Shown here in pieces: positions 1 to 64,000 of a stretch of 64,000 nucleotides of DNA (position 1 is its first letter; each line of letters starts with the position of its first letter). Source of the DNA: an uncultured delta proteobacterium (lineage in GTDB: Bacteria; Desulfobacterota; Binatia; UBA9968); the NCBI GenBank assembly GCA_963840855.1, contig CAWJBB010000002.1:88837-152836 (forward strand), written 5' to 3'. The position numbers and the translations under genes are program-made. The notes beneath the pieces were generated by a model. That model did not search any database, was not told the DNA's origin, and saw only the letters and a list, made by a program, of their open reading frames with translations.

Positions 1-1
1 C

Positions 2-1573
2 TTTTCCTGGAGCAACCCCTACGCCTGGCCGCGAAAGCCGCTGCTCGCGCAGAACGTCGTCGCCACTTCCCAGCCGCTCGCCGCGCAGGCGGGGCTGCAG
101 ATGCTCGCTGCCGGCGGCAACGCAGTGGATGCGATCCTTGCCACCGCAATCACGCTGTCACTGGTCGAACCGGTGTCAAACGGTATCGGCTCGGATGCCT
201 ACGCGCTCGTCTGGGACGGGCGCAAGCTGCACGGCCTGAACGCCTCGGGGCGCTCGCCGGCGGCGTGGACGCCCGACTACTTCTGCGGCAAGGCAGCCAT
301 GCCGGCGCGCGGCTGGGACACGGTCACCGTGCCGGGCGCGGTATCGGCGTGGGTCGAGATGCACGGCAAGTTCGGCAAGCTGCCGTTCCGCAAGCTCTTC
401 GAGCAGGCGATTTGCTACGGCCGCGAGGGCTTTCTCGTCTCGCCGACGATCGCGGGGCAGTGGCAGGCCCAGGTCGAGAATCTGAAGGATCTTCCCGGCT
501 TCGCTGCGGCGTTCTTGCCTGGAGGACGCGCGCCTCGCGCTGGAGAAAAGTTCGTCTTCAAGAGCCATGCCTTGGCCCTGGAAAAGATCGCTGTCACGAA
601 GGGAAAGGCGTTCTATCGCGGCGAGCTTGCTGAAAAGCTCGAGGCGGCGGCGAAGAAGCAGGGCGGCGCGCTGCGCGCGTCCGACCTGGCGGCGCACCGG
701 CCCGACTGGGTGAAGCCGCTCGAAATTGACTATCGCAGCTACACGCTGCACGAGATCCCGCCCAACGGTCAGGGCATCGTAGCGCTGATCGCGCTCGGCA
801 TCCTCGGTAACTTCGACCTGAGCTCGCACCCGGTGGACGGCGCCGATAGCCTGCACCTGCAGATTGAGGCGGTGAAGCTCGCCTTCGCCGATGCCTGGCG
901 CTACGTGGCCGACATTGACCACATGGACGTGCGCCCGCAGGCACTGCTCGACAAGGAATACCTGAAGTCGAGATCGAGGCTCATCGATCCGAAGCGCGCG
1001 CAGGATTTCGGCCACGGCAATCCACCGAAAGGCGGCACCGTGTACCTTGCCGCGGCTGACGCCTCCGGGATGATGGTCTCATTCATCCAGTCGAACTACA
1101 TGGGCTTCGGCTCGGGCGTGGTGGTGGACGGCATCTCGCTGCAGAACCGCGGCGCCACCTTCGTGCTTCAGCCGGGCCACCCCAACTGCGTCGGGCCCGG
1201 CAAGCGCCCGTACCAGACCATCATCCCCGGCTTCGTCACGAAAGACGGCCGGCCCGTGATGAGCTTCGGCGTGATGGGCGGGACCATGCAGCCACAGGGC
1301 CACACGCAGGTGATGGTGCGCATCGCCGACTACGGCCAGAGCCCGCAGGCGGCATGCGACGGCCCGCGCTTCCGCGTGGTGCAGGGCATGGATGTGAGCG
1401 TAGAGGACGGCTTCCCCGCAGCCTCACTCGAGGAGCTGAAGCGTCGCGGCCACAGTATCGTGACGGTAGACGACTACAACCAGTTCGGCTGCGGCCAGAT
1501 GATTTGGAAGCTCGACGGCGGGTACTTCACCGCCAGCGATCCGCGCCGCGACGGGCAGGCAGTAGGTTTCTAG
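2..1573 (+). CDS. ggt: Gamma-glutamyltransferase family protein (Ntn hydrolase), 5' end outside window
   Basis: The frame is open from base 2 (FSWSNPYAWPRKPLLAQNVVATSQPLAAQAG...). Motifs GGNAVDA, EPVSNGIG, autoprocessing Thr in GGTVYL, LQNRG, PGKRP, GVMGG, SDPRRDG. Confidence 0.92.
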   Translation, partial: FSWSNPYAWPRKPLLAQNVVATSQPLAAQAGLQMLAAGGNAVDAILATAITLSLVEPVSNGIGSDAYALVWDGRKLHGLNASGRSPAAWTPDYFCGKAAMPARGWDTVTVPGAVSAWVEMHGKFGKLPFRKLFEQAICYGREGFLVSPTIAGQWQAQVENLKDLPGFAAAFLPGGRAPRAGEKFVFKSHALALEKIAVTKGKAFYRGELAEKLEAAAKKQGGALRASDLAAHRPDWVKPLEIDYRSYTLHEIPPNGQGIVALIALGILGNFDLSSHPVDGADSLHLQIEAVKLAFADAWRYVADIDHMDVRPQALLDKEYLKSRSRLIDPKRAQDFGHGNPPKGGTVYLAAADASGMMVSFIQSNYMGFGSGVVVDGISLQNRGATFVLQPGHPNCVGPGKRPYQTIIPGFVTKDGRPVMSFGVMGGTMQPQGHTQVMVRIADYGQSPQAACDGPRFRVVQGMDVSVEDGFPAASLEELKRRGHSIVTVDDYNQFGCGQMIWKLDGGYFTASDPRRDGQAVGF

Positions 1574-1612
1574 AATGGGCAGCAATGGGGGTAGACATAA
1601 CACTCTGTACAA

Positions 1613-1830
1613 CTAATTTCGTTCCGGTGCTGAAGCCCGCAACAGCATCATACTGATATGCGCCTGATCGCGCCGCAGAAACTTCGCTACCTCGCTTACG
1701 GCTTGACGACGAAAGCCCGAATCCTCTTTCAGCCTTTCCTCCGCTGGCCTCACGGCGTGACTCGCCGTGGACAACTCCTTGACCTGAAGAAACCGAGCCA
1801 ATTCTGAGAGTCCCTGATCTCTCCATATCG
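1613..1830 (-). pseudogene. C-terminal HTH (DnaA-C-like) remnant of a RAYT-type transposase
   Basis: LSELARFLQVKELSTASHAVRPAEERLKEDSGFRRQ resembles the DnaA-C-like helix-turn-helix tail of Y1/RAYT proteins; no catalytic part is present. Confidence 0.4.
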
Positions 1831-2076
1831 CCGCGCGATGTAACATAACATCTCCCGGGGGAACGTCACAGGGAGTGCGTGGCTCGCAGCCCTCGGGAGC
1901 GCGCAACTCCTCCAACTCGCTCGCGCTCTCCGAGTTGTTCACCCACGCAATCCACTGGCTTGGCCACTCTACAGGCCCAGTCGCTTAGAGCTGAAATTGT
2001 TTGTCCTTGCCGGAATTATTGTGTTAAAGATTTTGCATACCGCAGGTTCGAACACCTTTTGGGAGGTAACGGGCGT

Positions 2077-3195
2077 ATGAAAGCGATTTCGAGAAATTTC
2101 ACTTTGGCCCTGGGGCTGTGGCTCACGGCTTTTGCTGGATATAGCGACGCTGCGAGTCCGGCGTTGCTTAAAGCCAAACAGGAGGCCGAGACGAAGGGAT
2201 ATGTTTTCGCGACGAGCCACGACCAGATCGTGGCCACAGCCAAAAAAGAGGGCAAGATGCGCGCCGTAAGCTTCCTGTCCGGGACGATGCTTGACGCGAT
2301 GGTTCGCGCCTTTAGGGCGAAATACCCGTTTCTCGACGTCCATGTGGAGGAGCAAGGAGGATCGGTTGAAGCGGCGCAACGCTTTCTCCTGGAGATCAAG
2401 GCCGGCATCGTAAAGGACTGGGATGCCAATCGCCTCTGGACCGAGTTATACGATGAGTACCTGCCGCACCAGAAGAAGTTCGACATTCTGGGCATGGCCC
2501 AGAACAAGGTGCTAAATATCCCTCCGATGATGGTCGATCCCGTTCACCGCCACGTCGTGGCGCTTAGCAGCAACCTCCATGTGCTGGCCTACAACAACAA
2601 GTTGATCCCTCCCGAAAAGGTCCCCGTAAAGTGGGAGGATCTCTTGCGGCCCGAGTTCAAAGGGAAGAAGTTCGCCTCGGATATTCGGCCCGTAGCGGTT
2701 GCGGCGCTGGTCCCTGCGTGGGGCCTTGAGAAGACCCTCGACTTTGCCAGGAAGATCGCAGCACAGCAGCCTTTCTGGGGAAGAGGCCATTCCATCGTGA
2801 TTTCTTCTGTTCAGGCCGGAGAGATCCCCATGTTTATGGGGACCAACTTCGGAGCCGTCAAGAGAGCGCAGTCAAAAGACCGCGCCAAGGTGCTCGGATA
2901 TAAGTTTTTGGAGCCGGTTGTGGGCAGGCTGCACCTCACCGACGGCGTATTGGCCGCGGCCAGAAATCCTTATGCCGCCCTTTTATGGCTGGAGTTTCAG
3001 GCATCGCCCGAAGGGCAAAAGTTACTGGATGAATACTGGCCTTTTGGCGCGTCCGTACTGTTGCCCGATTCGGTTCAAGCGCAAGAGACCAAAGGAAAGA
3101 CACTCTCCCTGCTCGATTGGAACCACTATACAAAGCTCGACGAATACACCTCGAAGGTTGCGGTGGCTTACGGCTTTCCAAAGGCCGAGCGTTAA
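2077..3195 (+). CDS. ABC-type extracellular solute-binding protein (Fe3+/thiamine/polyamine-like PBP2)
   Basis: GGGAGG RBS, signal peptide, AKKEG motif, AYNNKLIP..P.KWEDLL.PEFKG, ARNPYAALLWLEFQASPEGQ. Confidence 0.85.
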   Translation: MKAISRNFTLALGLWLTAFAGYSDAASPALLKAKQEAETKGYVFATSHDQIVATAKKEGKMRAVSFLSGTMLDAMVRAFRAKYPFLDVHVEEQGGSVEAAQRFLLEIKAGIVKDWDANRLWTELYDEYLPHQKKFDILGMAQNKVLNIPPMMVDPVHRHVVALSSNLHVLAYNNKLIPPEKVPVKWEDLLRPEFKGKKFASDIRPVAVAALVPAWGLEKTLDFARKIAAQQPFWGRGHSIVISSVQAGEIPMFMGTNFGAVKRAQSKDRAKVLGYKFLEPVVGRLHLTDGVLAAARNPYAALLWLEFQASPEGQKLLDEYWPFGASVLLPDSVQAQETKGKTLSLLDWNHYTKLDEYTSKVAVAYGFPKAER

Positions 3196-3219
3196 GTCGG
3201 GAGCAGATTTGACATTTAT

Positions 3220-3357
3220 TCTCCTTCGCCGAATACCTCGCAGCTTGCTGCGAGGATGAAGGTGAGGAGAACCCTCCGTAGCCTTGGCGAAGGAGGGTTG
3301 AAGGGCTTCGAAGAATTTCGCAAAGATACCTCGGAGCTTTGCTCCGAGGAGCTTTAT
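3220..3357 (+). mobile_element. Miniature non-autonomous IS200/IS605-type element (PATE-like), copy A
   Basis: Left: TTAT (3216-3219), 12 nt, AATA, hairpin CCTCGCAG-cttg-CTGCGAGG. Right: GATA, hairpin CCTCGGAGC-ttt-GCTCCGAGG, AGCT, TTAT. Same architecture as 47314-47464. Confidence 0.7.
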
Positions 3358-3443
3358 TTGGAGTTGAATAGGCTACCGTGGGGATTGAGGCCGTTTTTAA
3401 CAGTCGCGAGCGCCCGATAGCATGGTAATCAAAGGAGGTGTAA

Positions 3444-3923
3444 ATGGTACAGCCGAACAAGATAGCAGGTATCACCGTTGCACGGCAGCAACAAATAGAC
3501 GTGTCGTCAGACCCGAGCAGAGGCAAGTGGAGCAGCCCGTTCCGTTTGCGTGCTGGAAACCTCGCCGTTGGCCTAATGAGAGTCAACAAGGACGGCGGCG
3601 AGAACAATCTCCACGCGCATCCTGATGTAGAGTCGATCTGGATTGTGCTGAAGGGAAGGGCGAGATTTTATGGTATGAACGATGTCCTGGTCGCCGAACT
3701 TGGGCCCGGCGAAGGTGTCGCCATACCCAAAGGAGTTCCTTACTGGTTCGATAACAAAGAGGAAGAGCCACTGGAGGTTTACCACATCACCAGCCGAGAC
3801 CCTTCGATCAAGGATGTCCACCGTGTAAACTTCGCTCCATACACCGTGGCGCAAGAGACCCGCGGACCGAGGCCGGGGCGCGAGGCTACGGAGCAGGAGA
3901 AAGAGGCGGCGGCTAAGTTATGA
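3444..3923 (+). CDS. Cupin domain protein
   Basis: AAGGAGG RBS; GGENNLHAHPDVESIWIVLKG and G.GVAIPKGVPYWF cupin motifs. Confidence 0.85.
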   Translation: MVQPNKIAGITVARQQQIDVSSDPSRGKWSSPFRLRAGNLAVGLMRVNKDGGENNLHAHPDVESIWIVLKGRARFYGMNDVLVAELGPGEGVAIPKGVPYWFDNKEEEPLEVYHITSRDPSIKDVHRVNFAPYTVAQETRGPRPGREATEQEKEAAAKL

Positions 3924-4132
3924 TAAATAAGTCCCGACAGGATGTTGATCTGATATTAATCTGATAACGGTGTCATTTATTGACCGATTTCACGGAACGT
4001 ACCCACCCAATTTCAACGAAGGGACCCACCTGATTTCAAGGAAGGGACCCACCCAATTTCAGGTGGTCCCCTTCGTTTCTGAGCGAGCCGACGAACGATG
4101 CTACCTTGGCCAACTGGAGGAGGATCCAGTTA

Positions 4133-5650
4133 ATGGCCAAAGAAAGGACCAGCGTTCGTATGCGAGCTCAAATCAAAACCCTGTCCGAACAGGGGCACTC
4201 CGTTCGCCGTATTGCCCGGATACTTCGGCTTTCGCGCAGGACGGTGCGGAAGTTTTTGGAGCCCACCGCAGAGCCGCCCAGTGAGAGCGGTGGTTGGGTT
4301 GAGACGGTTGACTGGGAGTATGTCCGCCAGGAAGTCTATGGCAAAGGGACCACGGTCAAGCAGATCCAGCGGGAGGTGGCCCCCGAGACAGGGTATGTAA
4401 AGTTTTGGCGTCAGTTTCGGGAAAAGGTTAGTGTGCAAGCCTCACCCGATCAAGTGACTATCCGGCTTCATCACAAGCCTGCGGAAAAAACCCAGATCGA
4501 TTTTTCAGACGGTCTGTTTATCACCGAGCGAGGGACGGGAAACAAGACACTGACCCAGTTTTTCTTAGGGGTTCTGCCCTTCAGCTCGTATACCTTCGGG
4601 GAATTCGTTCTAGATCAGAAGCTTTCCACCTTCATCGGGGTCCAGCAGCGCATGTTCGCCTACTTTGGTGGGATAACCCCCTACGTAGTGGTGGACAATC
4701 TCAAGAGCGGTGTCCACAAGGCCGATCTGTACGACCCCGATGTAAATCCCACCTACTGTGATTTTGCCAATCACATGGGCTTTGCGGTACTGCCGGCCAG
4801 ACCCTACAAGGCCCGGGACAAGGGCTCTGGGGAATGCCACATCGGAGTGATCCAAAGAGGGTTTTTCCAGGAGGTCCGTAACCGGGTCTTCTATTCTCTC
4901 CAAGATCTCAATCAAACCCTCAGGGAATATCTTCATCGGTTGAACCGCGAGGTGATGAAAGACTACGGGGTGAGCCGCAACCAGCGCTTCGAGCAAGAGA
5001 AAAAGCAATTAAAGGCCCTGCCACCCTCTCCCTTCGAGTTAAGCGAGTGGCGCCAGGCTAAAGTCCATCCCGACTGCCATATCCAAGTGGAGAAAAACTT
5101 CTACTCGGTCCCCTTTGTCTACGTCAGCCAAAGGGTCCGGGTCAGGCTCACCGAGAAAATTGTGGAAGTGTTTAGTGAGGACAGCCAGCCCCTTACCGCT
5201 CACACCAGACTGATGGGGATCGGACAGTTCTCCACCTATGATTTCCATTATCCCGAAGCCAAGCTGAGCGTGGCGCGCTTTGAAGTCCGTCACGCTCAAG
5301 AACAGGCCAAAAAGCTTGGCCCCCATGTCGAGAAGTTACTCGATGATCTGCTCTCAGGCCAACATCCCTTGCGCCATCTAAGACGGGTCCAAGGAATCTT
5401 GCGGCTTGCCAAACGCTATCCCATCACGGCTGAAGCTTTGGACCATGCATGCCAGCGGGCGATTGTCTTCAACAAGACACGGCTCGCCTACATCAAAGAC
5501 TGCGCCCTTTACTTTGTTAGCCACGGCCAAAGACCCACGCTTCTTCCCCCGCAGAGAAAGCTGGATACCGTGCATCTACACCAATACGCTGCCAACTCGG
5601 GCTCAGATTCTGAACTGTCGCTGCCGTCGGTGGAGGAGGAACTGCTATGA
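4133..5650 (+). CDS. istA: IS21 DDE transposase IstA
   Basis: N-terminal HTH (SVRRIARILRLSRRTVRKFL), QIDF, VVDNLKSGV, ARPYKARDKGSGE, YSVP; GGAGGAGG RBS. Confidence 0.95.
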   Translation: MAKERTSVRMRAQIKTLSEQGHSVRRIARILRLSRRTVRKFLEPTAEPPSESGGWVETVDWEYVRQEVYGKGTTVKQIQREVAPETGYVKFWRQFREKVSVQASPDQVTIRLHHKPAEKTQIDFSDGLFITERGTGNKTLTQFFLGVLPFSSYTFGEFVLDQKLSTFIGVQQRMFAYFGGITPYVVVDNLKSGVHKADLYDPDVNPTYCDFANHMGFAVLPARPYKARDKGSGECHIGVIQRGFFQEVRNRVFYSLQDLNQTLREYLHRLNREVMKDYGVSRNQRFEQEKKQLKALPPSPFELSEWRQAKVHPDCHIQVEKNFYSVPFVYVSQRVRVRLTEKIVEVFSEDSQPLTAHTRLMGIGQFSTYDFHYPEAKLSVARFEVRHAQEQAKKLGPHVEKLLDDLLSGQHPLRHLRRVQGILRLAKRYPITAEALDHACQRAIVFNKTRLAYIKDCALYFVSHGQRPTLLPPQRKLDTVHLHQYAANSGSDSELSLPSVEEELL

Positions 5651-5820
5651 GCACGAGCTTAAAATCCAGCCCCAACCTGATTTTTTACCTCCCAGAGCAG
5701 GGAGCAGAGAAAAACGACCTCCACAGAGGCCCTATAAACGACGATCTCGCTTTGACCCATACCTTGGGTACCCCCCAAAACAGCCGTTTCACCAGGAGGT
5801 CTCCCCGCCATGATGCTTGA
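5647..5820 (+). CDS. Small hypothetical ORF (57 aa) between istA and istB
   Basis: ATG overlaps the istA stop (ATGA), preceded by GGAGGAGGA; open to TGA at 5818-5820. Confidence 0.3.
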   Translation: MSTSLKSSPNLIFYLPEQGAEKNDLHRGPINDDLALTHTLGTPQNSRFTRRSPRHDA

Positions 5821-6565
5821 TCAAGTCAGAAACCTTTCCCACCAGATGCGCCTGTTTGGCATCCATGAAGCCTGCGAACGGCAAGCCCAGATCGCTTTGT
5901 CCCAGCAGCTCCATCCCCTGGAGTTTTTACGCTTGCTGCTCGAAGATGAACTGTTGTCGCGCAAAGACCGAACCGCCAAGGCGCTGGTGACCAAGGCCCG
6001 CTTTCGGTTCCGCGCCGATCTGGAAGACTTAGATTTAGCGTTCCACAAGGATCTGACCAAAGCCAAGATCAAAGAACTCTGCGAGCTCGGCTTCCTCCAT
6101 AACCTGGAGAATCTTTTGATTTTAGGTAAAACCGGTTTGGGAAAGACTCATCTAGCGATAGCCTTGGGAAAACGGCTGTGCCAGGAAGGTCATCCCACGC
6201 AATTCTTGCCAGTCAACTTCCTGTTCGAGGAAATCCAAGCTGCCAGGGCCGCCGGCCGTTACCTCAACTACATCCGTAGTCTCATCAAGGCCAAGGTTTT
6301 GATCCTCGATGACCTGGGGTTAAGAAACTATACCCACGAGGAAGCCACTTCCCTGATGGACATCCTCGAAGAGCGCTACCGCAAGGCTCCCCTCATCGTT
6401 ACTTCCCAGGTTGAGCCTCAGGGATGGCTCAAACTGTTTGAAGATCCGGTGATCGCCGAGGCCATCGTGGATCGGCTGATTCATCCATCTCAGAAAATCA
6501 CCTTGAAAGGAGAGAAGTCCTATAGAGAAAAACTCACAGAGAAAAAATCAGGATTGAAAAACTAG
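5810..6565 (+). CDS. istB: IS21 helper ATPase IstB
   Basis: Walker A GKTGLGKTHLA, Walker B LILDDLG, ILEERY, AEAIVDRLIH. Confidence 0.95.
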   Translation: MMLDQVRNLSHQMRLFGIHEACERQAQIALSQQLHPLEFLRLLLEDELLSRKDRTAKALVTKARFRFRADLEDLDLAFHKDLTKAKIKELCELGFLHNLENLLILGKTGLGKTHLAIALGKRLCQEGHPTQFLPVNFLFEEIQAARAAGRYLNYIRSLIKAKVLILDDLGLRNYTHEEATSLMDILEERYRKAPLIVTSQVEPQGWLKLFEDPVIAEAIVDRLIHPSQKITLKGEKSYREKLTEKKSGLKN

Positions 6566-6694
6566 GGAGGCTTATTGTAGACAGTCAAGATAACTTCGTC
6601 GCTTCGCTCCGCTGAATTGGGTGGTCCCCTTCGTTGAAATCGGGTGGGTCCCTTCAGTGAAATCGAACAATTTATGCGTTGTCATGGAGTAACA

Positions 6695-7116
6695 TCATCG
6701 GATCTGGTCCGTCAGCGAAGAATCTATTAAAGGACAACGGTACTTGTGTTTATGCGTCTCCGCGTAGTCGTGCGCCCGAAAACATGCTGGAGTGGCACAC
6801 TGCGACATGTAGCCGTCGCGTCGCAACTTTTGTCTGAAGTTCTCTACGATTTCTTTGTGCCGTAATGGCAATTCCTCGAGATCTCCGAAAAGGCTGCACG
6901 ATTCTATACCTACTTCCGGAAATATTTGTGCTGGAGCATCCGCTAGCCTGGAATACCCGAACGACTGATATAAGCTCGCAACCGGAACGTCACATGAACC
7001 CAACACATACCTGACACCGTCCTCGCATGCGAGAGCCGCGATGCCGTCAATCAACCCGTAAGCTAATTTGCTACCCTGTAAGCTGTCGCGACACACGTTC
7101 GACTAAACTCCACCAT
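6695..7116 (-). pseudogene. Frameshifted C-terminal fragment of a GNAT/N-acyl amino acid synthase-like protein
   Basis: VEFSRTCVATAYR continues after a frameshift as GSKLAYGLIDGIAALACEDGVRYVLGSC...SLYQSFGY (GNAT motif A/B-like). Confidence 0.45.
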
Positions 7117-7248
7117 GCCAGAGTGGTGGCTGCCGCTCGGTTTGAGTTTGCGCGAGCACCCCGGCGGGGAACAAGTCAAGTGCTTCCGACCGCCGCATCG
7201 CCCGAGCCAGCAGAAGCAAAACCCGATTTTCACTAAACGCTCGCGCGA

Positions 7249-7277
7249 TTGACACCTCGCCGGTTCGGCGATATAGC
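7249..7277 (+). promoter_or_regulatory. Putative sigma70 promoter
   Basis: TTGACA-17 nt-TATAGC upstream of the 7413 hydrolase gene. Confidence 0.4.
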
Positions 7278-7412
7278 TCCGGTCAGAAAAAGTTGTTTAA
7301 ATTTACTATACAGATGTGAATGACGGTGCCAGTAGCAGCCACGCCCGCCACAGGCAACGGGCAGGCGGATTTTGAATCTTATTTTGCCTTAATTTAATAA
7401 GGAGACCATGTC

Positions 7413-8273
7413 ATGGATACCGTGGAAAGAATCAAACCGAAAGACAAGTTCGTTAGCGTCGATGGATTGCAACTTCGTTATATCGAAGAAGGTTCAGGGC
7501 CATCGGTGCTGTTTCTGCACGGTGCGTCGCTCGGGAGCTCGGCGGACGTGTTTCTGCGCAATCTCGTCCCTTTTGCCAAGGCCGGATTTCGTGCGGTTTC
7601 GTTTGACCTTCCAGGTTTTGGCCTCTCCGACAGACCCGCCAAGCAAAGCGTGGCGCAGCAACGCAATTCCATCCCTAAATTCATCGATGCCGCGGGCCTG
7701 GGCAAGACCGCGCTGATCGCGCATTCACGCTCGGGCGGCTTCGCGATTCAGCTAGCATTGGAAGACCCCAGCCGGTATTCGCACGTCATGATTCTTGGCA
7801 CCGGCACGCTGCTGCCGCCGCAGACCGAAGCGCAAGTCGGCAGATACGAAGCGGTACAAGCGCGCGTCGACGAGGAGATGGCGCAAAAGGAACCGACGCT
7901 GGAGGATGCCCGCAAACTCTTGCAGGCGGACACCTTCAACCATGCCTTGATCTCGGATGAAGACGTGGCCATGCGCCACAGCCGCATGATCGGCCGCAAT
8001 TTCATTGCGCACCAGGAACGCCAGAATCCCGACGCCCGCGCGGGCGCTGCCGCGCCGGCCAAGCCGTTATGGGAGAGGCTCACCGACCTGAAGCTGCCGC
8101 TATTGATGATATTTGGTCGCGAAGACCGCGCACACGCGGGTGAACGCGCCGAATTGCTGAAAAAATTGCGGCCGCAGATCAATCTCCACATTGTGAATGG
8201 CTGCAAGCACATGGTGCATTGGGATGCCTTCGACGACCTGATGCGCCTGGGCGTGCCGTTTTTGAAGAGCTAG
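7413..8273 (+). CDS. Alpha/beta fold hydrolase
   Basis: AAGGAG RBS; LFLHG, DLPGFGLSD, nucleophile elbow AHSRSG, GREDR, KHMVHWD. Confidence 0.9.
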   Translation: MDTVERIKPKDKFVSVDGLQLRYIEEGSGPSVLFLHGASLGSSADVFLRNLVPFAKAGFRAVSFDLPGFGLSDRPAKQSVAQQRNSIPKFIDAAGLGKTALIAHSRSGGFAIQLALEDPSRYSHVMILGTGTLLPPQTEAQVGRYEAVQARVDEEMAQKEPTLEDARKLLQADTFNHALISDEDVAMRHSRMIGRNFIAHQERQNPDARAGAAAPAKPLWERLTDLKLPLLMIFGREDRAHAGERAELLKKLRPQINLHIVNGCKHMVHWDAFDDLMRLGVPFLKS

Positions 8274-8949
8274 CGAGTCGCCTGGCAACTACTCCCGCTT
8301 GATTCCACCGCGCTTGCTGTCTTGCCGGGGTCAGATTGCTACGACTTGCCTACCTTGCGACGCCGTTCGATCTCTCCAGTCTGCTGGGAATCCGATTTCC
8401 ATTGCCGCAATTATCTTCGCTCGTTAGGATCTTCGAAACCCCTCTGAGGTCGAGATTCCCAATTGGCGAGCGACCTCCGCGACCCCCGCCTGATGCTGTT
8501 CAAAGTTCAATGTTCAAAGTCCCGAGTCGGCCCTCCATCACATGGTTTATCCCTTTCCTGCTAGACGAGGCGGTGCTGTGATCGAGGAGCACCCTTCCAA
8601 TAAGGCAAGATCATAGTAGCCTATCGGTTCGCTTGGCCAACTCGGTTGCATTCGGGCCATGATGGCTGATGCAGCTTCGTCCGCCCCAAGTAGTGAGATC
8701 GATTTTGCCACGGTGGTAACGCCCCGACGACTTTGGCCGAGTTCCGCCGCTGTCGCCGCCCGGGTCAGAATTGAAAACGCTCTAGAATAGGGTCCGTTTG
8801 CGCCGCCGCTGCAGATTCTTTTGATAATCGAATCTTTTCCAATACCCGAAACGAGCCGGCGCGAAAGCGGATGCACGAAAATCGATCGAGCAACGGTCTG
8901 ATCCTGTGTATTGATCAGATCGACGTCTTACGTCCGTTCAACGAAAGAA

Positions 8950-9084
8950 GTATTAGGTGGAGATTTTTTGGGAGTGCCGGACGACCAGATTGCGTCGATT
9001 CCTGTCGACATGACCATGGTCGGCGGCACGGTCGTGCATGAGCGAGGAAGCCCTAAGCCAACGTCGGTACGAAATCCAAAATAG
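8950..9084 (+). pseudogene. C-terminal fragment of an amidohydrolase_3 (YtcJ-like) gene
   Basis: Reads VLGGDFLGVPDDQIASIPVDMTMVGGTVVHER, the typical amidohydrolase C-terminal signature, with no upstream ORF. Confidence 0.6.
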
Positions 9085-9766
9085 CTTGCACGCTCTTCTT
9101 GGAGGGAAAAGACTGATTACGGCAAGATGCTAAATGCTGGGCTAGGGTCTTGACTCAGGTGCTTACCCTCGCGAGATCCTGAAACCACTTTCGGATCTTC
9201 GGTTCAGTCTCGATCTTTTCCCGGATCGCTCTGCCAAACGTGACCCGGTAAAAAATTGGCGCGGACAAGAAAGCGCCGCGCCCGAAAAGACCCTAAGCCG
9301 CCCATACCCCATCCCTCTGCCCGGGATCAATACGTTGCACATACCCGACCTAGCTTATCGGGCCGAGAAACGACGCGAAGAGCGGCTTCTTTCATTGTTC
9401 TTTTGTAACCCGGTGCAACTTCGGATACGGCCCAGTTCACGAAAAGATACGCATTCGTCAACGGAGGCTGCGGCTAACACCGATCTGTAAACGATGCTCA
9501 GCTCGCCTCAGGTGCTTTCGTCTCTCAATTCCCGCTCAAAGGAATATGCCTAAGATCCGGTTGCACAATAACTTATCGCCCAAAGAATACCCTAGAGCCA
9601 ACAGTTACCCGAAATTGCGATCACTTCCTTCGCTGGCAGGTGGCATTTCAATTGCTACTTCATGAGAAATCGAGCGATACATTGGGAAAACCATGGCACG
9701 GATTGCTTTATTGGGTAGGCCACCCTTCAACAAAACTGAAATCCCGCCGCGACCGGGGAGAGCACA

Positions 9767-11422
9767 ATGCGAGATTCGGTAGTAAAGCAGATAAGGATCA
9801 TGATCAGCAGCACGCGTGCTGACCTGGCTCAGTATCGAGAAGATGCTTCGAGCATCATCAAAAGGGTTGCCGCAGCAAATGAAAAGCGGGTGCAACTTGT
9901 CGAATTGTCCATGGAGAAGGAAACACAGAGCGGCGATCGAGAGTTCGCCGTTGCCGTCAGCAAGCGCTGGGTGCATGAGGCTGACTGGGTTGTCCTCATC
10001 GTCGGCTGGAACTACGGCACGATCTCCGATGAGGTGGGCGCTGGTGGTTTAAGTGTTACTGAGTGGGAGTACCGGCATGGGTTTGACCTTGGTAAAAAAT
10101 TGTTCGTATTCATCGCCGGGAGTCCGGGAACCGCGAATAGATACCGCGTCTGTGATGAAGAAAAAGAAGACCTCAAGGACTGGATTCCCAAGCAAACCAA
10201 AGAGCAGGCTGAGAAACTTGAGAAGTTCAAACAGGAGCTTTGCAGACGCCATGTCGAGCTCTTCTGCAATCTTCACATGTTTCGCGAACGCCTGGAGAAA
10301 ACGCTTAAGGAGGCGGTTGACGATCTCCCACCTGAGATTCAGCCGGGAACGCCGCTCGCTGAAGTTGTCGTTGCGGTCATGCCGGACATTCGAAACTGCA
10401 TTTGGAAGGTGCGGTCGATTGCCGACTGCAAGCGGATTCACGATCGCCTGCACGAACTGCGCCAGCACGTAATCCGTCCGTTGCGCGAAGAGGTGCTCTC
10501 TATATGGAATCAAGAAGGGACGCTGAGTGTGTCGAGGGAGAGACTGATATGGAGTTGCATGAACAAGGCGTCGCGCCAACTGGGCGGAATCACCGAGGTG
10601 AGGAAGTCAATCGATCCGGAGCATCAGGTACTGCGCGCCAGTGTGGACAAGGTTCTACAACGGCCGGCACTCTGGAATGTCGAATCGGACTCTCCCAATT
10701 GTCGGCCGTCGAGTGAGGAGTTCACCGAAATCCTCGATGCGTTTGCCGATGACGTACAGGAGGCTTTCAGCGAAGCCGACGGCAGTATGACAAGAGAGGA
10801 AAGTGATCTGCGCGAGCGCTATTTGGCATTGCTCGAAGGCCTCAAACACGCACGGCAACAGGGAAACCTGAGCCTATCCGACCATCAACGACTCGACGAG
10901 GAACTCGAAAACGTCGATGTCAACCGGTCGCGCGTGAAGGATTCATTAACCACTCACCATAGGTGGCAGGAAGCTCACGATAAGTTGCACGATTTGGATT
11001 CATTCCGTGATACGAGCCTGTTCGCAAAGAAGCTCAATCAATATCGCGAGACTTGGCTGGCCCGACTAATTGATCTGATTGACAAGGAACTCAAGCACAC
11101 GGACGAACAGCAGGCGGCGAGCGCTGAGACTGACCAAGGAGTTGGTCGAGAGGCTCCACCGCTAGGCTCGCCGGGCTTCTCTATAGCCGGGGAGTCTGTT
11201 CATAATCTGCGATGCCTCAAAGAGAGGCTTGCTTCGCTGCGCCAGGGCGATGGCTTGGTCCCTTTCGACGAGATGCGCAAGCCCTTCGATGATGCTTTCT
11301 ACTACGTTGATAAGCGCACGTTAGATGAAGTTACCGGCGCTTTGCGGCGGGTTATCGCCCTTGAGGAATGGCTCGACGGCCTCGCCACAAGGACACAAAA
11401 GGCGCTGACAGCGCAGGGATAA
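9767..11422 (+). CDS. DUF4062 (TIR/nucleoside-deoxyribosyltransferase-like) domain protein with long helical C-terminal region
   Basis: IMISSTRADL..YRE, ADWVVLIVGWNYG, LSVTEWEY, KLFVFI match the DUF4062 pattern. The C-terminal region has a repeated HDxLHxL motif. Confidence 0.85.
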   Translation: MRDSVVKQIRIMISSTRADLAQYREDASSIIKRVAAANEKRVQLVELSMEKETQSGDREFAVAVSKRWVHEADWVVLIVGWNYGTISDEVGAGGLSVTEWEYRHGFDLGKKLFVFIAGSPGTANRYRVCDEEKEDLKDWIPKQTKEQAEKLEKFKQELCRRHVELFCNLHMFRERLEKTLKEAVDDLPPEIQPGTPLAEVVVAVMPDIRNCIWKVRSIADCKRIHDRLHELRQHVIRPLREEVLSIWNQEGTLSVSRERLIWSCMNKASRQLGGITEVRKSIDPEHQVLRASVDKVLQRPALWNVESDSPNCRPSSEEFTEILDAFADDVQEAFSEADGSMTREESDLRERYLALLEGLKHARQQGNLSLSDHQRLDEELENVDVNRSRVKDSLTTHHRWQEAHDKLHDLDSFRDTSLFAKKLNQYRETWLARLIDLIDKELKHTDEQQAASAETDQGVGREAPPLGSPGFSIAGESVHNLRCLKERLASLRQGDGLVPFDEMRKPFDDAFYYVDKRTLDEVTGALRRVIALEEWLDGLATRTQKALTAQG

Positions 11423-11427
11423 ATGTG

Positions 11428-14130
11428 ATGAACAAAGAAAAACGCAAGAGCCTCGATGAATTCTCGGACGAGTCCGAGCTATTCGAGAGTCAGTTCGAAC
11501 AGCTCGCCGCCGGACAAAGCGATGAACTAGCACGGGCCCGATTCATTGCCGAGACTACTGACTGGCTGCAAGACTGCGCCAAGCAAGGCCGTTTCATTCC
11601 TCTGGCATGTGCCGACCGTCGCGCGTTCAGATCGCTCCTTGAACGCTGGAGTTCTCGCCTTCGGGAGCAAGGCTTTTGCGTCGAGGGCATCGACTCTCTG
11701 GCTGAATTCGATCCGAGCGCTGGAATCGTCCTTACCGGAGATTGTCCGTATCCCGGGCTCGATCCGTACACGCAAAGCTGGCGCGGAAGCTTCTTCGGAC
11801 GAGAGCCGCTGATTTCAAGCTGTCTTGCCCACATCGAGCAGCAAGGCAATCGAATACTGCTAATTATCGGCGCATCGGGTTCCGGGAAATCTTCTTTGGC
11901 GTTAGCCGGAATCCTGCCCCGACTCGCGGAGCTTCATGAAGCGGCATGGCTCTTCGCCCCGCGCCTGACGCCGGGACCACACCCGATGGCGGAATTGGCT
12001 TCAGCCATCGCGCAAGCGGTTGGGCAAGCTCACCGGGCGCGCGATATCGAGCGGGACCTCGCCACTAAACCCGACGAGGCGTTGGGGCAACTGGCTGCAT
12101 TGTGCCAGGACCGGTCGCTCATGCTGTTCATCGATCAGTTTGAGGAACTACTGACCATCTGCCGTGATGCCGGCGAACAGAGCGCCTTTACTCAAGTGCT
12201 CTGCGCGCTTTCGGATTCCACCACTTCATCGACTGCCTTCTGTTGCCGAATCCTGCTGACTTTACGCACGGACCACCTTGCGCGCTTCGAAACTAACAAC
12301 GCCTTAAAGCCGTTGCATATGCGGCTAGTTGGCGAGAATAACCAACGTTACCTGTCGGCCATCGGTTTTGCCGATATCAAACGCGCGATCAAAGAACCGG
12401 CCGACGAAGCTGGCCTGCGCTTCATCCCAGCCACAATTATCGATCAACTCGCCAGCCAGACCGCGGGACTGTCGAATGGACTACCGCTGCTCCAGTTCGC
12501 TTTGCGACGCCTCTGGGACACGCGGCCGAGAAACGAATGCGATGAGCCGCTTGATCTGATCACGGAGGAGATGGTGAAGGGTTTGCCTGACGTGGAGCGG
12601 GCCTTGGGCACGGTAGCCGACGGCGTGTTTGCTACGTTCTCTGTCTCACAGCAGCGGATCTGCGAGCGTCTGCTCTTGGAGTTGTTAGTGCTTGATGACA
12701 GCTTCGAAGAGCCGCTCCGCCGCCGCCGCAATGAAACTGAGCTCACACAGGTGCTGCACGCACGGTTTTCGGCGCCAAGCGATGTAGGCAAGGTGATCGA
12801 TGAACTTGTCGCGGCGGGGTTGCTGCGCCGCTTCGGTGAGAACCCGAACAGTCAACTCGAAGTCGCACACGAAGCGCTGCTACGCCATTGGGACCACATC
12901 TATGCGCTCGTGGCCGGCGCAGAGATCAAGGAACGCCTGCATCTCATTAAGCAGATCGGTCGAGAAGCGAGTGACTGGGTGGGACACGACAGGTCGAATG
13001 ACTATCTCAGCCTGAGGGGCGAACGTCTTGCTCGCGCGATCTCTTATGCAGCGGACGGCTGGCTGGCCGAAGCCGAGGTGATGGCCTATATAGACGCATG
13101 CGTCGGCCAAGACGCGGCGGAGCGGCTCAACGAACAACGGGCTAAGGAAGAAAAAGAACGCGCCGATGCCGCGGAAAGAGCTCGCGAAATGGCCGAGCTT
13201 CGTGCAGAACGCTTCCGCGGGCGTATTTGGCAACTCGCCGGGAGCGCCGTGCTCATCTTGGCCGCTGTGCTGGCGGTGGGTTGGTATTATGCGGAAAAGC
13301 AGTCCGCCGCTCTGGAAGTCGCAATGTTCGAATCACGGGCAGTGACTAATTTGGTTTTGCACGAGCAGCAAAGGGAAGCCGTTTACGCCCAAGAGGCAGC
13401 CAAATACGCGTTGGAGGCACTTGAGCGAAACTCGGCTTCGGATGCGGCATGGTTTTATCTCGGAATTGCGGAGGACGCACTCGGAAACAGAGAAAGCGCT
13501 GTTAAGGCGTTCGACAAAGTATCGCCCGGCGCCATGTTTTTTGCGTATGCTTTGAACAATTCAGCAGCGATCTATTTTGAGCACCTTGCGGACAACGACA
13601 CCGCTCACCAGCGCCTGGTGCTCGCCACGAAGCGGGCGCCTGACGACCTGAGCGTGCTCGCGAACTATGCCGAGGTCCTCCTCGCTAACAGGCACAAAGA
13701 CGATGCTAAGTTGACCGCAGTCCGTGCGCGCACACACGCCGATGCGCAGCGGGAGGGCAATGCGTACATTCGGGCGGCGATGAGTTTCGTGGTGTTCAGC
13801 GCCGAGCTGCTTTCCGGGAATCTCAGTGCCGCGTCGCGGGAGCTGGACGATCTCGAACGTCACGTCAACTCGGCTGCGGACGAAGCCAAAGCAGTGGCTG
13901 TGGCAAAAGGAAAACACGCTCACAAGTGGGCATATCAAGGGATCAGACGCTCAATTGAGGCGATGCAGGACCTCTCGACTCGGGACCGCAGCGTTCTGCT
14001 GACGGTTCTCACCTTCGTGGAAAGCAACGGGCAAGAGGGCGAGCTCGAAGACATGAGGCGACTGGTCGGATCCCAATTGCCGAAGGGATCGCCGCTGCTA
14101 ACGGAAAGTGCGCTTTCTGGTATCCATTAA
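11428..14130 (+). CDS. nSTAND1-type STAND NTPase with transmembrane helix and C-terminal TPR-like repeats
   Basis: CPYPGL, FFGRE, Walker A GASGSGKSS, Walker B LFIDQFEE, LTLRTD, LPLLQFAL..LW, EVAHEALL..W; coiled coil; TM IWQLAGSAVLILAAVLAVGWYY; TPR-like AWFYLGIAEDALGNRESAVKAF. Confidence 0.9.
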   Translation: MNKEKRKSLDEFSDESELFESQFEQLAAGQSDELARARFIAETTDWLQDCAKQGRFIPLACADRRAFRSLLERWSSRLREQGFCVEGIDSLAEFDPSAGIVLTGDCPYPGLDPYTQSWRGSFFGREPLISSCLAHIEQQGNRILLIIGASGSGKSSLALAGILPRLAELHEAAWLFAPRLTPGPHPMAELASAIAQAVGQAHRARDIERDLATKPDEALGQLAALCQDRSLMLFIDQFEELLTICRDAGEQSAFTQVLCALSDSTTSSTAFCCRILLTLRTDHLARFETNNALKPLHMRLVGENNQRYLSAIGFADIKRAIKEPADEAGLRFIPATIIDQLASQTAGLSNGLPLLQFALRRLWDTRPRNECDEPLDLITEEMVKGLPDVERALGTVADGVFATFSVSQQRICERLLLELLVLDDSFEEPLRRRRNETELTQVLHARFSAPSDVGKVIDELVAAGLLRRFGENPNSQLEVAHEALLRHWDHIYALVAGAEIKERLHLIKQIGREASDWVGHDRSNDYLSLRGERLARAISYAADGWLAEAEVMAYIDACVGQDAAERLNEQRAKEEKERADAAERAREMAELRAERFRGRIWQLAGSAVLILAAVLAVGWYYAEKQSAALEVAMFESRAVTNLVLHEQQREAVYAQEAAKYALEALERNSASDAAWFYLGIAEDALGNRESAVKAFDKVSPGAMFFAYALNNSAAIYFEHLADNDTAHQRLVLATKRAPDDLSVLANYAEVLLANRHKDDAKLTAVRARTHADAQREGNAYIRAAMSFVVFSAELLSGNLSAASRELDDLERHVNSAADEAKAVAVAKGKHAHKWAYQGIRRSIEAMQDLSTRDRSVLLTVLTFVESNGQEGELEDMRRLVGSQLPKGSPLLTESALSGIH

Positions 14131-14196
14131 GCATGGGCTGAGCCCCGCGCGACGCCAAAACCTTAGCGATATTTTCTCCGCTGCCGCTATCCCTTG

Positions 14197-15390
14197 TTAT
14201 CTACGCCACAGCTCGCCGGTCGCCAATCGGGCGCCCTCCGCCAACGCGGCAAACTTGAGCCAGGCCACACTGGAATGGGTATCGTTGAACCTCAGGGCGG
14301 AGGCGGCAAAGCCGCAGTCGGCTCCCGCGATGACGTTCTCGCGCCCGACGATCTTGGCGAACCGCACGATCCGTTCGGCGACCAATTCCGGGTGCTCTAC
14401 CAGGTTGGTGGTGTGGCTGATCACGCCCGGTATGAGGATCTTCCCGTCGGGGAGCTTGACCCGCTCGAAAACATGGTATTCGTGTTCGTGCCGCGGGTTC
14501 GCCGATTCGAACGAATAGGCGCCGGCGTTGATCTTTAGCATGATGTCGACGATGTCCTTCAGGGCCATTTCGTGGATGCGCGGACCGACATCGATGCTGT
14601 AGCAGGTATGGAAGCGGACCTTCTCGGACGGGATGCCGCGGATCGAGTCATTGATGACTTCGATCTTCTGCGCCGCCCACTTCCTGCAGTCTGCGATGCT
14701 GAGGTCCGGGTTCATCACATAATAGGTGACCAGGCGCGGGTCGTCGATCTGGAGAATAAATCCGGCGCCGACGATGGCCTTGTACTCTTCGCGCATGGCG
14801 TCGGATACGGCCTGCTCGTACTCCTCGTGGGTGCGGTAGTATTCGTTGGAAAAGGTAGATGCGACGTAGGAAGAAGCGATCGCAGGCATGAAGACTTCCT
14901 CGTGGATCTGGCCCTTCAGTGCCGCCTTGAGGTTGTCGATGTCCGCGTGGACCGCCTCTTGGCCCCTATAGCTGACCGGCCCGGTGCAGGTATCGACGCC
15001 GTGGCCCCGCCCTCCGCCTCGACCGCCAAACGGTTCGGCGATACGCTCGGACCACGCGTAGTAGTCGGGAAAAGCGAGGTACTCCCTGCCCCCTGCCCGC
15101 GGTCGGCCCTCCTTACCTGGAGCGGCCGGCTTGCGCTGGAAGCCGCTGAATCGTTCGACGATGTAGCCGTAGAAGCTCGATTTGCCCTGCTCGCCGTCGG
15201 CGACGATATCGATGCCCGCTTCGACTTGCTTCCGCACGACGTCGGTTACCGCCTCGCGCACCAGCCTTGCGAGCTCTTCGCGGTTGTAGGGCTCACCGTG
15301 TTCCCTCAGTCGAAGGAGCGGGATCAGGGAGTCGGGGCGGGCCAGGCTGCCCACATGGGTCGTGAGGATTCTTTCCGTGCTGCGCTTCAT
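14197..15390 (-). CDS. Cobalamin-independent methionine synthase II family protein
   Basis: TTHVGSLARP, DGEQGK, LQIDDP, Zn ligands FHTC / ESANPRH / DCGF. Confidence 0.92.
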   Translation of the reverse strand: MKRSTERILTTHVGSLARPDSLIPLLRLREHGEPYNREELARLVREAVTDVVRKQVEAGIDIVADGEQGKSSFYGYIVERFSGFQRKPAAPGKEGRPRAGGREYLAFPDYYAWSERIAEPFGGRGGGRGHGVDTCTGPVSYRGQEAVHADIDNLKAALKGQIHEEVFMPAIASSYVASTFSNEYYRTHEEYEQAVSDAMREEYKAIVGAGFILQIDDPRLVTYYVMNPDLSIADCRKWAAQKIEVINDSIRGIPSEKVRFHTCYSIDVGPRIHEMALKDIVDIMLKINAGAYSFESANPRHEHEYHVFERVKLPDGKILIPGVISHTTNLVEHPELVAERIVRFAKIVGRENVIAGADCGFAASALRFNDTHSSVAWLKFAALAEGARLATGELWRR

Positions 15391-15439
15391 CGTATTTTTC
15401 TATTGTTGAATTTTCTGCCGTAGCACGTTGAGCAAGGAC

Positions 15440-15613
15440 TCATCAAACAGTACGCGCCAGCAGCCGGATGGGCGTGCGTTGCATGGTTGAGATCATGATC
15501 CGCTCGAACGCGGAATAATCTTCAGGCTTATGAAACAGTTCGCTTCGAGCGTTCGCGCGATTGAGCACGTGATAAACTATTTCGCCTGGTGCGATGCGTG
15601 CTCCTCGGGGCAT
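15440..15613 (-). pseudogene. N-terminal fragment of a RAYT (Y1_Tnp) transposase, frameshifted
   Basis: MPRGARIAPG/IVYHVLNRANARSELFHKPEDYSAFERIM...IRLLA/YCLM; breaks off before the HUH motif. Confidence 0.75.
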
Positions 15614-15691
15614 CGGCCAACGCTACCTCGATCGACTGGATCGAGTCAAGAAAGCGTATTGAACCATCTAAAATGTAACCCAAGGAGGTAT

Positions 15692-17060
15692 CGTTGACTC
15701 ATTTAGAATGTAACCCACAGATGTTGGGGAATATCAGCCACCAGGGAGGGTTACAGCTTCATGAGTCAGAAATCCAAATGGGATTATCTCAAAGCAATTT
15801 ATTTCCGCTATCAAAAAGCTTCCAAACCACTGAGAGCTCGCATCCTCGACGAGTTCTGCCAGGTCTGCGGCTACAACCGCAAATACGCTATCCGGCTGCT
15901 CAGCGGTCCAGCCCCACAAAAAACCAAGACCCACCCCAAAAGTCGTCGCCCTACTTACGGCGCCAAGATGATCTCGTCTCTCTGGCGGCCATTTGGGAGG
16001 CGGCTGGCTATCCATGCTCGGCCCGTATCAAGGCCCTTTTACCCTTATGGCTGCCGTGGGCTATCAAGCGCTTGGCGCTCTCGGCCGAAACCCAAAAGCA
16101 GCTTTTGTCGATCAGTCCCGCTACCATCGACCGCCGCCTCAAGCCCAAAAAGCGCCAACTCAAAAACAGGCTCTACGGGCGCACCAAACCCGGCACATTG
16201 CTCAAACATCATATCCCCATCAAAACCGACTCCTGGAACGTCAAAATCCCAGGCTTTACCGAAACCGATCTGGTCTCCCACTCCGGCAACTCCGAAAAGG
16301 GCGAGTTCATCCACTCACTCAACGTCACCGACATTCACACCACCTGGGTGGAAACTCGCGCGTAATGGGCAAAGGACAAACCGGAGTGCTTGATGCCATG
16401 AAGCAAATCGAACAGGCCCTGCCCTTTAAGCTCTTAGGCATCGATTCCGACAACGGCTCGGAGTTCATTAACTATCACCTCAAAGCCTTCTGTGATCAGA
16501 AACAAATCCAGTTCACTCGTGGACGCCCTTATAAAAAGGATGACAACGCCCATATCGAGCAGAAAAACTGGACCCACGTGCGTAAAATCTTGGGCTACCT
16601 GCGCTACGACTCCCCAAAAGCTCTCCACGCCATCAACGATCTGTACCGCCAGGAGTTAAGAATTCTGCAAAATCTCTTCCTGCCTTCCATGAAGCTTAGC
16701 GAGAAAGTTCGGGTCGGCTCCAAGCTCACACGCCGCTATGACAAGCCGCTCACTCCCTTAGAGCGTCTCTTAGCTTGCCCCCAGGCTGATCCTGCCAAGC
16801 TCCTAGGTCTCAAAAGGCTCAGAGAGACTACCGATCCCTTTGCGCTGGCCAAGATCATCGAGCAAAAACTCGAGCGGATCTACCAACTCGCCAACCACCG
16901 TGTTAGCCCAAGCCCTGAAATCCCACAGCCAACCTCTCAACCCTTAACTCGTGCAGAACGGCAAGCAGTGCTGGAGATCTCTGAACTCTTGGGCATCAAC
17001 GTGCGTATTGGAAATCAAAAAACTAACCAGCGCAGGGTTACATTCTTTAATGAGTGATAG
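15692..17060 (+). mobile_element. Insertion sequence with rve/DDE transposase (ISNCY-like)
   Basis: Imperfect IRs: CGTTGACTCATTTAGAATGTAACCC and GGGTTACATTCTTTAATGAGTGATAG. An extra IR-like copy lies at about 15655-15681. No clear target duplication. Confidence 0.75.
15761..17057 (+). pseudogene. Integrase-core (rve) transposase split by two frameshifts
   Basis: Three consecutive frames join: ILDEFCQVCGYNRKYAIRLL / ISPATIDRRL..PGFTETDLVSH / GIDSDNGSEFIN..FTRGRPYKKDDNAHIEQKN. Shifts near 15975 and 16360. Confidence 0.85.
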
Positions 17061-17089
17061 GATGCAATGCTAGACCTGACCCTATTTGC

Positions 17090-17705
17090 GCTTGCTATGA
17101 ACCCAAGCGAAACGTTTTATTCCAATCAACGGCTGGAGCAATTCCTCGCGAGCAATCGCAGCTCTTCTCCCCGCCAAATTATAGGCGATCTCGTCAACGA
17201 CGTCAGAACTTTTGCTGCCGGAGCCTCGCAGTCGGACGATATCACAGGCCTTGCACTCCAGTATGTGGGCGCGCCAGAAGCGACGGGAGAAATCTTGGAG
17301 ATCAAGCTCAAGAACAGTCTCTCTGAACTCAGCAGGGTGAGTCAAAGCCTCAATGAATTCGGGGTACGAAACCATCTGAGCCCCAGGGTGCTCCATGATC
17401 TCAACCTGGCCCTGGAAGAGATTCTTACCAACGTCATCTCTTACGGTTACGCAGACGACCGGGAACATGAGATTAGGGTGCGCCTCAGCGCGCAATCGGG
17501 AGAGGTTAGGATCGAGGTGGAAGACGACGGTCAGCCGTTCAACCCGCTGGAAGCGCCGGAGCCTGACACAGCAAAATCTGTGGAGGAAGGGACTATAAGT
17601 GGACTCGGAATTCATCTCGTGCGCAAAGTCATGGATGGCCTGGAGTACGAAAGGCAGGGGAATAGAAATCTCCTTATCATGAAAAAGAAGACGGAGAAGG
17701 CTTAG
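17090..17705 (+). pseudogene. 5'-truncated SpoIIE (PP2C)-RsbW/HATPase_c fusion; the anti-sigma kinase domain is intact
   Basis: Starts mid-phosphatase (AMNPSETFYSNQRLEQFL...QSDDIT), then LALEEILTNVISYG, IEVEDDGQPFNP, GLGIHLVRKVMD. Paralogous to the C-terminus of 21640-23589. Confidence 0.8.
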
Positions 17706-17708
17706 CTC

Positions 17709-18041
17709 ATGGAAATCACTGAAGACAAAAAGGGCGATATTGTCATTTTGGCGTTGTCAGGAAAGCTCGATGCCTCGACGTCCAAAACATTCGAGGATAA
17801 GCTTCTGGCTGACATCGATTCAGGAGGCCAGAGGTTCGTAATCGACCTGGCGCAGCTAGAATACGTCAGCAGTTCGGGACTCCGTGTTTTTCTTGTTGCG
17901 GCGAAGCGCCTGACTAGCTCCAAGGGGAAGATCGTGCTGTGCTCCCTAAAAGATCATATCCGCCAAGTGTTCGACTTGGCTGGTTTCTCATCGATTCTGG
18001 CGATTTTTGGCTCGCGCGACGAGGCGTTCAAAAGCCTATAG
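17709..18041 (+). CDS. STAS domain anti-sigma factor antagonist
   Basis: LSGKLDA, IDLAQLEYVSSSGLRVFL, VFDLAGF. Confidence 0.93.
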   Translation: MEITEDKKGDIVILALSGKLDASTSKTFEDKLLADIDSGGQRFVIDLAQLEYVSSSGLRVFLVAAKRLTSSKGKIVLCSLKDHIRQVFDLAGFSSILAIFGSRDEAFKSL

Positions 18042-18290
18042 CAATGCGCGGCATTTGCGGTGGTTCCCTTTCAAGGACGCGCTCGGAGCAACGGTCGAAC
18101 CTGATAACAGGTGGAGCGGTGCGGATGTTAACGGCGTCACGGCTTGAACACCGCCCGGGACCGACTATTGATACGCTGATCCGGCTTTGTTGACAACCAC
18201 TCTTTCGATGGCTTAGTGTTGCCATCAAGGGATACGAAATTTGACGCCGTTTACCTCCCAACACATCAGTCCAATCATTAAAAGTGCGAC

Positions 18291-18599
18291 ATGAGTGATC
18301 TTGACGTCACAGTAGAGCAGTTGGAGATCGGAGTCGTCGTGCACGCCGCAGGTTCGGTGGATAGCAACACGGCTCAACAGTTGGAGGACCCGTTGCTGCG
18401 TGCCGCCGAAAACAGCGCCGTGCAGCTCGATCTTGCCAAGGTTCCGTACATGAGCAGCGCCGGTTTGCGCGTATTGATTCTCGCCGCCCAGGCGCTGCAA
18501 AAGCGCGGTGAACGCTTGCGCATCATCAACGTCGCACCGCAGATATACAACGTTTTGAACGTAGCCGGGTTTACTTCGTTTATGGATATCAGTTCGTGA
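18291..18599 (+). CDS. STAS domain anti-sigma factor antagonist
   Basis: GSVDSNTA, LDLAKVPYMSSAGLRVLI, VLNVAGF. Confidence 0.92.
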   Translation: MSDLDVTVEQLEIGVVVHAAGSVDSNTAQQLEDPLLRAAENSAVQLDLAKVPYMSSAGLRVLILAAQALQKRGERLRIINVAPQIYNVLNVAGFTSFMDISS

Positions 18600-18631
18600 G
18601 CATCAGGCCAGGGTGCTGGCTTGAGAACGAC

Positions 18632-20353
18632 ATGAAAATCGACGCCAACGTATGGCAGAAGGTTCCAGGCACGAGCACCGTCGAATTTTTCCCCATCATC
18701 ACAAAACCCAGCATTGTCTCTTCGAATTGTTATATCTTCGCTGGGCCCGATGCCATCATGATCATCGACCCGGGTGCGAGCACCGAACAGACAAAGCAGA
18801 TCAGCCGGGTCGTCAGTGACTCTTTGTCAGCTTCGTGGCGTCCGGTATGGGTATTTCTCACCCATTGTCACCAAGACCATTCCCAGGAGTCCGGTAGGTT
18901 CGAGCTGCCCCCGAACACTGAAATCAAGCGCTTTGCCCATCATGCCGGCGTTGATGCCCTCGAGCGCGGCGACCGCAACCTGACTGTAGCGTATCTGTAT
19001 CCCTGGCTGCCGGAGGTTTGCCGCGCGCGATTTGACTGCAAACTATTTGGCCCAGCGCAAAATTTGCCGTCGTTTGCGACGGGCAGCGAGCGCGCCGAGC
19101 TTCGTACCGAACCAGTGATAATGCCGGACGGAGCCAAATGGGATCGTCAATGGCTGCCGCTCGGCGGTAATGAGCGGGTCGATATTTTTCATACTCCCGG
19201 TCATTCGGCGTGCAGCATTTCATTGCAGGTAGGATCCTTGCTGGTTGTCGGCGATCTGCCCTTTGCCGCCAATCCCGGATTGTGTGGTCTCGACGGTTGG
19301 AATCATGCGCATCTGATGGAAACCCTCCGCAGAGTTGAGTGGTTGCTGAAATCCGCCGGCATCGCAGTTTGTTGTCCCGGTCACGGCTACTGCGTGCCCG
19401 GTGAAGCCATGCTGGAAAAACTCCGAGTGATGGCGGACGAAACACGCGGGCTCGCGGCGGTTGATCTACTGAATGCCGATCGCATCGGCGATCTGAAAAT
19501 TTATGTTGACGAGCTTCTCGAGGAAACGGCGGCGCTGCTCACGTTTTTGTCCGGCCGATTGTATACGGTCTCTTTCTACCTCTCGCTCTTGGATGAAGAG
19601 TCGGCAGCCCAACGCGTCGTCTCAACGGTCAATATGGAGCAAATCGACCGCACGCTCACTGAATTTCGCCGGTTCTTCGAAGCGTTCAATGCTAGCGCAG
19701 TGCCCGAGCTGAACGCCGTATTGAAAGGCGTGCAGGTCGCCCGCGCATTGCAGCAAATTCTTGCCGAAGAGCAAGTGACCCAGCTCCTGGGCTTGTCACT
19801 GGTGCGCCGCGCGGAGCGTCGGCTAGACGACTTCTTGAGCGTCGTGCGCGGTTTGCAGTTTCTCAACGCCGAAACGGCCGGCGATGTAAACGACCTGATC
19901 GGCGGGATCTTACGGCGTGAAAAGTCCGCGCAAGAATCGGCGGGCGCGGATTTATTCGCCGCGGTAGACGATGATCCATTGTTCATTGAGACGCTCACAC
20001 GGCGGCTGGCGGCACACTCACCTGCACGGGATATCATTTTTGAGTTTGTTCCGACCAGCGGGCCAACGCTTGCCAATATCGGGACCGAACGCCTGGACGA
20101 TATCTTGACCGGCCTGATCGAAGGCATCGCGGGAAGCGGCGTAAAGAACATTCAGATCGCGACCGACGTGATCACGAACCAGGTAGTTGTCCGCCTATCG
20201 AGCCGTCAAACAATCACCGGCGCGGCCTTGGGCAGTCGCCGCCTCGATCTCTACAACAGAACGCTCGGCTGGCTCGGCGGCAAACTCGAGCGGCGCGAGC
20301 ATGACGGCATCGCGGAAATCATCGTTAGGCTTCCCGCGCTCACCTTTACATGA
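18632..20353 (+). CDS. MBL-fold metallo-hydrolase with helical middle and degenerate HATPase-like C-terminus
   Basis: IIDPG, LTHCHQDH, HTPGH, VGD, CPGHG; the C-terminus LDDILTGLIEG...LGWLGGKLE...IIVRLP resembles a kinase ATP-binding domain lacking N/G boxes. Alternative GTG start at 18596. Confidence 0.8.
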   Translation: MKIDANVWQKVPGTSTVEFFPIITKPSIVSSNCYIFAGPDAIMIIDPGASTEQTKQISRVVSDSLSASWRPVWVFLTHCHQDHSQESGRFELPPNTEIKRFAHHAGVDALERGDRNLTVAYLYPWLPEVCRARFDCKLFGPAQNLPSFATGSERAELRTEPVIMPDGAKWDRQWLPLGGNERVDIFHTPGHSACSISLQVGSLLVVGDLPFAANPGLCGLDGWNHAHLMETLRRVEWLLKSAGIAVCCPGHGYCVPGEAMLEKLRVMADETRGLAAVDLLNADRIGDLKIYVDELLEETAALLTFLSGRLYTVSFYLSLLDEESAAQRVVSTVNMEQIDRTLTEFRRFFEAFNASAVPELNAVLKGVQVARALQQILAEEQVTQLLGLSLVRRAERRLDDFLSVVRGLQFLNAETAGDVNDLIGGILRREKSAQESAGADLFAAVDDDPLFIETLTRRLAAHSPARDIIFEFVPTSGPTLANIGTERLDDILTGLIEGIAGSGVKNIQIATDVITNQVVVRLSSRQTITGAALGSRRLDLYNRTLGWLGGKLERREHDGIAEIIVRLPALTFT

Positions 20354-20393
20354 CTGCTCATGGGACATGAGCCAGCTCTCTCTCACTTTCTAA

Positions 20394-21638
20394 GTGAGCG
20401 CTAAACAAGTGGCGTCGATTTTGAAGAATTTGATTGTCTGGAGCCTTCTTCTCTTCATTCCCGCAAAGCTTTTTGCCGAAGACATCATTATCGGCATGTC
20501 GGCGGTATTCACCGGACCGTCCGAGAGCTTGGGCATCGAGCTTTACCGCGGCTCCATGGCCTATCTCGAACACATCAATCGAGGCGGCGGTGTGCACGGC
20601 AGAAAGCTGATGCTTAAAGTCTACGACGACGGCTACAATCCTGCTCCCGCGATCCAAAATACCATCACATTGATCGAGAAAGATCAGGCATTCGTTCTTT
20701 TCGGATATGTGGGAGCACCCACGGTGACACGGGTTTTGCCCCTGCTGAAAAGTTATAGCGATCGATCAATGTCTTTGCTGTTTCCGCTTTCAGGAGCTCA
20801 ACCTCACCGCCAGACGCCATACAGCGATCAAGTTTTCAATCTACGCGCCTCCTACCGGGAGGAAACAGAAGGCCTCGTCAATCATTTCGTGTCTTTGGGA
20901 CGGTCAAAGATCGGCGTATTTTACCAGGCGGATGCCTACGGCCGAAGCGGCTGGGATGGCGTGCGAAGAGCCCTTGCCAAGAACGGCAACCTGGAAATCA
21001 CTGCGGAGGCAACCTATCGCCATGACGCCGGCTTTGATAAAAAATTCCACGAGCAGGTGAAGCTTCTCAAAACTGCAAATGCCGATGCGGTTATATCCAT
21101 CGGAACGTATGCCGCCTCCGCCGCTTTCATCAGAGACGCGCGCGAGACGGGATGGCAAACTCCCATCGCAAACGTTTCGTTGGTTGCCAGTCAGAGTCTC
21201 GCGGCGCTGTTATCTCAAAACAGCCAGTCAAAGGGGAAAGACTATACAGAGAATCTGGTTATCTCACAGGTGGTGCCGAGCTATGAGGATACGTCTTTGA
21301 ATTCGGTTCGTGGGTATCGCGACCTAATGGAAAAATATAGCCCGACGGCGCCGTCGGTTGCAGACAAAAATTACCGGCCTCAGCGCCACAGTTTTGTCGG
21401 CTTCGAGGGCTTTCTCAACGCTAAGCTGCTGGTCGAAATTCTTAGAAGGATGGGTGACAAGCCTGTTAGGACCAAGTTGAGACAGACCGTCGAAAGCATC
21501 AAGAATTTCGATCTCGGGATAGACGCTCCGATATCCTTCGGTCCCGACAAGCATCAGGGCTCGCAGAGAATCTATTACACCACGCTACAAGGCGGTGAAA
21601 TTGTCCCGCTCACAAGCTGGCAGCAGTGGAAAAAATAA
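20394..21638 (+). CDS. Type I periplasmic binding protein (branched-chain amino acid-like)
   Basis: IGMSAVFTGP, INRGGGVHGRKL, DDGYNP, GYVGAPT, FNLRASYREE, EGFLNAK. Confidence 0.9.
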   Translation: MSAKQVASILKNLIVWSLLLFIPAKLFAEDIIIGMSAVFTGPSESLGIELYRGSMAYLEHINRGGGVHGRKLMLKVYDDGYNPAPAIQNTITLIEKDQAFVLFGYVGAPTVTRVLPLLKSYSDRSMSLLFPLSGAQPHRQTPYSDQVFNLRASYREETEGLVNHFVSLGRSKIGVFYQADAYGRSGWDGVRRALAKNGNLEITAEATYRHDAGFDKKFHEQVKLLKTANADAVISIGTYAASAAFIRDARETGWQTPIANVSLVASQSLAALLSQNSQSKGKDYTENLVISQVVPSYEDTSLNSVRGYRDLMEKYSPTAPSVADKNYRPQRHSFVGFEGFLNAKLLVEILRRMGDKPVRTKLRQTVESIKNFDLGIDAPISFGPDKHQGSQRIYYTTLQGGEIVPLTSWQQWKK

Positions 21639-21639
21639 G

Positions 21640-23589
21640 ATGTCGCGACTGCTAAGAAAGACGCTTCTGCTCATGATCGTTTTGTTTGGAGTGATCGCCA
21701 TCGGAACCTCGATAGTTTCGGGGTGGAACCTCTACAAACAGCTCACGCTGGAATACCGGAGCAAAGGCGCGGCCATCGCCAAGAGCATCGCAGACGCGAG
21801 CGTTGAAATCATCGTGAACCGCGACCCATCGACAGTTCAAGCCATTGTCGATCAATTTGATGGGATCGACGGCGTTGCCTATGTATTCGTCGTCGATCGG
21901 TCCGGCGGTATTTTTGCTCACACTTTTGTTCCCGGTGTCCCGCCCGAAGTTCTCGCGATCCGGCGTAGGGCGACCGCCGCGGCAACCGATGATGGCCTTG
22001 TTTCAGTTGATCTTTATGTGCCGCGTCTCGGCGATGTCATCGACATCTCCGCGCCGATATTAACAGGGGTGGGAGGCTACGCTCACGTCGGCATGGATCG
22101 AACTGTCATTCGCGCGAAAATTTGGAGTGCCGTTTTTCAACAGCAGGGCCTCATGCTTCTCATCTTTCTCGTCAGCGTCGTGATTGCCTACCTGCTGGTG
22201 AACCGCATATCACAACCTCTGAACCTGCTCGCGGACCATGCCCGGTCGTTGGCCGCGTCAGATTTTTCCGATGCCCCGAATGTTCCGGCAAGCATAGAAG
22301 CGCTGTCGCGAACGTCCAAAGATGAGATCGGCAATTTGGCGGGATCTTTCGTGCACATGGAACGTGCACTCCAGCGATCCATAGAACACCTCAAGCAAGC
22401 TACAGCAGCCAAACAAAGAATCGAGAGTGAATTAAAGATTGCTCACGATATTCAAATGAGTATGGTACCGAAAATCTTTCCGCCCTTTCCCGATCGGGAG
22501 GAATTTGATCTCTACGCGACTCTGGTTCCGGCAAGAGAGGTCGGTGGAGATTTCTACGATTTTTTCTTTCTCGACAAGGATCATCTGTGCCTGGCGATCG
22601 GCGATGTCTCCGGCAAGGGCGTGCCCGCATCGCTTTTTATGGCGGTAACTAAGACATTGTTTAAAGCGACGGCGAACGGCAACGATCATCCGGATGAGAT
22701 CCTCCAACGCTTGAATGACGAAATGTGGAAGGACAACACGGCGTGCATGTTTGTCACTCTGTTCGCCGCGATATTGGATATCCGCACAGGGCGGATGGAA
22801 TACAGCAATGGCGGGCACAACCTGCCTTACAAATTATCAAACGGACAGCCTAAGCAGTTTGAAAACACCAAAGGCACGGTGGTGGGCGTGCTCGAAGGCG
22901 CCAGATTTGAAAAAAAAGCAATCGCTCTAGAGCCGGGCGATTGGATTATCTTTTACACTGACGGGGTAACTGAGGCGATGGATGAGCACAAGGAGCTTTT
23001 TTCGGAGCGCCGTTTGGAGCAGTTTTTGGCATCGCTCGACCCCAACGTTTCCGCTGAGGAGCTAACCCATCGGCTGTCGAGTGAAGTAGGACAATTCTCC
23101 GCCACAACGGCACAGTCGGACGATATCACTATTCTTGTCCTGCGATATTGGGGCGTAGGAAATCATGCCCACAGCAAAGTTACTCTCGAGCTGAAGAACG
23201 AACTTTCAGAGCTTGCGAAGCTCAATCATACGTTGGCTGAGTTTGGCCAGCGCCACCAACTTCCCGAGTCAACCTTGTTTGCCATGAAACTCGCCCTTGA
23301 AGAAATCGTCACCAACGCGATCTCCCACGGTTTCACCGATCGACGGGAAAACCGGATCAGTATCCGCCTCTCTTTGGAACAAAGCGTCCTACGCGCCGAG
23401 GTGGAAGATGATGGCCGGGCTTTCAACCCGCTCGAAATACCGGCGCCCGATCCCAAGCAGCTGTTAGAAGAAAGACCGGTTGGAGGTTTGGGCATCCATT
23501 TGGTGCGCACCCTTATGAACGAAGTCGCGTATCGACGGCAAAATGGTATGAATGTGCTGGTGCTAAAGAAAGAGATCACAGAACCCTAG
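21640..23589 (+). CDS. Membrane sensor: HAMP + SpoIIE/PP2C phosphatase + RsbW-like HATPase_c
   Basis: Two TM segments, HAMP (DEIGNLA), ELKIAHDIQ, EVGGDFYD, GDVSGKGVPASLFM, YTDGVTEA, QSDDIT, then LALEEIVTNAI, GGLGIHLV. Confidence 0.93.
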   Translation: MSRLLRKTLLLMIVLFGVIAIGTSIVSGWNLYKQLTLEYRSKGAAIAKSIADASVEIIVNRDPSTVQAIVDQFDGIDGVAYVFVVDRSGGIFAHTFVPGVPPEVLAIRRRATAAATDDGLVSVDLYVPRLGDVIDISAPILTGVGGYAHVGMDRTVIRAKIWSAVFQQQGLMLLIFLVSVVIAYLLVNRISQPLNLLADHARSLAASDFSDAPNVPASIEALSRTSKDEIGNLAGSFVHMERALQRSIEHLKQATAAKQRIESELKIAHDIQMSMVPKIFPPFPDREEFDLYATLVPAREVGGDFYDFFFLDKDHLCLAIGDVSGKGVPASLFMAVTKTLFKATANGNDHPDEILQRLNDEMWKDNTACMFVTLFAAILDIRTGRMEYSNGGHNLPYKLSNGQPKQFENTKGTVVGVLEGARFEKKAIALEPGDWIIFYTDGVTEAMDEHKELFSERRLEQFLASLDPNVSAEELTHRLSSEVGQFSATTAQSDDITILVLRYWGVGNHAHSKVTLELKNELSELAKLNHTLAEFGQRHQLPESTLFAMKLALEEIVTNAISHGFTDRRENRISIRLSLEQSVLRAEVEDDGRAFNPLEIPAPDPKQLLEERPVGGLGIHLVRTLMNEVAYRRQNGMNVLVLKKEITEP

Positions 23590-23634
23590 CAATTTAATGG
23601 TAATCGAACTGTGGCGGTGCGCTTTTTTTTCACT

Positions 23635-23807
23635 CTAACGCAGCTGCGCCCGCATGTCGCCAGGATGAACCGGCGTGGCGTCCTTCTCGCTTCGCGATGT
23701 CATGCCCGCGATGAATACGAGCATCCCACCGGTTACGGCAACGACCTGCGAGTGAGATTTGCGGACTGGTAGGTCTGAAGGCTGCACGATTTGTTTGGAT
23801 TCGCCAT
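23635..23807 (-). pseudogene. N-terminal fragment of a RidA/YjgF family gene
   Basis: After a frameshift it reads SQVVAVTGGMLVFIAGMTSRSEKDATPVHPGDMRAQLR*; GGGGAG RBS before the ATG. Confidence 0.55.
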
Positions 23808-24244
23808 TTCTCCCCCTTAGCCGGATTAAATGTGCAGAGAAATATCAGATCCGGTGACAATGTATAAGCCTAACCATAACAAAGTTTGCCGGCCGCAAGT
23901 CCTTAGCACGATTATTATTCACCGAAAAACCTTTTGACCCACCCAAGAGAAAAGTTTTCATGTTCGTGGATGGGATAGAGAATCGTCTATTGTCAACCCT
24001 ATTGATAATAGGCAGCCCGGCTTTTGTCGTCTGACTGCACTTCAAAAATCCTTGACATCAATTTGTCGGAGCAGGAGAATCCTGATGGCTTGTTGGAATT
24101 TGGGGATCGTACTAGGTCGAACAATAGACTCAATAGTTCGGCATGCGTTCCACCGGGGTGGAAAGGAGGTGCGCCAGCAACAGTGGTCATGGACAAAAAA
24201 GCGTTTGCATTGCTTATACGCCCAGCATACCCAAGGAGGAATCC

Positions 24245-25939
24245 ATGGCGAAACTGACCCAGAGCTATGTGCATGGCGCTAGTGCCGTGCCACTGATCGG
24301 TGATACCATTGGCGTGCACTTCGACAAGGCCGTGGCACGCTGGCCCGAGGCCGAGGCGTTAGTGGTGCGCCATCAAGGGGTACGCTGGACATATCGCGAC
24401 TTGCAGCACCACGTTGATGCCTTGGCCACCGGGCTCTTGGCCCTGGGGCTGGAGCCGGGGGACCGGGTGGGCATCTGGTCGCCCAATAATGCCGAGTGGG
24501 TAGTGACCCAATTCGCCACGGCCAAAGCGGGCATCATTCTGGTGAACATCAACCCGGCCTATCGTCTGGCAGAACTGGAGTATGCCCTGAACAAAGTGAG
24601 CTGCAAAGGACTGATCACCGCCGCCGCGTTCAGGCCCAGCGACTACGTTGGCATGCTACAACACCTAGCCCCCGAACTCGCGACCTGCCACCCTGGGGAG
24701 TTGCAGGCTGCCAGGCTGCCAGCCTTGCGGACAGTGGTATGCCTGGGGGATGCCGCGCCACCCGGCATGGTGCACTTTGCGGCTGTGCCTACCCTCGCTG
24801 GCATCGCCCAACAGCAACGCCTCGCGGAACTGGCGTCAGTACTGCAGTTCGATGACCCGATCAATATTCAGTTTACCAGTGGCACCACAGGCGCCCCCAA
24901 AGGCGCCACGCTCACCCATCACAACATTCTGAACAATGGCTTCTTCATTGGGGAGGCCATGCGGCTGACGGCGCGCGACCGGCTATGTATTCCAGTGCCG
25001 CTGTATCACTGTTTCGGCATGGTGCTCGGGAACCTGGCGTGTGTCACGCACGGCGCGGCCATGATCTATCCTGCTGAAGCGTTCGAGCCCTTGGCCGTGC
25101 TGGAAACGGTCGCCGCCGAACGGTGTACCGCCCTGCATGGCGTGCCGACGATGTTCATGGCCGCACTGGATCACCCCGAGTTTGCGCGCTTCGACCTCCG
25201 CAGCCTGCGCACCGGGATTATGGCCGGTGCTCCCTGCCCGATCGAGGTCATGAAGCGAGTGCATCAGGCGATGCATATGGAGCAGGTGACGATTGCCTAC
25301 GGCATGACCGAGACCAGCCCCGTCAGTTTCCAGAGCGCGGTGGACGATGCGCTGGAGCGGCGCGTGTCCACGGTGGGACGCATCCAGCCGCATATCGAGG
25401 TGAAAATTGTCGATACCGAGGGGCGTCTGGTCCCACCCGGCACACCGGGGGAACTCCTCACGCGTGGCTACTGTGTGATGCAAGGCTATTGGGACGACCC
25501 CGAGCGGACGGCTGAGGCCATTGACATCGCCGGCTGGATGCACACCGGCGACCTGGCAACGCTCGACCCAGAAGGCTACGGCAATATTGTCGGGCGCATC
25601 AAGGACATGGTGATTCGCGGCGGCGAAAACATCTACCCGCGCGAGATCGAAGAATTTCTCTATCGGTACCCCAAGATCCAGGATGTGCAGATCTTCGGCG
25701 TGCCGGACACGCGCTATGGGGAGGAGCTCTGTGCCTGGATCCGGTTGCGTGAGGGTATTGCCGCCACCCCAGACGAGATCAAGGAGTTTTGCCGTGGGCA
25801 GATTGCCCACTACAAAATCCCCCGCTATGTCAAGTTTGTCGAGGTGTTTCCGATGACTGTGACCGGCAAGGTCCAGAAATTTGTCATGCGCGAGCAGATG
25901 ATGGCCGAACTCGGCCTGCAGGAGGCCCAGACGGCCTGA
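24245..25939 (+). CDS. AMP-binding acyl-CoA synthetase (ACSF2-like)
   Basis: AAGGAGG RBS; [54 protein letters not shown]. Confidence 0.95.
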
Positions 25940-26013
25940 GACGATGACCGGCACAGTGTCATCAGGGCAGACTCGGATGCACTAGCCCTCCAAGTCTTGG
26001 TGGCCGAGTTCGC

Positions 26014-26101
26014 GCCGAACAACGCACTGGAGCCGACGCCCAATAGCGTCCGCTCCTCCGTCGCTCCCGCCATTGGGCGCGGCTCACCGCGGGCGTTTCC
26101 G
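26014..26101 (+). other. Solitary, degenerate integron attC-like site
   Basis: GCCGAAC-AACGCACTGGAGCCGACGCCCAATAG...CATTGGGCGCGGCTCACCGCGGGC-GTT: AAC/GTT cores with an imperfect palindrome. R' box departs from GTTRRRY. Confidence 0.6.
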
Positions 26102-26213
26102 ACGCTCATTTTGCAGGCCGTATTCGTCATCGCCACGGGTGCGTGCTTCTTGCTTATTGGCGCCGCCCTCGGGGCGACGATATTTGCCGACCTTGGAGGC
26201 CATGTGCCCCGGC

Positions 26214-26245
26214 AAGGGTCTATTATCACAGCACAAGCGACCATC
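26214..26245 (+). repeat. 32-bp direct repeat, copy 1
   Basis: AAGGGTCTATTATCACAGCACAAGCGACCATC, identical to 28860-28891. Confidence 0.9.
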
Positions 26246-26522
26246 GAGCAGCCCGCTCATCGTGAATCACTTCATCGATGACAAAGGGTTCATCTGAGTC
26301 AGCGATGCGCCCACCAGCCGGATGCTCAAGTTCGATCTGAACGAGAATTTCCTGTATGCCGCGTCGCTCCTTCGACATAATGGCGGTCCATGAAAACCGG
26401 CATAGTTGACATCATTGGTGTTTTCCTCCATGGGAGAGTTTGCAAGACGCAGGGCCGGCGAGTGGGAAAGGTTTCAGAGATGTTGATTCAGAATCGTGGA
26501 ACAAAGACTCAGGAGAAGTGAA

Positions 26523-27575
26523 ATGAATCAAAAGAAAAATTTATCGAGCTCGATCGGATCCGCAACCTTGATTTGGGCGATCGCCTTGGCTTTCATTATC
26601 TGGGCCGCTTCTGCCGGTAAGGTTTTCGCGGCCGCAGCAGATTCTCTGGATCAACTCTACGAGAAAGCAAAAAAGGAAGGAAAGATTACGCTTTACGCGC
26701 CGCTATCCCCTCACGCGATGTCGGTTATTCCGCCTGCGTTCATGAAGCGCTTTCCCGGCTTGACGGTCGATCATATCGACGCCACGAGCGATAAACTGAT
26801 CGCGCGAGTGCTCGCCGAGCAGAGGGGGGGACGCGTTCTTGCCGACGTCATAAGCGGAGCGCTGACCTACTTGCCGCAGATCCTGGACCTGAAAATCGTG
26901 GAGCAGGTCGTCATACCCGAGGCAGCGGCGTATCCGGCCCAGTTGAAAGGCGATCTATGGGTCGCAACCGACACGCAATTCTATATTGCCGGATGGAACA
27001 CCAATCTGGTCAAGAAAGGCGACGAGCCAAAAAGCTACGAGGAGCTCGCGAACGCTAAATGGAAAGACAGCATAATGGGCGAGCCGCGCGATTACCAAAT
27101 GCTGGTCGGATTTGCCAAACGAAAATTCAATAGCGATGAAAAGGCGATCGATCTGTTCAAGAAAATTGCCGCCAATCAAGTGGAGTTTCATCGGGGGCAT
27201 TCGCAGTTAACCGAGTTTCTCATGGCCGGTCAGCGCGCCATTTGCTTTACTTGCTACTCGCACCATTTTCCTGCGCGTATGAAAAAAGGCGCCCCGATTC
27301 AACCGCTCATGACGGAAGGTGTGGGCGAAGTTGGCGGCTCTGTAATGGTAATGAAGGGAGCACCCCATCCAAACGCCGCACTACTCTGGGTTCGTTGGGC
27401 CGTCAGTGAGGAAGGACAGAAGGTCTATGCTCAAGCAGGTGAAACTCCGGCTCATCCCAAAGTGGAACCCTTGGAAAAAATCCGGCCCGCGACGCCTTAC
27501 ATGCTGACCATCGACGACGTCAGAGAGTTTCCGAGGTATGAGAAAACGTGGAAGGAAATCTTTCAGCTCCGCTGA
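26523..27575 (+). CDS. ABC-type extracellular solute-binding protein (PBP2)
   Basis: Signal peptide, YEKAKKEG, GWNTNLVK..PKSYEEL, APHPNAALLWVRWAVSEEGQ. Confidence 0.88.
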   Translation: MNQKKNLSSSIGSATLIWAIALAFIIWAASAGKVFAAAADSLDQLYEKAKKEGKITLYAPLSPHAMSVIPPAFMKRFPGLTVDHIDATSDKLIARVLAEQRGGRVLADVISGALTYLPQILDLKIVEQVVIPEAAAYPAQLKGDLWVATDTQFYIAGWNTNLVKKGDEPKSYEELANAKWKDSIMGEPRDYQMLVGFAKRKFNSDEKAIDLFKKIAANQVEFHRGHSQLTEFLMAGQRAICFTCYSHHFPARMKKGAPIQPLMTEGVGEVGGSVMVMKGAPHPNAALLWVRWAVSEEGQKVYAQAGETPAHPKVEPLEKIRPATPYMLTIDDVREFPRYEKTWKEIFQLR

Positions 27576-27822
27576 AATGAAATTACCGGAACGATCCAGC
27601 ACAGCGCGGCTCAGAATTTTCAGGGAGGATGATCGGCGTCAGACTTGTCTAAGTCTACTCTCGACCGAAATCTCTCCAAACTCGACGGAGCCGAAGGACT
27701 GTAACTCTGCTCCCACTTCGTCCGTAAAGTGCGCCAGGATACTCAATGCGCAACGGCCGGGCCATGACGTTGTGTTACAACACACGAGGATGGAAAAGTA
27801 GTCCGGTCTCTTTAATAGTTCG

Positions 27823-28831
27823 ATGCCGATTCAGATTGACCGGAACAGAGCAGAGAGCCTCGCGCCTCAATTCGACGAGGCGCTCGAACTCGTGCGCAAC
27901 GAATTTGAGGGGCTCGACCTGCACCGCCAGTACCGCATACGCCTTCGCGCGGCTGCTGAAGCCCGATCCGCTTGGGCGGGTGCTGATGATGGGCACCGAT
28001 CAGCGCGACATGTTCGTGCCGGAGCTTCGCCGCGCCATAGAAACGTCGGTGCCGAGTGACGGTCACATCTTCGACTTCGGAGCGGGCGACGGTCAAACCT
28101 TCGCCCTGGTCGCCGATGCCGTGCCGCGGGGCACCCGCGTCTCGATCGAGGAGCCCAATCCCGAATACCTCGCAAACTATGTTGCATTTCTAAAAACAAA
28201 GGCCCATTTGCGGCCCGGTATGGCGCTGGCGGCGGCATTCGATGAGATCGACGCAGCGGCCGCCCGCTCGGGGGAAAAGCTACCGTCAGACGGCAGCATC
28301 GACCTCGGCCTCGCGCTGCACATGATCTATTTCGTCAACGACCTTGCCGCCAGCGTTACAAGGATGGTGCGCTTCTTGAAGCCCGGCGGTGTGCTGTTCG
28401 TCGTCGTCACCGACGAAACCGTCGGCTATACCGGCCTCGCGCTGAAAAGTTTTATCGAACACGGCGGCGACACGGGCGACAACGCGCGGCATCTCTCAGT
28501 CATCGCCGAGCGCCGCCGCTTGCTGGGACTGCCCGCGGAGGGCGGCGGCGCGATTGCCGAAGTGCTTGGTGCCGCGGGAACTCCGGTGGAAATCGACGTG
28601 CGGCGCCAGCCGAGCCGACTCTACGGCCACAATCTCGCCGACCTCATCGCGCTCTCCTCGATCGCCCTCCTCGCCAGCGTCGAAGGTCTCGAAAAGTTCG
28701 AGGCCGCCGCCGCACTGCTGCGTCATAGCCCCGAAGCCGTGGACCTGCGCATCGAAGACGACGGCCCCCGTAAAGGCATGTGGAGCGTCACCCAACCTCA
28801 ATGGGTCGCCGCCTTCCGTCGAACGCGTTAA
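27823..28831 (+). CDS. Class I SAM-dependent methyltransferase, apparently with a frameshift near 27925
   Basis: IFDFGAGDG motif I, IEEPN, LALHMIYFV, FLKPGGVLFV. The plausible N-terminus (MPIQIDRNRAESLAPQFDEALEL) is in another frame. Confidence 0.7.
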
Positions 28832-28859
28832 TCGGACAGAACAAAGATCGTGGAAAATT

Positions 28860-28891
28860 AAGGGTCTATTATCACAGCACAAGCGACCATC
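28860..28891 (+). repeat. 32-bp direct repeat, copy 2
   Basis: Identical to 26214-26245; lies just downstream of the RAYT remnant. Confidence 0.9.
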
Positions 28892-28924
28892 CGCTACCTT
28901 GTCATGCGGTTGCGCTCCCTCGCT

Positions 28925-29340
28925 TCATTGGCTGGCGCACAATTCGCCCCACTGTGGTGAAGTGAACGCCAAATTCCTTCGCGATTTGTTGATAGCTGTA
29001 GGCCCCGGTCTCGTACGCTGCCCGAATTGCGCCGTCCCGATTCTTGTGTTGCCGACGTATGGCGCTGAGCTTTGGTGCCGGCCCCGTTGTTGCACCCTCG
29101 GTATGTTAACATCCTCGTCGCGTTCGCCTAGCTTGTCCCGCATCTGCTCGACACAGTCGTCATCGCCCAAATAGATCTGTCCTTTGAGATCTTTCCAGAT
29201 GCTCCCTGCGCTCATCCCCTCCTCGATAAATTGTTGGTACTTCCGTCTCGCGCCAGCACGTCTCTTGCTGAACTCTGCCAAAAGACCGTCGGTGGTGAGC
29301 CATACCGGAGCTGGGGACGTTCCTATCGTCGTGCCGTAAC
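28925..29340 (-). pseudogene. C-terminal half of a RAYT-type transposase with HTH, frameshifted
   Basis: PAPVWLTTDGLLAEF..ARRKYQQFIEEG..IWKDLKGQIYLGDD..NIPRVQ / AYETGAYSYQQIAKEFGVHFTTVGRIV. Confidence 0.75.
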
Positions 29341-29466
29341 GCGTCCCTTTTTAGTCCGCCTTGCGTTCAGCGCACGACGCTATCGCCCGGTCCTGTAATG
29401 TTATATGAATGAGCAGCTCCGGACGGCGATGGTTTTCTTGCAAAGCGAACAGTCGAGGAACTTCGG

Positions 29467-30522
29467 TTGAAGGCCGTGCTTACTCTTCTAGGGTGGCTCG
29501 TGGTAGCGGTGACAATCATGCCGTTGTCGCGGTTCGGATTTTGGTGGATCAGGATATTTGATTTCCCGCGGGCTCATATTGCCGTGGCCGCCGCGCTTAC
29601 GGCGCTGCTCTTAACGCTAGCGGAGACGCCCCCGACCTTCGCGGCTTGGATCTTACTTTTCGCGCTCGCGGCCAGCGTCGTCATTCAGGCATACTGGATT
29701 TATCCTTATACCATTCTGGTCGCGCCGGAGGTCCAGAACAACAGGCACAGCGCGGGCGAGGTTCGTCTGATGATCGCCAATATCCTCATCACGAACCGGC
29801 AATTTCCGCGGTTAGCGAACCACGTTGCGCAGTATGATCCGGACATGCTGTTGGTGCTCGAAACCAATGAATGGTGGGCTCGTCAATTACAATCGCTGGA
29901 CCCGCGGTTTCCTTACAAGGTTTCCTATCCGCTCGAAAACGCCTATGGCATTTCGCTTCATTCCAAACTTGACTTAACGGACACGGAGATCAGGTTTTTA
30001 GTCCAAGACGATATTCCCTCGATACGCACTAAAGTTAAGCTCAATGAGCGCTGCGTGGTGGAATTTTATGGAGTCCATCCCAGACCTCCGACTCCCCCGG
30101 AGCATGACCGATCAACGGAAAGAGACGCGGAATTGATTCTGATTGGTCGAGAATGTGAGACGAGCAAGCTGCCGGTGATCGTTGCCGGTGATTTGAACGA
30201 CGTGGCATGGTCATATGGCACTTTGCGCTTTCGCAAGATCAGCCGTCTGCTCGATCCCCGCATCGGGCGCGGTTTCTTCGGCACCTTTCACGCCAAGCTG
30301 CCGTTTTTTCGGTGGCCGCTGGATCATGTGTTTCATTCGGATCACTTTCGCCTCGTGGACATGAAGGTCCTGCCGCAGTTCGGTTCGGATCACCTGCCCG
30401 TTTTTGTCCATCTAAGTTACGAGCGAGATGCCGAGTTCACCCAGAAAGAACCCGAACGTCCTTCTTCCGAAGAGCGCGAAGAAGCGCAAGAGCTTGTCGA
30501 GGAGGCCCAAAAGGGCAATTGA
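29467..30522 (+). CDS. Endonuclease/exonuclease/phosphatase (EEP) family membrane protein
   Basis: N-terminal TM helices; ANIL, LVLET, HPRPP, AGDLND, PLDHVF, SDHLPV. Confidence 0.9.
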   Translation: MKAVLTLLGWLVVAVTIMPLSRFGFWWIRIFDFPRAHIAVAAALTALLLTLAETPPTFAAWILLFALAASVVIQAYWIYPYTILVAPEVQNNRHSAGEVRLMIANILITNRQFPRLANHVAQYDPDMLLVLETNEWWARQLQSLDPRFPYKVSYPLENAYGISLHSKLDLTDTEIRFLVQDDIPSIRTKVKLNERCVVEFYGVHPRPPTPPEHDRSTERDAELILIGRECETSKLPVIVAGDLNDVAWSYGTLRFRKISRLLDPRIGRGFFGTFHAKLPFFRWPLDHVFHSDHFRLVDMKVLPQFGSDHLPVFVHLSYERDAEFTQKEPERPSSEEREEAQELVEEAQKGN

Positions 30523-30658
30523 ACTCATTCTGATGGATCTCCGGGCTAAGTATTTATCGACGCCATAACGCGCTCAGGGGCGACGCATTATACGAGCAGC
30601 GTGAGTCATCAACGTTGGACGGGAAAAGCAGAGACGCGACTCCATTTCCAAGACGCAA

Positions 30659-30844
30659 CTGCAACAAGGATTTGTTCTTGCCGGGGATCCCGAGCGCGTT
30701 GCCGATAGCATTCGCAAATGGAGCGAGGAAGTCGGGCTCACGACGATTTCCGGCACCTTCTACTTCGGCGGCATGCACCAAGACATGGCGATGAAAAACA
30801 TCCGCCTGTTCGCGGACAAGGTGGTGCCGCAGCTCAAGCAGTGA
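30659..30844 (+). pseudogene. C-terminal fragment of an LLM-class flavin-dependent oxidoreductase
   Basis: GFVLAGDPERVADSIRKWSEEVG...GGMHQDMAMKNIRLFADKVVPQLKQ*; no 5' part. Confidence 0.75.
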
Positions 30845-30968
30845 GAAGAAAATGAACCACAAAGGGCGCAAAGGTTATAAAAGCGGAGAGGGCCTGCTAG
30901 GAGTTTGTCCAGCTAGTCACCAGCGTCCCGATGAGCGGACGCGGGGCGAGTCCAGGCAGTCCCGAGTT

Positions 30969-32000
30969 TTACGTGTCTAAAGTTCCTTTGAAGAAAACTT
31001 CTTCAATGGCCGCGAGCTTTCGCGTCAAGCCTTCTTCATGAGAGTTCTGGAAAAGCATTTCCAGCATGGGACGATTGCGGCTGATGCCGAAGGGGAAGGG
31101 ATCGTCGCCGTAGGTAGCCGCCTGGTTCGCGGGGTCAGTTCCTTCGAAGTATAGATAAGCCGGGCCGCGGCGCGCTTCTTTATCATAGGCGTTTTGTTTG
31201 CTCGCGCTGAACAGCCGGAACATTTCCGCCGCGAGGTCCGAGTGCTGCTCGAGTAAGCGGCGCTGCGCGACGATCACGTGATTGGCTGGAACGACGCCGG
31301 TCTTTTTGAAGAAGGCTTCGATAACGGCGCGGCCGCCATCGGCGAACAATTTCTTAAGCCGCGGGTTGCCTTCGAGGGCAGTGCCGCCATAGCGGTCGAT
31401 GTTCAGGGAAAAGAGCTTTGGATCGTGGCGCGGCGCAAAGCCGTAGGCCGCGTCAATCTCGCCGCGGTCGAGCATCACGTCGAAGCTCTGCGCCGCCGTC
31501 AGCCAGGTGAGCGAGACGCCGGCCGGAGGAGCGGTGTCCGCGCCGAGCAGCCCGCCGTGGCTCAGGTCGCGGGTCCGGCCGATGTACCACGAGATTTCGT
31601 CGCGACGAATACTATAAAGTTCGCGGAGAATTGTCCTCATCCACAGCGCGGCGGTCATGACGTAGTCCGGCACGCCAACCCGTTTACCGCGTACATCTTT
31701 CAACTCGGCGATGCCCGCCGCGGTGTTTATGTACAGGCCGAGCCAGACGAATGCCTTGGCGGGAAAGATCGGCAGCGCGGACCATTGCCAGCGCTCGCCC
31801 TTAGCCTGCTCGCGGGTGATGAGGTATTCGGACATAGACATCTCAAAGATATCGAATTCATCGTTTTTCAGGTTGCGGTAAAATAGCTCGGGCGGCGTCG
31901 TTACGACAATTTCAAGATCGAGCTTCTCCGATTTGACGCTGCCGTCGATGAGCGGCTCGAAACGGGGATTCTTGGTCACACCGACTTTTAGTTTGAGCAT
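30969..32000 (-). CDS. 4,5-dihydroxyphthalate decarboxylase-like / PBP2-fold protein
   Basis: PLIDGSV, FDIFEMSMSEY, GKRVGVPDYVMTAALWMR, FKKTGVVPANHVI, DPFPFG..NRPMLE. Confidence 0.8.
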   Translation of the reverse strand: MLKLKVGVTKNPRFEPLIDGSVKSEKLDLEIVVTTPPELFYRNLKNDEFDIFEMSMSEYLITREQAKGERWQWSALPIFPAKAFVWLGLYINTAAGIAELKDVRGKRVGVPDYVMTAALWMRTILRELYSIRRDEISWYIGRTRDLSHGGLLGADTAPPAGVSLTWLTAAQSFDVMLDRGEIDAAYGFAPRHDPKLFSLNIDRYGGTALEGNPRLKKLFADGGRAVIEAFFKKTGVVPANHVIVAQRRLLEQHSDLAAEMFRLFSASKQNAYDKEARRGPAYLYFEGTDPANQAATYGDDPFPFGISRNRPMLEMLFQNSHEEGLTRKLAAIEEVFFKGTLDT

Positions 32001-32178
32001 AGTTATATCTCTCGATTCGAGATGTTCTGCTCCTACATACGACGGCGTGGCGGACGACGTCAAACTGGCCGACGACAACGATCTCTTTGCCATCAAGAAC
32101 ACAGCGGACATTGGACAATGGTCGGTGCTTCAGGTATGAGAGGAAAGTTCGAGATTTTGGGTCCGTGGAGGTACGGAA

Positions 32179-33066
32179 ATGAAGATTTGCCACTACAATA
32201 ATAATCAAGCGGGTGTGGTCGTTGGCGACCAAGTGTTCAATATTGGCGACGCGTTGATCAAGGCCGGCCTGGCGCGCCAAGGCTATACGATGCTCGAAAT
32301 CATCGACGCCCTCGCCAACAATCCCAAGGCGATGGATATCGCTCGGGACGCATCCAAGAGCGCCACATCAGTCGCGCTGAGTTCGACCAAGTTGCTGGCG
32401 CCCATCCAAAACCCGGGATCGCTCTGGGCCGCGGCGGCCAATTACTACGCGCATCGGGCGGAAATGGTCGAGCGCGTGGGCAGCGCGAACAAGGCAGTCG
32501 TAAACAAGGACGATTTGATGGCGGAATTCTTTCTCAAAACGACGTCATCGATTATCGGTCCAGGCGATACGATCATCTTGCCGAAAATTTCCAAGCTGGT
32601 GGACTTCGAATGCGAGCTTTGTGCGGTGATCGGCAAGCGGGCGCGAAAAGTGACTGAAGACCAAGCGCTGAATTACGTTTTCGGTTACACGATTTGCTGG
32701 GACATTAGCCAGCGCGACCCCTGGGGCAAAGGCATCCATAACACGCGCAACATACGAAAGGGCTTCGACACCTTCAGCGCCTTGGGTCCGTGGATCGTGA
32801 CCCGGGACGAGATTGACGAGCCGCAGAATCTTTCGATCAAGGTCTTGCAAAACGGCAAGGAGGCGATGACCGCGCACACCAGCGACATGATCTGCGGTCT
32901 GCGCGAGCATATCCGCTTTCTCACCAGTTGCTTGACCCTTCGGCCGGGCGATTTGATCACCACCGGGACGCCGGCGGGCGTGAGCAAGCTGCGCGATGGC
33001 GACCGCCTGCACGGCACCATCGAGAAGATCGGCAGCATGGAACTCCACGTCAAGGACGAAGAATAA
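32179..33066 (+). CDS. Fumarylacetoacetate hydrolase family protein
   Basis: ANYYAH, FFLK, VDFECEL, GYTICWDISQRD, KGFDTF, GDLITTGTPAGV. Confidence 0.93.
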   Translation: MKICHYNNNQAGVVVGDQVFNIGDALIKAGLARQGYTMLEIIDALANNPKAMDIARDASKSATSVALSSTKLLAPIQNPGSLWAAAANYYAHRAEMVERVGSANKAVVNKDDLMAEFFLKTTSSIIGPGDTIILPKISKLVDFECELCAVIGKRARKVTEDQALNYVFGYTICWDISQRDPWGKGIHNTRNIRKGFDTFSALGPWIVTRDEIDEPQNLSIKVLQNGKEAMTAHTSDMICGLREHIRFLTSCLTLRPGDLITTGTPAGVSKLRDGDRLHGTIEKIGSMELHVKDEE

Positions 33067-33229
33067 GGCTTTGAGACTAGCAAATATATTTGAAATTTGG
33101 GCCTAATTTCGGATCAAGGAAATCGGAAATACTGTGACTCGCGCAAAGGCGCAAAGGCCGCCAAGGTGACGGACCAAGGCCCGCCATTCCGTTAAACATC
33201 AAATCTAAGAAGATATCGCGAGGTTTCTT

Positions 33230-34339
33230 ATGTCAGCGGCCGCCAAAGCCAATCCCCCGATCCGCATATTACTCGGACCGGGTCCAAGCCCGGTCCATCC
33301 GCGCGTGCTTCAAGCACTGGCGCTCCCCGTGGTCGGCCACCTCGATCCAAAGTTCCTTGAGATCATGGATCAAAGCATGGCGATGCTGCGTGAAGTGTTC
33401 CAGACCAAGAATCGCCTGGCGTTGCCGATGTCCGGCACCGGCAGCGCGGGCATGGAGACTTGCTTCGTTAATCTGATCGAACCGGACGACGCCGTGTTGA
33501 TCGGCGTGAACGGCGTCTTCGGCACGCGCATGGTAGACGTGGCGCAGCGCTGTGGCGCGCAGGTGGATACCGTCGAGGCAGACTGGGGCACGGCGCTCGA
33601 TGCGCAGAATTTCAAAAACGCGCTGGCAAGGAAAAAATACAAACTGGTGGCGCTAGTTCACGCCGAAACATCCACCGGCGTGTTGCAGCCGTTGGATGAC
33701 ATCGCCAAATTCGTCCATGACAACGGCGCCCTCCTGCTGGTCGACGCCGTAACGTCGCTTGGCGGCGCGCCCGTGCGCGTCGATGAGCTTGGCATCGACG
33801 CCTGCTACAGCTGCACGCAAAAATGTTTGGGCTGCCTACCGGGACTTTCGCCGGTGACTTTCAGCGGCCGCGCGGTGGAAGCCATTCGCAACCGCAAGAC
33901 CAAAGTGCGGAGCTGGTACCTCGATATCTCGATGATCGAAAAGTACTGGAGCAGCGAGCGCGTTTATCACCACACCGCGCCGATCTCCATGAACTATGCT
34001 TTACACGAGGCGCTGCGCATCGTGCTCGAAGAAGGGTTGGATGCGGCCTGGCAGCGACACACGCGCGTCCACGAAACGTTCATTCGCGAGATGCGCAAGT
34101 TGGAATTGGAGCCAGCGGTGGCCCAATCGATTCGCGCGCCGATGATCAATTCGGTCAAAATTCCCGAGGGCACCGACGACGCCAAGGTGCGCCAGCGCTT
34201 ATATGACGATTTCAATATCGAAATCGGCGCTGGCTTGGGGCCGCTTAAAGGCAAAATCTGGCGCGTCGGCTTGATGGGCCACGGCGCGCGGGAAGAGAAT
34301 ATCGAGATTTTGGCCAAAGCGCTAAAGGCGCTGATTTGA
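33230..34339 (+). CDS. Alanine-glyoxylate/serine-pyruvate aminotransferase (class V, PLP)
   Basis: LLGPGPS, SGTGSAGME, VHAETSTG, VDAVTSLG, CTQKCL (PLP Lys), YHHTAP, WRVGLMG. Confidence 0.93.
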   Translation: MSAAAKANPPIRILLGPGPSPVHPRVLQALALPVVGHLDPKFLEIMDQSMAMLREVFQTKNRLALPMSGTGSAGMETCFVNLIEPDDAVLIGVNGVFGTRMVDVAQRCGAQVDTVEADWGTALDAQNFKNALARKKYKLVALVHAETSTGVLQPLDDIAKFVHDNGALLLVDAVTSLGGAPVRVDELGIDACYSCTQKCLGCLPGLSPVTFSGRAVEAIRNRKTKVRSWYLDISMIEKYWSSERVYHHTAPISMNYALHEALRIVLEEGLDAAWQRHTRVHETFIREMRKLELEPAVAQSIRAPMINSVKIPEGTDDAKVRQRLYDDFNIEIGAGLGPLKGKIWRVGLMGHGAREENIEILAKALKALI

Positions 34340-34507
34340 TTTTGGTAGTTCCTGGTTCCAGGTTTCTGGTTGCTAGTTACACGCAACTTACTAAATCGAT
34401 TCCATACTGACGTTGGTCCAATAATCTTCTCTTGTCCCCTTTTTTCAAAGGGGAATAGAGAGTCTCCCTTTGTAAAGGGAGAAGCTGTGAAAAAATTGAA
34501 AAAGGTC

Positions 34508-34536
34508 TTGTCATAGCTATATAACTATGCTATAGT
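34508..34536 (+). promoter_or_regulatory. IS-internal sigma70 promoter with palindromic operator
   Basis: TTGTCA-17 nt-TATAGT with TG extension; palindrome CATAGCTAT/ATAACTATG (34512-34529) spans the spacer. Confidence 0.65.
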
Positions 34537-34573
34537 CGCCTCCAAATCATTTCGTCGAGCGGAGGTGCTTTGC

Positions 34574-34777
34574 ATGGGATACCTAACCAAGGTCCAAGTG
34601 GTCGAACGGGCCAACGGGCAGCGACAATTCTATCTGATATGTCCGGCGCCTTTGGCTCAAGCTCTCGAGATGGAGAAAGGTGAGAGCATTGAGTGGGTGG
34701 TTGAGAATAAGTGGATCCTTCGCATAACACGCACTGAAGCTCGAAGGGCGTCGCGGAGCTCGCATGCAAAACGATAA
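34574..34777 (+). CDS. Small AbrB/MazE/SpoVT-like DNA-binding protein inside the IS
   Basis: GGAGG RBS; TKVQ..RQFYLICPAPLAQALEMEKGESIEWVV swapped-hairpin pattern; overlaps the transposase start. Confidence 0.7.
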   Translation: MGYLTKVQVVERANGQRQFYLICPAPLAQALEMEKGESIEWVVENKWILRITRTEARRASRSSHAKR

Positions 34778-36314
34778 AGCTCTGGAGAGATCTAAGACCC
34801 CGGAGGTGGCGGCTGGGGTGCGCTGCAAGCCCGTGGAGCGCAATCAACTGTTGTTGCGGGCGGTCGATGTGGAGAAGCTGGTGGGCGAAGAGCATGCGGT
34901 GCGAGCGATCTGGGAGTTGGTGGGTCAGTTGGATCTCACCCGGTACTACAGCGAGATTGGCGCCTTGGAAGGGCAAGCCGGCCGGCCGGTGTGGGATCCT
35001 CGGGTACTGATCAGTTTGTGGATCTATGCCTATAAGGACGGGGTCAGTTCGGCCCGTGAGATTGCGCGTTTGTGTGAGTTTGATCCGGCCTATCAGTGGC
35101 TGACGGGGATGGAGGTGGTCAATTATCACACGCTGGCGGATTTCCGCATTGACTACGAGCAGGCGCTCAACGGCTTGTTTGTCGAAGTGTTGGGAGTGCT
35201 CAGCCACCAGGGACTGGTCACGCTTAAGCGGGTCATGCACGATGGGACCAAGATCAAGGCTTGCGCATCGGAGAAGAGTTTTCGGCGCAAACAAACCCTG
35301 GAGACTCATCTTAAAGAGGCTCAGGAGCAGGTTAAAGCGATGGGAGATCCGCTCTCGGAAAAACTCAGTCAGCGGGTTTTTCGGGCGCGCCAGCGAGCGT
35401 TGCGCGAGAAGCAGGAGCGGCTTAAAGAGGCCCTTCGGGAGTTGGCGCAACTTAAGGCTACGCAGTGCGAGACAGCGCAGGATGAGCCCACAGAACAGGC
35501 AAAGAAAAAAGCAGCACGTGCCAGTAGCACCGACCCGCAGGCGCGCGTGATGTTGGGGGCCAAAGGGGCTTATGGGCCAGGCTACAACATCCAGATTTCC
35601 ACCGACGCTCAGGCTAAGATCATCGTAGCAATGGGCGTGACGCAGTCCTCTAGCGACGCGGGGGAATTGGCAGGAGCCGTAGAACGAATCGAAACTAATC
35701 TTGGGCAAAAGCCCGAGCAGATGGTGGTGGACGCAGCTTACCCGACGCACCAGGCCATTGAGGCGATGGCAGACAAAGAGATTGATTTGATTGGACCGCT
35801 GAGAGAGGGAAAAAAGATCCCGTGGAATGATCCATTGAAACGTCGCGGTATTAGTCCAGAGTTTTATCCCGAGGCCTTTGGCTATGATCCGAGTACCGAC
35901 CATTACCGGTGTCCGGCAGAAAAGCTGCTTAGTTTTGAAACCGAGGAACGAAAGCCCGGTTGGGTGAGTCGTCGCTACCGGGCGCGACTGGCGGATTGTC
36001 GCAGCTGTCCTTTTCAGGCGCAATGTTGTCCCAAGACCAAAAAGGGACGTTCCTTGCTGCGTATGGAGAAGACGGCTCCACTGATGGCCTTTGAAGCGAA
36101 GATGCAGACCGAACAGGCGCAAAAGATCTATAAGCAGCGAGCCGGGGTCGCGGAGTTTCCCAATGCCTGGATTAAAGAGAAGTTTGGTTTGCGCCAGTTT
36201 CGCTTGCGCGGTGTGGTTAAGGTGGGACTGGAATCTCTTTGGGCCTGTCTCACCTACAATATTTGCCAGTGGGTGCGGCTTTGCTGGAAACCCCGGCGGT
36301 TGGCTCAAGCTTAG
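34764..36314 (+). CDS. IS1182 family transposase
   Basis: GRPVWDPRVLISLWIYAY, SSAREI, NYHTLADFR, HDGTKIKA, STDPQAR, GYNIQ, VVDAAY, C..CP..CC, IYKQRAGVAE. Confidence 0.95.
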   Translation: MQNDKALERSKTPEVAAGVRCKPVERNQLLLRAVDVEKLVGEEHAVRAIWELVGQLDLTRYYSEIGALEGQAGRPVWDPRVLISLWIYAYKDGVSSAREIARLCEFDPAYQWLTGMEVVNYHTLADFRIDYEQALNGLFVEVLGVLSHQGLVTLKRVMHDGTKIKACASEKSFRRKQTLETHLKEAQEQVKAMGDPLSEKLSQRVFRARQRALREKQERLKEALRELAQLKATQCETAQDEPTEQAKKKAARASSTDPQARVMLGAKGAYGPGYNIQISTDAQAKIIVAMGVTQSSSDAGELAGAVERIETNLGQKPEQMVVDAAYPTHQAIEAMADKEIDLIGPLREGKKIPWNDPLKRRGISPEFYPEAFGYDPSTDHYRCPAEKLLSFETEERKPGWVSRRYRARLADCRSCPFQAQCCPKTKKGRSLLRMEKTAPLMAFEAKMQTEQAQKIYKQRAGVAEFPNAWIKEKFGLRQFRLRGVVKVGLESLWACLTYNICQWVRLCWKPRRLAQA

Positions 36315-36700
36315 AGGGGATACCACAAAACGAACCCTATGGCCGCCGTTGCAGCCGGAATAAAGAGTTAGTGAGGGAGCAATTGATGGCTTAAAACTCT
36401 TCATGACCGATAGAGTACCGTAAGTCCATCGCAAAAAAATCGCATGCAGCGAATCGAACCTCTGTTGCTCGTAAAATTTTTTCACAGCTTCGGAGATTTA
36501 GAGGGATTTTCATCCGCTCAAAGCGACTTTGACGCGACACTCTACTATCACCTGTAACGATCTGCGGCGTTCGAACAAAGCTGCGCTCTTGCTGGCGGCC
36601 ATTTTCCGATCTAGTATGGCGGCGCTTCAGCGGGTCCGGCGCCGTCCTGCCGGCGCTGCCGTTCGAGGGAGTAAAATAGACATTTTATTATGGAGGAATA

Positions 36701-37729
36701 ATGAAGAGACTGTTCGGAATCATGTTTTTCTTGTTCGTGTCCGTGGGGGCGCTCCACGCCCAGGCGCCGTACTATCAGGGGAAAACGATTTCCTTTGTTG
36801 TCGGTTCCGGCGCGGGAACGGCTTATGATATTTACGCGCGGCTTTTGGGAAATCACATCGGCAAGTATATTCCCGGCAATCCCAACGTGATCATGCAAAA
36901 CATGCCGGCGGCCGGCGGCATAGTGGCGGCAAATTTCGTTTATGCAGTGGCCAAGCCCGATGGCTTGACGCTCGCCTCGATCAATCCGGCGCATTATTTC
37001 AATCAGATTCAAGGCAACAAAGAGATAAAGTTCGATTGGCCGAAATTCACCTGGATCGCGAGCTCGGACAAATCGGAGCATATGCTCTACATGCGCGCGG
37101 ATGCGCCGTATAAGACCATCCAGGATATCCGCAGTGCCAAGGAGCCGCCCAAGTGTGGCGCGACTGGCACGGGAACCAGTGGTCACTACATTCCCAGGTT
37201 ACTCGAAGAAACCCTCGGCACTAAATTCAACATCGTGACCGGTTATGCCGGGGGCAATGAGATAGACCTGGCTACGGAGCGCAACGAAGTCGTCTGCCGC
37301 TCGTTTACCACGGCAGCCTATTTTGGTCGCGAGCCGTACCATACCTGGCGCAAAAAGAACTTTGTGCGCATTCTCATGCAAACCGGTAAAACCCGCGATT
37401 CGCGGTTGCCGGAGACTCCTCTGTACGGTGATCTCATGAATGAATTCAAAACGCCGGAACTGGGACGGCGGGTGGCGACCGTCATGTTGGGTTCCGGTGA
37501 GCTCGGCCGGCCCATCGTCGCCCATCCATCGACGGCACCGGACATTGCCAAAACGCTGCGCGATGCCGCCATGAAGAGCATGGCCGATCCGCAGCTCCTC
37601 GCCGAGGCCGCCAAGCAAAACCTGGAGATCACGGCGGTCAGTGGCGAAGAGTTGGCAAAGATCGCCAGGGACGTGATCAATCAGCCGCCGGATGTGCTGG
37701 ACCGGATCAGGAAAATATTGGCGCAGTAG
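36701..37729 (+). CDS. Bug/TctC tripartite tricarboxylate transporter substrate-binding protein
   Basis: YYQGKTI, DIYARL, IPGNP, QNMPAAGG, KPDGLT, VTGYAGG. Confidence 0.9.
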   Translation: MKRLFGIMFFLFVSVGALHAQAPYYQGKTISFVVGSGAGTAYDIYARLLGNHIGKYIPGNPNVIMQNMPAAGGIVAANFVYAVAKPDGLTLASINPAHYFNQIQGNKEIKFDWPKFTWIASSDKSEHMLYMRADAPYKTIQDIRSAKEPPKCGATGTGTSGHYIPRLLEETLGTKFNIVTGYAGGNEIDLATERNEVVCRSFTTAAYFGREPYHTWRKKNFVRILMQTGKTRDSRLPETPLYGDLMNEFKTPELGRRVATVMLGSGELGRPIVAHPSTAPDIAKTLRDAAMKSMADPQLLAEAAKQNLEITAVSGEELAKIARDVINQPPDVLDRIRKILAQ

Positions 37730-37801
37730 CGGGAAGGCAATAGGCATCAGGCAATAGGCAATAGGTCGGAGCGCTCGTTGCGCGGTTGAACCAGGACGTA
37801 C

Positions 37802-38746
37802 GTGGCACTCCTTCTGCGCAGATCTGAAGTATCGGAGTTGCTCGATTTGCGCCGGGCGATGGGCGTGATCGAGCAGACATTACGTGAGCAGTCCGACGGT
37901 AACGTCAGACAAGTACCGCCGCTGCGTTTCATGGACCGCGGCATGCGCATGGTGGTCGGTGGCCTCGAAGCGCAGAACAAAAACGGCCTGAGAGTCAGCG
38001 TGACCGGCGGCGAGGCGCTGGCGCTGCTGTTCGAAATAGGCACCGGCAGGCTTTTGTCGTTGATGGGTTATCCGTTCAGTAGTCTGCGCATCAGCGCGAC
38101 GGTAGGGCTCGCTATCGACCGGCTGAGTAGCGCCGCCGCGAAAACCGTCGCGCTGATTGGCAGCGGCCGTTTGGCGCTGGCGGTTCTCGAACCGGCGATT
38201 GGGTTACGCCCAATCGAAAGAGCAATCGTCTACAGCCGAAGCGCGGCACATCGCGAAGCGTTCGCGCGCACCGCGGGTGATAAACTCGGAATTTCGGTTG
38301 AACCCGCCATGTCGGCTGAGCAGGCGATTGACGCGGCGGAGTTCGTTTTGGTCAGCACAAATTCACCGGCGCCGGCGCTGCTCGGTCGGTGGCTGCGGCC
38401 GGGACTGGCCGTCTTCGGCGTCGGCCGGCCCAATGAATTCGACGACGAAGTTTATTTGCGCGCCAACTTGATCAGTGTGACCAGCAAGGCGCACGAGCTG
38501 GGATACTACGATACCAAACTCGATCAGCCGCTGATTCGGCTTTCGCAGCAAGAGGGCAAGATTAGCTGGAATTCCGTCATCGAACTTGGCGACATCGTTT
38601 CCGGAAAAAGCTCCGCGCCGGATTTATCGAGCAGCATTGTAGTCTTCCGCGACTCGCAGGGCGGCTATGGTGACTTGGCTTTGGCTGCGTGGGTTTACGA
38701 AGAGGCAAAACGCCGCGGCTTGGGACAGGAGATTAGTACTGAGTAA
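37802..38746 (+). CDS. Ornithine cyclodeaminase/mu-crystallin family protein
   Basis: LLFEIGTG, LRISAT, ALIGSGRLA Rossmann motif, ELGDIV, VFRDSQGG.GDLALA. Confidence 0.85.
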   Translation: MALLLRRSEVSELLDLRRAMGVIEQTLREQSDGNVRQVPPLRFMDRGMRMVVGGLEAQNKNGLRVSVTGGEALALLFEIGTGRLLSLMGYPFSSLRISATVGLAIDRLSSAAAKTVALIGSGRLALAVLEPAIGLRPIERAIVYSRSAAHREAFARTAGDKLGISVEPAMSAEQAIDAAEFVLVSTNSPAPALLGRWLRPGLAVFGVGRPNEFDDEVYLRANLISVTSKAHELGYYDTKLDQPLIRLSQQEGKISWNSVIELGDIVSGKSSAPDLSSSIVVFRDSQGGYGDLALAAWVYEEAKRRGLGQEISTE

Positions 38747-38773
38747 GAAGGCATGAGGCGAGAGGCATTAGGC

Positions 38774-39940
38774 ATGAGTAAGACGAAGACCGTTACTTGG
38801 CATCTTCCCTTGTGGATCATTATCATGTTCCTGAGCCCGCCACTTTTAGAGCTGTCAGAAACAGCCGCCGCAGCCGAGGCGGCAAGACCGTCTCCATCGC
38901 GTTGGGAAGATGTCGTCAAAGCGGCGGAGAAGGAAGGCGAGGTTACGGTTTACGCGACCAACTCCGTCGGCGACCTGCAAGTGATCTGGGACGCGTTCAA
39001 GAAGAAATTTCCCAAGATCAAACTGAACTCGGTCGGCATCAGCACGACCAGCGAGATCGTTACCAAAATCATGGCGGAGCGGCGCGCGGGCCAGTTTTTA
39101 GTCGACGCCATGCTCGGCGCGCCGGGCGCGACCTACAATAGTTTTTACCGCGGCAAGACCCTCGATCCTTTGCCGCCGGCGTTGGTGCTGCCCGAAGTGA
39201 CCGATCTCTCCAAGTGGTGGAAGGGTAAGCACCGCTACGTCGATCCCGAGGGCCAGTACGTCTTCGTCTATCAGAGCACGCTCTATGGGCCGCCGTTTTA
39301 CACCAATACCAAGTTGGTCAATCTGGAGTCGGTCCGCTCCGTGTGGGACCTGCTCGATCCCAAGTGGAAGGGAAAGACGGTCGCGCTATGGCCGCGCCCC
39401 AACTACGTCTCGACGGCGTTGCTCTTCATGTATCACCATCCGCAAGTCGGACCAAAATTTCTCGAACGGCTTTACGGCGGCGAGATGGACCTCACCTATT
39501 TCAGCGATTTTCGCCAGGGCACCGATTGGCTGGCATCGGGCAAATATCTGATTTGTGTTCTCTGCCGGCTCAGGCGCGCAGTGGAACAGGGACTTCCCGT
39601 GGCGGAGGTGAATCCCTATCATTTCAAAGAAGCGCCGGGGATCGGCTCGAATAACGGCGCGATCGTCTTGATGAACAATCAACCGCACCCCAACGCCGCC
39701 AAGGTTTTTATCAACTGGTATTTGTCGCGGGAAGGCCAAATCGCGTTTCGACAGGCGAACAATACGCAGGAAGACGAGACCACGACTTCGATGCGCGAAG
39801 ATTTGCCAGCGAACGTCGTGCCGGAGGCGGCGCGGCGACGCAAGGACGTCGACTACATCGAAATCAGCCGGCACGACTGGATGGAGTGGAAGCCGGTGGG
39901 CGAATTGATCACCGCCGCCCGACAGAAGTCGGGAAAGTGA
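38774..39940 (+). CDS. ABC-type extracellular solute-binding protein (PBP2)
   Basis: WEDVVKAAEKEG, DLLDPKWKG, PHPNAAKVFINWYLSREGQ. Confidence 0.88.
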   Translation: MSKTKTVTWHLPLWIIIMFLSPPLLELSETAAAAEAARPSPSRWEDVVKAAEKEGEVTVYATNSVGDLQVIWDAFKKKFPKIKLNSVGISTTSEIVTKIMAERRAGQFLVDAMLGAPGATYNSFYRGKTLDPLPPALVLPEVTDLSKWWKGKHRYVDPEGQYVFVYQSTLYGPPFYTNTKLVNLESVRSVWDLLDPKWKGKTVALWPRPNYVSTALLFMYHHPQVGPKFLERLYGGEMDLTYFSDFRQGTDWLASGKYLICVLCRLRRAVEQGLPVAEVNPYHFKEAPGIGSNNGAIVLMNNQPHPNAAKVFINWYLSREGQIAFRQANNTQEDETTTSMREDLPANVVPEAARRRKDVDYIEISRHDWMEWKPVGELITAARQKSGK

Positions 39941-39946
39941 AGGCGA

Positions 39947-40105
39947 TTTTGGATTTCCGATGGTTCGACATAGCTCACCACAGGTTTTGGATTTGGGATT
40001 GGGGAAGAAAAAGCCCATGAATGAAAAATCTTGGCTCCGACTTCTGAATTCTTCCTCCGACAATCTAAAATCCAAAAGCGGCCCCGCAGACCAAAATCTA
40101 AAATT
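39947..40105. repeat. TTTTGGA/TCCAAAA-type heptamer inverted repeat tract
   Basis: TTTTGGATTTCCGAT and TTTTGGATTTGGGATTG face CAATCTAAAATCCAAAA and AAAATCTAAAATTG. Confidence 0.55.
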
Positions 40106-40120
40106 GGAAGGGGGATCAAG

Positions 40121-40990
40121 ATGGCAGCAACTGAAATGGTAACCATCGAACGGATCGACCATGGAGTTATCCCGAGTAACGATCTGGGGCGGGCGCACCG
40201 CTTTTATGGAACGTTCATGGGCGGCGAGATTGATCACCTGACCAACTTGACGATCCGCGGGTTGAACAGAGAAGTGCCGCAGATCGTGTTTTACACTCTG
40301 GCTAATCACAAAGGTTGGGGTGTGGCGCTGCAAGACTTTCCCATCTCGCCCAATCCTGCGCAGCTGTTGGAAGGCGTGGTTTACGGCTTCGAAGTCGCGG
40401 CGGAAAGTCTAGCCGATGTCGCTCGCGCGGCGGAAGAGAGAAAATTGAAATTTCACGGCCCGGTCGAGTATGCGGCGCCATGCCCGATCAAAGAATCGCT
40501 CTTTGTGCTCGACCCCGACGGCAATACAATGGAGCTTTGCATTCGCCGCGATCCTGTCAGTGACAAACCGCAGGGTAAGATCGTCCCGCTCAGAAGAATC
40601 AGCCACGTGCGCGTGGAAGTGACGGATTTGGAGCAGGGGAAAAGCTGGTATCGTGATACCTTCGGTCTGACTGAAGGGAAACAAGTGCCGGGCGACGAAC
40701 AGTTCACGCTCACAGTGCCGAACACCGGTCAGTTAGTGATTCTCCACCGCGTCGATCAAGTCGCGGAGCGCAGCACCCGTGCGGTCAAAGGTCCGCATAT
40801 CGATTTTCGCATCGCGCCCGAGCTGTACCCGCCGATTCTCGAAAAGTTCAATCGTAAAGAATACTACTGGGGACCGGACCCGACGAAAATACCATGGCAT
40901 GAACAGGGCGGCCATACGGTGTACGGTTACGATCCGTTCGGCAACCGCATTCAGATTGGCCATCGGTTCGAACGAAGCGCCGGACATTAG
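40121..40990 (+). CDS. VOC (glyoxalase/extradiol dioxygenase) family protein, two domains
   Basis: RIDHGVI..DL, LDPDGNTMEL, ISHVRVEVTDL, YDPFGNRIQI. Confidence 0.88.
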   Translation: MAATEMVTIERIDHGVIPSNDLGRAHRFYGTFMGGEIDHLTNLTIRGLNREVPQIVFYTLANHKGWGVALQDFPISPNPAQLLEGVVYGFEVAAESLADVARAAEERKLKFHGPVEYAAPCPIKESLFVLDPDGNTMELCIRRDPVSDKPQGKIVPLRRISHVRVEVTDLEQGKSWYRDTFGLTEGKQVPGDEQFTLTVPNTGQLVILHRVDQVAERSTRAVKGPHIDFRIAPELYPPILEKFNRKEYYWGPDPTKIPWHEQGGHTVYGYDPFGNRIQIGHRFERSAGH

Positions 40991-41098
40991 TGTGAACGTC
41001 TTAAACAGCTGGAACGATCATTTGGGTTCCAATAGTTCCAAACGTTCCAGTCGTTCAAATAGTTGGACACGGGAAAACCCGAAACTCTGAGGCAAGAA

Positions 41099-42283
41099 AT
41101 GATACCACAACTATCCATTCAAGAACGTGATCGCCGTTACAGAATCGTCCGCGCGGAGATGGCGAAGCGCGGCATCGATTGTTTGGTCTTGCCGGCCAAC
41201 ACGGGACGGTGGGAGCAAATGCAGGGCGACTCCCGCTATCTAACTTCCATTGGTGGTTTCGCGACCGAAGTGTTCACCGTGTTTCCGTTGATGGGGGAAG
41301 TCACGGCTTACATTTTCAATCGCGCGGGGTGGTGGAAGCAAGCGCAGAAATGGGTCTCCGACGTCCGCGATGGCCGTAACCGTTGGAGCGAGAACGCCAT
41401 CGAGCGCATCAAGGAGCTGGGGTATGAAAAGGGCACGATAGGAATCTCCGGGCTTGCGGGCCTCGTTCGCGCGCCGGAGGGAATCATTCCCTATTCATCG
41501 GTCAAAGCGATTCAAGACACTTTCCCGCAGGCTAAGCTTGTCAACGCCACGGAGATGATGCAGGAAATTCGTGCCGTCAAAAGTCCGGAAGAAGTCTCGT
41601 TTCTCGAGCGTTCCGCGGCAATCATCGAAAAGGCCATTGAAGCGATGAAGGAAACCGCCAAGCCTGGTGTGAGCGAGAAGGAACTCTATGGCACGATGAT
41701 GCATGCGATGCTTTCAAACGGCGGCGAATTGCCGACGCTGTTTTTTCTCAGCGCCGGGCCGGGACTCACCAACAGCTCCTTCGTTCCGACGGATTATCAA
41801 ATCCAGAAAGGCGACCGTATCGTCAATGAGATTGAAGCCAAGTACGGCGGCTACGCGGCGCAGGCCGTGAGCCCCGCGGTGGTGGGCGTGCCGGACGCGG
41901 AGTATCAAACAATGATCGACATCTCGCGCGTCTGTTTCGACGCTATTCTCGGCTCAATGAAACCGGGGGCTACCTTCGGAACGCTGTTCGATATCTATAC
42001 TCGAACCGTCGAAGGTCAGAGCAGGGGCAAATATTCATGGAGTCATCCGATGATGCACGCCCGTGGCCTTGGCGACGACGGGCCGGCATTGATGGGCAAT
42101 GAAGATTTGGAGCGTTTCTCCAAGATCGAGCTCCAGACCGGCATGACTTTCATTCTCAAACCGCAAGTCCGGACGGTGCAAGGGAAGGGGCGCGCGAGCA
42201 TCGGTGACACTGTGACGGTCACCGACGACGGCGCACGCCGTCTCGGCAAGCGCGTGCTGAAATTGATCGTGATGAATGTTTGA
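41099..42283 (+). CDS. M24 (Xaa-Pro peptidase/creatinase) fold protein with non-canonical metal site
   Basis: Creatinase-N domain, IRAVKSPEE, EIEAKYGGY, MHARGLGDDGP, IGDTVTVT. Confidence 0.85.
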   Translation: MIPQLSIQERDRRYRIVRAEMAKRGIDCLVLPANTGRWEQMQGDSRYLTSIGGFATEVFTVFPLMGEVTAYIFNRAGWWKQAQKWVSDVRDGRNRWSENAIERIKELGYEKGTIGISGLAGLVRAPEGIIPYSSVKAIQDTFPQAKLVNATEMMQEIRAVKSPEEVSFLERSAAIIEKAIEAMKETAKPGVSEKELYGTMMHAMLSNGGELPTLFFLSAGPGLTNSSFVPTDYQIQKGDRIVNEIEAKYGGYAAQAVSPAVVGVPDAEYQTMIDISRVCFDAILGSMKPGATFGTLFDIYTRTVEGQSRGKYSWSHPMMHARGLGDDGPALMGNEDLERFSKIELQTGMTFILKPQVRTVQGKGRASIGDTVTVTDDGARRLGKRVLKLIVMNV

Positions 42284-42436
42284 CCGCAAAGCGCCAAGCG
42301 CAGCACAGCCGCAATCAAAGGGAAGAAGAAATTTAACCACAAAGAGCACATAGGAAAAAATGTAGGGGCAGCCCTATGTGGCTGCCCGGAGCGGGTGTCG
42401 GAGGGGAGGATTTAACCGCAAAGAACGCGCAGCATT

Positions 42437-42547
42437 GTAGCCTGGATGGCGCGAAGCGGAATCCAGGAAAGTGGCGTGGGGCGTGGCAGAGACAGCGGCG
42501 TGCGTAAATGAAGAAACCCGGATTACGCTTTGCTCCATCCGGGCTAC
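42437..42547. repeat. GTAG-type REP doublet (REPIN) within a composite repeat intergenic region
   Basis: GTAGCCTGGATGG..AATCCAGG and inverted CCCGGATT..CCATCCGGGCTAC; homologous to 62287-62358. Confidence 0.8.
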
Positions 42548-42627
42548 GAAGGGGATCCTCCATTTTCATTTTCTGTGGGCGAGCGGAAGGCGTGCCTTCG
42601 TGGTGAGATTGAATTTAAAATAGAGTA

Positions 42628-43851
42628 ATGCAAATGGCTGAACTTTACCCTTATCCGCGTTTTTCAATTGCCGAGCGCGACCGCCGCTGGAAGGCGGTGC
42701 GCCAGTTGATGCGGCAAAACAATATCGACGTCATCGTCACGCCGCAGAACAGCGGCCACTCGGCTGACTATCAAGCCAACACGCGCTATCTCACGCACTG
42801 CGGCGGCGGTGAGCCCGACCTCGCCGCGGTGTTCCCGCTCGAAGGGGAGGTGACGGCCATCGCCACATCGGCGGCGCCGCGTTGGCCGACGGTGCAGGAC
42901 TGGGTTACGGACGTGCGCGAGGCGCGGCGCAACTACGGCCGTGTCATCGTCGAGCGGCTCAAGGAACTGAACATCGAGCGCGGCCGCATCGGCATTACGG
43001 GGCTTGGCGAAGTCGAGGGCACGCGCACGCCCGAAGGCACGATCTTCTACGGCACCTGGAAGCAGATCCGCGAGGCGTTTCCGCATGCCGAGTTGATGGA
43101 CGCCACGGCTATTCTCGATGAAGTTCGCTACGTGAAGAGCGATGAAGAAATCGGCGCTTTGGCCAGGTCGATGGACATCAATGAGATCGCTATTCGGGCA
43201 GAAATCGAGGCAGCCAAGGTCGGCGTCAAAGATTGGGAAGTTTGGGCCGCGGTGCACTACGCCATGACCCGCAATGGTTCCGAGCTGCCGATCCATTGTT
43301 TCTGGGTATCCGGCAAGAATCCCAAGCGCACGCTGACGCGGCCGAGCATGCGGCTGCTCGAAAGGGGCGATGTCATTATTAATGAATTAGAAGCGTCCTG
43401 GATCGGTTATCGCGCCCAGGGGGTGCAACCCGTATTCGTCGAAGTGATCGATCCGATTCAGGCCGAGCTGATCAATGTGCAAAGAGAGATATTCAATCGA
43501 GTGGTTGAAAGCCTGAAGCCTGATATTACTGTCGGTGAGTTGGCCGAGCTAACCAAGAGAACGGCGGAAAGCGCGGCGCCGAAATCGGGTCCAGCGGCGG
43601 GCGCCCGCGGCGATCTCAACATGCACGGACGCGGCCAAGGTGACGACGGTCCGATCATCACGCCGCACGCCAAGAGTCCACGCCAGCTAGCCGTCGAGAT
43701 GCGCGAGAATATGGTATTCATTTGCAAACCCGCGGCGGTTTCCGCAGACGGGGAGTATATCTGCCAATGGGGCGATACCGTCGTGGTAACGAAGAACGGC
43801 GGGCGGCGGCTCGGAAAGAGGCCGCATGCACTAGCGGTTGCCGGAGCATAA
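42628..43851 (+). CDS. M24 (Xaa-Pro peptidase/creatinase) fold protein with non-canonical metal site
   Basis: ERDRRW, VRYVKSDEEI, NELEASWIGY, MHGRGQGDDGP, WGDTVVVT; paralog of 41099. Confidence 0.85.
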   Translation: MQMAELYPYPRFSIAERDRRWKAVRQLMRQNNIDVIVTPQNSGHSADYQANTRYLTHCGGGEPDLAAVFPLEGEVTAIATSAAPRWPTVQDWVTDVREARRNYGRVIVERLKELNIERGRIGITGLGEVEGTRTPEGTIFYGTWKQIREAFPHAELMDATAILDEVRYVKSDEEIGALARSMDINEIAIRAEIEAAKVGVKDWEVWAAVHYAMTRNGSELPIHCFWVSGKNPKRTLTRPSMRLLERGDVIINELEASWIGYRAQGVQPVFVEVIDPIQAELINVQREIFNRVVESLKPDITVGELAELTKRTAESAAPKSGPAAGARGDLNMHGRGQGDDGPIITPHAKSPRQLAVEMRENMVFICKPAAVSADGEYICQWGDTVVVTKNGGRRLGKRPHALAVAGA

Positions 43852-43957
43852 AATCCGTTCAAGGTTCAAAGTTCAAGGTTCAACGTAGGATGCTCGGATA
43901 CAAATTCGCGCGTTCTTATCGTAGATGACGGTGACAGCAATTTTGAAAGTGAAATGA

Positions 43958-44923
43958 ATGATGCCGTTACTTCTTAGCCGTGACGAACTAAGACCGCTGC
44001 TCGATCTCGATAAGGCTATCGAGTTGATCGAGGAGGCGCACAGGCAACAAGTAAACGGACGCATTGTTCCTCACGCGCCGTTTCATATACCCGTTGGCGC
44101 GAATAAGGGGCTGCGGGTGGTGTCGGGGGCTACGCTCAACTCGCGCCGGGTGGGGGTGCGGCTCGGTCCCAGCAGTGGTTTGGGTGGCGGTGATAAAATG
44201 TACGCGCTGCTGTTCGACGCTGATACGGGCGAGTTGTTGTCGTTCATGGGCTTTCCGTTTGGAACGTTGCGAACCGCGGCCGTGGTCGCCATCGCCGCCA
44301 AGCATATGGCGCGGGAAGATTCAAAATGGCTGGGTCTGTTCGGTGTCGGAAGAAACGCTTTTGGAATTCTCAAGGGATTGCTTTCCGTCCGTCCCATCAA
44401 AGAAATATTTGTTTCGAGCCGCGACCCCCAGCGACGCAAACAATTCTGCGAGGAAGGGGAGCAACTGCTGGGCGTTACGGTGCGCGGGGTGGATAGCGCG
44501 GAGCAAGCGGTGCGCGGGATGGATGTCGTGCTCACGGCGACCAATTCGTTGACGCCAATATTTCCGGAAGATTGGGTCGAGCCGGGGACTCATGTTAGCA
44601 GCATGGGCAAGCCGACGGAATTGAGCCGCGGGCTGCATCTAAGAGCCCAGCGCATCGTGGTCGGCAGCCAGGAACAGGAACGGAACTATAACGACAAATC
44701 GGCGGCGCTGCCGCTGGTAGAATTAATTGCGGAGGGAAAACTATCCTGGAGCCGAATTCCGGAATTGGGCGAGCTTGTTGCCGGCTTGGTACCCGGACGC
44801 GAAAGCCGTGACGAGATAAATATTTTTCGCGAGTCGCAGGGCGGATATGGGGACATAGTATTTGCGGCGTGGCTCTACGAAGAGGCGGTTCGGCGCGGAC
44901 TTGGCAAGCTGATTGAACTATAA
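43958..44923 (+). CDS. Ornithine cyclodeaminase/mu-crystallin family protein
   Basis: LLFDADTG, LRTAAV, LFGVGRNA, ELGELVAG..GRES, IFRESQGG; paralog of 37802. Confidence 0.87.
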   Translation: MMPLLLSRDELRPLLDLDKAIELIEEAHRQQVNGRIVPHAPFHIPVGANKGLRVVSGATLNSRRVGVRLGPSSGLGGGDKMYALLFDADTGELLSFMGFPFGTLRTAAVVAIAAKHMAREDSKWLGLFGVGRNAFGILKGLLSVRPIKEIFVSSRDPQRRKQFCEEGEQLLGVTVRGVDSAEQAVRGMDVVLTATNSLTPIFPEDWVEPGTHVSSMGKPTELSRGLHLRAQRIVVGSQEQERNYNDKSAALPLVELIAEGKLSWSRIPELGELVAGLVPGRESRDEINIFRESQGGYGDIVFAAWLYEEAVRRGLGKLIEL

Positions 44924-44994
44924 AAAAAAACCGATAATAGTTCAAACCGTTCAAAACGAGGAGTTCAGGGTTCAACGTTCAATGTTCAAGGTTT

Positions 44995-45369
44995 GAATTT
45001 CTCGGCTCCATCAACTGGGTGCGCGGGAAGCTGCTTGACCAGCATCGCGTTAAGAGGGAGATTGGGCCGCTCATGGTCGAGAGTGATAATGGGCACATGG
45101 GCCCCGTCGTCGTCGGTATCCCGCCCGAAGACATTAAACTGGCGGCGTCTTCCACTGGAGGCGAAAATCGGTTAGAGGGGAAGGTGTTGAGTTCGGCGTT
45201 CTTGGGCGACCAGGTGATCGCTGAGGTCAAGATCAACGAGACGACGTTGACCGTGAAAGCCATACCCGACGATCAAAAGAGGGTGGAAAAGGTATCCGTG
45301 CATTTTCCCAAAGAACGGATCGTCGTCTTTCCCGTGAGTGCGCCGGTACGGGAAGCAGCGTTACAGTGA
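44995..45369 (+). pseudogene. C-terminal TOBE-domain remnant of an ABC transporter ATPase
   Basis: NFLGSINW...VGIPPEDI..ENRLEGKV..AFLGD; begins right after a GTTCAA repeat tract; no Walker motifs. Confidence 0.7.
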
Positions 45370-45412
45370 AACAACGAGCCAAACTGAAATCCATCAAAAG
45401 GAGGGTAAAACC

Positions 45413-46228
45413 ATGGGCGCTGACGGTAACGTAAGACATTTGGATCACTTCGTCGTAGCGGTAATGGACGCCGATCGAGGCGAGAAATTCTACACAGAAG
45501 TTCTCGGCGCAAGAACTTTGCGGCGGGACGTAACGCCCAACATGACGCGAGTATTCATGAAGTTGGGTGAAAACCACGTCGGGCTCTTCACCCAGGGAAA
45601 AGCCACGTTGCCCAAACGCGAGAGCGCTAACTCCTATCCGCGCCATTCGTTTCTGGTGCCTGAGGCCGAGTACGATTCGACGGCGGCAAAAATCCGTAAG
45701 GCGAGTTCCTTCGTCAAAGATATCCAGAACGAAGGCGGCTTGGGTTGTGTGTGGAACGAAGGCCTGGTGTTTCAGGATAGCGAAGGAAATTTTCTTGAGA
45801 TCACGAAGGCGAACGGCATCGGCAAGACGAAGGTCGATCATCTTCATTTCGATACAACCGATTTGAACGCCAGCGTGGAGTTCTACAAACGCTTCCTCAA
45901 CTGCGCAGTGCGCGAACAGAAGAATGGCATGGCCGCCGTCGCCTTCCCCTCGGGGCAGTGCGTGATTTTGAATCAAGTCAACGAACTAAGCGAGGTCACG
46001 AAAACGACGTATCGCGGGCGGCACTTCGCCTTTACGGTGACCGACGACAACTTCAACACCATCGTCGACAAGCTGCACGCGGCGGGCATCGAGGAGCGCG
46101 ACGAGCATGGTGAGCGGGAAGGACGGAGGCCGGGACAGCTGGGCACCTATTTCAAGGAACCGAGCGGCTTCCGCTTGCAAATCACCAACGAGGATTCCGC
46201 GACGTTTGCGTTGCACGCCAACGACTGA
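45413..46228 (+). CDS. VOC family protein, two domains
   Basis: AGGAGG RBS; HLDHFVVAV, FYTEVLG, FQDSEGNFLEI, VDHLHF, YFKEPSG. Confidence 0.88.
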   Translation: MGADGNVRHLDHFVVAVMDADRGEKFYTEVLGARTLRRDVTPNMTRVFMKLGENHVGLFTQGKATLPKRESANSYPRHSFLVPEAEYDSTAAKIRKASSFVKDIQNEGGLGCVWNEGLVFQDSEGNFLEITKANGIGKTKVDHLHFDTTDLNASVEFYKRFLNCAVREQKNGMAAVAFPSGQCVILNQVNELSEVTKTTYRGRHFAFTVTDDNFNTIVDKLHAAGIEERDEHGEREGRRPGQLGTYFKEPSGFRLQITNEDSATFALHAND

Positions 46229-46306
46229 TGCGCTTGTTAAACGCGACGAATTGTTACCACGAAGGACCTAGCGCGGCAGAGCGGCAACCAATTAGAAATG
46301 GATATT

Positions 46307-46386
46307 TCACCACGAAGGCACGAAGGACACGAAGCGATCGGATAATTATTTTCTTAAACTTCGTGCTCTTCGTGCCTTCGTGGTGA
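46307..46386. repeat. CACGAAG-reiterated palindromic element
   Basis: TCACCACGAAGGCACGAAG...CTTCGTGCCTTCGTGGTGA; second copy at 60423-60503, half copy near 42592-42606. Confidence 0.8.
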
Positions 46387-46448
46387 GTCCGTATTGTCCT
46401 GTCAAATCGTCAATTTAGGATGCTATATCCTGATTGCAGAGGAGTGGT

Positions 46449-47237
46449 ATGCCCTACAGTATCAGAAACGGCGTCAAGACGTACTACGAAGTCTCCGGCG
46501 AGGGATTTCCCCTTGTGCTCATGCACGCCAACCCGTTTGACCGGCGCATGTTTCTCTATCAGGTCGCGCACTTCTCCACATTCTTCAAAATCATCAACAT
46601 CGATCTGCGCGGGTACGGTTATTCCGACAAACCGGCGACTTCAATCACCGTGACGGACTTGTGCGAAGACGTGGTTGCCGTATGCCGCCAGGAAGGCGCG
46701 CGCGAAGCCGTATTCCTCGGCGTGAGCGTCGGCGGCGTGATGGGACTTGAGCTTGGACTCAATCATCCGGAGATTTTCAAGGCGCTCGTTCTCATCGGCT
46801 GCAGCAGCCAGCCGGGCGATCGATATCAGAGCCGCATCGACGGTTACATGAAACAGGGCGTGCCGGCGTTTCACATTCAACATCTGTCTGATCTCGTTAG
46901 CAAAAACTTTCCGCAGACGAAAATCGGCAAATACTTGCTGGGGATGCACACTGAGATGGATTCACGGCTGAGCGCCCCGGCCATCGCCGAAATCTTTCAC
47001 GCGCTGCAGAACCGCGATTTTACGTTGCGATTGCCAGAACTCAAGATGCCGGTGATCGTTATCAACGGCGAATTCGATAATTCGCTGGCGCGCAGCCGGG
47101 AGATGGCTAAGAAAATTGCCGGCGCCGAGCATCACTTTATCTCCGGCGCCGGTCATGCGTGCTGTCTCGAAGACCCGGCGGCGTTCGATGAGATTGTCTT
47201 TTCATTCTTAAAAAAGCACGAATTTGTTCGGCGCTGA
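46449..47237 (+). CDS. Alpha/beta fold hydrolase
   Basis: DLRGYGYSD, GVSVGG, NGEFD, AGHACCLE. Confidence 0.9.
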   Translation: MPYSIRNGVKTYYEVSGEGFPLVLMHANPFDRRMFLYQVAHFSTFFKIINIDLRGYGYSDKPATSITVTDLCEDVVAVCRQEGAREAVFLGVSVGGVMGLELGLNHPEIFKALVLIGCSSQPGDRYQSRIDGYMKQGVPAFHIQHLSDLVSKNFPQTKIGKYLLGMHTEMDSRLSAPAIAEIFHALQNRDFTLRLPELKMPVIVINGEFDNSLARSREMAKKIAGAEHHFISGAGHACCLEDPAAFDEIVFSFLKKHEFVRR

Positions 47238-47313
47238 CGTTTTTCTAACGATTCTGAATCGCGACGATTGTGAAACGCCGATTGACAGCCATGCCGATTT
47301 TGCCCTATTTTAC

Positions 47314-47464
47314 CCTCCTTCGCAGAAAGCCACAGGTGTCAACCCGTGGATGAATGCGAGGTGGGTACCCTCCGTAGCCTTGGCGCAGGAGGGTACGCTT
47401 CGGAGGGTTCCGCCCTGCCAATCTTGTGGAGAGGTGCCACGGCCGTAAAGCCGTGGGGCTCCAC
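47314..47464 (+). mobile_element. Miniature non-autonomous IS200/IS605-type element (PATE-like), copy B
   Basis: TTAC (47310-47313), 12 nt, AAAG, imperfect hairpin. Right end: GGTG, hairpin CCACGGC-cgtaaa-GCCGTGG, GGCT, CCAC. Confidence 0.75.
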
Positions 47465-47487
47465 GCAGCGACCATGAAGGAGAGTTT

Positions 47488-48528
47488 ATGAAAAGGACAT
47501 TTTTCTGCGTATCGATGCTGATCGGGTTTGCCTTTCTTGCTAGCCTTTCGCATGCTGCCTCCGATGAGTTTTTCAAAGGCAAATCAATCAGGTTTGTGGT
47601 GGGAAACACGGCGGGCGGAGCACAGGACGATTGGGCGCGCTTTCTGGCGCAGCATTTCGGTAGAAACATTCCCGGAACACCCGATATCATAGTGCAAAAC
47701 ATGGGGGGAGCTGGAGGAATAATCGCGGCGAACTATGTCTACAACGTCGCCAAGCCAGATGGGTTAACCCTCGGCTTCGTCAATCCGGCCATTTATATTG
47801 ATCAGCTAATTGGCGCCAAAGAAGTAAAGTTCGACTGGGCGAAGTTTTCTTGGATCGGATCACCGGAACAGATCGACCAGGTTTTGTTTATGCGCAGCGA
47901 TATGCCTTACAAGACTGTGGAGGCGCTGCGCACTGCGGCGGAGCCGCCACGGTGCGCGGCACTGGCGCGGGCCGGTCTTGGCTATTTTCTGCCAAAACTC
48001 CTTGAGGAAGGGCTCGGTGTCAAGCTCAACATGGTGCTTGGATATGGGGGCGGCGGCGAAATGAATCTGGCGATTGAAAAGGGCGAAGTGCACTGCCGCG
48101 CCGGGACAGTTTCGGCGTATGTCGGGCGGGAGCCCACTCGGACTTGGATCAAGAGCGGTTTTGTTCGCGCCTTGGTGCAAAGCGGCGAAAAACGCTACCC
48201 GAAATTGCCGGATGTTCCAACGATTTACGAGCTGATGGATGCCAACAAGACAGCCGATGAGACCAAGCGATTGGCGCGGGTGCTGCTTTCCCCCGGCGAC
48301 CTCGGCCGGCCCATTATTTCATCACCGGGGGTGCCCGCTGAGCGGATCAAGACTTTGCGGGAGGCGTTCACGAAGGCAATGAACGACCCAGAGTTAATAG
48401 CCGACGCTAACAAGCGAAAGTGGGATATGGACCCAACCAACGGCGACCGATTGGAAGCAACTGCCAAAGAAGTTATGGTTCAGCCCCGAGAAGTGATCGA
48501 AAAAGTGAAAAAAGTATTGGGGCAATGA
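47488..48528 (+). CDS. Bug/TctC substrate-binding protein
   Basis: FFKGKSI, IPGTP, QNMGGAGG, KPDGLT, LGYGGG. Confidence 0.9.
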   Translation: MKRTFFCVSMLIGFAFLASLSHAASDEFFKGKSIRFVVGNTAGGAQDDWARFLAQHFGRNIPGTPDIIVQNMGGAGGIIAANYVYNVAKPDGLTLGFVNPAIYIDQLIGAKEVKFDWAKFSWIGSPEQIDQVLFMRSDMPYKTVEALRTAAEPPRCAALARAGLGYFLPKLLEEGLGVKLNMVLGYGGGGEMNLAIEKGEVHCRAGTVSAYVGREPTRTWIKSGFVRALVQSGEKRYPKLPDVPTIYELMDANKTADETKRLARVLLSPGDLGRPIISSPGVPAERIKTLREAFTKAMNDPELIADANKRKWDMDPTNGDRLEATAKEVMVQPREVIEKVKKVLGQ

Positions 48529-48723
48529 GATTGATGCCGCTCAAGACTAACCCATTCGTCCGTTGATAGGCTCAGGGCGAATGGGTAGGGATTGATGAGG
48601 TTAGGAACTTTCCGTTCACGCTTGTCGAAGCGTGGCAAGGGGTTTTTCAGCAGAATCAATATATTTTTCTGACCTGACTTCGCTTCAACTCATGTTACGC
48701 GCGCGGCGCGAGTGTGACCCGGA

Positions 48724-49749
48724 TTAATTTCCCAATACTTTTTTCATCCTCTCAATGACCGCCGGCGGCTGGGCCATGACTTCCTTGGCGAGCTTCTCCA
48801 TCTCTTCGCCGCTCACCGGATCCAGTTCGTAGTTCCTTTTCTCGGCTTCTGCTTTCAGTTCCGGATCATTGAGCGCGCTCATGGCGGCGGCGCGCAGAAT
48901 CTTGAGCCGGTCGGCGGGAATGCCGGCGGGACCGACCATGGGACGGCCAAACACGCCCCCGGCAAGTATGACGGTAGCGACCCGTCGCGCCTGATCGGTT
49001 GTTTTGTATTGATCCATCAGCTCGTGAATCGTCGGCGTGTCAGGCAAACGCGCGTCGCGCTTGTGGCCGGACTGCGCGATGCTTCGCACGAAATTTTTCT
49101 TGCGCCAGGTGTGAAAGGGTTCCCGCGCAAAGAAAGATTCGATGGTCATGGCGCGGCAATGAATCTCACCTTTTTCTACGGCAAGATCAATAGGTCCGCC
49201 GCCTTGATAGCCTAGGACGATATTAAATTTGGCGCCGACGGTCTCTTCGAGCAGTTTGGGAAAATAAAAGCCCGTGCCGGTGGCGCCGCCGGAGCCGCAT
49301 TTGGGCGGCTCTGCAGCTTTGCGGACGTCTTCGATCGTTTTGTATGGAGTGTCCGCGCGCATGTAGAGTTGGTGCTCGCTCTGGGCCGGTGAGCTGATGA
49401 AGCCGTACTTGGCCCAATCGAACTGGACCTCTTTGCGTCCTACAAGCTGGTCAAAGTAGAGCGTCGGTGCGATCCAGCCCAGCGTGAGACCATCCGGCTT
49501 GGCGACGTTGTAGACATAGTTCGCTGCGATCATCGAACTCGCGCCGGGCATATTCTGGATAATGAAGGAGGGATTGCCGGGAACGTACTTCGTCATGTGC
49601 TGCGCGATAAGGCGCGGCCACAGATCGTTGACGTCGCCGGCGGGATAACCAGTGACAATTCTAATGGTTTTCCCCTGGTAGAAGGGAGCTTGCGCCGGGG
49701 CGGCCGTGGCGATGAGAAGAAAAGTGATAACCAGGAACGATTGCTTCAT
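48724..49749 (-). CDS. Bug/TctC substrate-binding protein
   Basis: FYQGKTI, VPGNP, QNMPGA, KPDGLT, LGYQGG. Confidence 0.9.
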   Translation of the reverse strand: MKQSFLVITFLLIATAAPAQAPFYQGKTIRIVTGYPAGDVNDLWPRLIAQHMTKYVPGNPSFIIQNMPGASSMIAANYVYNVAKPDGLTLGWIAPTLYFDQLVGRKEVQFDWAKYGFISSPAQSEHQLYMRADTPYKTIEDVRKAAEPPKCGSGGATGTGFYFPKLLEETVGAKFNIVLGYQGGGPIDLAVEKGEIHCRAMTIESFFAREPFHTWRKKNFVRSIAQSGHKRDARLPDTPTIHELMDQYKTTDQARRVATVILAGGVFGRPMVGPAGIPADRLKILRAAAMSALNDPELKAEAEKRNYELDPVSGEEMEKLAKEVMAQPPAVIERMKKVLGN

Positions 49750-49921
49750 GGCACTCTCCTAGAGCTGACGATTACAATCCTCGCCTCTCATAGTACGACG
49801 CGAGGGTCACGGTCAATCGGATTCCATCAGCATCAAGTCGCTTGACGATGGAATCCGACTTCGGCTAGCTTAACGGCGGCTCGATGGCCGGGAATCGCCT
49901 ACCATTATCGAGGAGGATATC

Positions 49922-50830
49922 ATGAAACGACGATTCGGTACGCTGAGTTTGGCCGCCATAGCGTTTTTTCTATCCGCGCCACCCGCGGGTGCCCAGGACC
50001 TTGGTCCCGGCTTTACCAAGGTCAAAGACGGAATTTACGTCTATGCTCCCGACGCGACCACGACAACTTGCAGCTTCGTGGTTACCCAGGAAGGCGTCGT
50101 GATGATCGATAGCTGCAGCAGTCCGTTGGCCTCCCGCAATATGTTGGCCACGATAAAAAAAGTTACCGACAAGCCGATCGTTTTCCTTATCGATACGGAG
50201 ACGCACAACGATCATACCGGCAATCATTTTGTGTTTTCGCCCCCAGCCACGATCATCAACCACGAGGGAGCTGGGGAGGCTATGAAAAAGGACTTCAATC
50301 CCAAGCGCGCTGAAACACTTGCGGCACAATCCCCACAGATGCGTGAGGCTATACAAGGTTACAAAATGATCACGCCGCATATCGAGTACAAGAACAAGAT
50401 GACGATCAATCTCGGCGAACGCACCTTCGAACTGATATATCTAAAAAACGTTCACAGCGAGGCGGACACGGCCATTTGGTTGCCCAAAGAGCGTGTGCTG
50501 TTCGCGGCATCGGCGGCCAATGTAAGACGGTTTCTCAATCTTCGGCCTTCGGTTGTGCTCTCCGACGTGCTTGCCAGCTACAAGTTGATGAAATCATTGG
50601 ACCCGGAAGTTGTAGTTACTGGCCACGGTCCGGCGACCACGACGAAGGTCTTCGACGAATATGAAGGGTTTTATACTTTGCTGCTCAAGCGGGTGGGTGA
50701 GATGGCGGCGCAGGGTAAATCCCTCGCCGAGATCAAAAAGGACCTAAAGATGCCTGAGTACGCCGATTGGCATGACCAGAACCGTCTTGAAGCCAACATC
50801 GACGCGGCGTGGAGGTCGGTGAAAAAGTAA
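49922..50830 (+). CDS. Secreted MBL-fold metallo-hydrolase (cyclase-like; ExHxDH variant)
   Basis: Signal peptide; GVVMID, TETHNDHTGN, VHSEAD, VTGHG. Confidence 0.85.
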   Translation: MKRRFGTLSLAAIAFFLSAPPAGAQDLGPGFTKVKDGIYVYAPDATTTTCSFVVTQEGVVMIDSCSSPLASRNMLATIKKVTDKPIVFLIDTETHNDHTGNHFVFSPPATIINHEGAGEAMKKDFNPKRAETLAAQSPQMREAIQGYKMITPHIEYKNKMTINLGERTFELIYLKNVHSEADTAIWLPKERVLFAASAANVRRFLNLRPSVVLSDVLASYKLMKSLDPEVVVTGHGPATTTKVFDEYEGFYTLLLKRVGEMAAQGKSLAEIKKDLKMPEYADWHDQNRLEANIDAAWRSVKK

Positions 50831-51001
50831 GCTCGAGAAGCCCATGCTCAGTGGATTAGCGACAATTTTGTTCGCGTTTGTCTTTGCGGCGATTGCAAAG
50901 CCAGCATGGTTATCTTGGCAGGGAATCCGAAACAGTAGAGCAGATTGTCCATTGGATGCTCAAAAAACCGTTCCAGCATGAAGTCAAGTAAGGAGGTCGC
51001 G

Positions 51002-51955
51002 ATGCCGGTTTTGCCACTCAAGTCCGTTGAACGCGTCGAGATTCTCAGCGTCATGGACAATTCCATCGACGTTCTCATGGGCGACACTCCGGTTGCCAAG
51101 CGTCATCAGCGCAAGCGCGACTCGCTTGCGCGGCCGCAGCTGCGCGCCGAGCATGGGGTTTCGATGCTGGTGACCACTTGCGATGGCGGCAACAAGGATT
51201 CTTTTCTTTTCGATACCGGCGTCACAGTCGATGGCGTGCTGCACAATATGGATGTGCTGGAAATCAAAGGTAACGAGCTCCACGCCGTAGTTTTGAGTCA
51301 CGGCCACACCGATCATACGCGGGGCCTGATGGGATTCATAAAGCGCTATGGTCGTCCCAGAGTGCCAATCGTGCTCCACCCCGACGCCTATCTCAAGCGC
51401 AAGAACGTTCAGCCCGACGGCCATGAATCCGAGCATTTTCCGCCGAGCAAGAAGGACCTCGAAGCCGAAGATGTGCAGATTATCGAGGAGCGCGGGCCGA
51501 CGATGCTCATCGCGGATCATGCGCTGGTGACCGGACAAATTCCGCGCACGACGCCTTACGAAAAGGGCAGCCCGAACCAGGTAGCGCTGATCGAAGGCAA
51601 GTGGCAACCCGATCCCTGGATTCACGACGATCAGGCCATCGTAATTAACGTCAAGGACAAAGGTTTGGTTGTTCTCACCGGCTGCGGCCATGCCGGCGTG
51701 ATCAATACGCTCAAATGCGCGCGTGAGCTGACGGGGGTGAGCCGGATTCACGCCGTGATCGGCGGCTTCCATCTCACCGGGCCGATCTTCGAGCCCATCG
51801 TCGCGCCGACGGTGCAGGCGTTGAAGGAATTCAATCCCGGCGTTATCGTGCCGCAGCACTGCACCGGTTGGAAGGCGACGCATTTGATCGCCCGGGAATT
51901 TCCGGAGGCGTTCACGCCGAACAGCGTCGGAACGACGATGATTATTGGCGCATAA
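51002..51955 (+). CDS. MBL-fold metallo-hydrolase (7,8-dihydropterin-6-methyl-RFAP synthase-like family)
   Basis: AEHGVS, LFDTG, LSHGHTDH, DDQA, TGCGHAG, GGFHL, PQHCTG. Confidence 0.88.
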   Translation: MPVLPLKSVERVEILSVMDNSIDVLMGDTPVAKRHQRKRDSLARPQLRAEHGVSMLVTTCDGGNKDSFLFDTGVTVDGVLHNMDVLEIKGNELHAVVLSHGHTDHTRGLMGFIKRYGRPRVPIVLHPDAYLKRKNVQPDGHESEHFPPSKKDLEAEDVQIIEERGPTMLIADHALVTGQIPRTTPYEKGSPNQVALIEGKWQPDPWIHDDQAIVINVKDKGLVVLTGCGHAGVINTLKCARELTGVSRIHAVIGGFHLTGPIFEPIVAPTVQALKEFNPGVIVPQHCTGWKATHLIAREFPEAFTPNSVGTTMIIGA

Positions 51956-52019
51956 TCATCGGTTCAAAGTTCAAGGTTCAACGTTCAAGGTTACGGACGT
52001 TCATGGCAGTGAGAGACAG

Positions 52020-53096
52020 ATGAAGATTGGCTTATTCACGGAGTTTTCGTATCCAGGGAAATCGGAGCAGCAAACTTACCGCGAAGTTTTGGAGCAGATC
52101 GCCGTAGCCGACGAGCTGGGCTACGATTTTTTCTCGATCACCGAGAGTTACGGCAAGGACCTGTTTTCCTGCTCGCCGTTTCCCCTGGGTCTCTATGTCG
52201 CCGCGGCGCAGCGGGCAAGACGAATTCACTTTCTCACCGGAATTATCAGCATGCCGCTGCATCATCCGGCGATTTTGGCGAGCGAAATTGCCGCGGCGGA
52301 TCTTCTCGCCAACGGCCGCATCATGGTTGGCATCGGCCGCGGCCATCCTTGGGTGCTCAATCGGATGAACGTCAATCCCGCCGAAAGCACGGCGCGCTTT
52401 GAAGAAGGCATTCGCATGCTGGTCGAGATTTTCAAAGGCGAGTATATCGAAGAACTCGATGGCAAGTTCTGGCAAATTCGTGATTTCAAGCTAAGCCCGC
52501 CGCCGATACAGAAGCCGCATCCGCCGATCTACACTGCTGCCGCGACGACACCTGATAGTGCCAGCTTTGCCGGCAAAGTCGGTCAAGGTTTAGTCCAGCC
52601 CGGTTATCTCGGTATTCCTCTCGAACTGGTTCGCGGTCTAACCGAGACTTATCGTAAGAATTTGCCTGTAGAGCGGAACAGTGATGTCGTGTTGGGTATT
52701 CACCTGCATGTCGCGCGCGATCGCGAGGAGGCTATCGCCAACGGCGCCCTGGCGCTGTCGAGCCAAGCCGACGTGTTCTTACGCGGCAGAATGAGCCGGC
52801 CAACCCTCAGCGGGCAAATTGAAGCCTACGCGACCAAGAGCGCGTCAAGAGAGGCGTTCGAAAAGTTATGCACGCCGGAGAAAGCGCGCGGTGCGGTCAC
52901 GGCAGAGTGGCCCAATGTAATGGCCGTCTGGGGCACGCCCGAGGAGTGCGTCGAGAAAATCAAATTCTACGTCGATGCCATGCGCCCGGAACAGCTCATG
53001 TTCAATATTGCTTCCGGTAGCCTGCCGCAGGAGAAGGCGCTGGCTTCCATGCGGCTGTTTGCGAAAGAAGCGATGCCGGAGCTGCGGAGGTTGTGA
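52020..53096 (+). CDS. LLM class flavin-dependent oxidoreductase
   Basis: MKIGLF, ADELGYD, GRIMVGIGRG, PIQKPHPPI, GTPEEC, SMRLFAKEAMP. Confidence 0.9.
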   Translation: MKIGLFTEFSYPGKSEQQTYREVLEQIAVADELGYDFFSITESYGKDLFSCSPFPLGLYVAAAQRARRIHFLTGIISMPLHHPAILASEIAAADLLANGRIMVGIGRGHPWVLNRMNVNPAESTARFEEGIRMLVEIFKGEYIEELDGKFWQIRDFKLSPPPIQKPHPPIYTAAATTPDSASFAGKVGQGLVQPGYLGIPLELVRGLTETYRKNLPVERNSDVVLGIHLHVARDREEAIANGALALSSQADVFLRGRMSRPTLSGQIEAYATKSASREAFEKLCTPEKARGAVTAEWPNVMAVWGTPEECVEKIKFYVDAMRPEQLMFNIASGSLPQEKALASMRLFAKEAMPELRRL

Positions 53097-53111
53097 AATA
53101 AGAGGGGCCGC

Positions 53112-54098
53112 ATGATTTTTCATCTCGGATTCTTCATCGCTTTTTGGGTTTCTTTATTGCTCACTGTCTCGGTTGCAGCCCAGGACAGGCCGAAGCTTTT
53201 TCTCGGCGCGTCGAGCAAAACCCTAGGCTACAGCCCGCTTTGGGTCGGCACGAAGAAGGGATTCTTCGAGCAGCAGGGCCTCGACGTTCAGCTTGTTCTG
53301 CTGCGCGGCATGCCGATGACCGTCCAGGCGCTGTCCGCCGGATCTCTGCATATCGGCTCCGGCGGCGCTGAACCTTATATCGATGCGTCGGAGCGGGGCC
53401 TGGATTTCATTCTCACCGGCGGCGTCATTAACGGCACGGCGCAATTCATCATTGCGGCGAAGCACATCAAGGGCTACGAAGATTTGCGCGGGGCAACCTT
53501 CGGTACCGCGTCGTTGACCGGCGGAACGATTACGGTGCTGCGCGAGGCGCTGAAGTTAAAAGGGCTGGAATACCCCCGCGATTATAAACTCCTTATAATC
53601 GCGGGTGGCTCGGCAACCAACCTGGCGGCGTTGCAATCGGGCCAGATAGGCGCGACGACCGTGGCTGTGCCGCTTAATTTAGCCGCCGAGGAAGCCGGGT
53701 TCAATATCATCGGCAAGCTTTCTGACGGCGTGCCCTATTTTCAAACCAACGTCATCGCGATGCGCCGAAGCTGGGCGGAAAAGAACCGCCCGATTGCGGT
53801 GCGTTTCATGCGCGCGATGGTGCAGTCACTGCGCTGGCTGCATGAAAACCGAGAAGCCGCCGTCGACTTTTTGGCCAAAGAGATGCAGCTCAAGCCGACC
53901 CATGCCCGCGCAGGTTGGGAGTTCTATACGCAAAATCGCTTTTGGCCTCCCGACGGCGAAGTCACAATGGAAGGACTCAAATACAATATTCGCATTTACG
54001 CCGAGCAGACCGGCGCCAAAGGCCCGCTGCCGGAGCCGGCAAAATACGTCGATCAGAGCTACTTGAGCGAGGCAGTGACAGGACTCGGCAAACGCTGA
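53112..54098 (+). CDS. ABC substrate-binding protein, SsuA/NMT1/THI5-like
   Basis: KKGFFEQQGLDV, EDLRG, AALQSGQI, YVDQSYL. Confidence 0.87.
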   Translation: MIFHLGFFIAFWVSLLLTVSVAAQDRPKLFLGASSKTLGYSPLWVGTKKGFFEQQGLDVQLVLLRGMPMTVQALSAGSLHIGSGGAEPYIDASERGLDFILTGGVINGTAQFIIAAKHIKGYEDLRGATFGTASLTGGTITVLREALKLKGLEYPRDYKLLIIAGGSATNLAALQSGQIGATTVAVPLNLAAEEAGFNIIGKLSDGVPYFQTNVIAMRRSWAEKNRPIAVRFMRAMVQSLRWLHENREAAVDFLAKEMQLKPTHARAGWEFYTQNRFWPPDGEVTMEGLKYNIRIYAEQTGAKGPLPEPAKYVDQSYLSEAVTGLGKR

Positions 54099-54229
54099 CG
54101 GATGGCCGCCACAGGGGAGTGGCTTTGGGGGTTGACTCGCTCGCTCCTTGTGGCGTAACTGTGGCGTTGAAGGCTAATTTCGATCCGCCCACAGAAGATC
54201 AGCGGGTCGTTTATTAATGGAGGAAGCGC

Positions 54230-55210
54230 ATGGAATATGTCCAATTCGGTACGACGGAATTTAAAGTTTCACGCCTTGGCCTCGGCTGTATGAGCATGTC
54301 CGGCGCCTACGGCCCCGCCGATGACAACGAGTCGATTGCGACATTGCACCGCGCTTTCGATCTCGGCATCAACTTCATCGACACGTCGGCGAGTTACGGC
54401 AGCGGGCATAATCATGAGCTGATCGCCAAGGCTCTCAAGGGTCGGCGCGAGCGGATCGTAATTCATTCCAAGTCGGGTAGCCCGCGGGCGCCGGATGCGA
54501 GCGGCATCCGTAGCGGCAGCACGCCGGAGTACCTGACGCAGAATTGCGAGCAGAGCGTCAAGCGGCTCGGCATCGATTGTCTCGATGTTTTTTGCATGTC
54601 ACGCGTCGATCCGAATATTCCCGTCGAAGAGTCAGTCGGCGCCATGGCGCGATTGGTCGAACGGGGTCTCACCCGTTACGTCGGTTTGTCCGAGGCGAGC
54701 GCCAATTCCATTCGCCGCGCGCGCAAATTGCATCCCATCGTGTCATTGCAGATGGAGTACTCGCTCTGGTCGCGGGACCCGGAGGGCGGCAATATTCAAG
54801 CTTGCCGCGAGTTCGCCATGGGATTCATGGCCTATTCGCCGCTGGGACGAGGTTTTTTTGCCGGCGCGGTGCACAATTCCAAGGACATGAGCGATGGCGA
54901 TGGCCGAATCAATCACCCGCGCTTCCAAGCGGAAAATCTCGATCGCAATCTGGAATTGCTTTCGAGGTTCGAAGCTATGGCCAAGGAGAAGAACGTCACT
55001 CCGGCCCAGCTTGCGTTGGCCTGGCTTATGGCGCAGGGCCCGGATATCATTCCAATTCCCAGCAACAAGTCGCGCCGCCACCTCGAGGAAAATATCAAAG
55101 CGGCGGATATCAAACTGAGCCGAGACGAGATCGACCGGTTGAATACATTATTTGCGCCTGGTGCCGCCGCCGGTCCGCGCACGAGGGATTTGCATAGAGT
55201 GAATGTATAA
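54230..55210 (+). CDS. Aldo/keto reductase
   Basis: LGLGCMSMS, FIDTSASYG, HSK, VGLSE, QMEYSLW, AYSPLGRG, AQLALAW. Confidence 0.93.
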   Translation: MEYVQFGTTEFKVSRLGLGCMSMSGAYGPADDNESIATLHRAFDLGINFIDTSASYGSGHNHELIAKALKGRRERIVIHSKSGSPRAPDASGIRSGSTPEYLTQNCEQSVKRLGIDCLDVFCMSRVDPNIPVEESVGAMARLVERGLTRYVGLSEASANSIRRARKLHPIVSLQMEYSLWSRDPEGGNIQACREFAMGFMAYSPLGRGFFAGAVHNSKDMSDGDGRINHPRFQAENLDRNLELLSRFEAMAKEKNVTPAQLALAWLMAQGPDIIPIPSNKSRRHLEENIKAADIKLSRDEIDRLNTLFAPGAAAGPRTRDLHRVNV

Positions 55211-55264
55211 CTCGTTCAAAACGTTCAAGCCGTTCAAATTGTTCAAAGCGTTTCAGGAGGGACT

Positions 55265-56263
55265 ATGAAGGATGTAACAATAGTCGTCGGGACCATCGGG
55301 CAGAGTATCATGCGCAGCGAGGACAATGGCCAAACCTGGGCGCGCATCGGACCGCGCCGCGGATTCGCTTACGAAGCCTCGGTGCGATGTATCGCTATGC
55401 AGCCGCGGCAACCGAACATTCTCTTTGCCGGCACCGAAAGAGGGCTCTATCGCAGCGAAGATCGCGGAGCAAACTGGCAGTACATCGACTCGGCGCTCAA
55501 TCCCCACTATATCTGGGCGATTGGGATCGATCCGGTGAATCCAGACAACATGTTTGTCGGAACCGGCACGCCGACGCCGGCGATGCTCTTTCGTTCAAAG
55601 GACGGCGGCCGGACTTGGGAGAAGCGGCCGATGGAAGTCGCGGCGGAGTGCGAGGCGGTCGGTACGCCGAGATTCACCGGCATTGCGGTCGATCCGGTGG
55701 AGCCGAAGCACATTTGGGTGGGGCTCGAAGTTGACGGCGCGCGCCATAGCAGCGACGGCGGGGAAACCTGGGAGCTGGTGGAAGTGACCGGTCATAAGGA
55801 CATCCACAATATGGCTGTAACTGCGGGGCCGCCGAAAACCGTCTTTATCATGGCCAACCGTGAAATCTACGCAAGCATCGATAACGGCGCAACTTGGGAA
55901 ACTCGCGGCATGCAGACAAATCTTCCCTGGGAGTACCCGAGAAAAGAGACCTACCTGCGCGCCATCGCCGTTGATTCTGCAGATCCGAAAGGCATCTTCT
56001 TGGGATTCGGCGACTTTACGCCCGGATCATCGGGCGCCATCGCTCGCTCCAGGGACCTTGGCAAAAGCTGGAAGTTGTTGCCCTTGCCGGTGCAGCCCAA
56101 TTCAACGGTCTGGACGTTCGGTACGAATCGAGCGGATCCGAACATTCTGTTTGCGGCGAGCCGCTACGGTTATCTTTACCGCAGCGACGATGGCGGGGCT
56201 TCGTGGGAGAAGCTACGGCGCGAGCTAAGCGAGATCGCCGCGGTGTGCTGGCTGCCGAATTAG
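55265..56263 (+). CDS. BNR/Asp-box beta-propeller protein (YCF48/VPS10-like)
   Basis: Repeated SxDxGxTW boxes: SEDNGQTW, SEDRGANW, SKDGGRTW, SSDGGETW, SIDNGATW, SRDLGKSW, SDDGGASW. Confidence 0.9.
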   Translation: MKDVTIVVGTIGQSIMRSEDNGQTWARIGPRRGFAYEASVRCIAMQPRQPNILFAGTERGLYRSEDRGANWQYIDSALNPHYIWAIGIDPVNPDNMFVGTGTPTPAMLFRSKDGGRTWEKRPMEVAAECEAVGTPRFTGIAVDPVEPKHIWVGLEVDGARHSSDGGETWELVEVTGHKDIHNMAVTAGPPKTVFIMANREIYASIDNGATWETRGMQTNLPWEYPRKETYLRAIAVDSADPKGIFLGFGDFTPGSSGAIARSRDLGKSWKLLPLPVQPNSTVWTFGTNRADPNILFAASRYGYLYRSDDGGASWEKLRRELSEIAAVCWLPN

Positions 56264-56290
56264 CTATCGCGGTCCGGAGGGATACGAATC

Positions 56291-57124
56291 ATGCCAAACG
56301 TAAAACTGCCCACCGGAGTCGATCTCTATTACGAAACCCACGGCCAAGGCGAGCCGCTCATCTTCGTGCCTTCTACGGCATACTCCGGTGAAGTTTGGAA
56401 ACCCTCGCAGATGCCGCTCGCGGGTTCGTTGAACATCATCTTTCACGACCCGCGGGGCTGCGGCCGATCGGTGGCCGAGCAAAGCGTCTACACCATCGAG
56501 CAGATGGCGCTGGATATCGTTGCGCTGATGGATCATTTGAAACTTCCATCAGCGCATTTCATCGGCCACTCGATGGGCGGGAGAATCGCCCTATCGCTGG
56601 CGGAAAACTTTCCTGGCCGAGTCAGGAGCTTGATCATGGCGGCCAGCGGCTCCGGGCCGGCAGCCCGGCCGGGTTCGGACTGCGTTACCGGATTGCCGCA
56701 CCGATTGGTGCTGGACATGGTAGAGATGGGCTTCGAGAAATACATCCATCACGAGACCGTGGAGTCCGACACGTTTTTTACCAAAGACTACCGCGCCACG
56801 CATCGCGCCGAAGTCGAGGCATTCTACAAGCTTGCCTGGGCGACCCACGCTAAATTACCGGAATTCATTCACCTCTGCATCGCACGCCACAACTGGGAAG
56901 GCACGCATCGCCTGGGCGACGTGAAAGCGCCGACGTTGGTTTTGATCGGCGAAGCCGACACCGTCGGCAGCAATCACATGGCGCAAGCGCAAGTGCTTAA
57001 GGAGCGCATCCGCGGCGCCGAGATGAAAGTGCTTAAGGGGCAGTCGCACGGATTTTTTTGGCAGGCGCCGGAAGAGACCAATTCAGTGATTCTCGATTGG
57101 GTGAAGAAGCATAGCGGAAAATAG
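56291..57124 (+). CDS. Alpha/beta fold hydrolase
   Basis: DPRGCGRS, GHSMGG, GEAD, SHGFF. Confidence 0.9.
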   Translation: MPNVKLPTGVDLYYETHGQGEPLIFVPSTAYSGEVWKPSQMPLAGSLNIIFHDPRGCGRSVAEQSVYTIEQMALDIVALMDHLKLPSAHFIGHSMGGRIALSLAENFPGRVRSLIMAASGSGPAARPGSDCVTGLPHRLVLDMVEMGFEKYIHHETVESDTFFTKDYRATHRAEVEAFYKLAWATHAKLPEFIHLCIARHNWEGTHRLGDVKAPTLVLIGEADTVGSNHMAQAQVLKERIRGAEMKVLKGQSHGFFWQAPEETNSVILDWVKKHSGK

Positions 57125-57223
57125 AAGAAAGATATTTCACCACAAAAACCACAAATAAGAGGACAGCCGTGCCGTCCCTTTTGTCTTTCGGACGATTTAG
57201 CGGTTCGAGTATCACCGCCATAC

Positions 57224-58207
57224 TTACTTGCTCCGGCCGAAGAGCTTATCGACGAATCCGGCTTTTTTCATTTCGTTGACGAATCGGAGCTCGACGAAAT
57301 CTTCAGGTTTCGCTTTCGTTGCGCGTGGATCCGTGAGCGCCTGGATTTCAAGGGTTTGCCTTAGTCCTTCCAGCGTCGGGTAGGTGTCTTCTACCAAAAA
57401 CTCGACATTGGCCGCGTAGGCGGCGTCGAGCACGGCGCGGTTTACACCGCGAGTGTATTTTTGCGCGATCTTGATGGATTCTTCCTTGTGGGTTTTGTAA
57501 TACCATCCCGCCTCGGCCAGCGACCAGACGAGCCGGCGCGCTTCATCGGGATTTTCCCTGATCCGCTTGCGCGTCGCCACGCTGCAATTGAACTGAAACG
57601 GCACCCTGAGCTTGGCCATGTCGATGATCACCTTGAGGCCTGATCTCTCGGCTTGATTCTTTTCGCCTTCGCTCACAATGGTGAAATCCGTATGGCCGTT
57701 CATCGTCGCCGACAGCCGCGCCGGGGCGCCGCCGATGGTCACCGCTTTGATGTCTTTGTAGGCTATTCCTGCTTTCGACAGCGCGAGCCTGATGGCGAAA
57801 TCGGCCGCCGTGCCTGGAATATGCACGGCCGCTGTTCTTCCTTTCAAGTCTTCCGGCGATTTGATGTTCGAGTTGCCGACGATGAAATAGGGCAGGGTGT
57901 TTACCTGACTCTGAATGATGGCGATATCCGCGCCGGCCAATTTTGCGTTGATCACCGCCGTCCCCACCGCGCCGCTGTAGCCCAGATCGCCCGCGACCAG
58001 ACTCTGGATCCCGCGCACGCTGCCGTCGATAAAGATCGTGTCGAGATCAAGGCCATGTTTTCTAAAGATACCCGCTTCTTTCGCGACCCAGTAGACGACC
58101 GACGAACTCGTGGAGTCGGAGATGTAGGCGATGTAGCTTTTTGCGTGAACGCTAGTAGCAGAGAACAGCATCAGCGCCGCAACGGCAACGGTTGAGATCA
58201 AATTCAT
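57224..58207 (-). CDS. ABC substrate-binding protein, SsuA/NMT1-like
   Basis: Signal peptide; AKEAGIFRKHGLD, EDLKG. Confidence 0.87.
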   Translation of the reverse strand: MNLISTVAVAALMLFSATSVHAKSYIAYISDSTSSSVVYWVAKEAGIFRKHGLDLDTIFIDGSVRGIQSLVAGDLGYSGAVGTAVINAKLAGADIAIIQSQVNTLPYFIVGNSNIKSPEDLKGRTAAVHIPGTAADFAIRLALSKAGIAYKDIKAVTIGGAPARLSATMNGHTDFTIVSEGEKNQAERSGLKVIIDMAKLRVPFQFNCSVATRKRIRENPDEARRLVWSLAEAGWYYKTHKEESIKIAQKYTRGVNRAVLDAAYAANVEFLVEDTYPTLEGLRQTLEIQALTDPRATKAKPEDFVELRFVNEMKKAGFVDKLFGRSK

Positions 58208-58372
58208 TTGGGCTCCTTTGGTTCACTAATTCAGACTGCAACGCTGACCGTTTACCGCGTCCTTGGATACGTGGCAAGGGCCGGCTCTATTTGCACGAAA
58301 GGCGCGACTTCTGTTGACATCTGTCAGGGTGCTTTGATAGCGAAAATTCATACTGCATGGAGGATTCCAACA

Positions 58373-59137
58373 ATGGGCTTATTGGACGGTAAGGTGGTGA
58401 TCGTTACCGGCGGCGGGCATGGCATCGGCAGGGCCTATTGTTTAGGAATCGCGCGCGAAGGCGGCGCGGCGGTCGTGGCCGACATCGACGAGAAAGCAGC
58501 GCAAGGAGTCGCAAAAGCTATTCAAGACAGCGGCGGCAAAGCCCTGGCCACACGAGTCGACGTCGCGAACTTTGAAAGCTGCCAAGCGATGGCGCAGCAA
58601 ACCCTGGACGCTTACGGTAAGATCGATGACTTGATCAATAATGCCGCCATTTTTATGAGCGTGCCCGCGGAGCGCGGCAGCTTGCAAACCATCACCGAGG
58701 CGGAATGGGACAAGATTATGGCGGTAAACGTCAAAGGACTCTGGTTGTGCGCCAAGGCGGTGGTGCCCGCGATGCAACATCGCAAAGAGGGAAGCATTGT
58801 CAATATTTCTTCCAACATGGCGTTTAACGGCGGCTTGGGCATGATGCACTATGTCGTTTCCAAAGCGGCGGTGATAGGGTTCAGCCGCGTGCTTGCGCGG
58901 GAGATCGGCGGCGATAATATTCGGGTAAACACTTTGGCGCCGGGTGCGACTATGAGTGAAGAGAAACCCACCGACGAAGCGCTTGTGAATTACGAGCGGA
59001 CTGCGTCTACGAGAATTCTCAAACGGATCGAGCAGCCGGAAGATTTGGTTGGCACGGCGCTATATCTATTGTCGGACTTGAGCAAGTTCGTCACCGGACA
59101 GGTGATTCTGGTGAACGGCGGGGCGGTGCTGCATTAA
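58373..59137 (+). CDS. Short-chain dehydrogenase/reductase (FabG-like)
   Basis: TGGGHGIG, NNAA, NISS, YVVSK, VNTLAPG, VTGQ. Confidence 0.95.
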   Translation: MGLLDGKVVIVTGGGHGIGRAYCLGIAREGGAAVVADIDEKAAQGVAKAIQDSGGKALATRVDVANFESCQAMAQQTLDAYGKIDDLINNAAIFMSVPAERGSLQTITEAEWDKIMAVNVKGLWLCAKAVVPAMQHRKEGSIVNISSNMAFNGGLGMMHYVVSKAAVIGFSRVLAREIGGDNIRVNTLAPGATMSEEKPTDEALVNYERTASTRILKRIEQPEDLVGTALYLLSDLSKFVTGQVILVNGGAVLH

Positions 59138-59255
59138 GTAGGCAGTAGGCGCGAGGCAACAGGCAATAGTAAAAAAAATGGAATTCAGAACTCAGGATTA
59201 AGAAATTAACAATTCAAAAGCCAAAAACTAAAATTCCTAGACGGAGGCCATTGCC

Positions 59256-60338
59256 ATGGGATGGGTAGACGCAGACGCGCATGTCGTTGAAAGTCCGCTG
59301 ACCTGGGACTATCTGCTTCCTTCCGAACAAAAATTTCGCCCCCAGCTCTTTAAGCCGGAGGGCGATACACAAAAGGCCCACTGGGTCATCGACGGCAAGA
59401 TTCGCGGGCTTTTCCGGTTCACCTTCAGCACAGAAGATGTCGCGAAAAAATCCGCCGCCATCGGCCGGGAGATGACGACAACCATGGCAACCCGTGATCT
59501 TGCCGATGTTGCGGCTCGGATCAAGCATATGGACGAGCTGGGCATCGATATTCAGGTGCTTTACCCAAGCATTTTTCTCGATCAGTGCACGGAGCGGGCC
59601 GACACCGACGTCGCTCTTTGCGGCGCCTACAACCGCTGGATGGCGGACGTATGGCAGCAAAGCAAAGGACGCCTGCGCTGGATGGCGACGCTGCCGCTTC
59701 TCAGCATGCCGGACGCGCTGGACCAGTTGAAGTTCGCCAAGGCGAACGGCGGCTGCGGCATCTTCATGCGCCCCCTCGAAGGCGCGCGACAGATCAGCGA
59801 TCCATATTTCTATCCGCTATACGAGCAAGCCGAGAAGTTGAACTTTTGCATCGGCTTGCACCAAGCCAACGGCAGCGCAGCGGCTGTGGATATGATGGTC
59901 AATCCCGACGGCAGCCGGGACTTTTTCAACCAGTATCGAATTTTTAACGTCGGCGCCTGTTTTCGCTTGATCAGTTCCGAAGTGCCAAAGAAGTTTTCCA
60001 AGCTCCGCTTTGGTTTCATTGAAACCGCCGCATCTTGGATGCCCTGGGTAATTTACGAATTGCGCCGCCGCTTGGAAACAGTGGACTGTAAATTGCCCGA
60101 CGATCTAGTGGAGCGCTACGGTATCTTTGTGACCTGCCAGATCGGCGACGACGTGCCGTATTTGATCAAAAGCTGCATGGGCGAGAACACACTGATGATC
60201 GGTACGGATTACGGCCATGCCGATTCATCGACGGAATTGGACGCGTTGGCGACGCTGAAGGACAGCGGCGGAATTACGGCCGCGATGCACAAGAAGATCG
60301 TGGAGGATAATCCGCGGGTGTTCTACGGGCTGGCATAA
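59256..60338 (+). CDS. Amidohydrolase_2 family protein (decarboxylase/hydratase-like)
   Basis: DADAHVVE, MDELGIDIQVLYPS, AYNRWMAD, IGLH, GTDYGHAD, DNP. Confidence 0.9.
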   Translation: MGWVDADAHVVESPLTWDYLLPSEQKFRPQLFKPEGDTQKAHWVIDGKIRGLFRFTFSTEDVAKKSAAIGREMTTTMATRDLADVAARIKHMDELGIDIQVLYPSIFLDQCTERADTDVALCGAYNRWMADVWQQSKGRLRWMATLPLLSMPDALDQLKFAKANGGCGIFMRPLEGARQISDPYFYPLYEQAEKLNFCIGLHQANGSAAAVDMMVNPDGSRDFFNQYRIFNVGACFRLISSEVPKKFSKLRFGFIETAASWMPWVIYELRRRLETVDCKLPDDLVERYGIFVTCQIGDDVPYLIKSCMGENTLMIGTDYGHADSSTELDALATLKDSGGITAAMHKKIVEDNPRVFYGLA

Positions 60339-60422
60339 GATCTGGGGAAAGTTCGATTTAATCACAAAGCGCACAGCGCGACGACGCCGCAGCCAAAATT
60401 GAGCCAGACCTGAAAAAAGGAT

Positions 60423-60503
60423 TCACCACGAAGGCACGAAGTTCACGAAGTTTAAGAGCATAAATATCCGAACCCCTTCGTGTCCTTCGTGCCTTCGTGG
60501 TGA
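60423..60503. repeat. CACGAAG-reiterated palindromic element between convergent genes
   Basis: Same arms as 46307-46386. Confidence 0.8.
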
Positions 60504-60541
60504 GGCCGTATTTTCTCGTCTACTCACCAGGCTCTTGTGAA

Positions 60542-61633
60542 TCATCGCAAGACACGCCCCAATTTAGCGAGTACTTCCTCGATGTCATCGAGTGAATTCT
60601 GCCGCGGCGAGCCGCCGAGGTGCGGGCTGACGATAACGTTGGGGAATTTGATCAGAGGGTCGTTGGCATCGCCGGGTTCATCATAAAAGGTATCGAGGCC
60701 GTAGCCGCCGAGCCTTCCTGAGGCGAGCGCCTCTCGCAACGCTTCACGCTCCACAAGGCTGGGTTGCGACACGTTGATCAGAAACGCCCCCGGTTTGATG
60801 GCCGAAAATTCGCGGGCGCCAATGAAGCCGACGGTCTCCGGACTGCGCGGCAAATGCAGGCTCACACAATCGGAAGTCGCGAGTAGTTGATCCAAACCTA
60901 CATAGCGCGCCCGATATCGCCTCTCCACATCCACCGGCAGACGCGCGCGTTGCGTATAAACGATCTTCATGCCCAGGGCGATGGCGCGGAGCGCCAACTC
61001 TCTGCCGATCTCACCCAGGCCGACGATGCCCAACTGCCTTTGGTAGAGCGTAACCATTCCCGGTATCCGCGCCCAGTTGCCGTTGGGAGTGTGCTCGCGA
61101 TTGTAAGTCGTGGGCTCGTAGCCTGCGGCCTTGAGTTGCTCGATGCTGATCAGATTAGCGTTCCGTGTTATCTGGCGCGCCAGCGCGAGCATGAGCATCA
61201 AACCCTGTTCGGCTGTGGAAATATTCGCGCGTCGCCTGATGGTTAATATCTCAATTCCGGCGTTCTCACACGCGGCGTGGTCGATATTGCGCGTGGTTAA
61301 GCCATATTTATGGACGACTCGGAGAGAGCCTCCCGACGCGGCGACTTCCTCCGCGCCCAATTCCAATTCTTCGACGACCGCGACGGTTGCGCCTGGGAGG
61401 TTCGCCCGGAGTTCGCCGTTATCATCGACCAGATGAACGTCAGCGGGATAAATATTCTGAACCGGAGCGCGCACTTTCTCACACCAGCCGCGAAAGTCCG
61501 GAAGATCGTGCAAACAGAAATGGGCGAAGGCTTGGAATCGTTCCTGCGGCGCCGAGGGATCGAGGACGACCTGGATCAAACGCAGAAAGGTGTCGTTTTC
61601 GACGACGAATTTTAGCTTCGGCGATGGGGGCAT
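60542..61633 (-). CDS. D-isomer-specific 2-hydroxyacid dehydrogenase family protein
   Basis: LGIVGLGEIG, SLHLP, LINVS, LDTF..EP, SPHLGG. Confidence 0.88.
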   Translation of the reverse strand: MPPSPKLKFVVENDTFLRLIQVVLDPSAPQERFQAFAHFCLHDLPDFRGWCEKVRAPVQNIYPADVHLVDDNGELRANLPGATVAVVEELELGAEEVAASGGSLRVVHKYGLTTRNIDHAACENAGIEILTIRRRANISTAEQGLMLMLALARQITRNANLISIEQLKAAGYEPTTYNREHTPNGNWARIPGMVTLYQRQLGIVGLGEIGRELALRAIALGMKIVYTQRARLPVDVERRYRARYVGLDQLLATSDCVSLHLPRSPETVGFIGAREFSAIKPGAFLINVSQPSLVEREALREALASGRLGGYGLDTFYDEPGDANDPLIKFPNVIVSPHLGGSPRQNSLDDIEEVLAKLGRVLR

Positions 61634-61640
61634 AATTCGC

Positions 61641-61719
61641 GTTCAAGGTTCAAGGGTTCAAAAGTTCAAGGGTTCAATCGGCTCTCCGACGTTGAACATT
61701 GAACCCTTGAACCTTGAAC
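61641..61719. repeat. Inverted GTTCAA-unit tandem arrays forming a long hairpin
   Basis: Five GTTCAA units face four TTGAAC units; one-armed tracts near 8500, 41030, 43860, 44940, 51960 and 55215. Confidence 0.8.
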
Positions 61720-61725
61720 TATTTG

Positions 61726-62253
61726 CTAGGGCTCGGGATCGACCTGCAAGGCTTTCAAGAATCTCGTGAGCATGTTGTAGGCGCTTATGAGCATTGTCAG
61801 CTCGACGGTTTGCCGTTCGCTGAAATGTTTTCTGACCTCGGCAAAGACGTTGTCCGGCACCCTGATGTCACGTGTCATGGCGTCGCTATACGCGAGCAGG
61901 GAGCGCTGCTTGTCTGTGAATAAATTCGATGATTGCCAATCCGCGATGGCCGTGACCTGCTGCGGCGTCAGTCCTTCCTTTAACGCATACGCCGGGCCGT
62001 GGGCGCGCTGGACGTATTCCACGTCGTTTAGAATGGCGACGCGGATCACCGCCAGCTCGCGGCATTGGCCGTCGATTTCAGTGCCGTAGCGCACCGCTTG
62101 ATTTAAGTCGAACCACGCGTTCGCCAGCGCCGGGCTATGTAGCATCAAGCGATAAATATTAATCAGCCGGCCGCCACGGGCGCCTTTGATCCTGGCGATC
62201 GATTCGGCAAGTTCTGGATGTTCTCTTTCTTCGATCAATTCTACGCGTGCCAT
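61726..62253 (-). CDS. Carboxymuconolactone decarboxylase/AhpD-like protein
   Basis: NIYRLMLHSP, RELAVIRVA, EYVQRAH, VELTMLISAYN. Confidence 0.88.
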   Translation of the reverse strand: MARVELIEEREHPELAESIARIKGARGGRLINIYRLMLHSPALANAWFDLNQAVRYGTEIDGQCRELAVIRVAILNDVEYVQRAHGPAYALKEGLTPQQVTAIADWQSSNLFTDKQRSLLAYSDAMTRDIRVPDNVFAEVRKHFSERQTVELTMLISAYNMLTRFLKALQVDPEP

Positions 62254-62286
62254 ATATTTATTTTTACTGCTGCTTCTCCAGTTTGC

Positions 62287-62358
62287 GTAGCCCGGATGAA
62301 GCGCAGCGTAATCCGGGGTTTTCGGATCCCGGATTCCGTTTCACTTCATCCGGGCTAC
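62287..62358. repeat. GTAG-type REP doublet (REPIN)
   Basis: GTAGCCCGGATGAAG..AATCCGGG and inverted CCCGGATT..CTTCATCCGGGCTAC. Confidence 0.85.
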
Positions 62359-62397
62359 AGTACTGCGATTAATTTTACGCGTGCAATAATCGGATCT

Positions 62398-62518
62398 AAA
62401 TCCACCCTAAGTCTCCCTTTTACAAAGTGGGATACTTGAAATGGACAATGTGCAAAGCATGGCAAGAGATCCAGGGTATTGCTCCCTCCCTTTGTAAAGG
62501 GAGGTTAGGAGGGATTTT
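62398..62518. repeat. REP-like palindromic element (CTCCCTTTGTAAAGGGAG family)
   Basis: AAATCCACCCTAA..CTCCC-TTTGTAAA-GGGAGGTTAGGAGGGATTTT; same family as the IS1182 target at 34430-34480/36492-36510. Confidence 0.75.
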
Positions 62519-62544
62519 CTGCATGCAATGTAAGTATGTTGGTT

Positions 62545-63999
62545 TCATTGTCGTTTTTCCAGGCGCAGCGAAAGATCGCCCCGGCGGATATAGACGCTGT
62601 TCTGGCGCGGGCGTTTGGTAAGTTCCGCAACTAGATTCAATACCCGATTCCCATTGCTTGCATAACTCCGCGCCGGCCCCGCCGCTTTCATTTTGTCCAC
62701 GTCTTCTTTGCTGGAGAAGAACCGCAGCAAAACCTCCTCGTCGCTGACCCCCGGGCCGCCGTATTTGCGGCGCAAATCCTGGAGCGAATCGGTAGGGTGT
62801 GGCCGCTCGGCTATTTCCTTGGTGCGCGGGCGGTTTAGAATCTTGTCTTTGACGTTTGCATCCATGTACAGCGCGCCTTCTTTGCCCCATATTCCCATGG
62901 CGTATTCGATGGTCTGGTCGGTGACTTGTTTGTAGCGTTCGCCAATAATGACGTTGATGGCCGCCTGGCTGCCGACGAATTGCGATAGCGGCGTGACCAT
63001 GATCGGGTAGCCGAACTCAGCGCGTACTTGCGCGGCTTCTTCCAGCGTCTGGTTGATTTTATCTTCCATGCCGACGCGGCGCAGTTGGTGGCGCAGGTTG
63101 GAAATCATGCCGCCAGGAATCTGATGGACATATTGGGCGTAGTCGTATTCGGGTGTTTTGCCGATGGGCAGGTTTTCCTGCATGGCGCAGGCCGTAAAAT
63201 GTTTCGCGACTTGGCGGAGCGGCTCTTCGTCAATCGATGTTTTGTAACCCAGGGCGCGCGCGTTCATCGCGACGTTGAACACGGACGGGTTCGATGAGCC
63301 ATCAGCGAGCGGGGGAATGGCCGTGTTGACGTTGAGCATGCCGGCTTTGATGGCTTCCAAGCAACACAGCGTACCGAGTCCCGTCGTGCAGTGCGTGTGC
63401 AATTCCACCGTCGTGCCGTTGGCGGCGTTGAGCACCGCGGGAGCCAGAGTTTTAGTGCGCTCGGGAGTGAGAATACCGCCGGGGTCCTTCAGAATAACGC
63501 GGTAGACGTCCAAGGCAATTGCTTGCCGGGTCTTCTGCGCAAAATGCTCGTCGGTATGGCGCGGTGAGACGGTGTAGATCAGATTGATAATCGGTTTGAT
63601 GCCGGCATTCTTCGCTTGCTTGACGCGCCATGCCCAATCAGCGGGGTCGTTCCAGGAATCGGAAATCCGAACCTCCGTAACTCCCGCGTTCGCCATGCAG
63701 GTATCATAAAGCTGATGGAGGGCGTCGGGATAAATGGCGAAGCCGCTGCGCGTGCCGTGGATAAGTCTCAGTGGTGTCTTCTTGAATTTCGGGATGACCA
63801 GCCGATAGCGTTCCCAGGGATTTTCCCGCAACTCTTTGATGCATTTCGGGAGTTCCACGGGGCCACCGAGCTCGATGGCCTCGAACCCAGCATCGTCCAA
63901 TGGCTCGACCACCGGCACCATCATGCCGGTCCTCATGTTGTAGGCCCAGAGGCTCTGCTGTCCATCGCGGAGCGTGGTATCGACAAATCGTACTTCGGT
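62545..63999 (-). CDS. Pyruvate carboxylase subunit B / oxaloacetate decarboxylase alpha-like carboxyltransferase, 5' end outside window
   Basis: VDTTLRDGQQSLWA at the window edge, ENPWER, LKDPGG, ELHTHCTTG, HQIPGGMISNL, GYPIMVTPLSQFVG. Confidence 0.92.
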   Translation of the reverse strand, partial: TEVRFVDTTLRDGQQSLWAYNMRTGMMVPVVEPLDDAGFEAIELGGPVELPKCIKELRENPWERYRLVIPKFKKTPLRLIHGTRSGFAIYPDALHQLYDTCMANAGVTEVRISDSWNDPADWAWRVKQAKNAGIKPIINLIYTVSPRHTDEHFAQKTRQAIALDVYRVILKDPGGILTPERTKTLAPAVLNAANGTTVELHTHCTTGLGTLCCLEAIKAGMLNVNTAIPPLADGSSNPSVFNVAMNARALGYKTSIDEEPLRQVAKHFTACAMQENLPIGKTPEYDYAQYVHQIPGGMISNLRHQLRRVGMEDKINQTLEEAAQVRAEFGYPIMVTPLSQFVGSQAAINVIIGERYKQVTDQTIEYAMGIWGKEGALYMDANVKDKILNRPRTKEIAERPHPTDSLQDLRRKYGGPGVSDEEVLLRFFSSKEDVDKMKAAGPARSYASNGNRVLNLVAELTKRPRQNSVYIRRGDLSLRLEKRQ

Positions 64000-64000
64000 C

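Follow-up and report, generated by a model that had tools for sequence, protein, structure and literature searches.

Short gene-less repeats of probable IS200/IS605 descent with covarying guide and cleavage tetramers in an uncultured deltaproteobacterium

Positions 3220-3357 of the window, i.e. the whole stretch of 64,000 nucleotides that was analysed, are very probably a non-autonomous, gene-less derivative of the IS200 group (IS200/IS605), an element of the PATE or MITE kind. The copy number of this element, its boundaries, empty sites and target motif, the complementarity and covariation of its guide and cleavage tetramers, and tnpA-bearing relatives with identical end modules were directly observed and carry this reading.

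Results

Parts of the two window copies

The element at 3220-3357, copy A, is intergenic with a solute-binding-protein gene (end at 3195) on one side and a cupin gene (start at 3444) on the other. The original prediction had assigned a common layout of cleavage tetramers, guides and hairpins to copy A and to a sibling, copy B. Every motif and tetramer that it listed for either copy was found in the window sequence at its predicted position. Copy A had the following features:

3216..3219, + strand: C_L, left cleavage and target tetramer TTAT, in flanking DNA outside the element; occurs once in the empty site of the congener G003
3220..3357, + strand: family A element, 138 nt; boundaries common to 41 near-full copies, absent from the orthologous site on G003:C20
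3221-3358, + strand: possible alternative register of the element; a T follows both TTAT and TCAT and for this reason the family A boundary is ambiguous by one base
3220..3231, + strand: left-end spacer of 12 nt, TCTCCTTCGCCG, between C_L and G_L; conserved as YCTCCTTCGCMG in families A and B, complementary to internal segments
3232..3235, + strand: G_L, left guide AATA, the four bases 5' of the hairpin foot; pairs with TTAT by the IS608 rule
3236..3255, + strand: IP_L, left subterminal hairpin CCTCGCAGC-TT-GCTGCGAGG with a perfect 9-bp stem and a TT loop; compensatory changes across families
3256-3260, + strand: ATGAA directly 3' of IP_L, AT being its first bases
3272..3297, + strand: central 26-nt hairpin module CCCTCC-GTAGCCTTGGCGA-AGGAGGG, conserved in families A and B, diverged in C
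3325..3328, + strand: G_R, right guide GATA, assigned by sequence and pairing rule
3329..3349, + strand: IP_R, right subterminal hairpin with a 9-bp stem and a TTT loop, similar to IP_L and on the same strand; compensatory stem changes
3350-3353, + strand: AGCT, its AG being the putative triplet-forming bases by analogy with IS608 (rule from excerpts of PMC3201880)
3354-3357, + strand: C_R, right cleavage tetramer TTAT; TCAT in most copies

The corresponding features of copy B, read from the window sequence, were:

47310..47313, + strand: left cleavage and target tetramer TTAC (flank), kept in the empty site on G002:C306
47314..47464, + strand: family B element, 151 nt; the syntenic site of G002 lacks precisely these bases
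47314-47325, + strand: left spacer CCTCCTTCGCAG
47326-47329, + strand: G_L AAAG
47330-47349, + strand: IP_L hairpin
47350-47354, + strand: ATGAA
47433-47436, + strand: G_R GGTG
47437-47456, + strand: IP_R hairpin
47457-47460, + strand: GGCT
47461-47464, + strand: C_R CCAC

Thus the left end of both families consists of cleavage tetramer, 12 nt, guide and hairpin followed by AT, and the right end of guide, hairpin, RG-CT and cleavage tetramer. Copy B ends about 25 nt upstream of an ATG at 47489. It is not a lone sibling of copy A; it belongs to a separate family with two copies in the source genome and many in related genomes.

Copy number in the source genome

The source genome (G000) is a 7.1-Mb assembly of 93 contigs, 94% complete and 8% contaminated. 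It contained 41 near-full copies of family A at 88-99% identity plus several partial ones, a recurrence far beyond chance, and nhmmer returned 45 family A matches at E < 1e-30. An alignment with flanks showed sharp common ends, the similarity beginning with CTCC directly after ...ATT and ending with ...GAGCTTCATT. Terminal inverted repeats were absent from the aligned copies, which carry two similar hairpins on the same strand. Several copies had interior insertions of about 40 or 80 nt. Copies consisting of a left end only were rejected as full-length elements and are truncations. A head-to-tail dimer was found at G000:C65:24263-24587. Its second copy, with a ~40-nt insert of its own, began immediately behind the TTCATT of the first (junction ...TTCATT followed by CTCC...), which is expected if the right end can act as a target.

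The copies were unevenly spread. Contigs with any copy numbered 23 of 93; eight copies lay on the 140-kb contig C65 and six within 65 kb of C40 (65-130 kb). Given the 8% contamination, the clustered copies may belong to just one of two genomes mixed in the assembly. A blastn search gave no plasmid matches to A or B. For the IS200/IS605 family one would expect a bias of the top strand towards the lagging-strand template; the orientation of copies showed no association with local GC skew (22/45, 25/43 and 19/38) in what is a weak comparison on these MAG contigs, which have no known origin and a weak skew. A smaller relative of the form TTAA-13 nt-AATT-CCCCGCAGCTTGCTGCGGGG-TAGT-TCAT-T was present at G000:C33:~8400-8490, C69:~56440-56500 and C32:~36490-36530, once with two hairpins (~90 nt) and once collapsed to one (~50 nt); its guide and target fit the pairing rule described below.

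Empty sites and target motif

Empty sites were found for both window copies, as the original prediction had called for, with one site per family. The flanks of copy A were joined in G003 without the 138 nt (...GACATTTATTTGGAGTTGA...), the uninterrupted site reading ...ACATTTATTTGGAG..., and those of copy B were joined in G002 exactly after TTAC, i.e. ...TTTTAC followed by GCGGCACCCATGA..., without the 151-nt element. Thus insertion had occurred exactly 3' of TTAT(T) and TTAC, respectively, with no duplication. For two further copies no empty site was obtained, since there was no synteny in the congeners.

The left flank of the 39 parsed family A copies of the source genome was TTAT in 30, TGAT in five, TCAT in three and CTAT in one; base -5 was T in 33/39, and the base after the right end was T in 29/31. 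For family B 21 left ends were parsed, pooled over all sources, and 20 of them had TTAC, while the base after CCAC was variable. All five A copies with TGAT on the left had TCAT on the right. Because left and right tetramers differ (TGAT versus TCAT in A, TTAC versus CCAC in B), there is no target duplication; only the trivial 3-bp ATT overlap in family A would be compatible with one from sequence alone.

The IS200/IS605 family is known to select strongly for the base that follows the cut, with about 70% C after TTAC in IS608 and about 90% G after TTGAT in ISDra2 (excerpts of PMC5934647), so the T after family A ends is not odd. Pairing of this +1 base with guide position 3, as in ISDra2, was rejected because T faces T in family A.

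Guide and cleavage tetramers covary

In the rule for IS608, cleavage base 1 pairs with guide base 2 and cleavage base 2 with guide base 1, and these two guide bases also enter triplets with the dinucleotide directly 3' of the hairpin (excerpts of PMC3201880 and PMC5934647). The original prediction had compared copies A and B by this rule; with the copies collected here, including a third family, C, identified in genomes G031 and G033, the pairs were as follows (guide/cleavage tetramer):

Family A: left AATA/TTAT; right GATA/TCAT; bases 3' of right hairpin AG
Family B: left AAAG or AAGG/TTAC; right GGTG/CCAC; bases 3' of right hairpin GG
Family C: left AATG/TTAC; right GAAG/TCAC; bases 3' of right hairpin AG
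Locus L097 (single): right GGTA/CCAT
Locus L142 (single): right GGTA/CTAT
Locus L087 (single): left CAGA/TGAT
Loci L091 and L043 (single): left CATA/GGAT

Guides and cleavage tetramers agreed in the three families and in several single variants. At positions 2 and 4 of the right guide all four combinations of A and G occurred, each with matching cleavage bases. The fourth-position pair C4-G4, which the original prediction gave as part of the IS608 rule, is supported by the covariation observed here. Over all parsed copies the right pairs were GATA/TCAT in 38, GGTG/CCAC in 10 and GAAG/TCAC in three cases, and the left pairs AATA/TTAT in 40, AAAG or AAGG/TTAC in 19 and AATG/TTAC in three, in a tally in which about a dozen single rows are spurious, the anchors having matched by chance.

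Among 15 representatives drawn from the three families, standard pairs made up 98.9% of the 89 cells of the six rule pairs. Controls gave 87.9 ± 1.8% upon shuffling (0/500 as high), a figure that is not a probability because the choice of representatives by end-motif anchors predetermines the cleavage side and because the sequences share ancestry; slid controls gave 43-74%. Compensatory changes on both sides were seen in four of the six rule pairs, and RNAalifold proposed the G_R/C_R pairs unprompted.

The bases 3' of the right hairpin tracked guide bases G2 and G1, with AG accompanying the guides GATA and GAAG and GG accompanying GGTG, GGTA and GGGG; one GATG with GG was the exception. AT directly followed all left hairpins in the alignment. 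The bases 3' of the hairpins are consequently those which an IS608-type triplet would be predicted to need.

Exceptions to the rule remained in single copies: GGTA/CCAC twice, GATG/CCAC once, GGTA/TCAC at the right end of L087, and GATA/TTAT in copy A itself. These look like decay of immobile copies. The original prediction had found three of the four window pairs in full accord with the rule and one G-T mismatch in GATA/TTAT, and this holds. The right TTAT is a minority form (4/41 aligned copies); since the family consensus is TCAT, which pairs fully, the mismatch in copy A is a derived C-to-T change. On the left, the TGAT and TCAT targets of family A mismatch G1 (9/39).

An alignment of the 15 representatives showed homology of the three families across the region between the two hairpins. 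Since matched tetramers and hairpin stems differ over homologous interiors, the target and end specificity of the three families has probably changed by compensatory substitutions. Variable boundaries, target duplications or missing covariation were not seen among the copies compared.

Copies of families B and C elsewhere

Most family C copies (L196-L200 and L202; G033 and G031) sit in a larger repeated context, sharing about 30 nt on the left (…GGGGTTTCCCCCGTGG…CCATTAC) and the same right flank (TCCACAGGGGGGAGAAGCGG…); only the flanks of L201 are unrelated. These copies may, with their shared flanks, be part of a composite repeat.

Family B copies occurred in differently labelled MAGs, namely Deltaproteobacteria (L088, L090, L141), Actinomycetota (L093, L153), Saccharibacteria (L129) and Elusimicrobia (L175). 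They were judged closely similar to copy B by eye, not by a computed identity, and reflect a 150-nt element that has crossed between phyla or, alternatively, short contigs that were binned wrongly.

Transposases and tnpA-bearing relatives

The source assembly encodes no classical TnpA: the ten PF01797 hits were without exception long proteins of the RAYT-like type or fragments thereof, three classical TnpAs used as tblastn queries gave no match, and the TnpB domain PF07282 had none. In other genomes, 8-kb loci surrounding the elements were searched by tblastn with Y1 or TnpA, and no hit adjoined any element. An in-genome classical TnpA is not required for a relic or a trans-mobilised element.

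Same-layout IS200 elements with tnpA, which the original prediction had called for, do exist. Two were present in G018, the first reading TTAC-11 nt-AATG-hairpin ... AATG-hairpin-TGAT-TTAC and the second TCAC ... GAAG and AAAG ... TTAC. A third, in ten copies in G029, reads T-T/G-AA, CTTGT, AATT, hairpin ... GATA, hairpin, TTCT, TCAT, then T in 9/10. Metagenome contigs scanned with an alignment of G018- and G029-type TnpAs gave 80 loci, in which 20 hairpins fit the family A stem pattern. One of these loci, L283 (Ga0209170_1005037), is a 544-nt IS200 whose TnpA reaches 124 bits on NF033573, above the cut-off of 55. At its right end, GATA-CCCCGCAGCTTGCTGCGGGG-AGCT-TCAT-T, it is identical over 33 nt to the CCCC-hairpin subfamily of A, which comprises five G000 copies and the Nitrospira-labelled copies. 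The left hairpin of L283 has exactly the sequence found in A copies of Nitrospira-labelled MAGs. A TnpA of the L283 type is a candidate cognate transposase.

The pairing rule applied to the tnpA loci as well. The C_R that it predicts lay 2-6 nt after the hairpin in 33/45 loci versus 12.4 ± 2.5 with shuffled guides (maximum 20 in 1000), using post-hoc trimming of A-T pairs at the stem base; without trimming it was 22/46 versus 9.0 ± 2.3. The pair classes were GATA/TCAT (17), AATG/TTAC (4), CATA/TGAT (3), AATA/TTAT, AATA/TTTT, GATG/TCAC and AAAG/TTAC (2 each) and GAAA/TCAT (1).

The long Y1 proteins raise the question of another, less likely origin. The repeat could be of the REP, BIME or REPIN type, kept by the genome's RAYT-like Y1 proteins (domesticated TnpA_REP), and not derived from an IS200 transposon. 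All ten Y1_Tnp hits being of the long RAYT-like type agrees with this, as does an A copy that starts about 18 nt after the stop codon of a 226-aa RAYT-like Y1 gene (G000:C41:317455-318135; L035/L184). The product is closest to NF047646 with 67 bits, under the cut-off of 80. Several decayed Y1 fragments exist in the source genome, one of them at window ~15455-15595 (- strand), and two lie within about 1 kb of A copies. Yet the Y1 unit has conserved inverted repeats of its own, AAGGGGTCGGGAGTCTTTTC ... GAAAAGACTCCCGACCCCTT, found also in G002, G018 and G023 and unrelated to the element hairpins. The same spot in G002 reads ...TTTTAT, so the copy beside the Y1 gene simply landed on a target site. 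Gene and element do not co-occur among 41 relatives, which include the two unpublished genomes G009 and G015: G002 has the Y1 gene at 80% identity and no element, whereas G001 and G013 have many elements and no close Y1 homologue. Element-type hairpins outside copies were found at only three sites, none of them near a Y1 gene. Finally, the element differs from single REPs or inverted REPIN pairs in that its two hairpins point the same way and its cleavage motifs are distinct at the left and right ends. We consider the REP reading improbable, and the 226-aa Y1 protein was rejected as the cognate transposase on account of its own inverted repeats, the TTAT site and the lack of co-occurrence.

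The conserved interior

The left spacer of the element is complementary to three internal segments. The first lies just after the left hairpin (columns 5-11 with 51-57 of alignment A3), where a T-A pair in families A and C is replaced by C-G in B, the two forms occurring in 7 and 7 of the 15 sequences. The others are the 3' half of the central hairpin and a downstream GGAGRRT segment, which covaries with the last two target bases. The resulting 7-nt pairing includes these two bases and reads ATTCTCC/GGAGAAT in A, ACCCTCC/GGAGGGT in B and ACTCTCC/GGAGAGT in C, an in-step change that was read off the alignments and carries no statistics.

The central 26-nt hairpin has G.A mismatches and a CTTG loop. 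An 18-mer of this module was exactly present in at least 117 loci of other species. Among the matches listed, which come from dozens of species, the labels (L061-L177) were CPR groups, Verrucomicrobiota, Bacteroidota, Alphaproteobacteria, Planctomycetota, Omnitrophota and others, and the module usually stood alone as an insert, in many cases directly behind a tRNA gene or within another hairpin. In the source genome it occurred inside element copies only (42/42). Of 101 module windows extracted, 85 had no left anchor of the element, although by eye about nine of these 85 were still copies of the A or B type that had insertions or altered ends. The 85 windows showed a 5' flank preference of G-C-Y-T-G/A (T at -2 in 51, purine at -1 in 81, G at -5 in 52) and none on the 3' side. 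The module was rejected as an Ssn-related motif (SRM; SsnA GIY-YIG nucleases), with the degenerate SRM pattern from PMC11893778 matching 0/101 windows and neither window element.

A second palindromic module of about 40 nt, of the type CCGGCCTTCG...GGAGTAGG, was cleanly nested in a hairpin loop, on the left or on the right, of A copies from Nitrospira-labelled MAGs (L064, L091, L112, L134, L135, L162). A related ~40-nt module was seen within B interiors (L214, L215), which points to nested insertions.

Morero et al. proposed that a hairpin at +46 to +60 of IS608 gates the pairing of left end and target (excerpts of PMC5934647). One could speculate that the interior is more than filler, that the mini-transposons are mosaics with an independent, ultra-small and mobile ssDNA hairpin module found across phyla, and that their interior folds to gate left-end/target pairing, an idea which we hold only tentatively and regard as rather doubtful.

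The interior bears on one further reading, a dispersed gene for a structured small RNA or a family of regulatory or terminator hairpins that spread by duplication instead of transposition. Such a family would fit the strong predicted fold of copy A (-38.8 kcal/mol as ssDNA, z = -6.9 versus 200 shuffles), the conservation of the interior across families and the intergenic location of copies. Against it, no Rfam 15 family reached its gathering score for A or B and nothing meaningful came up at E <= 10, the best score being 18 bits versus a gathering score of 63.5; the exact presence or absence at orthologous sites, the fixed target tetramer and the head-to-tail dimer argue for insertion; and the end modules are identical to those of tnpA-bearing IS. 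This reading is very improbable. A cut-and-paste MITE with terminal inverted repeats, a DDE transposase and a target duplication of up to 3 bp can be dismissed almost outright, since, although family A copies have ATT at either flank, terminal inverted repeats are absent, the B copies with TTAC on the left, CCAC on the right and variable bases thereafter have no duplication, and the base before ATT is T, G or C on the left versus C on the right.

Discussion

We favor the view that the repeat is a gene-less derivative of the IS200 group. Its chemistry, single-stranded intermediate and mobilising TnpA would be those expected by homology with IS608 and ISDra2. A Y1 HUH transposase TnpA acting in trans would bind both subterminal hairpins on the single-stranded top strand, with G_L AATA and G_R GATA pairing with their cleavage tetramers, TTAT in the left flank and TCAT at the right tip. 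The element would be excised as a single-stranded circle and reinsert 3' of a new T-T/G-A-T site, usually one followed by T, without target duplication.

Meers et al. 2023 described that motif and DNA-guide mutations covary in ISGst1-5, with the motifs TTTAT, TTCAT and TTCAC, that a matched double mutation rescues excision, and that PATE-like gene-less elements exist, with nearly 50 orphan elements in one genome (excerpts of PMC10055086). Because covariation and PATE-like elements are thus already published, the present finding is not a new mechanism and leaves current views of the IS200/IS605 family as they were. The natural retargeting of a non-autonomous family that the original prediction had proposed is borne out by about 45 copies and by the compensatory changes; as a principle it is not new (excerpts of PMC10055086). 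What the families offer is a clean natural series of retargeted variants in one homologous scaffold, in which the triplet bases match too, and hence a ready substrate set for how DNA guides retarget TnpA enzymes of the IS200 group. The family also accounts for repeats that fragment assemblies and adjoin ribosome-binding sites in these uncultured bacteria.

The ends resemble those of IS608 from Helicobacter pylori in having cleavage tetramer, spacer, guide and imperfect palindrome, in reverse order at the right end, and in the pairing C1-G2, C2-G1 and C4-G4. The left pair AAAG/TTAC of family B is the very pair of IS608. Unlike IS608, the elements have neither tnpA nor tnpB, and their hairpin sequences are unrelated. 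The left spacing of IS608 is longer than the 12-nt spacer of families A and B. The AT 3' of the left hairpin and the right purines matching G2 and G1 are features that excerpts on IS608 describe as well. The right spacing is shorter here, with 4 nt from hairpin to C_R as against a C_R 10 nt from the foot in IS608 (excerpts of PMC3201880), and at +1 family A prefers T whereas IS608 prefers C (excerpts of PMC5934647).

The IS200 of G029 shares G_R GATA, C_R TCAT and the T at +1 (9/10 copies) with family A. In contrast to the mini-elements, L283 and the G029 IS200 encode a TnpA (141-149 aa) and have no mini-element interior. Their left ends differ, too, with the 5-nt spacer CTTGT and the guides GATT with TCAA and AATT with T-T/G-AA.

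The term PATE (palindrome-associated transposable elements) was reportedly used by Dyall-Smith et al. in 2011 for haloarchaea. Like PATEs, the elements described here are short and protein-less with ends of the IS200/IS605 type; unlike the haloarchaeal ones, they are bacterial, measure 134-155 nt and have a conserved, structured interior.

Compared with the ISGst1-5 set of Geobacillus stearothermophilus, the present families differ in host lineage and end sequences and involve no TnpB or IscB and no omega-RNA. Both sets have in common that related IS200/IS605 elements occur together with minimal gene-less elements, whose orphans are presumed to be mobilised in trans (excerpts of PMC10055086).
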